A DNA stretch of 54,026 nucleotides. It comes from Mustelus asterias. Lineage: Eukaryota. This document shows positions 1 through 54,026 of this stretch, piece by piece. The notes beneath the pieces are model-generated. The model saw nothing but the letters and a program-made list of their open reading frames with translations, ran no database searches and was not told where the DNA came from. Both the position numbers and the translations under genes were made by a program. Location: NCBI RefSeq assembly GCF_964213995.1, contig NW_027591101.1, forward strand, positions 62,001 to 116,026, read 5' to 3'. Position 1 is the stretch's first letter. Every line of letters begins with the position of its first letter.

Positions 1-11164: not shown

Positions 11165-11204
11165 GGCTTTTGTGCGGGGTTCGCTGTATTTCTGCACCAG
11201 TGTG
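11165..11204 (-). other. Recombination signal sequence (23-type, 24-bp spacer) of the minus-strand V
   Basis: CACACTG (11204-11198), 24-nt spacer, then ACAAAAGCC (11173-11165), directly after YFCAME. Confidence 0.85.
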
Positions 11205-11859
11205 AACTCCATGGCACAGAAATACACGGCGCAGTCAGTCCTAAGAGCCCTGGCGATTTTTAAGGGAACAGTGTTGTTTCCTTTGTGCAACGCAGCCGAG
11301 AACCTATCTGACAAATCCGGAGACGTATCGGTATTGCCCGAGCTATATATCTTCATCAAATATCTCAGAGCTTGCCCGGGATAGTGGATCATAGAAATCA
11401 TAGAAACCTTACAGTACAGAAAGAGGCCATTCGGCCCATCGAGTCTGCGCCGACCACAATCCCACCCAGGCCCTACCCCCATATCCCTACATATTTTACC
11501 CACTAATCCCTCTAATCTACACATCCCAGGACACTAAAGGCAATTTTAGCATGGCCAATCAACCTAACCCGCACATCTTTGGACTGTGGGAGGAAACCGG
11601 AGGAAACTCACGCAGACACGAGGAGAATGTGCAAACTCCACACAGACAGTGACCCAAGCCGGGAATCGAACCCAGGTCCCTGGAGCTGTGAAGCAGCAGT
11701 GCTAACCACTGTGCTACCGTGCCCCCCCACTATTCTGGATGCACCATAACACAGTTTGAAAAGCAGCTGTCGAGTATTTACAGTCCAACAATATGCTCTG
11801 TCCTTCCAGAACGCTTCATTTAGATCGATCTTGAAATCCTGAATCTTCAACATTTATCC
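11205..11859 (-). pseudogene. T-cell receptor alpha/delta-type V pseudogene, split by an HE1 SINE
   Basis: After the acceptor TTTTGTTACAG it reads GINVEDSGFQDRSK*SVLEGQSILLDCKYSTAAFQTVLWCIQ [SINE 11390-11731] IHYPGQALRYLMKIYSSGNTDTSPDLSDRFSAALHKGNNTVPLKIARALRTDCAVYFCAME. Both Cys and the Trp are present, TGA lies at 11818-11816, and an RSS follows. Leader exon not confidently located. Confidence 0.92.
11390..11731 (-). mobile_element. HE1-type V-SINE, full length, with target-site duplication
   Basis: tRNA-derived head (GGCACGGTAGCACAGTGGTTAGCACTGCTGCTTCACAGC), V-domain and CR1-like tail ending TTTCTATGATTTCTATG. Flanked by ATCCAGAAT/ATCCACTAT on the minus strand. Confidence 0.95.
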
Positions 11860-11962
11860 CTGTAACAAAACACAGAAGATATTAAATATCTCAGAGCGAA
11901 GAGAGCCCATGGAACAGGCATTGATCATTCAAACATTGGCTTAATGCTGAAAAATTTCAGTC

Positions 11963-12220
11963 ACATCAACACTTCAATGAAGTTAATGTGAAAATCCCCT
12001 CGTCGCCATACTCAGGCGCCTGTTCGGGTACACTGAGGGAAAAGTTAGCATGGCCAATGCACCTAACCAGCACATCTTTCGGACTGCGGGAGGAAACCGG
12101 AGCACCCGGAGGAAACTCACGCAGACACGGGGAGAATCTTCAGACTCCACACAGACGGTGACTGAACCCAGGTCCCCAGCGCTGTAATGCAGCACGGCTA
12201 ACCACTGTGCCACGATGTCG
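11963..12220 (-). mobile_element. HE1-related SINE with an alternative 3' tail
   Basis: Same head and V-domain as HE1, but the tail reads (plus strand) ACACTTCAATGAAGTTAATGTGAAAATCCCC...GTTCGGGTACACTGAGGG. Confidence 0.85.
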
Positions 12221-12910
12221 GATTATTCTTGCAGTACTTTTACTATTGCAATGTAATTTGATGCAGTTGAACGTATGCATGAGAGATAATCCCAACTTTA
12301 TTTCGTTGCTGGCGATTCGCTTTATTCAATTAATAGTGGTTATAAACGCCCATTTTAAACAAGAAGGAGCCATCAAGATTCCGATAAGATGCCTACTCTA
12401 AAATAACAACACAAGATGCAAACATGACCCTGGGTTCACATTCATTTCCTATATTCTTTAGTTATTTGCATTTAAATATTTCCATCGTAATGTTACACCT
12501 TAAGTTCTGGTTATTAACTTTATCAATTATTGCTGCGATAATATAATGAGTAATTGAGTGGACTCGTTGAAATGGGAGAGTGGGAGAAATCGGATTGTCT
12601 CAACCCTGAACTTTAGGGAAAAGGGGAGAAACAGAAGAACGTAGAGCAAGTGTGAAGACAGAGACGGTCAGAAGCAGGACAAAGGGAGATAGAGAAACCG
12701 AGGCGGAATGGCAGAACGAGATACATCGGTCCCAAACGAAAAGAGAACCGGAGAACCCGAGAAATACAGAGAGAAAGAGAAACTCAGAATCTATTAGTCC
12801 AGAGACTTGTGACACTAATAAATAAACGGAGATTTAAAACGAATGCAGGAACGTCCTTCCGTCTTCTGAGAATTCGGTGGTTTTCCAGAAAATAACAATT
12901 TACCTCGGAT

Positions 12911-12928
12911 CGCCGCCAGATGGAGCTG
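12911..12928 (+). promoter_or_regulatory. CTCF-like motif between the two divergent V genes
   Basis: CGCCGCCAGATGGAGCTG versus the CTCF core CCGCCAGATGGCGCT (one core mismatch), in unique CpG-containing sequence. Confidence 0.35.
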
Positions 12929-13119
12929 CCTCACCGCATGTGCGTGTTTACTGCAGGGGCACGAGAAGGATCACAATGTGATAGTGATACTGGTTTCATT
13001 CTCAGGGTGTCAAGGGGCTCTCGGAAATCTCCCTGCTGGCGTCACGTTCTAAATTATGTTATTTATCTTTCGCTTTCTGGAATCCCTTCCTGATTGGATT
13101 TAGGCCATTGATTTTCAAG

Positions 13120-13450
13120 TTGTACCCGTTTGTTCCTGTCACTGTCTATCTCTGTTTCTCTTGTGATCTGTTCGTTTGTCTCTCTTTGAGTCACTCTCTG
13201 TATTATCTCTACATATCTGCAACTGTTCCCTTCACCGTATCATCATCTATTTCCCTTGCTGCCCCCGTCTCTCCCTCGTTTATCTCAATGTCCCACTTTT
13301 TATCACTCTGCCACTGCCTCATTTCTCTCATTCTCTTTCCTCTTGCTCATCTCTCTACATCTCCATCTGTTCTTCTCCACTCATCTCTCTCCTTCGATCA
13401 CGGTCTCGGCCTTCGAATCACTCACTGTCTTTGCATTCGTTTATCTTCAT
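13120..13450. repeat. CT-rich low-complexity tract (with a GA-rich tract at ~12620-12790)
   Basis: Pyrimidine-biased degenerate (CT)n sequence; it explains the spurious 182-aa ORF. Confidence 0.7.
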
Positions 13451-13744
13451 TTCTTAGCTTGGATGTTTTTGTGTTGCTGAATTTGTTTCTCTCAAGGGAT
13501 CTGCATCTAATCCGCTGTTGTACAATCAGTATATTGTTTTATTTAAAATCGCAACCCGACGAAGTCTACTGTTCAGAACGAAGCGTTCAGTGTGAACAGG
13601 TCACGCACATGACAATGAGATTAATGATCTTGAGAAGCCATCACAAACCTACATAAAAATAAATAAAATTCAACATGAACGATTTAAACCGATCAAATAA
13701 AAAACTGCTTCCACCTGAGAACTCTGGGCCTGTACTCGATGCTG

Positions 13745-14425
13745 TTTACAGTGATGTGGGGGATCTCTTTGAAGTTTACAGAATACGGAAAGGCCTGGAT
13801 AGAGTAGACGTGAGGAAGATGTTTCCATTAGTAGGAGAGTCTTGGATCCGAGGCACTGCCTCAGAGTAAAGTGGGGACCCGTTTGAATCGAGATGTGGAG
13901 TAATTTCTTCAGGCAGAGGGTGGTGAATCTGTGGAATTGCTTGCCACAGAAGGCTAAGGAGGCCAGATCATTGAGTATATTTAAGACAGAGATCGATAGG
14001 TCCTTGATTGGTGAAGGGATCAAACGTTATGGGGAAAAGATGGGAGAATGGGGTTGAGAAACCCCACAGGGATGGCACTCTAGCACAATGGTTAGCACTG
14101 TTGCCTCACAGCGCCAGAGGCCCGGGTTCAATTCCAGCCTCGGGTCACTGCCTGTGCGGAGTCTGCACATTCTCCCCGTGTCTGCGTGGGTTTCCCCTGC
14201 GTGCTCCGGTTTCCTCCCACAGTCCAAAAGTATGTGGGTTAGGTTGATTGGCCATGGAGTTACGGAAACGGGGCCTGACTGGGACTGTGGTCGGTGAAGA
14301 CTCTATGGGCGGAATGGCCTCCTCCTGCACTGTCGGGATTCTAAACATATCGGCCATGACTGAATGATGGAGCAGACACGATGGGCCGAATGGCCTAACT
14401 CTGCTCCTATATCTTATGGTCTTGT
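13745..14425 (+). mobile_element. CR1-type LINE 3' end, interrupted by an HE1 SINE
   Basis: GDLFEVYRIRKGLDRVDVRKMFPL (CR1 ORF2 C-terminus); the tail resumes at ~14345. Confidence 0.88.
14069..14343 (+). mobile_element. HE1-type SINE (internal deletion)
   Basis: Head GGCACTCTAGCACAATGGTTAGCACTG..., V-domain, and tail CTGCACTGTCGGGATTCT. Confidence 0.9.
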
Positions 14426-14520
14426 CAGCAAAGCTGATTCTTCCCTCACACCACACATTGTGCTCACTCAAGTGACTGACTCCAGTCTCAGATATTTAAT
14501 ACAGTTGGTCAAAGAGCTTC

Positions 14521-14660
14521 AGCCAATCACTGAAACTCATTTAAATCTTATCTCAATCTATGACGGGTAGATTGCCGATTGTTTGATTGGACGGGACATT
14601 GAAATCAGAAAGTGACGTTAAAAATAGATTCTGTTCCGGCAATGCTTGGATTTTTAAAGG
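14521..14660 (+). promoter_or_regulatory. Putative V-gene promoter: CCAAT boxes, CRE-like TCR decamer, AT-rich TATA-like tract
   Basis: AGCCAATCA (14521), GATTGG (~14585), AGTGACGTTA (14611-14620; cf. TCR decamer AGTGAYRTCA) and TTTTTAAA (~14651), all upstream of a strong Kozak GCCGCCATGG. Confidence 0.55.
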
Positions 14661-14689
14661 TAACCATAGCCCCGGGCTCTGCTGCCGCC

Positions 14690-14735
14690 ATGGAGTTCCT
14701 CACCGTCTGCATTGTGTTCGGGCTGTTTCTTGTCG
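14690..14735 (+). CDS. Leader exon (L-PART1) of TCR alpha/delta-type V gene
   Basis: ATG in GCCGCCATGG; encodes MEFLTVCIVFGLFLV plus 1 nt; phase-1 donor G|GTAAG at 14736. Confidence 0.93.
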
Positions 14736-14950
14736 GTAAGGATGACTGCAATCTGGTTAAATGTTATCTCGATCTGAAACTTTAACTCTGCTTCTCTCCA
14801 GTGATGCTTCCTGACGCTGCTGAGTAATTCAGCCTTTATTTGTCTTTATTTCATAACTCCAGTTATGTAGACTGGACTGTAAAGTGTTAATATTATTTCA
14901 GCAGCACGTCCAACACATAGTTTATTTTTCTTCTCGAATACATGTTACAG

Positions 14951-15257
14951 ATCCGAGTGATGGAGATTCTGTTTCTCAGCCGCAGTCTTTAGAGAGGAGA
15001 GAAGGTGAAACGGTGACTCTCCGATGTACCTACAGCACTACAGCGAGCGACTATGTCCTATATTGGTACAGACAGCAGCCACAGAAGAATTTGCAGTTCA
15101 TTATATGGAAAAGGTCCTGGATTACACAAGAAGACAGAGGGGAAGGTTTTGGACCCAATTTCTCTGCTGATCTCCAGACCTTGGCTAAATTAACCACTTT
15201 AACCATCTCGAGCCTACAGCTGACTGGCGCTGGCCGCTATTACTGCGCTTTCAGACT
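14951..15257 (+). CDS. T-cell receptor alpha/delta-type variable gene segment (V exon), open frame
   Basis: Acceptor GTTACAG| is in phase with the leader. Reads (D)PSDGDSVSQPQSLERREGETVTLRCTYSTTASDYVLYWYRQQPQKNLQFIIWKRSWITQEDRGEGFGPNFSADLQTLAKLTTLTISSLQLTGAGRYYCAFRL, with conserved Cys, WYRQ and YYC. DSVSQ, CTYST and YLYWYRQ-like motifs fit TRAV/TRDV. Confidence 0.95.
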
Positions 15258-15296
15258 CACAGTGACAGAAAGCAGTATCACTCCCGTACAAAAACT
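15258..15296 (+). other. Recombination signal sequence (23-RSS)
   Basis: CACAGTG (15258-15264), 23-nt spacer, then ACAAAAACT (15288-15296). Confidence 0.97.
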
Positions 15297-16455
15297 GCTT
15301 TCCAGCTATCATTGGGTGCTCCAGTCTGTTGAGGTTTGTGTAGAGAATCGCGGAAGGTTACAGCCAGATTGAGCAGCGGCGCTGTCAGCCGCTCCAACAC
15401 ACATCCAGAGGAAACCTCATTAACCTCGGATCAAACTGTCACCCAGCTGAATCCAGGATCGGCTGAGACAACACACACCAGAATCCCATCAGACTGGAAG
15501 GTTGATCGGCGAGAGTGAGAGAGAGAGAGTACCTAACAGTTAAAGAGTTTATGTTTCATTTCCAGTGGTTATTTGCTTCAATTCAGGCTTGGCTGGGAAG
15601 ATCAGCTTCACCAAGTAAAGGGTGCTCAGACTTAAAAAGGCTTCAGAGCTGCCCGACACCACCTCATGGACTGCGAGATTTAACCAGGGAACGGGACGAT
15701 AGAAAAGGGGGCGGGGTGGTAGGGGATATCTCCGGCTGACAAAGGGAGTAATGAAGTTGATGTTGAGGGAGCTAACAAAAGAGAGAACAGATGGGAAGAA
15801 ATATACGCCTAAAAACACTTCAATCAAAGAATAGAGAAATAAACATTTAATCAAAACAATGCAGCAGTAAAATGAATGTGGCTGCAAGGTAGATCTGAGC
15901 AATATGCAAGTGTAAATTGGTGATAACTTGAAAGGTATGTTTTCCTATCCCTGTACATACTTCCTGTGAAAAACCTGAGCAATGTGCCTTTGCAGCTGAG
16001 TGTGGCCCAGTTTGTGCATCAGCTCAGTGGCTGCCTGGAGTCAGTGATTTGGAGTCGGAGACTGTTGGCCATGGAGCTATTTTAGGCATCCTTCAGCGGA
16101 TCAGCCCTGTCACTGCCTGATCTCTCTGTTTAATATCGAAGAAATTTCCAAGACGAGGTGGCAGAATGAAGCCTCAGCAGAGCATCAGATCAGTGCTTGC
16201 TAACCCACCATGTTTAATGATTTGATCAACGGTGCTATGCAGACAAGTAAGTCCTTAGTCCCTAACCTGTTCACTTCCTATATCATCCAATGCACCTGTA
16301 CACTTTGAGAGAGCTATAAAAGTCATTGACATAGGCAAGGCTGAGATTGAGAGGAATGATACAGAGACAATCCAACTGAAGTACAAAGATGAATGCGGGC
16401 CTGAGAGCAGTGAATGATACAGAGACATTCCCTTTAGGTTTTATAGTAACCAATC

Positions 16456-16528
16456 ATTTCTGTCGTGTATTGGTCATCACGCTCCCCTTACACGCGAAAA
16501 GTCATTGGTTTGCAACCGATTGGAAACA
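16456..16528 (+). pseudogene. tRNA-Val pseudogene (AAC/CAC-type body, anticodon position TAC)
   Basis: 73 nt ATTTCTGTCGTGTATTGGTCATCACGCTCCCCTTACACGCGAAAAGTCATTGGTTTGCAACCGATTGGAAACA, colinear with tRNA-Val; boxes degraded. Confidence 0.78.
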
Positions 16529-17154
16529 TAGAACTGCGATGTTTGCAGGATTTAAGTTTGTTTCTGAACATTATCAGAATCTCGATATTACAGCCATATT
16601 ATATTTGCTGTGACCTCGGCCCCAAATGCTTTCAGCAAATTCAGAAATGCTGCATTTTAAGACGTCATGAGGAATGAAATGTTCCTATTTTGATAAGATG
16701 CACATGTTGGCAATTCGTCCAGTGTACAACAGAATTCAATGGATTTATAGGTGCAGACTAACATGTCTGCACCTATAAACCTATAATCACCATCTGAAAC
16801 ATATCTAATAGAATTGTGTGCTAATAAAACGGACACAAGTGATACTGTAACTGAACTAGAGGAAATGGCAACATTGCACAGAACAATCTTTTAACATGAT
16901 CATAATAGAGAAGTAGAAAAAAACACTCAGGCAGATGACGAAATCAAGACTCAGTGCGATCTGCTGGACTTCCCGATAGATGAACAGGATTTAGGCGCCA
17001 GAATGTTTCACACCCAGAATAAAAGGGGATCAAGTATAACTAATAGATCATTCTTAAACTTCTTCCCTTTTAAGATATTTGACTTTGTTTCATAGCTGCC
17101 TGCGCTCAATCTGACTGGGATCCGTATCACCCAGTGACTCGATTTCTTTTCACA

Positions 17155-17497
17155 CACAAAAACAGAAAATGCTGGAAAACCTCAGCAGGTCTGACAGCGT
17201 CTGTGGGGAGAGAATAGAGCCAACGTTTCGAGTCTAATAGATGACGCTTCGTCAGATAACGTTTGTTAACTAAGGCAAAATGCAGAAACTCCTTCTTCAA
17301 ATTTGGATTGGACAATGACTTCACACGGAGAAAAATCAGCTTCATGGAATGAAAGGAGGAAATACGTTCTGACGAAGGGTCATCTGGACTCAAAACTTTG
17401 GCTCCATTCTCTCCCTACAGATGCTGGCAGTCCTGCTGGGATTTTGCGGCATTTGTTGTTTTTGTTTCAGATTCCAGCATCCGCAGTGTTTTGCTTT
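17155..17497. mobile_element. Inverted pair of Penelope-like terminal repeats
   Basis: 17155-17256 is approximately the reverse complement of 17368-17470; both contain CTGACGAAG...GACTC(G/A)AAAC. Confidence 0.75.
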
Positions 17498-18053
17498 AAA
17501 CTCGATTTCTTTTGTTGGTCAGTCATGTTTGCAATTCAATATTGTGTATTTCAGAAAAGTTCAATTCACAATGATGACATTTATATTAATAAATGTACGG
17601 ATATTAAATATTGACAGAATATGCGCAGTTTAGCTGGATTGGCCATGATAAACTGCCCCTTAGGTTAGATAGATCATCCAGAGGAAAGCTGTTGTGTTAC
17701 GGGGATAGGATATCAGAGGGTCGGTGCATACTCGTTGGGTCGAATGGCATTTTCTGCACGATAGGGATTCTATGATTCTATGAAACATACACTGAGTAGA
17801 ATTGGTTGATACTATTGGGAGGAAGGTGAGAATGATGCATTAATGATTGAGCATAAATCATTGCTCTCTTAGACATTTGCCAGATGAAAGATTTTAAATT
17901 TTGAAGTTCAAGATAAATTGAGACATCCGGTCGGATGTAACGTTTGTCTTCTTGTATTCAGTGACATGGGCTGTCAGTCTCACCATTAGAACCTGCAACA
18001 ACATAGTGGAGTTGAACATTGCAGACAGCCTGATTGCATGGGCTCAGCGATCA

Positions 18054-18126
18054 GCTGCTGCAGTATAGTGGTTATCATGTTCGCCTAACACGCGAAAAGC
18101 CCCTAGTTCTAAAACCAGGAAGAAAA
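18054..18126 (+). pseudogene. tRNA-Val(AAC) pseudogene
   Basis: AGTATAGTGGTTATCATGTTCGCCTAACACGCGAAAAGCCCCTAGTTCTAAAACCAGG has an intact anticodon arm TTCGC-CT-AAC-AC-GCGAA; acceptor stem and B-box are broken. Confidence 0.85.
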
Positions 18127-18279
18127 ATCAATTGTTTCTCGCTCAGTTTGAGGGACGTTTGAAGAATTTAAATTTCTTGCCCAATCTTAATAGCTCTCAG
18201 GGCTATTTATTTTCACTGACATGGCCTCAAAATTCATTCATTAAAATTAGAAGTGCTGAATATTCATGGCACAATGAGA

Positions 18280-19080
18280 AGAAAATGTGAGGTAATGCAT
18301 TTTGGAAGGTCGAATACAAATAGGAAATATACAGTAAATGGCAGAACCCTTAAGAGTATTGATAGTCAGAGAGGTCTGGGTGTACAGGTACACACGTCAC
18401 TGAAAGTGGCAACGCAGGTGGAGAAGGTAGTCAAGAAGGCATACGGCATGCTTGCCTGCATCTGCCGGGGCTTTGAGTTTAAATATTCTCAATTAAGTAT
18501 TGCAGCTTTATAGAACTTTAGTTAGGCCGCACTTGGAATATAATGTTCAATCCTGGTCGCCACATTGCTGGAAGGATGTGTAGGCTTTAGAGAGGGTACA
18601 GAAAAGATTTACCAGGATGTTGCCTGGTATGGAGCGCATTAGCTGTGAGGAGGGGTTGGAGAAACTTGGTTTTTTCTCACTGGAATGACAGAGGTTGATG
18701 AGTGACCCGATAGAAGTCTACAAGTTTATGAGGGGCATGGAAAGAGTGGATACTCAGAAGCTATTTCCCAGGGTGGAAGAGTCAATTACTAGGGGGCATA
18801 GGTTTATGCTGTGGGGGGAAAGGTTTAAAGGAGATGTCCGAGGCAATTTTTTTTCACAGAGGGTGGTGGGTGCCTGGAACTCGCTGCTCGGGGAGGCAGT
18901 GGAAGCAAATACGATAGCGACTTTTAAGGGGCGTCTTGACAAATACATGATTAGGATGGGAACAGACGGTAATGGCACCTGGAAGCATAGGGGGCTTTAG
19001 TTCTTTCGGGCAGTGTGGTCGGTGCAAGCTTGGAGGGCGGAAGGGCCTGTTTCTGTGCTGTAATTTTCTTTGTTCTTTGT
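18280..19080 (+). mobile_element. CR1/HER1-type LINE, 3' portion
   Basis: KCEVMHFGRSN...QVEKVVKKAYGML...DPIEVYKFMRGMERVD; tail TTCTTTGTTCTTTG. Same subfamily as 48640-50123. Confidence 0.93.
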
Positions 19081-19964
19081 AAAATGATGTTCCTATTTTC
19101 ACATCGTGCATATATAGTAATTCCTTCTTTCAACAATAATGATTTTATAGACGGAGGTAACAAAGTTAATTTCAATCTAAAACATGTAGAACAGTAGCGT
19201 GTGCTCAAAGAGAGAGACACAATTGATGTTGTAACTGAACGAGAGGAAATGACAGGGGATCCACCTTTTCAAAAAAGATGCCTTCATAATGGAGAAATGG
19301 GGAAAAATATTCAAGACGAGGAATTCGAGATGAAGTGCGGATCTGCCGCTGCCCCTCTTTTCTGATACATTCCTTTGACCCCTGATCAAATTTGCAACGC
19401 ATCAAACATTCTAGCACATTGATACTCACGGCCCAGCAATTGGTATCATTCAAACCGGACCGAATATGAAGTGGAACACGGCAAAAACTGGAAACCTGAA
19501 ATAAAAACAGAAAATGCTGCGTTATTTCAGTAGGCCTGGCAGCATCTATGGTGAGGGAAACAGCGTGAATGTTTCAAGTTCTGGGGGGTAACGGTCGACG
19601 CGGACACGATGGCCGATGGGCCGAACGGCCTCTCAGTACTGTAAAACTCTGTGTCTCTCTGAATCGTTTTCGGAGCTGGCCAGCAAAAACTAACTCCGCC
19701 ACCTGCGCCACAAACAAATCAAAACACCTATTTTCGACAAAACGAAGCAAAGGGGTTGCCTACGATTTGAATGGGGGAACCTCTCGCGTGCCCACCAGTT
19801 GAAACATCCGAAGCGGGAAGAATATTCCTGGAGCTACGACCCGACACATGAACATTGTTGACCGGAATATAACACATTTGTTTCAATTCAAAGAAGCCCA
19901 ACCATCTCTGGTAAAAGCTGAAATTGTTGAAAAGGCTCAGCACACAATATTTGCGGGCTGAATG

Positions 19965-21105
19965 ATCATAGAACCATAGAACCATAGAAAATTACAGCTC
20001 AGAAACAGGCCTTTTGGCCCTTCTTGTCTGTGCCGAACCACTGACCTGCACTTGGACCATATCCCTCCACACCCTCTCATCCATGAATCCGTCCAAGTTT
20101 TCCTTAAATGTTAAAAGTTTCCCACTTTATCCGGCAGCTCATTCCACACTCCCACCACTCTCTGCGTGAAGAAGCCCCCCCCTAATATTCCCTTTAAACT
20201 TTTCTCCTTTCACCCTTAACCCATGGCCTCTGGGTTTTTTTCTCCCCTCGCCTCAGCGGAAAAAGCCTGCTTGCATTCACTCTATCTATACCCATCAAAA
20301 TCTTATACACCTCTATCAAATCTCCCCTCAATCTTCTACGCTCCAGGGAATAAAGTCCCAACCTATTCAATCTCTCTCTGTAACTCAGCTTCTCAAGTCC
20401 CAGCAACATCCTTGTGAACCTTCTCTGCACTCTTTCAACCTTATTTACATCCTTCCTGTAACTAGGTGACCAAAACTGTACACAATACTCCACATTCGGC
20501 CTCACCAATGCCTTATATAACCTTACCATAACACTCCAACTTTTATACTCGATACTCCGATTTATAAAGACGAATGTACCAAAGGCACTCTTTACGAACC
20601 TATCCACATCTGACGTCACTTTTAGGGAATTCTGTACATGTATTCCGAGATCCCTCCGTTTAACTGCACTCTTCAGAGTCCTACCATTTACCCTGTACGT
20701 TCTACTTTGGTTTGTCCTTCCAAAGTGCAATATCTCACACTTGTCTGCGTTAAATTTCATTTGCCATTTTTCAGCCCATTTTTCTAGTTGGTCCAAATCC
20801 CTCTGCAAGCTTTGAAAACCTTCCTCACTGTCCACTACACCTCCAATCTTTGTATCATCAGCAAACTTGCTGATCCAATTTACCACATTATCATCCAGAT
20901 CATTGATATAGATGACAAACAACAATGGACCCAACACTGATCCCTGCGGCACACCACTAGTAACAGGCCTCCACTCAGAGAAGCAATCGTCCACAACCAC
21001 TCTCTGGCTTCTTCCATTGAGCCAGTGTCTAATCCAATTTACTACCTCCCCATGTATACCTAGCGACTCAACCTTCCTAACTAACCTCCCATGAGGGACC
21101 TTGTC
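19965..21105 (-). mobile_element. CR1/HER1-type LINE 3' portion, relatively young (268-aa open RT fragment)
   Basis: ORF 20194-21000 reads WRPVTSGVPQGSVLGPLLFVIYINDLD...KFADDTKIGG...KCEILHFG...RGDLIEVYKI; tail repeats (CATAGAAC)n at 19967-19988. Confidence 0.96.
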
Positions 21106-21519
21106 ACAGGAAACTATCCGTCCAATGTTGCTTACTGGACTGTTTGGAACTGGGTACTTTTATGTATTAAGTACACATATTAGCCATCACACTACACAAA
21201 GAATGCCGAGCGCCAAACTGAACGAACGAGTATGTCAACCTTTGTAACGTCATTGCACATCAGAACCATCTAAGAGAGGAACAGGAAAGCCTACACAGGG
21301 AAACGGAGAAACCTAGTCTCCGTGCGGGTCTGGTGAATCCCCTCTTTTCTTATTCAATTCGGAATCAAGAGATTGGAAGGGGATTTAGCGCCTGAATATG
21401 AAAGATGCCATGAGAAAGAAGAGCAGGGGGTTCCTCCCGCTATCCGCAGCAACGGGCTTAAATCTTAAATGCCTCTGAAACGGCGTGGTTCAGTTCAAGC
21501 GTAGTTTGGGATGGGCATC

Positions 21520-21915
21520 TTCGGTGATGAAGATAGTTTGGGGAAGTTGGGAATGTTTCCCTTTACGGAAAGGTGCAGAGGTAATCTGATAGAGGTATTC
21601 AAATTCATAAGGGTCGATAGAGCGGAACTGTTCTGTTTGCCGGAAATCTTTTGTATCAGAGAGCCAAGACACCTCATTGGCAAAAGAAGCGTGGAGACAT
21701 AACGAAAACCTTTTTTTACTCAGAGTGATTCAGATCTGTAATATTCTATTTGAGAATGTGGTGGAGGCAGGTTCAATTCATCCTCGATTACTACCTGAAA
21801 AGTAACAAGAATGCTTGACTGTGGGTATGGAGTGTGTTGGATTAATTGCTCCTTTCGCGGGCCAGCACATACACGACAGTTCAAACGGTCTTCTTCTACA
21901 TTATTCTATTCTTTG
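21520..21915 (+). mobile_element. CR1-type LINE 3' end, old
   Basis: LGKLGMFPFTERCRGNLIEVFKFIRVDRAELF. Confidence 0.75.
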
Positions 21916-21920
21916 TTGAC

Positions 21921-22195
21921 AGGGAGGCAATGGCATAGTGGTATTATCACTGGGCTGGTTATTCTAAGATAATTCCCTTATAATGTTGTCGTCCATCAGT
22001 TTGAATCCCACAGAAGATCGTGAGATTCAAACATGCAATTAAAATTTGGAATTTAAAGTGAGTTGCTGTAATGTTGGCCTATTGTCCTGAAGAAAACATC
22101 CTAGCTGATGCCCTGTATTGATGGAGAACTTCCATCTATTTCAAGTGTGTCTCCAGGCGCACAAAAATACCATCTGAAATGGCCTAGAAAGCTAA
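21921..22195 (+). mobile_element. tRNA-derived SINE of a second (non-HE1) family
   Basis: Head GGCAATGGCATAGTGGTATTATCACTGGGCTGG...TTTGAATCCCAC, body ...CTGAAATGGCCTAGAAAGC. Related copies at ~38005-38330, ~40866-41085 and ~47540-47815. Confidence 0.6.
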
Positions 22196-22299
22196 TGAAT
22201 TCATCGTAGATCCCATGAAGCAGCAAATCAAATTGACATTTTCGCAACACCTGCAACAGCAAACTGTGTCCATGAGATGGCAGTGAAACTGATTGCTGA

Positions 22300-23400
22300 C
22301 GTTAGATGAAACAGAGATTGTCTCAATTATTACTGCAATGGACTCGGTGTCTGCTCACCTTTAATTAGACACAGTCTCTATTTATATGACACGAAATCAT
22401 ATTTCTGATTATATGACAGCAGTTCTCAGTCGTTTCTGTACTCGGCAAAATCGTTATTATACTTCAGCAACCCTCAATTGATGTGCGGCAGCATAGAATT
22501 AAATCTTAACTAATATCATAAAACTCCATGTCTAACTTGTTACCTGACTAGACCCTGTTTCTTGTGACGCTGCACCAGAGCATGTTACTGTTTGCATTAC
22601 ACGAGGCTCTGTCTCAGTTGTTGCATTGCTGGAACCTGCCACATATACACTAAACTAGATCCCATCTCAATCATCGCTGCACCAGTCCATCTCCCTGTTT
22701 ATAACAAAACACATCCTGTCTGTGTTATTATTGTGTTATGTTATGTTTATTTTATTGCTGCACCTGTCCCTGTCACAGCTGATATTAATCTAAGGCCTTG
22801 GTCTACAATTACTGCGCCAGGCTTTGTCTCAGTTTCTATGATAGAATGTCTGGAATCGGATAAAATTACACCAGGCCCTGTGTCAGTTTAATTACGCTGG
22901 ATCTCCTCTCCATTATTATTACGTTAGACCAGACCCCTCTTCACTTTCTAAAAATAGTGTCTCAATTATTACTGTACTCATCATTGCCTCACTTGTCATT
23001 CCACTGGGCGACATCTCAATTCATATCACATTATATCATGTCTCTGTTTATGTTCCGGTCGTGCCTATTTTAGTCTACGTTACACTCGAATCTGACTCAG
23101 TTTATATTACTGTAGAAACTGCCTTTATATATATTAGAATAGATCTTGCCTTTTCACATCTGCTTGCAACATCTCTCTATTTCTGTTACAGAAGACCATG
23201 CTCGTTATTAATACCCTAGATCCACTCTCAGTAAGTACTAAACTGGACCCTGTCCCTGCACATATTAGCATCGTTGCTGCACAATAATTGGTGCACTCGG
23301 CCTTGTCTCTGTATGACTGCAGAAAAGCCAGTCCCAGTATATATTAAAATGGATCATGTCTATCAAATATCGCATCAGTTCTTGTCTTAAATATTTGACT
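22300..23400 (+). repeat. Degenerate ~27-bp minisatellite array
   Basis: Recurring unit approximately ATTACACTAGACCCTGTCTCAGTTTAT. Opposite-orientation arrays lie at ~23950-24340, ~29210-29990, ~43980-44115 and ~44985-45830; a same-orientation array at ~43285-43720. Confidence 0.65.
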
Positions 23401-26400
23401 GTTTATTTATTTTAAATGTTCTAATTTCTTAGAACCCTCTATGGAGAAAATTCACTTTTCTTTTTACATTTTCCTTTCAGTTGTCCCAATGATAAACTTC
23501 ATTCATCTCTGGCTTCCGTGAATGTATGAAACTCCTAAACAGCTCATGTATTTGAATTGAAGATTATGTGATGCTTTAATTATTAGCTGGTAATAGTTCT
23601 GTTATGTATTCTTGTTTATTAAGTGCCGGATAAAGTCAGAGGTCAGTTGGAAAATGGATTAAAACACATCACGAATGATAAGCATATTACTGGAAAATGA
23701 TAATCTCTGCATCTCACACAAGTCCCTGCTATAAACCTCGAAGGTGTGCTGATTTGTGCAAATTATGGCAAACGTTAGCCTGTCCCTATACCTGACAGGA
23801 GATGAACACACCTGTAATTCTCAGACTTCATAATCCAAGTAATGTAACGGATTGAAACTGCTGTTCTTCAGAGAATGTTCAATATTTCTCTTTCTGTAGT
23901 TTTTAGCCGCTATCTTCACCAATTCCATGGTAATCGCCCTATTTTTGTTTGACTGGACTTTCTGCAAGTTGTATGATCTAGAAAATCTAATGTAATATGA
24001 GTCAGAGCCAGGTGTATCATAAGGAGAGACCAGACATTATGTATTAAATAGGGATATTGGTTGATGAACATGGACTGTTCAAGAAGGCAGCTTATCAACA
24101 CTTTCTCAAGGGCAATTAGGGACCTAAGCACACCATCCCACCAATGGTTAAAAATACAGCAGTCATGACAGGGACAGAATCTGGTCAAATATAGGCGGAT
24201 GCGCTGATGATACAAAGAAAACATTAATCGGCTGTGAGAATAATATGAATCAAAATATGGACCAGATAGGAATGAGAGGGACAGGACCTGAAATAACATT
24301 AGAATAAACAGTTAGTTGTTTGATCACTTTGTACAATATTAACTGGGAGGTGTCAAATGTAACAATATTAGAGAACGTTTTTTTAAAATTCCGAACTGAA
24401 TGAGTAATGGTTTCCAAGAATTACCATGGAGAATTAAAGCATTGAAATGTGGATGACGGGCGCTATTATAGCAACGATTACAATCAATCTTAATGTATAA
24501 CACGCAATAAAATTGAGTTTAAGAAATGCAGTGCTTGGTGTAATTTTAACAGAAACAATGTGCAGTATTTTACTGAACACATAACTGGGTCGATTCTGAT
24601 GATGACACAGTCAGTTTCTGCTGCACACTGTCAAAGGTCTGTTTGAAATAATCGTGAGTGAGAGACAGCGCCTATTGATATGCTAACAAATGCTTTGTTT
24701 AATTCTTAATAACAGAGCCAAGTGCCATTGCAATATGGTCAGGAAAGAGTTAGTGCAATCATACTGACAGGGTCTAGTGTCAGGACAGCTACAACACAAA
24801 CTTCTGGAAATACTCTGCGTCTCAGACAGGATCTGAGGAGAGAAACAGTGAACGTTTTAAACTAAATGTTGACGATGAATCAGTCTCCAAAACCCATAAT
24901 GTAAGGGTGCAAAGGATAAGAATATGTGAAAAACAAACGTATTTTCCTTCTGCTGTGTGACGTGTTGAGTCTTTCTCAGCACATTACATTTAGGTTTCAG
25001 ATTTTCAGCGTCTGTGGCAGGTTACATTTGTAATTGTGCAATAGGAACTGGGAACAGACCAGATCGACACTGGCTAACTGCAGTCACACAGACTCCTCGG
25101 AATGATTTGGGTTCAAGTCTGAGTTCAGAGTATTGACCACATAATAAAGGCCAATGTTCACGATGATATTTCATATTCAATTTCTTTCTGTTTCTTTTAT
25201 CTGTTATTTTCTTCGACTCAGAATGGGTGAGAGAGCTGAAGAAGAGAGAAACTCTCGACATTTCTCCTTCCAACGATGGACGCCTTCCTGTGATCTTATC
25301 ACTCTTTTGACGTTTGGTACAGAAATGATGCTTGGACAATGATATAAACGAACCATCCAGATAGTCCTATTCTCGACAAGACATCAAATTTAAACATCAT
25401 CAAGTGTTTATCTAATTCAATTTAGAAAGTTACTGTCAAATCTGATTCCCTCACCCTTTCAGGCTGCTCATTCCAGTTCATGTCAACTCGTTGTGTAAAA
25501 GTAAACAATTATTCTTCTAACGTCATCTGTCTAATAACCTGTGCACACTGGTTAGCGACACTCCTGCCACTCACACCTTAATGATTTTGAAAACTTTAAT
25601 TATATAGACTGACAGGGAGATGAAGAGAGATACCAGGAGAGATAGGAAAATTAAAATGAGAAATAGAGACAGGGTGCTGGCAGTTAAAAGCTGAGAACCA
25701 TAAAAGAGAATGTAACAGAGAGAGAGAAATGATAGAAAAATGTGTAAATTAGCAAGATCTCATTTCTCGCCTCAGAGAACGAAGGGAGCTCAGTGACTGA
25801 TCCACTGACCATGCAGTTATGTCCTGGAATGGAAGCTCTAAACAGATCACAACAGGCTAATCTGTAAATGTCACCCCAATGTGACCTATGTGACACTGCC
25901 GTGACTGAAGACAGATATAGGCCGCCTTGACAGATGTTCTCACCAGATTGTGGTCCATGGATTTATTTTTTTCTCAGAAGTGAGATATACGGTTTGCAAC
26001 AGAGGAACAGGAAGATGTGTCACCTGGGAACGAAAGAGCCGGGGTCAGTTTGATGTTATCGCCGTGAACAGACTTCCTGCCTGTGAGGGTGAACTCACTC
26101 TGACAGCATCGAGAACAACCGCACAGAATGCTGCCGGTCTCAGCATTACATTCACCTCCATTCCCATTTCAATGTGTAAAAGAAATGAAAATAGTTTGGT
26201 TTTTAGCACAGTAATTGAAGGAGAGATGGACTGACGATTATGAGTGGGAGAAAAATCGGAAAATTAAAGGAATGGTTTTTCCCACAGAGTGCTCTTCTGA
26301 AATACAAAAATTTGAGTGTGAGATGTTTATTGTGAGAAATGTTTCTTCATATGAGGGGGTAGCGAACCTGTGGAATGCTCCAGAGCAGAATGGTGTGGAT

Positions 26401-26403
26401 GCA

Positions 26404-26855
26404 ATAGAACAAAGCACAATACAGGACAGGAACAGGCCCTTCACCCCACTAAGTTTGTGCCGACACAAATGCCTCCCTAATCAAATATTTTGTTGCCTCT
26501 AGATGGTCCATATCCCTCTATTCCCCGCTTATTCATGTATCTCTGTGGGTACCTCTTCAACTTTTGTTCTAGATTCTGATTCCACCGCCTCCTCCTACAG
26601 ACAGTTCCAAGCATTCACCATCCTCCACGTGAAAAATTTGCCCCTTTCATTTTTTTTAAACTTACCCCCTCTCACTCTCATCTTATGACTCTGACGATCC
26701 ATTCTATCCAAGCCTTTCATAATCTTGTAAACATCTATCAGTTACGCACCCACCCCCACCCCACTCCCTCCTCCTCCCATCCTTCGGCGCTCCAATGAAA
26801 ACAATCCAACTTTGTTCAACTTTTCTTCATAGATCATATCCTCCAAACCAAGCAT
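26404..26855 (-). mobile_element. CR1-type LINE 3' end
   Basis: Tail ATAGAACAAAGCACAATACAGGACAGGAACAGGCCCTTC... followed by the reverse complement of the ORF2 end. Confidence 0.8.
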
Positions 26856-28719
26856 TGTCGTTGTCTCTTAACTACCGAAGAAACCATTCTATTCTTTCAA
26901 ATTTGCTGCAGAAATTCAAACAAGAATAAAACCGATGACAGGGCAGGTTTTCAGTAGCTGGTTCACAGCCACCTTCTCAGGGTGGGCAATTAATGGTGAA
27001 TTTTTCAGTGATGCTGACATCCCGAGAATAAATAAAACAGAGCAAAATACTGCAGATTCTTGAAATCTGAAACAAAAACAACAAAATGGATACTGAGCAG
27101 GTCAGTGGGGATCAGCTGAGAGAGAAACAGATTCGCATTTCAGGTCGATGATAGAATGCAAAATCTCACTGATGTAATTCTAAAGAGCAGAACTCGACGC
27201 ACCGAGGGGAATCCTGAAGAAAATGACTGGGTTGTTGGGTCTTGCAGTGGCCCAGATTCCTAAAGAGACGTGTAGAATTTTGAACTCCAGAATTCTTGCT
27301 CTCCTGCAATCCATCCCTCAGGATAAAGCCTGTAGAAAGGACACTGTCAGACCATCAATGAACGGTTTTACTTGGTGAAATCGGAGCATGATGCTCAAAA
27401 ACCAGAAGACAAAATCAACTGAGGGCAGATGGAGGAAGGGATTTCATAGGTTGAGAATTAACTTTATTTGTCATATAAAATAGCCATGTGGAAACCTTGT
27501 CAACAATTAATAGAAGAAATCCCTTACAATCAATTTGTATTGCCACTTTAAACTTTATGCAAATTGCATTGCTTTATTTGGTAAATCAAACAGTCTGTTC
27601 TATCAATTATAATCTGTATGGATGTTATTAAAATGAATCTCAGAATGAAAATATCCTCTGCCAATATATATTCTTCAATAAAAATCACAATTTATTTGGT
27701 CAGAGATGTGTGGGAGCTTGCTGTGCACAGATTACCTGCTGTATTTCCAACATCACGACTGTGACTAAATTCAGCAAAGGTACATCAGCGAGTTTTAAAT
27801 GCTTTCGGGCGAAATGAGGTCGGGTAAAGCATTTTAAAAATGGAAGTTCTTTTCACATGTCATCATTTTAAGTGTTAATTTTTGATATGTTGAAACCTCT
27901 GAAATTAATGTGAATCAAGGTCACTCCTCTGGCTGATGCTTTAACTTGTGTAGTTCAAGTAGATTAAATCGCCAATCAAATTGACTTTCAATGGACCCAC
28001 AAGCCTGTTCACAGATGCTTCATTTATTATCAGGACTTTTCGAACTGATTCTTAAGTTGAATGTATCTTTTATTTTTAATTAAATAGCATCTGGTCTAAT
28101 TGGTGTTCAAGAAGCTTCGAATCATTTTGAACCACCTGTGAATATTCTTAAAATAAATCGCTATTGTGAGTTGAAGCTAATCAATAGGTGGCGGTTTATC
28201 TGGTTTTGCTACCATGAACATTTCACTGTAACCAGTGAGATGTTGATGTAAATAAATACAGAAATAGAAATCCCAGATTAGATTGTTGACTGAAAAAAGA
28301 ACAAATATTTCGCCATTTGCACAGCACAGAAATAGAGATAAACATGCAAATCAATCAACGTATTCCTGTAGTTTTTATTTTTTGAGACATTTCTTCTTCG
28401 TCACTTATATGTAAAAAATAAGCTATGATCATATCTACGATCAGAATTAGGAAAAAGTCCCGCTAATTTCGAACTATAATCACACGACAAATATGTATGT
28501 CGAGATTTCCTGTGTTTTATCTGTTTCTCTGTGTCTTCCTCCTGTCTGGTTCTGTGCATTGTCTCTTCACACTGCGCCATTGTCTTCAGTCCAGAATGTG
28601 AAGTTAACTTTTAGCCGATGTATCACCTTAACCTTATTCATGCGCTTCTAAGTGAATGGATTCTGTTCAATCAATTGAATCCGTTGAGGAAGCTGTGCTT
28701 TAAAATGTGCGTTGATCAT

Positions 28720-28990
28720 TTCCTGTATCTGACCCGGGCTGTGCCAGCCATTTCTATGTTTGAATGGACAGAACATAGGAAGTATAGCTGACTCTAAGCT
28801 GCACTGTACCTGTCCTGCGAGGGTTTGCTATTTACTGTGTAGAGGGAGATTGTCTCTGGATCTAAACTGTGCTGTAAATGATCTGGGTTTGTTTGACTGG
28901 ACAGCGCAGAGGGAGATTTACGCTGTACCTCGCACCAATGTCAACCTGCGTTGGGAATCTCTGAAGGAAGAGTACAGAGGAAGTTATCCC
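28720..28990 (+). repeat. Degenerate ~65-bp satellite (second array at ~42670-43290)
   Basis: Unit approximately GTGTAGAGGGAGxTTTACTCTGTATCTAACCCGTGCTGTACCTGCCCTGGGAGTGTTTGATGGGACA, recurring in tandem. Confidence 0.7.
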
Positions 28991-29554
28991 GAGAGTCTTA
29001 AATTCATAGAGATATACAGCACGGAAGCCGACCCTTCAGCGCAATTCCTCCATGCCGATTAGGTTTCCTCAACTGAACACATCCCATTCGCGTGCATTTG
29101 GTCCATATCCCTCTAAACCTTTCTTATCCATGTACCTGCCCAAATGTATTTTATATTTTGTAACTGGACCCGACTTTACCATTTCCTCTGGCAGCTCATT
29201 CCATATACGCTCTGGTACACACTGAGACATGGACAATGCAACAGTTAGGTGGATCACATAATACAAAAATAACAGAGACAGTGCACAGACTGAATAGCCA
29301 AATACATAGACTGGCGCAGAATTGACAAAAGCAGGATCAAGTTTTTTAGAATCTCATGACCTATTAGAGCACTGACTGTAACCAAACCACATGTCATACA
29401 AGAAGGATGTTGTTACAGTTTCCTGCACTTCATAAATGTTCCAATGCATCAAGAATTCAGACACGGCCTCTTGCCATATGACCTGATACATGGTTTGGTG
29501 CAGTCATAACTATGAACTTAAATAGGGGCTTGGCCTCATAAAATAATCGATATA

Positions 29555-29842
29555 ATCATAGAATCCCCACAGCGCAGAAGGAGGCCATTTAGCCAATCGA
29601 GCTTGCACCGACAACAGACCCAATCCCCGTAACATTCACCCTTTTAACAGCCCTGACACTAAGGGACAATTTAGCATGGCCAATCCACATGAAGCCACAT
29701 TTTTGAACTGTGGGAGGAAACCCACGCAGACACGGTGAGAATGTGCAAACTCCACAGAGGCAGTGACCCGAGGCTAGAATTGAACCCGGGTCATTGGCGC
29801 TGTGAGGCAGCAGTACTGACCACTGAGGCACCGCACCGCCCC
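29555..29842 (-). mobile_element. HE1-type SINE
   Basis: ATCATAGAATCCC tail, V-domain, and head GGCGGTGCGGTGCCTCAGTGGTCAGTACTG. Confidence 0.88.
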
Positions 29843-29999
29843 GGACATGAACAACTGATGTTGAGCCGAGTATAGAAACAATGGAACAGGGCCTGCTGTA
29901 ATGTGACCAGAGACATGGCCTGGTGTAATATAAACAGAGTGTGTGTGGGAGGAGGGGGGTCGGTGTGTATAAGCAGAGATCTGATATATTTACGATTAT

Positions 30000-31160
30000 T
30001 GAATGGGATTTTGGTGTCAGTGGTAAAATCCACATTTCTTGCCAATTCCTAATTTCACTTGGGAATGGTGGCGAGCCTTCTTCATTTTGTTCCATCCTGA
30101 GTAAATATACCCACATTGATGATCGGAAGGTAGTTCCAAAATGTTAATCCTATGAAAGTGAAATAAAAATGGTGTAGTTCCCAGTCAAGATGGTGTGTGG
30201 GTTTTAGTGGTAACTTGCAGGTAATTGTATTCACAGGCGTCTGCTGCCCTTCTCCTTTCAAGTGTTAGAGTTGCTGGGTTTGGAAAGTGCTATCGAAGGA
30301 ATGAGTTGCTGCCATACCAATTGTCTATGATGAACACTGCTAGCATTGTGCATCTATTATGCGGGAGTGAACGTTTGAAGTGCTGGATGGGTTAACTCAT
30401 CGAGCCAGCTGCTTTTTGCTGGGTGGTATTGAGCTTTTTGAGTGTTGCTTCAGGGGCAAGAATCAAGAAAGTAGAGAATATTCAATCACACTCCTGACCT
30501 TTGCCTTGTAGATGATGCAGTGTTTGGGAATTCAGAAGGTGAGTGACTCGCCACACAATTCCCAGCCTCGAACCTGCTCTTTAGCAATATTATTTACATT
30601 GCTGCCCAGTTGTTTTCCATCGGGAGTAATTCCAAGAATGATGATAGTGGGGGTTTGAGCGCTCGTAATGCCATCTAATGTCAAAGGGAGAACGTTGGCA
30701 TCTCTCTTACCTGAGAGTATAATTGCCAGCCAGTTGTGTAGCGTGAATGTTGCTTTCCACTTCCCAGCCAAAGCCTGAAGGTTTCCTAAGTCTTTCCGCT
30801 TATGGAGACCGACTGCTTCAGCATCTGAGGAGTCGCAAATGTGCAATGTTTGTGGAATGATTAGTGAGCATTGCACGTCTGACCTTGCGATTAAGGCTGA
30901 ACATTAGGCCGAGGATACTATACTGAGGAGTTCCTTCAGCAATGCCCTGCGACTGAGATGGTTGGTTTTCAAAAACAACAACCATCTTCCTCAGTGTTTG
31001 GTATGACTCCAACCAGTGGAATGTTTTCCTCCGGATCCCCATAAACTGCTGTTTTGCTCGAACGTTTTGATGTCATAATCGGTCAAGTGCTTTGATGATG
31101 TCAAGGGCAGGCATCCTCGCCTCACCTCATTAAATCAACGACTTTCACGATATTTGGACT
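30000..31160 (-). mobile_element. Second-family LINE RT/3' region, decayed (continues at ~32830-33170 and ~33690-33895)
   Basis: MGIRRKTFHWLESYQTLRKMVVV...GTPQYSILG (RT); ALDAAKIRGTDNISA...ALELAAP further right. Paralogous to 45880-47520. Confidence 0.75.
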
Positions 31161-31169
31161 AACTTTCTA

Positions 31170-32815
31170 GATTTAGAGATTTTAGAGGTTTATGGCATGG
31201 AAGCAGGCCCTTCGGCCCAACTTGTCCATGCCGCCTTTTTTTTAAACCCCTAGGCTAGTCCCAATTGCACGCATTTGGCCCATAGCCCTCTATACCCATC
31301 TTACCCACGTAACTGTCTAAATGCTTTTTAAAAGACAAAATTGCACCCGCCTCTACTATTACCTCTATCAGCTTGTTCCAGACACTCACCACCCTCTGTG
31401 TGAAAAACAAATGCCCCTCTGGACACCTTTGTATCTCTCCCCTCTCACTTTAACCCATGCCCTCTAGTTTTAGACACCCCCACATCTGGCAAAAAATAGT
31501 GACTATCTAGCTGATCTATGCCACTCATTATTTTATGGACGTCAATAAGATGACCCCTAAGCCTCGCACGCTCCAGAGAAAAAAGTCACAGTCTATCCAG
31601 CCTCTCTTTATAACACAAAGCATCAAGTCCTGGTAGCATCCCAGCAAATCTTTTCTGCACTGTTTCTAGTTTAATAATAGTCTTTCCAAAATAGGGTGAC
31701 CAGAACTGCACACAGTGTTCCTAGTGTGGCCTTACTAATATCTTGTACAACTTCAACAAGCCGTCCCAACTACTGTATTCAATGTTCTGACCAATGAAAC
31801 CGAGCATGCTGAATACCTTCACCACTCTGTCCACCTGTGACTCCACTTTCAAGGAGCTTTGATCTCTTTGTGCTGCAACTCTCCCCAACGCCCTACCATT
31901 AACTGAGTGAATCCTGCCCTGGTTCAATCTACGAAAATGCATCACCTCACATTTAGCTAAATTAAATTCCATCTGCCATTCGTCAAACCATTCGCCAAAT
32001 TAATCAAGATCCTGTTGCAATTCTTCACTGTCCACTATGACACCAATCTTGGTGTCACTTGCAAACTTACTAACCATGCCTCCTGTAATGTCATGCTAAT
32101 CATTAACACAAATGACAAATAACAGTGGACCCGGCGTTGATCCTTGAGGTACACCGCTGGTCATAGCCCTCCAGTTTGAAAAGCAAGCCTCTACAACCAC
32201 TCTCCGGCTCCTGTCATCAAGCCAATTTTTTAATCCATTTAGCTACCTCACCCTGGATCCCGTGAGATTTATGCAACAACCTACCATGCGGCACTTTGTC
32301 AAAGGCCTTGCTAAAGTCCATGTAGACAACATCAACTCCATTGCCCTCGTTTACCTCCTTGGTACCCCTTCAGAAAAATTCAATCAAATTTGTGAGACAT
32401 GATTTTCCACTCACAAAGGCATGCTGACTGCCCCTAATCAGTCGTTGCATCTCTAAGTGCGTGTAGATCCTGTCTCTCAAAATATCTTCCAACAACTTAC
32501 ACACCACAGATGTGAGGCTCACTGCCCTATAGTTCCCAGCCTTTTTCCTGCAGCCCTTTGTAAACAAAGGTACAACATTTGCCACTCTCCAATCTTCAGG
32601 CACCTCGCCTGTGACTATCTATAATTCAAATATCTCTGCTAGGGGACCCGGAATTTCCTCCCTAGTCTCCCATTATGCCCTGGGATACACTTCATCAGGT
32701 CCCGGGGATTTATCTATCTTGATGCGCTTTAAGACTTCCAGCACCTCCTTCTCTGTAATATGTATACACCTCAAAACATCACTATTTATTTCCCCAACTT
32801 CCCTTACATCCATGC
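31170..32815 (-). mobile_element. CR1/HER1-type LINE (RT plus 3' tail) inserted into the older LINE
   Basis: PEDWRVANVVPLFTKG...GNYRAVSLTSVVCKLLE...GKSCLTNLIEFF and MEFNLAKCEVMHF; tail (TTTAGAG)n. Confidence 0.94.
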
Positions 32816-33302
32816 TTCGTTTCAACTTAAATTATTTCTGGAACCAATATGCTCCTGGTGGGACCAAAACGGAGGATCATTGAGCAGATTGTTGCTGAGT
32901 GAAAACTAATTGATTGGATGATTCTTGACACTTTCCATCATGTTGATCGAGTGGGGGCTCATGCAGCGGTATTTGGCTGGGTTGGATTTGTTCTGCCTTT
33001 TGCGACAGGGCATGTCTGTCAATTTTTCACACTGTTGGCTATATAACAGTGTTGCAGCTGTAGTTGAACAGTTTGGCTGGGGGGCAGCTAGTTCCAGTGC
33101 ACAAATCGTCATTATTGCAGAAATATTGTCAGTGCCTCTAATCTTTGCAGCATCCAGTGCATTCAGCATGGAGTTAGATCGCAGAACAGCTAGGATCTTA
33201 TTGAATGGCGGAGAAGGCTCGAGGTGTTGATTGACCTACTCCTGTTTTTATGTTGCTATGTTATCATGTAATGTGAATTGAACTGCTTGGAGACTGGTAT
33301 AT

Positions 33303-33656
33303 GGGCGGCACTGTAGCACAGTGGTTAGCACTGCTGCTTCACAGCTCCAGGAACCTGGGTTCGATTCCCGGCTTGGGTCACTGTCTGTGTGGAGTTTGCA
33401 CATTCTCCTCGTGTCTGCGTGGGTTTCCTCTGGGTGCTCCGGTTTCCTCCCACAGTCCAAAGATGTGCGGGTTAGGTTGGTTGGCCGCACTTAAAATTTG
33501 CCCCTTAGAGTCCTGAGATGCGTAGGTTAGAGGGATTAGCGGGTAAATATGTAGGGATATGGGGGTCGGGCCTGGGTGGGATTGTGGTCGGTGCAGACTC
33601 GATGGGCCGAATGGCCTCCTTCTGCATTGTAGGGTTTCTATGTAGGGTTTCTATGA
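33303..33656 (+). mobile_element. HE1-type V-SINE, full length
   Basis: Near-identical to 48294-48640 and to the reverse complement of 11390-11731. Confidence 0.96.
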
Positions 33657-34204
33657 TATGTGATGCTAGGGACATAGCATCACATCTATGATATGTGATC
33701 CAAGATGGATCATCCTCTCAGCACTTCAGGCTGAAGATGGGAGCAAATGTTTCATCCTTGCTTTTTTGCATTAACTTCATGGGTTCCGCGTCATTAAAAA
33801 TTGGGTTTTTATTTCAGGCTTCTGCTCTGGTTATTTGTTTAAATGTCCACCACCATTTAGGGCGGCATGTGGCGAAACTGAAAATTTCGATCCTGCTGTA
33901 AAAAAATCGGATCAGAGTGATTATTTGATGCAAACATTGACGTGTACTTTTGCAATATTAATTTAAATAGGGTGTCGTGTAATATAATCAGAGGCAGAGC
34001 CTATTTTAACATAAATACATATGGAGCACAATTCAAAATGAACAGACCCGGGGCCCAGTATTATATTTATTGAGGCTGTGCCTGCTTCATGTAATTCAAA
34101 CCATCAAGCTTTCAATTCCATCTGCGTGCCAAACCCTGTAATTGCAGCTACTGTGAATATATGGCTGTCAGGTTTGATCTTTGATATTAATGTATTTAGA
34201 ATGC

Positions 34205-34620
34205 ATCTTCACGACACACGACAGTGCAGAGTCGCTGAGCAGAAACTGATAGCCAAGTTCCGCACACATGAGGATGGCCTAAACCGGGATGTTGGATTTA
34301 TGTCACATTATCAGTAGCCCCCACAGCTTTCCCCCTGATCTTGCAGAATCTTACTAGCTGTTCTGTCTGGAGACAATACACATCTCTTTAACCTGTGTTT
34401 AATGTTCCCTCCACCCACATTATCTGTACCTTTAAGACCTGGCTGGCTGTAGGGATTTGCATTCTAATTAGTATTCTGTAACTTGATTTCTGTGTCTCTG
34501 TGCACTGTTGGAGAACAGATATCCACTCCATCTGATGAAGGGGCAGCGCTCCGAAAGCTTATCGTATTTGCCACCAAATAAACCTGTTGGAATTTAACCT
34601 GGTGTTGTGAGACTTCTTAC
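34205..34620 (+). mobile_element. Penelope-like element 3' end (GIY-YIG endonuclease C-terminus plus terminal repeat)
   Basis: LHDTRQCRVAEQKLIAKFRTHEDGLNRD fits the PLE GIY-YIG R..E..I......GLN motif. The tail contains CTGATGAAGGGGCAGCGCTCCGAAAGCTT. Confidence 0.82.
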
Positions 34621-34624
34621 GATA

Positions 34625-35980
34625 CTGTTGAGGACAGTTTAAGGATTTTGATAGATTGTGTGAATGGGCAAAGTTTTGGCAAATAGATTTTAACAAAGAC
34701 AAGTGTGAATTTAGCCATCTCGGATCAAAAAGGAAGATCAAGATATTTTCAGAAGGCACAAAGTTAAATATAGTGGATGTCCAACGAGATTTGGGGGTTG
34801 ATAGCTGCTTAAAATGTCACGAGCAGCTGCCGAAAATAGTCCAGTTTGTCAACTGAATGCTGGCTTTCATGCCTAAAAGATCGGTAGTTTAGGGATACAG
34901 ATGTTGCGCTGCAGATTTGCAAAAACCTCGATAGACCCCACTTGGAGTACTGTGAGCAGACATGGGCACCATATGGAAGGATGTTGTCGCTCTGGAGGGG
35001 GTTCAACGCAGGTTTTACAAGAATGGCAGCTGGATAACAGGGGTAACGCTATGAGGAGAGATGAGACAAATTAGGCCGTTATTCTCCCGCATTCAGAAGG
35101 TTAAGTGGATCTCTGATAGATGCCCACAAAATATTTACATTGAAGGACAAGGTGAATAAGGATAAAGTGTTTCCACCAGTTGAAGGCTCTAGAACAAAGG
35201 GTCGTGTTCTGAGAATTAGTGCCAAGCCGTTCAGGAGCGACTTTATGGAACTCTTCTATACGCAGAGTGGCAGAGATTTGGATTTCTCTTCCGCAAATGG
35301 CGCTGGATGCTGGTTCAATTGTTAGGTTTACATCTGAGATCGGCAATAATTTATAGAGCAGAGGTAGCAAGGATTATGGGTCTCGGGCAGGTACATGGAG
35401 TTAGGCCACAGATCAGGACGATATATTTCCAAGTCAGATCCATGAATGACTTGGAGGGGAATTTCTAGGTGGTGCCCCAGGGTCCTCTTCCGCTTGTGCC
35501 TCCAGATTGGAACTGTCGTGTGTTTGGAAAGTGCAACCAAAGGAGCCTTGGCAAGTTCTTGAAATGAATCTTACATATGGCACACAATGCTGCTATTGTT
35601 CGTCTCTGGGACAGGGCGTGTATGTTTGCAAATTCTGTGCCAGTCAAGCTGGCTGCTTTCTCCTGAATTGTGTAAAGCTTCTTGAATGTTGCCTCATGTG
35701 CACACATTCAAGCAAGTGGAGTGAACCCCATTACACTACTGACTTGAGCCTTATAGATGTCGAAGAGGCTTGGGGAGTCAGGGGGTGAGTTACTCACACC
35801 AGGATGATTTGATATTCCAGCGGAGCCTTTGCATTTCTTGTTCATTCAATGATTAGCCAATGGTAACGCCGAGGAAGGTTTTAGTGGGTATTTCAGCTAT
35901 CACAATATGATTGAGTACCAAGGGGCGATGGGGAGATTTCTTCCTTTTGGAGATGGTCGTTGCCTGAGGCGAATATTACT
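34625..35980. mobile_element. Old LINE fragments (CR1 on + at ~34625-35415; second family on - at ~35420-35980)
   Basis: CEWAKFWQIDFNKDKCEFSHLG on +; second-family 3' region on -. Confidence 0.75.
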
Positions 35981-35981
35981 A

Positions 35982-36145
35982 ACAATTATCAATTCACAAA
36001 GATAGATAATTATATTCACAACGTACTATTAATTCAAAAAGATTAAAAAGCAATTTTCACTAATCATTATCAATTCACAAAGTTAAATAATTATTGTAAA
36101 TTATCACCAATTCACAATTATATAAACAATTTCACCAATTATTTG
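35982..36145 (+). repeat. AT-rich degenerate tandem repeat
   Basis: Recurring AATTATCAATTCACAAAG-like units. Confidence 0.6.
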
Positions 36146-36181
36146 CAGCATTTTATTTGATACAAAATATAATTTCAATTC

Positions 36182-37150
36182 ATTTAGAGTTATAGAGTCA
36201 TCGAGGTTTACAACATAGAAATAGGCCTTTCGCCACAACTTGCCCATGCGCTCAGATTTTACCACGAAGCCGGTCCCAATTGCTCGCATTTGGCCCCTAT
36301 CCCTCTATACTCATCTTAAACATGCAAAAGTTTGATGCTTTTTGAAATATCAAATTGTACCCGCCTCTACTAATGCCCTAGCTGCTCGTTCCGGACAGTC
36401 ACCAGAATTGCCCCTCTGGACACTTTTGTATTTCTCCCCTCTCACCTTAAACATATGCCCTCTAGTTTTAGACTCCCCTACCTTTGGGAAATGACGTTGA
36501 CTACCTACCTTAGCCATGCCCCTCATTATTTTATAGACCTCTATATGATCACCCCTTAGCCTCAGACGCTCCAGGGGAAAAAGGGTGCTTGTGATCTAGT
36601 CTCTCGTTCTAATTCAACCATTAAGTCAATGTAGCATCCGAGTAAAAACATTTACTGCACTATTTCTGGTTTAATAATATCATTTCTATAATAGGCTGAC
36701 CAGAACTGTACACTGTATTCCAAGTGTGGCCTTACTAATGTCTTGTACAACTTCAACAAGAGGTCCCAACTCCTGTATTTAATGTTCTGACCAATGACAC
36801 CAAGCATTTTGCACGACCTTGTCTATTTGTGACTCCACTTTCAAGGAGCTATAAATCTGTACTCCTAGATCTATTTGTTCTATAATTCTCCCCAACGCCT
36901 GAACATTAACTGAGTAGGTCCGGCCCCGAATCGAGCTACCAAAATGCATCACCTCATATTTTTCTAAATGAAACTCCACCTGCCATTCATCGGCCCACTG
37001 GCCCAATTGATCAAGACCCGGTTGCAATCCGAGATAACCTTCTTTACTGTCCACTAAGCCACCATACTTGGTGTCAGCAACAAACCTACTAATCATGCCC
37101 CATAAATGCTCATCCAAACCATGAATATAAATAACAAATAACAGTGGACC
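36182..37150 (-). mobile_element. CR1/HER1-type LINE 3' portion
   Basis: GPLLFVIYIHGLD...ISRFVADTKYGG...WADEWQVEFHLEKYEVMHFG; same subfamily as 31170-32815. Confidence 0.92.
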
Positions 37151-39899
37151 ATGCACCTTTTGATATAATTAATTGAGATTCAAACTTATTGGGACCACAT
37201 TGGCCTTTCTGTGAATCAAATCTGTTCCAGAATTCAATGGGAAAATAAATTAATTCAGACCGAGGATAATGACCAGCTACCCAGCAGCCTCTGCACTTCA
37301 TTGAAAAGTGATCACCTCATCATCACACAGAAACTCACGATATATAACTGGGGCGTGCGATCCGTTTTTTAAAGCGACTGTATAACTGAAACTGTCTCTA
37401 CCTATGTGGAGTTTTGGAATCTTAAAATCCCGATTTTTTGTTACATTGTTTTGGAACGCAATTGAAAAATTGCATCTGTCCAGTAACTTTCGCTATGTTC
37501 CTGTTCCATATTATTAAGTTTTTAGCCTGTTACTTCCCCAATATGATTGATGATAAGCTGAGTGATTTGTTGCATATGAAAGGGCCACATGTTCCAAATA
37601 TTACAATCCTCCCACCTCAACCTAATTATGTTCCCTCTTTCTATCTTGGATATGAAGATATGAAGACAATCAGCAGAGGAAATACATAAACATGAGTGCC
37701 GCAGGAATATCTCCAGACTCCTCTCAAAGAGGTTCAGCTCGTTTGTTCCCGTTAGCCCGGGGGTGAAATTCACCCAGAAAAGCTGGAAGGACTGAAGGTA
37801 ATCGACTGACACAAATGAAATACAAAATCTGCATCAATTTCTGAAGTAGTCAAGCACAAATATGAGCGTCTAGAACAGCAAAATTCAAAAATCATCGATC
37901 GTTACATCCATCATTCCATTCACTGGTTCCTCAAACAAAATAATCAGGCATCCAAATATCATTCATTCCTGCATCAACACAACCATTTGTTTATTTTAGG
38001 AAAGATGATGGTGCAATATTAATGCAAGACGCCCAGGCTGATGCTATGGGGACACGAGTTAAATCTGACCGCGGCAGCTGGTTTAATTTGAATTCAATTA
38101 ATACATTTGGAATACATAAGAATGGTGATCATGGAAACCTCTCTGATTCACCAATTAAGGAAATCTGCCATGCCACCTGTTCTCACCAGGATGTTTCTCC
38201 AGACTGACAGAAATGTGGCAGACTCGTCAATGCCTTCCGAAACGGCCTAGAAAACCAATCATTTCAAGGGAATTGGGGAGAGGAAACAAATGCTGGTGTT
38301 GCAAGACTTTCCACAGCCCATGGAAGATGAAAGGGAAAGAAAATACAAACATACATAATTATGTATGCAACATGTAATCTCCCTCTGAGTCAACTATCAC
38401 AGTCTGCCTGTATTTATTTCTGTCTGTCCATCGCAATGTTCAGATCTGTTGGATAGCTCATCTTTGGTACCAGTATCGTGTCAGAGAAGCTGGATAACTT
38501 TCCTTTCTTGAGAGATGAGAATAATTCATATAGGTTGACAACGTCGGAAAATTTAATTGTCTGCAGTACCATTGCAGGCTATATTTGTTTATAAAGAGTC
38601 CTCATTGAAAATCCGAAGAGTTTGAAGTTGGCTTAAGTACTGAGTTAAAACATCTTTGATTTACTGAACAACACCCCAAGATGCTTCCTGTAAACAACTT
38701 TGGGCATTTGGCAGCAGGCTGGATTGCTGCCAAATACTGTGTGGAACAGATTAGCGTGAATCTGAATGGACAAAATAGGATTCAGCCATTTAAAAAATAA
38801 ATGTTTCATTCTCATCTCAACCATCTAAACAAATGTTTTAAATAAATGTCATGTTCATCCTGTGATTAAACACTATCGGAAAATATAAATTGGCAAGATG
38901 ATTTTTTATTTGTACAACTTCCAAGTAAATGTCATTCCAATAATTAAAGCCTGGATAAAAGCAAATTACTGCGGATGCTGGCATCTGAAACCAAAGGACA
39001 ATGCTGGAAAACCTCAGTAGGTCTGGCAACATCTGTCAGGAGAGAAAGGAGCTGATGTTTCGAGTCCAGATGGCCCGTTGTCAAAGCAATTAAAGCCCTT
39101 TTGCAAACAACCTCATGAAAATGCGAGGGAGAAATGTTGATCGTCCCAAATCCCCAGCCTAATGAGATCAGTGTAGTGGCAAAAAAGGAATAGAAATAAA
39201 ATTAAAACCATAAAACCGCCTTGAACAGCGGGGATTCCTGGGATATTCTCAGAGTTCTGCACATCATTTCAATGGCAGCGTCTCTTGTACCTGTTTAACA
39301 CTGGGTACTGTTCTACAGTGCAATGTGATTTGAACATCGCTCTCATAGCTGCTCTCATCGCTCTCATAGCTGCCAATGAGTGGAGAAATGACAAGTTCAG
39401 AACGTGATTCAATGGAAGACAAAACACTTATTCGCGTGATATTGGGCAATATGCCACAAAGCGCTGATATCTTTTGTTCCGAATACCAGTGAATGTTAGA
39501 CAGCCAGTGGCCAATTAAATGAGCTGCAATGATTTGGATGCTGAAGGAGAACTTTACGGATCGCCCTGTCCGTTCCGATTCATTAACATCTCTGTCAAAA
39601 GTTGATTTCAATTTTATGTTTCCCTGTCAACTCACTATATAATTATAAGTCAACTGGCTTTATTTCATCGCTAATTTCCACAGGGTTAAGTGGCTGTTCG
39701 AGAAATATAAGGAGAAAAATTATATAATAAAAGGAGTTTCTTCTTATATCCAATCCCAAATTGCAGCGATAGTCATCGGCACTGCAAATAGCATCACTTT
39801 CTTTCATCCGCACATCTAGTCACATGAATCTATAATAATTTATCTGATAAATTATGTTTTGTTTGTGTAATGTGTTAGAGACACGGAATTGTTGCAAAT

Positions 39900-40222
39900 C
39901 AAAGAACAAAGAACAGTGCAGCAATAGAACAGGCCTTTCGGCCCTCCAACCCTGCGCTGATCGCGTTGTCCTATCTCGACCAGCCGCCTGTATCCCTCTA
40001 TTCCCCGTATGTTCATATGTCTGATCCAGATAAGTATTCAATATTGCTAAAGTGTCTGCCTCAACCACATCACTTGGCAGTTCATTCCAGGCCCCCACCA
40101 CTATCTGCGAAAGAAAACTTCCTCCGCACAGCTCCACTGAACCTTTCCCCCCTTAGCTTGAACTTGTGCCCCCTTGTTAATTGTCATTTCTGCCCTGGGA
40201 AAAAGCTTCCAACTGTTTCAAC
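39900..40222 (-). mobile_element. CR1-type LINE 3' end
   Basis: Tail CAAAGAACAAAGAACAG...; FLSQIVVGAWNELPSDVVEADTL. Confidence 0.85.
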
Positions 40223-40377
40223 TGATGCATTTTCCCTGATAAGGTAATTTCATCTTGTTTATGTCAATTCATTTGTCAAATGCTTCAGAAATAAAGAGAC
40301 TTAATTTCGAATGTTTTTTTTTTAACTAACAGATGCTCAAATGCAATTTCGCATTTAGGTTCAGCAGAGAGATTACA

Positions 40378-40868
40378 ATGGATCTCACGTTACTGTCTCA
40401 GTGTTGGTCTGCAATGTTTCAGAGACTGTAATCATTTCACCAGGATTATTCCTCGGGGTTTTGATATAATAATCCCAGTTGCCAGACGGAGTCGTGTTGA
40501 CTCAGCCAAAGGCAGCGACAGGGTGTCCCGGAAACTCCCTGAGACTGATTTAAATAATCGGCGGGTTCACTGTTGGCAGCAATTCGATGGCCTGAGTCTG
40601 ACAGGTTATTGGGCAGGGTCTAGAGTGTCTTCTTCAGGACGGTTGTCCTGGATCATCCTCCAACACAAATCCCCCAGGGATTCCGAATTAATTTATTAAT
40701 ACGTTTTTAATATTTATTTATTGAATAGTCACAAGTCAGGCTTACAATAACACTGCAATGACACTACTGTGAAATTCCCCTTAATTAATTTTATCCGCCC
40801 AAAGACACTTCAAACAAAACCTTAGCTTTGGAAATTAAGAGCCTGAAGATCAAGGATTCCCAAGTTTA
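40378..40868 (+). pseudogene. Immunoglobulin heavy-chain (shark IgM-like) V pseudogene, truncated before YYC, no RSS
   Basis: From 40491 in one frame: VVLTQPKAATGCPGNSLRLI*IIGGFTVGSNSMA*V*QVIGQGLECLLQDGCPGSSSNTNPPGIPN*F [insertion ~40697-40790] ..KDTSNKTLALEIKSLKIKDSQVY. This matches the shark VH pattern VVLTQPEAETGxPGGSLRLTC..SGF.....M.WVRQVPGQGLEWL...RFT.SKDTSNN.F.L.M.SLK.ED. A decayed leader (ATG 40378) and acceptor CCCAG (40478) lie upstream. Confidence 0.9.
40697..40790 (-). mobile_element. 5'-truncated SINE tail inserted in VH framework 3
   Basis: TTTATTTATT...GTCACAAGTCAGGCTTACAATAACACTGCAATGACACTACTGTGAAATTCCCC matches the tail at 11963-12000; flanked by AATTAATTT direct repeats (~40686 and ~40783). 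Confidence 0.75.
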
Positions 40869-41549
40869 CCCCATCTGTCCTACATTTGATTCCATTTCCA
40901 CAGCGATGAAAATGACTTTTAGCCGAAAAAGACATCCACTTGTATCAAAGCTGCTCCAGAAAGTCAAACAATGAAAAAGCCCACCAGAGGACAGGTTTTC
41001 AAACAAAAAATAGTTCACGACTGCCTTGTTAGGATGGACAATCAATGCTGATTTTGTCAGTAATGCTCACATCCAGAGAATGAATTAAAACAGGACAAAG
41101 TACTGCAGATTACGGAAATCTACAAAAACAACAAGAAATATTGCTCAGCATGTTAGTGGGCATCAGCAGAGAGAGAGAGATTCACATTCCAGGTCGATGA
41201 AAGGATGTAAATTCACATTGATATAATTCTTATGAGTACGACAGGCCTTCCGAGTATCCTGGACAAATGTCCATTCCTCAACTAAAATCGCAAATGCACT
41301 GGTGATTTATCATATTTCGGTGTATGGGAGCTTGCTGTGCACAAATAGCCTGCTGGATTTCTAACATTTCAACAGTGACTAAATTCAGTAGAGATTCATC
41401 AGTGAGTTATAAATGCTTTGGAACGACATAAGGTCAGGTAAAGCGTTTTAAAAATGCAAGTTATTTCCAAATGTTCACATTATAAAACGCAACTTTCGAT
41501 ATGTTGAAAGCTCCAAGAATTAATGCAATTGCAGCTACCTCTCTGCCTG

Positions 41550-41860
41550 ATCATAGTATCATAGAATCCCTACAGCGCAGAAGGAGGCCATTCGTCCCAT
41601 TGAGTCTACACTGGCTCACCATCATAGCATCCTACCAAGCCCACCCTCTACTCTATTCCCACATATACACCCGCTATTCCCCCCATCCTACACATCCTTG
41701 GACACTTAGGGGCAATTTAGCATGGCCAATCCAACTAACCTGAACATCTTTGGGCAGTAGGCAAAAACTGGAGCACCCGGGTTAAACTCACATGGACTTG
41801 GGGAGAATATGCACAGTCACCCAAGGCTGGAATCGAACCCGCTTCCCGTCGCCATGACGC
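41550..41860 (-). mobile_element. HE1-type SINE (diverged)
   Basis: ATCATAGAATCCCTACAG tail; GGGCAATTTAGCATGGCCAATCCA; GGAATCGAACCC. Confidence 0.85.
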
Positions 41861-44139
41861 AGAAAATATAACTGTACCTCTGTAATGATACTCATTCTGG
41901 GTTTCCTATCCTTCTCTCGATGTGAGTGCGATACTGCACACATGCTTTAACTTGCTCAGTTTATCTAGATTATCGTCAATCAGATTGATACATTGTGGAA
42001 TACCAGCCTGTTCACAGACGCTTTATTTGTTGTGACATCAGAGCTTTCAAAACTAATTTTAATTGGAATATATATTTTATTTAAATTAAATAGCATCTGC
42101 TCTAATGAATGTTCTAGAAATTTCTATTCATTAAGAACCAACTGCCGATATGCTAACAAATACACTGCAATTGTGTTGAATAAAGAAGCGATTGGTTGTC
42201 ACTTGGTTGTGCTGCTATAAACAATTTGCATTGCTGCCAGTTAGGTATTTATGTAAATAAACACAGAAGTAGAATTCCCAAATAAGATTGTTCACTGACA
42301 AAAATACAACAAATATTTCCCCGCCAACAGCACAGACATAAAGGCAAACATGTAAATAAATCAACGGATTCGAGCAGCGACTGCTTTTCGACATTGTGTC
42401 ACGTCATTAGATATCTATGTTCAGAATTAAGAAATGTTCCCTCTAATCTCGGAATAAAATGACACGGCCAGTGTGTTTGTGAAGATTTCCTGTGTTTCAT
42501 CTCTCTTTGTGTCTTGTCTCTTCATGGTGGATCATTGTCTTCACTCCACAACATGAAGTCAACATCTGCCCAATATATTCTTTCAGCCCGAGCCATAGGC
42601 GTGTAAAATGATCTAATTCAATTGATTGGAATTCCTAGAGGACGTTTGACTCAAAAAAGTACGTTGAGCGTTCAATGACCTTGGAATATCTGATAGAATT
42701 ATAGTGGAGATTTTCCTCATTACCTAACCTGGGCTGTTCTTAGTGGTAAGCAGTTGATATGGCAGTAGCGGAGGAACTTTCCCTTGATCTAAACCATGTT
42801 ATCCCTCCCCTTGGAGGTTTTTATTCGACAGTGCATAGGAATATTTACCCTGCATCTAACCTGCACTGTAGCTGCCCCACGAATGTTCGATATGACTTTG
42901 TAATGGGAAATTCAATCTCTGTTGTACGAGGCCTGGGTGCGTTTGATGGAACTGCAAAGATGGCTCTTTACCCTGTGCCGAACAACCAATGGCTACCTAC
43001 CTCGAGAACCTCGAAGGGAGAGCGCAGAATAGACATTTCCTAGCATAGAACTCCTGATCTGCATGCCTTCTTTGTGTTTGAGCGGACTTTGGAGAGGGAG
43101 TTTCACTGTGTTTCTAAACAGTCTACCGGTTCTGGGAAAGCTTGCCAGTTTCCAGAGAATTTCTCTTCGTATCTAACCCGTGCTGCACCACCCTTCAGAG
43201 TGTTTGATGTGGCGATGAAGAGAGAGCCTTATGTTCTATACCTAGTCCCATGTTACTTCTTCCCTGGGACTATTTCATGGGACAGTAGACCCTGTCTCAA
43301 AATTGCACAAGGAATTTATTTATCAATCTACATCTCCTCTGCACCCTTCCCAAAGCTTACACATCCTTCCTATAATGTGGCGACCAGAACTGTACACAGT
43401 ACTCCAAGTGGCATGTTATTTCAATATTTATATTTGCCACTGTGTCAGTTCATATTGAATTAGGCCCTGCTTCTTCTTATATTACACTAGAACCTGTCTC
43501 TATTTATCTTGAATAGAATATATTTTCTTGTTCGTATAAAACAAGAAACCGTGTCCGTTTCTATTACACGTCCCATGTCCCTACTTATACTAAACTAGAC
43601 CCCGAATCATCTATATTATCTTGACCTGTCTCTATTTGTATCAAACTAGATTGGGTCTCACTTCTGCAATTGATCATGTCCATATTTATATTACATTGCA
43701 GACGGCCTCAGTTATAATGCCCAATAATGTGGAAAGTGGCTGGGGAACACAATTGTCTGCATCATCCAACATACAACTCTGTGGAGTAGAAATGTGCCTT
43801 GGGCATTCTACCAGAAGAAGAAATCTAAATTCTTATTCTGGTGACTACAATACCCCGCTTGGCATGCACTGTTGATCCATACTGTCCATTTCAGCATCTT
43901 GTTGCATACGATATTTTTTTATCGCAACATAATAATGTATCGTTTATCTCTTCTCTGCGCAAAACCGTGGAATAATGCAGCCATAATTCCAACAGAGGCA
44001 TAGTCTAGTGTAGTAATAGCAATGTCCTGATCGAATGAAATACAGACAAAATTCGGATTAAATATTATATACACAGGGATCGTGTCTAGTGTAATATAAA
44101 CATAGGACATAGGTTGGAGCATAGGACATACATTGGGAC

Positions 44140-44980
44140 ATAGATAAGCTGCAGAGCTGGGCTGAGAGGTGGCAAATGGAGTTCAATGCGGAAAAGTGTG
44201 AGGTGATTCACTTTGGAAGGAGTAACAGGAACACAGAGTACTGGGCTAATGGTAAGATACTTGGTAAAGTGGATGAGCAGAGAGATCTCGGTGTCCATGT
44301 GCATTGATCCCTGAAAGTTGGCACCCAGGTTGATAGAGTTGTTAAGAAGGCGTACGGTGTGTTAGCTTTTATTGGTAGAGGGATTGAGTTTCGGAGCCAT
44401 GAGGTCATGTTGCAGCTGTACAAAACTCTGGTGCGGCCGCACTTGGAGTATTGTGTACAGTTCTGGTCGCCACATTATAGGAAGGATGTGTAAGCATTGG
44501 AAAGGGTGCGGAGGAGATTTCCCAGGATGTTGTCTGGTATGGTGGAAAGGTCTTATGAGGAAAGGCTGAAGTACTTGAGGCTGTTTTCGTTAGAGAGAAG
44601 AAGGTTAAGAGGTGACTTAGTAGAGGCACACAAGATGATCAGAGGATTAGATAGGTTGGACAGTGAGAACCTTTTTCCTCGGATGTTGATGGCTAGCACG
44701 AGGGGACAGAGCTTTCAATTGAGGGGTGATCCACACTTGGAGATAGAAATAGGAAAGATATCAGAGGTAGGTTCTTTACTCAGAGAGTAGTAAGGGCGTG
44801 GAATGCCCTGCCTGTAACAGTAGTGGACTCGCCAACATTAAGGGCATTTAAATGGTCGTTGGATGAACATATGGATGATATTGGAATAGTATAGGTTAGA
44901 TGGGCTTTAGATTGGTTTCACAGGTCTGTGCAACATCGAGGGCCGAAGGGTCTGTACTGCGCTGTAATGTTCTATGTTCT
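44140..44980 (+). mobile_element. CR1/HER1-type LINE 3' portion
   Basis: WQMEFNAEKCEVIHFG...ERVRRRFPRML...LFSLERRRLRGDL; tail TTCTATGTTCTA. Confidence 0.93.
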
Positions 44981-45879
44981 AAACTATGTTTTGGTCAGGA
45001 TCGAGTTCATTAGAATTTAATGAGCTATTAGTTTAACACTGACAGGGTCAATTTTAATTTAAACAGAGGCCTAATCCAGTAAAATAGAAATGAGGTAGTG
45101 CCAAGTGCCTTGTGGGCTAGCTAAAGGCTAAACACTTGTCTTTCCAGTGACATCCACATCCCATGACACAAACATTGAGAAATGTGAATGACTTCGTCTC
45201 TGACAAGAAAAATCGAGACGGTGGCTCGTGCAGTTTAACTGGATACAGAGGTTTGTGTGATATTAACTGAGATGGAGCCTAATGTCCTAGCATCAATTAT
45301 TGATACAGGACATAGACTGAAATAAACTGAGACAAAGAGAGTGCATTTATAGTAATTATTGATATGGTATCTAGAATGGTACACACTGAGATATGGACAA
45401 TGCAGCAATTAGAGGAGTCACATAATACAATAACATTGTAGACAGAGCATGGTGTTCAATAAAAAATATATGGACTGATGTAGCATGAATGAAAAGAGAA
45501 TCCAGTTTATTAGAATTTAGTGAGCTATTAGCGTAAGAACTGTGACCGAACAGTGTGTAATGCAAGAAGGGTGTGATCCCAGTTCCGGATATACAGATAA
45601 CCGTTCTGATGTAGTAAGAATTGAGACACAGCCTCTTGCCAAATTAACCGAGACTGTGTTCCATGCAGTCATAACTAAGAAAGTATCATGTAAATAGGGC
45701 CTTGGCATTGTATATGAATAGCTGATATATCGAGCTGAGTGCAGAGAAAGCTGAGCTAGGTCCTGCTGTAACGTGATCGAGGCACGGCCTAGTATAATAC
45801 AGACAGAAGCAGGGGCTCAATGAATATAAGAAGACAAAAATGTTTTAGATTATTTAATGGGAATTTGGTGTTACTGGTA

Positions 45880-47520
45880 AAGTCAGTGAAACCTTATATT
45901 CCTTTGAGAATGTGGTGGTGAGCCTTGTTCTTGAACCATTGAATTCGATATTGAGTAAGTAAACCCACAGTGCTAATTGGAGGGAGTTTCAAACTTTTGA
46001 TCCAATGACAGTGAAAGGTTAGAGATATAGTTCCCAGTCAAGATGGTGCGTGGATCTTATCGGCACTTGCAGGTAATTGTATTCTCACGCATCTGCTACC
46101 CTTGTCCTTTTAAGTGTCAGAAGTAATGGGTTTGGTAGTTGAGGAATGATTTGCTGCTGTACATTTGCTCATGGTTCACAATGCTACAATTGTGCATCTG
46201 TGAAGCAGGGAGTTAAGTTTAAAGTGGTGGGTGGGGTGTTCATCGAGACAGATACTTTTTCCCAGAGGGTGTGGAGCGTTTTGAGTGGCACAAGTTTGAC
46301 AAGTTGAGACTTTTGCCTTGTGGTTGATGGATAAGGTTTGGAAATTTAGTAGGTGAGTTGTTCACCGCAGAACTCCGATCCTCTGATCTGTTCATATAGC
46401 AAAATTATTGAAGTGTCAGTCTCAGTTCAGTTCATTTTTAATTATAATTACCAGGTTGTTGGTGGTGAGGAATTTAGCAATGTGTAATACCATTCAATGT
46501 CAAGATAAGATGTTTGGAATTTCGCTTATTGGAGCAGTTCAATGTTACTTGCCGCTCATTAGCCCAAGACTGAACCTTTTCTAAGTCTTACTGCAAATAG
46601 ACACAGACTGTTTCAGTCTCTGGGGAATCCCGCAACTGGTGCTGAACTTTGTGCCATTATCAGTGCACATCCCACTTCTGAACTCTGCCGAAGGCTGAGG
46701 CTTGGAGCAAGGTTATTATCGTGAGGAACTCCTGCAGCACTGCCCTGTGACTCAGATGATTGGCCTTCAACAGCTTAAACTATCATCATTTGTGCTCAGT
46801 ATTACTCCAGTCAGTGAACTGTTTTCCCCGTTTCCCATTTTGCTCGGGCTCCTTAATACCACACACGGTCAATTGCCTTTAATTTAAAGCTCTTTAATTT
46901 AAATATTCTATTTATATTTGGACTGGTTGTAAATCATTCTAGAACTGAGTGCTCCTGGCGGGACCCAAATCTTTGAGCAGGCTATTGCTGAGTCAAAGCC
47001 ATTTGATAGGATCATCCTTGAAAGTTTTCAATGTGGTGATCGAGTGAGGACTGATTGGGCAGTAATTGGCCGGGTTGTATTTGCCCTTGTTTTTGCACCA
47101 GGGCATGTCTGCCAATTTTTCACATAGTTGAGCAACTGTCAGTATTGCAACTGCACTTGAACATATTGGCTGGGACACAGCTAGTTCCAGAGAAGAAGTC
47201 TTAATTACTAGTGTTGAAATATTGTCAGGCCCAATTAGCATTTCAGTATCCAATGCACTCAGCATGATCATGTGATGTGAATTAAATTGCCGGAAGACTG
47301 GCCTTGCGCTGCTGGGAGTCACCCTGAGGAAGCCGAAATGGATCATCCTCTTGGCACTTGTGGCTAAAGGTTGTAGCAAATGGTTCAGTCTTGTTTTTTG
47401 CTCTGATGTGCCGGATCACCATCATTCAGGGCGGTTACTTTTCTTGAAGCTCCTGCTATTGTTCAATTGTTATTTGTTCAATTGACCATCACTATTCACG
47501 ACTGGATTTAGCAGGTCTGG
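45880..47520 (-). mobile_element. Second-family LINE, decayed (paralog of the copy at 30000-33895)
   Basis: ALDTEMLIGPDNISTLVIKTSSLELA...KYNPANYCPIS; colinear with the copy in the left duplicate. Confidence 0.75.
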
Positions 47521-48293
47521 AGAGGCAGATCCTGCAGAGGCAGAGGCCCAGGATGAGTTTAAATCCAACCATTGTAACTGGTGGAATTTCAATTCTATTA
47601 ATAAATCTGGAATGCAAAGTAAAGACGACCAAGGAAACCTCCCTGATTCCCCACTGAAGGAAATCTGCAATCCTTACGTGGTTTCACCTGGATGTGATTC
47701 CAGGCGGTCGGCAGTATGGCTGACCCTTCAATGTCTTCTCTGAACCACTCAGTCCAAAGGAACTGAGGACAGGCAAAAAATGCTGGACTTTCCACCAATT
47801 TCCATCTCCCTGGAAGGAAAAGGGAAAGTAAACACAAATTTACATGTTTATGTATTACAACATATATCCTCTCTCTGAATCATCTCTCACAGTCTGTCTA
47901 TATTTTTTTTCTATCCATCCATTACAATATCCTGATTTGCTGGAAAAATCATCATTTTTGCAAACAGGGAAGCTGGAGAATTTTCATTTTCTGAGAGATG
48001 GCAATATTTCACATAGGTTTACAACTTTAAAAGATAAATTTCTTCCAGTACTGTTGCTGGGCAGGTTTGTTTATAAATAGGCCTCATTGACAATGTTGCG
48101 TGCTTGAATTTGGCTTGCAGCCAAGCGGTCAGTACTGAGGAAACAGCCCTTTGATTTGCTGAACTAACACGACCAGATGCTTCCTGTATATAACTTTAGG
48201 CGTTTGGTAGCAAGCTGGATTGCTGCCAAATACTGTGTGGGACAGAGTAGCGTTAATATGAAAAGACAAAATGGAATTTAGCCATTTAGTCAA

Positions 48294-48640
48294 GGGGTGG
48301 CACGGTAGCACAGTGGTTCGCACTGCTGCTTCACAGCTCCAGTGAATTGGGTTCGATTCCCGGCTTAGGTCACTGTCTGTGTGGAGTTTGCACATTCTCC
48401 TCGTGTCTGCGTGAGTTTCCTCCGGGTGCTCCGGTTTCCTCCCACAGTCCAAAGATGTGCGGGTTAGGTTGATTGGCCAGGTTAAAAATTGCCCCTTAGA
48501 GTCCTGAGATGCGTAGGTTCGAGGGATTAGCGGTAAATATGTGGTGGTAGGGCCTGGGTGGGATTGTGGTCGGTGCAGACTCGATGGGCCGAATGGCCTC
48601 CTTCTGCACTGTAGGGTTTCTATGATTCTATGATTCTATG
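48294..48640 (+). mobile_element. HE1-type V-SINE, full length
   Basis: Complete head, V-domain and (TTCTATGA)3 tail. Confidence 0.96.
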
Positions 48641-50123
48641 AAATGTTTCACAAAATTAGGAGGGATATGGCCAGGGAAGACTGGAACGAGTTATTTGTGG
48701 GGAAATCTACCGAAGAGCAGTGGGGGGTATTCAGAGAAGAAATGGGGAGGTCACAGACCCAACATGTTCCCTCGAGGGTAATAGGAAGCTATAACAAACG
48801 CAGAGAACCATGGATGATCAGAGAAATTAAGGGTACAATGAGAAGGAAAAGAGATGTTTTTAACAAGCATAAGGAGAGTAAGTCCGTGGAGGCATTCATG
48901 GAGCACAAAAGTGCAGGGTGGAACTTACGAAATCAATTAGGAGAGCAAAGAGGGGATATGAGAAAGCTCTGGTGTTAAATGTCGGGAGAATCCTAAGATG
49001 TTCTAAAAGTATATCAATGGGAAGAGGATAACCAGGGAAAGAATAGGGCCCATTATGGAACAAGGGGGAAATCTGTGGGGAGAGGCAGAGGACATTGGTA
49101 GGGTGTACATGAATATTTCACATCTGTCTTCACCCATGAGGAGGAGGTAGCTATGGAACACGTGGAGAGGGACTGTGAGGCTCTCGAGAATATTACCATA
49201 GGGAGTGACGAGTCATTGGATGTATTGGCGGGTTTAAAAGTGAAGTAATGAGGACCGTCAGAGGATACCGCAGGATATAGATTGGTTGAAGACTTGGGTG
49301 GAGAGATGGCAGATGGAGTTTATTCCGGACAAGAATGAGGTAATGCATTTTGGAAGGTCTAATACAGATGGGGAAATATACAGTAAATTGCAGAACCTTT
49401 AAGCTATTGATAGGCAGAGGGATCTGGGTGTACAGGTACACAAGTCACTGAAAGTGGCAACGCAGGTGGAGAAGGTAGTCATGAAAGGAATACGGTATGC
49501 TTGCCTTCATTGACCGGGGCATTGAGTTTAAAAATTGGCAAGTCATGTTGCAATTTTATAGCAACTTTGTCCGGCTGCACTTGGAATATAGTGTTCAATT
49601 TTGATCGCCGCACGACCAGAAGGATGTGGAGGCTTTGGAGAGGGTACAGAAAAGATTTACCAGGATGTTGCCTGGGATGTAGGGCATTAGCTATGAGGAG
49701 AGGTTGGGGAAACTTTGTTTGTTCTCAAAGGAACGACGGAGGCTGAGGGGCGACCTGATAGTCGTCTACAAGATTAAGAGAGGCATGGACAGAGTGGATA
49801 GTCAGAAGCTTTTTCCCAGGGTGGAAGAGTCAATTATTAGGGGGCACAGGTTTAACGCGTGGGGAGCAAAGTTGAGAAGAGATGTACGAGGCAAGTTTTT
49901 TTTTACGAAAGGGTGGTGGGTGCCTGGAACTCGCTGCTGGGGAAGGTAGTAGTAGCAGATACGATAGTGACATTTCAGGTGTGTAATGACAAATACACGA
50001 ATAGGATGGGAATAGAGGGATATGGTCCCCGGAAGGGTTAGGGGTTTTAGTTCAGTTGGGCAGTGTGGTCAGTGCAGGCTTAGAGGGCTGAAGGGCCCGT
50101 TCCTGTGCTATAATTTTCTTTGT
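48641..50123 (+). mobile_element. CR1/HER1-type LINE with an internal deletion (~49245)
   Basis: EDWNELFVGKSTEEQWGVFREE...PWM (tether region), then a jump to the RT C-terminus RRLRGDLIVVYKI and the 3' tail. Confidence 0.92.
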
Positions 50124-50769
50124 TTAATAACAACGAGAAATATTCGTCAAAATAAGCACACTATCTTCGCTGACACTCCAGTCTGACATTGAGGGATTGC
50201 TGCATTCTGTCACACAGTGTCCTTCACATGGAATTTGTCGAGGCTCTGGCCACACCCTTCCAATCATCCTTATAGAGCAGTGGCGCCAAAGGACAGAGAG
50301 ATTGTAAATATTACATCCCTGTTCAAAAACACAACAATTGCAGAACAATCAGCTTAACATCAGCTGTGGGGAAAAAATGAAACCAATAATCTGGGATGCA
50401 ATCAACTGGTACTTGGAAAAGTGTGGATTATTATTTTCATCATTTTCTGGTTTTAATACTGAAACCTCCCTGTATCTTAAAGCTGGGAGAGACCTTCTGG
50501 AAGGAATGGGGAGCTGAGACTTGTCCATGCGAGGAAATGAAGGCCTGAGACTGAAATCATTTGAGTCAGAAAGAATAAAAGATCCAATATTAGAACAGTT
50601 GGTAACAGGACATCAATTAATCTCCCCTTCTCCTGAAGGAATCACGGACTTGAAATACCGTGTATTTGAAACAAAGCTGATTCATTTAACAGACATCAAG
50701 ATATTAAACTCCCGCCCAGTAACATAGATTATTTACATCAGAAGAAATAAACGTTAATTGTTGAGTGAA

Positions 50770-51125
50770 GATGATTGAGAGGAAATTGATAGGGGTATTC
50801 GAGACTCTGAGAGGTATGGGCAGGTAAAATAATGAGAAAATGTTCCCACCAGGAGAACATCAAGAGCTAGACGGCGTAGATTTACATCAATGGGGAAAAC
50901 AGAGTAGAAGTGATATGAGGAAAAATCTTTTCAGGTTGAATGTGGTTGGAGTCTGGAATAAACTTCTGAGATGGCGGTGGAGGCGGCTTCGATGAAGGTA
51001 CCCAAAAGTCAATTGGATTGTTATTTGAAAAGAATATGCAAGGTTACTGGGGTAAGGCTCTTCCAGAGACCCCGTGCCGACTCGATGGCCTGAATGGCTT
51101 TGTTCTGCACTGTAAAGATTCTGTG
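50770..51125 (+). mobile_element. CR1-type LINE 3' end, old
   Basis: Decayed ORF2 end plus GACTCGATGGCCTGAATGG...CTGCACTGTAAAGATTCTGTGAT tail. Confidence 0.7.
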
Positions 51126-51347
51126 ATGAGAGTTCCAGAATGATGGAGAAAGATTACAGACAACGGCTCATAAATGGACACTGCAACCCCGAGAACACAA
51201 TCAGCTGACGATTCAGAATATTAAACTCCAGCCCAGTTACAGGGGTTGTTAACATCAGCAGAAACAGACCCCAAATGTCAGAATGAATGTGGCTCACTCC
51301 TAGCTGCGATTAACAGCAGCACCTACAGCAGAATCCACTCCCTACAC

Positions 51348-52308
<961 letters not shown>

Positions 52309-52722
52309 CTGCAAAAGAAGTTAACAAAATTACTGTCAGTTCAGGACAGAAATTCAAAACAGACAATTCTAATATCCGGAACATGTTTTCTTCTCTTGTT
52401 CCCCCAAATCTGTAAATCTCTGCCCCACATGATCTCCCTTCCCTCTGGGCTGAAATTCAAATAATGTGCTGCTTATTTTTTCAGTATCCTTTTGACCAAA
52501 TTGTATAAATCACTTCAAGGCCTCGTTCCTCCCTATCTCTCAAATCCCCTTTTGCTTCATAATCCTCTGATGTATCTGCACTGCTCTAATACTCGCTTCT
52601 TGAGCATTCTGTACTCTAATCGCTCGACCATTAGTTACCAGGCCGTCAATTTCCCCGGCTCCAAGGTCTGAAATTCTCTCCCGAATTTCTCCATCTGCCT
52701 CCCTCCCTTTCCTGCTTTAAAC

Positions 52723-53038
52723 GGTGACACGGTGGCCCAGTGGTTAGCACTGCTGCTTCACAGCGCCAGGGGCCTGCATTTGATTCCCGGCTTGGGTCGC
52801 TGTCTGTGTGGAATTTGCACGTTCTCCCCCGTGTCTGCGTGCGTTTCCTCCAGGAGATTCGGTCTCCTCCCACAGTCCAAAGGTGTGCGGGTTAGGTGGA
52901 TTGGCTCTGCTAAATTGTCCCTTAGTGTCAAGAGGACGAGCTGGGATAAATACATGGTTATGGGGATAGGGCCTGGGTGGAATTGTGGTTGGTGCAGACT
53001 CGATGTTGCGAATGGCCTCCTTCTGCACTGTAGGACTT
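52723..53038 (+). mobile_element. HE1-type SINE followed by (TA)n (53039-53061)
   Basis: Head GGTGACACGGTGGCCCAGTGGTTAGCACTG, V-domain, tail CTTCTGCACTGTAGGA. Confidence 0.93.
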
Positions 53039-53699
53039 TATATATATATATATATATATATTGCTGTAAAAAGGGCATGCTGTCCTTGTAGTCATCAGAA
53101 CAGATTCCAGAATTCCAAATTTCAAAATATCACTCAGGCTGCATATATTCATGGACAAGAACCTGTCCTCTGCAGGTCAAAGGAAAAGCCTGGGGGAGCA
53201 TCGGTGGATGGGGGTTGGGCGGGGGGGGGGGGGGGGGGGCGGTTGACAGCTCCGTCACTTGTTCTACATAGCAATGGCTAGACTAATCAGAGCTGACTGG
53301 CAAACCAATGGTTGTCCTTTGCTTCCACAGTATAAATTGTTGTTCCCTTTGGAATCTTGATGAGAGCAATATGAAAAGCTTTAACACCATGCCTCTTTTT
53401 TCAGCAATACTTAGGTTTTGTACTATCTGCCTACGATTTAAGACACTCCTTAAAATAAACCACTTTTCCCAAGCTTCAGATCACTTGTTTGAAAAAGTCC
53501 TGATGCGTCTGGCTTTCTCACTTTGTTTCATAATGTTCCTGTGAAATGCACTGGGACTGGTGATGTTAATGGTGTTATATAAATACAAGTTGCTGCTGAC
53601 TGTAACCCTGGAGTCCTCTTTCAACAATGCATTGATTTCACGACAAATTCTATCTCCAATATTTTGTCTTCTGTGGATTATTCATTCGGATTTGCCCAA

Positions 53700-53830
53700 T
53701 TGCAAGATGGCGGACACGCATGCGCCCTGCAGCTTACTACCCCATACATTGACACACACGCATGCGCCTTGGCACTCACTGCCTTCTTTCAAGATGTCGG
53801 ATGTGAACTCGGGCCTGAAGGCCCGAGGAT
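53700..53830. promoter_or_regulatory. Housekeeping-type promoter-like element (YY1 and two NRF1-like motifs)
   Basis: CAAGATGGCGG (53703-53713; YY1 consensus), ACGCATGCGC twice (~53716 and ~53758; NRF1 GCGCATGCGC-like), a second CAAGATGTCGG (~53790), and local CpG enrichment. Confidence 0.6.
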
Positions 53831-54026
53831 TTTGTTTGTACTCGATATACCGCTTGTTCATGAAGCCTCAGAACCCACCAACCGGCTCAATATCTGTTTC
53901 CGGTTCTACTTCGGGCTCTGCATCCGTACTGGGTCTTGGTAAAACTCTCCATTTAAAACCCTCTCGCTTAAGCTCCTTGCCGTCTGTCTCCAGGGATTGC
54001 ACATGCTCCAGCTGCAAACCCGGATG

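Follow-up and report, generated by a model that had tools for sequence, protein, structure and literature searches.

Described systems and the DNA analysed

The TCR genes of cartilaginous fish have been described as translocons (PMC6795676). In the antigen receptor complex of elasmobranchs, IgH clusters show linkage with TCR alpha/delta, TCR-type V lie between IgH clusters, and VH are found inside the shark TCR delta locus (PMC12227049). Table S1 of that paper has a row for a lone white shark 'IgMV' 7 kb from TCRa/dV, epaulette shark 'Ig-TCRV' rows among TCRa/dV, and catshark TAILV and 'IgWVTCRD' rows, with at most one row per species naming TCR delta C. A lone IgH V among TCR V is, on these rows, of an already published kind (Flajnik et al. 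2025, PMC12227049). The rows are gene models of unstated integrity, whereas the relic described here is doubly truncated, traced to an IgM flank and present at least nine times.

With the VH of the shark IgM minicluster (V-D-D-J-Cmu), the relic shares a WVRQVPGQGLE-type FR2, 69-71% identity, the leader intron and the upstream flank; unlike that VH, it lacks promoter, leader, YYC and RSS as well as D, J and C. With the TAILV and IgW-type V found beside D-delta it has in common that it is an Ig-like V with no D-J-C of its own in a region linked to TCR delta. We analysed a 54,026-nucleotide stretch of Mustelus asterias DNA (the window, C1069:62001-116026), which belongs to an unplaced contig of the assembly; contigs are named here by C and a number. 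The usual RSS consensus was applied, together with the customary V-domain landmarks (Cys, Trp, YYC) and cryptic heptamer. The features discussed are collected in Table 1.

Table 1. Features of the window and locations of related copies (window coordinates unless a contig is named)
Feature	Position	Strand	Remark
TCR V pseudogene	11204..11859	-	split by a SINE (about 11390-11735), one stop; same duplicated cassette
Intact TCR alpha/delta V (leader, V exon, 23-RSS)	14690..15296	+	V-set E 1.2e-13
IgM-minicluster-like 5' flank	37172..39897	+	73-76% to C71 7.058-7.0605 Mb
Interspersed repeat inside the upstream flank	39900..40220	.	depth 26-30 versus about 6 on either side (loci compared)
End (~30 nt) of the homology to IgM flank, followed by sequence replacing promoter and leader exon	40229..40388	+
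3' part of leader intron and VH from FR1 to start of FR3	40389..40695	+	4 stops
5'-truncated SINE tail, ~97 nt	about 40696..40792	-	~10-nt target-site-like repeat
Remaining FR3 to TTA junction (YYC start expected)	40793..40865	+	79% to IgM VH
Foreign low-copy flank joined to V	40864..46000	+
Young relic copies	C1069, C71 (6.83, 9.46, 14.77 Mb), C353, C210, C549, C96, C119
C-delta genes	C71 7.14, 11.04, 12.27 Mb and 16 other contigs

The VH relic and its flanks

As the sequence-only reading had proposed, a colinear VH frame of IgM type runs from 40491 and reads VVLTQPKAATGCPGNSLRLI, a stop, IIGGFTVGSNSMA, a stop, V, a stop and QVIGQGLECLLQ, continuing from there. The four stops are TAA at 40551 in place of the first Cys, TGA at 40593 for the FR2 Trp, TGA at 40599 for an Arg, and TAA at 40689 for the Arg of the FR3 'RF'; in addition, the start of FR1 carries a 1-nt deletion. 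Aligned with intact IgM VH, the relic is 74% identical in its DNA over 250 nt (E 7e-37); its second segment reaches 79% over 62 nt. Since the local score with IgM VH is 154 and the maximum of 300 shuffles is 33, this likeness is beyond chance. Pfam found no family in the 68-aa relic piece with X at the stops.

Homology to IgM VH begins at 40389 and ends near 40865, where YYC should begin. The claim that YYC and RSS have been lost held up: neither was found 3' of the relic, and the 540 nt that follow scored 29 against the IgM YYC-RSS-spacer, a value reached by 6 of 300 shuffles. CACAGCG at 40899 was considered as an RSS of the relic and rejected, as it has no nonamer and lies within the foreign flank. 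Upstream, no remnants of a promoter or a leader exon were found; 40229-40261 matches IgM 7060503-7060533 best, and the leader gave no match. Leader exon, open V frame and 23-RSS, by which a functional IgM minicluster is recognized, are thus all absent, and the relic is without the parts needed for transcription, splicing and RAG joining.

The insertion between the two VH segments is, as had been suggested, a SINE tail: its sequence is that of an abundant SINE's 3' tail (90 matches in 1.59 Mb) in reverse complement, and it is bordered by the near-direct repeat AATTAATTT(T)A. On the 5' side, the 2.7 kb of flank resemble the flank of IgM clusters, at about 73% for the one at C71 10.996 Mb, with a score of 667 against IgM flank where the shuffle maximum is 37; against the flanks of both types of delta-proximal Ig-like V (described below) the scores of 23-26 are only background. 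The foreign 3' flank also occurs where there is no V, at C71 7.021 and 12.195 Mb and, in part, in the window itself at 26875-29534, which is a second, V-less copy (70-80%).

Some further observations concern the rest of the window. A broken C2H2 zinc-finger array (zf-C2H2 E 7.8e-14) lies on the minus strand at 51323-51990, within the block that was duplicated with relic and TCR V. Identity to the copy at C71 6.8 Mb rises from 96.6% in window 1-23500 to 99.6% in 23500-54026, and this jump near 23500 suggests a recombinant or converted paralog. Two ARAGORN calls in the window are likely SINE heads.

The relic was said to lie among TCR alpha/delta V segments and to share the orientation of the intact one. 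One neighbour is indeed intact and stands 25 kb away on the same strand as the relic; the other, however, is a pseudogene. The frame of the intact V is open in all six translated copies, a set that leaves out the C71 14.79 Mb copy, and another copy, at C71 6.80 Mb, is frameshifted. A protein search with this V matched three fish models and was uninformative. In eight of the nine young copies of the relic, TCR V and relic lie on the same strand, 19-31 kb apart with the TCR V upstream, and their adjacency is therefore no assembly join. The arrangement recurs at seven other places, and we accordingly rejected a join in the 18-40 kb interval.

Copies, surroundings and origin of the relic

The relic had been called solitary, and it is not: there are at least nine young copies at 92-100% identity among the 40 candidates scored of 3253, and five older relatives, three of them at 75-78% and without the SINE, the others at C71 7.0365 and 7.0512 Mb. 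The stops are present in all nine young copies, the SINE insert in none of the older relics. The three relic families (young, old and that of 7.0365 Mb) are mutually 69-79% alike and have the identical TTA junction. The relics at 7.0512 and 7.0365 Mb have the same flank and lie 10 and 25 kb upstream of the 7.061 Mb IgM cluster. Across the relic, the window, C353 and C71 6.83 Mb are 99.9-100% identical, and some relic copies may be haplotigs.

The expectation that no DH, JH or CH follows the relic was confirmed in the 13 kb up to the end of the window, which is also the end of the contig, and extended to other copies: no D, J or Cmu was found in 230 kb after the 100%-identical copy at C71 6.83 Mb, in 40 kb after those at C71 9.46 and 14.77 Mb, or in the 140 kb examined after the C353 copy (99.9%). 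Placement at the TCR alpha/delta locus was likewise supported: C71 carries an identical relic copy together with IgM clusters, three TRDC and a TRAJ-TRAC block. Scaffold C71 unites IgH clusters and TCR alpha/delta V with TRDC and TRAC and in this respect qualifies as an elasmobranch antigen receptor complex, and it shows the interleaving of IgH and TCR V described for that complex (PMC12227049). The notion of a TCR alpha/delta V array around the relic stands in so far as about a dozen TCR V segments occupy C353:60-94 kb; the array is not pure, however, since on C71 intact IgM V-D-D-J clusters are interleaved with TCR V. Genome-wide there are 110 candidates for Cmu4, of which 40 were scored.

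On a single strand at C71 7.06-7.14 Mb we found an IgM cluster, a NARTCR V-D-J and a supporting V-delta, then a pair of 23-RSS-bearing Ig-like V and, after these, D, five J and C-delta. The two Ig-like V, at 7.100 and 7.102 Mb, are 2.2 kb apart and about 15 kb before D-delta, a pairing that resembles the catshark TAILV and 'IgWVTCRD' rows, the names being given by position only (PMC12227049). They carry 23-RSS and adjoin D-delta, unlike the relic, which reaches no more than 51-54% identity with them and has no flank in common with them. Several observations on C71 and C436 stand by themselves. The supporting V-delta at C71 7.091 and 12.230 Mb are followed by two or three tandem 23-RSS copies, 61 nt apart. 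At C436:210-219 kb, a supporting V-delta is followed by an RSS of the D-delta 3'-side type and only two J motifs, and it is possibly a germline V-D join. Two IgM genes on C71 are germline-joined, one at 10.999 Mb with V fused to J and an insert in FR1, the other at 12.52 Mb with V fused to D and the J RSS remaining.

To which V the relic belongs was assessed over 276 columns. Identity is 68.5-70.7% to seven IgM VH, 50.7-54.3% to four delta-proximal Ig-like V, and 39-42% to NARTCR and TCR V, the value for NARTCR V being 41%; true NARTCR cassettes are located elsewhere. Because the relic is 69-71% identical to IgM VH versus 51-54% for the Ig-like V, and has 2.7 kb of IgM flank, we read it as the truncated head of an IgM cluster and not as a TAILV-type fossil. 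A maximum likelihood tree, which left out the 7.0512 Mb relic, five young copies, named TAILV and cluster IgW V, groups the relics with IgM at moderate support (84/83; SH-aLRT 97 and bootstrap 75 in another analysis). The AU test rejects the union of the relics with either Ig-like type alone (p 0.008 and 0.006), but does not reject a single clade of the relics and both Ig-like types (p 0.073). We regard the IgM flank as stronger evidence of origin than the tree. A protein search with the delta-proximal Ig-like V yielded no homologue.

Our interpretation, which we hold with considerable confidence, is that the relic is a non-coding piece left from the 5' end of an IgM minicluster. It comprises upstream flank and VH exon; promoter, leader, YYC, RSS and D-J-C have gone, and segmental duplication of the block that also contains an intact TCR V is likely to have spread it passively. 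First, in an ordinary germline rearrangement, an IgM V would have been fused through a TTA microhomology with an unrelated flank, its D-J-C being left behind. The relics would then have diverged to 69-79%, the Arg stop having arisen before the young and old families separated, and the young family would have gained the SINE tail and three further stops. Recent duplications would finally have copied the cassette of TCR V and relic through the antigen receptor complex. We infer that a single old rearrangement, decay and repeated duplication account for the shared TTA junction. The relic would now be without function, and any selection in the cassette would fall on the TCR V.

A different cause of the truncation would be cleavage by germline RAG at the cryptic heptamer within the YYC codons, the site used in VH replacement, in line with the germline joining that shark loci undergo. 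The break does lie at the YYC codons, and the germline-joined IgM genes at C71 12.52 and 11.00 Mb exist; a signal end, however, would retain the TACTGTG heptamer on the V side, and here it is absent, the junction showing plain TTA microhomology and a partner flank without an RSS at the join. We consider this cause highly improbable.

The sequence-only reading had taken the relic for a fossil of the use of Ig V by TCR rather than for part of an IgH cluster; the V exon and 2.7 kb of flank are instead IgM-derived. That the relic is what remains of a stand-alone Ig V, VH-delta or TAILV-like, that served TCR delta from the V array seems unlikely to us. Sharks join IgM and IgW V to TCR D-J-C (PMC5931798), the relic has no D-J-Cmu of its own and TCR V for neighbours, the AU test leaves p 0.073 for a clade with both Ig-like types, and the copy at C71 6.83 Mb is directed toward a D-J-C-delta 286-307 kb off on the same strand, the nearest D-delta being 286 kb away, past an IgM cluster. 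The IgM flank and the identity of 70% versus 52% speak against it, and so does the loss of the RSS at a junction common to all three relic families, from which it follows that no sampled relic could have rearranged. Further, more than 1.5 Mb separate the other two young copies on C71 from the closest C-delta found, and the 14.77 Mb copy runs on the opposite strand. The relics form a long branch that belongs to none of the intact IgM subfamilies sampled, and they may go back to a now extinct V of IgM descent that was devoted to TCR delta.

C-delta genes and their layout

The assembly contains 19 Ig exons of TCR-delta C genes, all 47 candidates having been scored. The query was cut from an automatically named basking-shark model, which we read as C-delta from its layout of J, C1 and TM; the C71 copy scores E 1.5e-4 for C1-set. 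Ig and TM exons are open in all 19, and 14 of the Ig exons are distinct. They fall into three groups, 78-84% alike over 2.2 kb, with 96-100% within the largest. The last J-delta lies about 7.5 kb upstream of C-delta in every case, an Ig-like V 25-38 kb upstream in 11 of the 19 units, and a NARTCR V in at least 11 units (40 of 75 candidates scored). The units vary in build, the three on C71 differing from each other, and the genes are interleaved with IgM clusters.

By comparison, we found two J-alpha/C-alpha blocks, C546:137-242 kb with 129 J motifs and C71 18.37-18.42 Mb with 30, whose two C-alpha exons are 84% alike; no C-delta was found in the 132 and 144 kb upstream of them. In contig sets searched with C-delta, two runs of the best-matching organism gave short variant-bearing pieces, and contigs of this kind provide no copy number; two other organisms gave a single long contig each.

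The copies of the cassette and of C-delta could mostly be assembly artefacts, that is, unpurged haplotigs and false duplications. Most copies are on unplaced contigs, the right 30 kb of the window is 99.6% identical to C71, and over 2.2 kb C850 and C71 12.27 Mb agree at 100.0%, so that at least this C-delta pair looks redundant. One diploid locus, however, yields two sequences at most, and here the three cassette copies on C71 are 3-8% apart, the 19 Ig exons of C-delta include 14 distinct ones and fall into three groups, and the three C-delta on C71 sit in unlike units. We judge artefact to be a very unlikely explanation for most copies. C-delta is instead likely to be represented by seven or more real loci, not by the usual one.

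At C71 7.061-7.138 Mb, D-delta is preceded on its own strand, at a distance of 56 kb, by an intact IgM V; such an IgM V would be a short cis route for joins between IgM V and TCR delta. In a broader reading, which we advance tentatively and hold with slightly more doubt than belief, TCR delta would have passed from one translocon to Ig-like clusters, at least seven and perhaps about 18 J-C-delta units having arisen by a segmental amplification that the relic marks. Many units would be headed by a NARTCR cassette, an Ig-like V and a D of their own, would be interleaved with IgM and apparently uncoupled from J-alpha/C-alpha; 'trans' joining of IgM V to D-delta would be a short cis join, and several C-delta might rearrange independently per cell. 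The repeated, delta-derived double-V units of marsupial and monotreme TCR-mu, each with its own C, are similar (PMC7615758), but TCR-mu is a separate locus, whereas in this shark it is C-delta itself that recurs, among IgM clusters. None of the titles and abstract openings that our literature searches found reports many shark C-delta genes, which is weak evidence of absence.

The relic itself is of little weight, a leftover from the turnover of IgM clusters; it shows that a VH standing alone next to TCR V does not count as evidence of use by TCR before its flanks and RSS have been checked. The multi-copy layout of C-delta is the lead worth following: many open C-delta units would raise testable questions on allelic exclusion of TCR delta, on how IgM V reach D-delta, and on how loci change from cluster to translocon layout or back.
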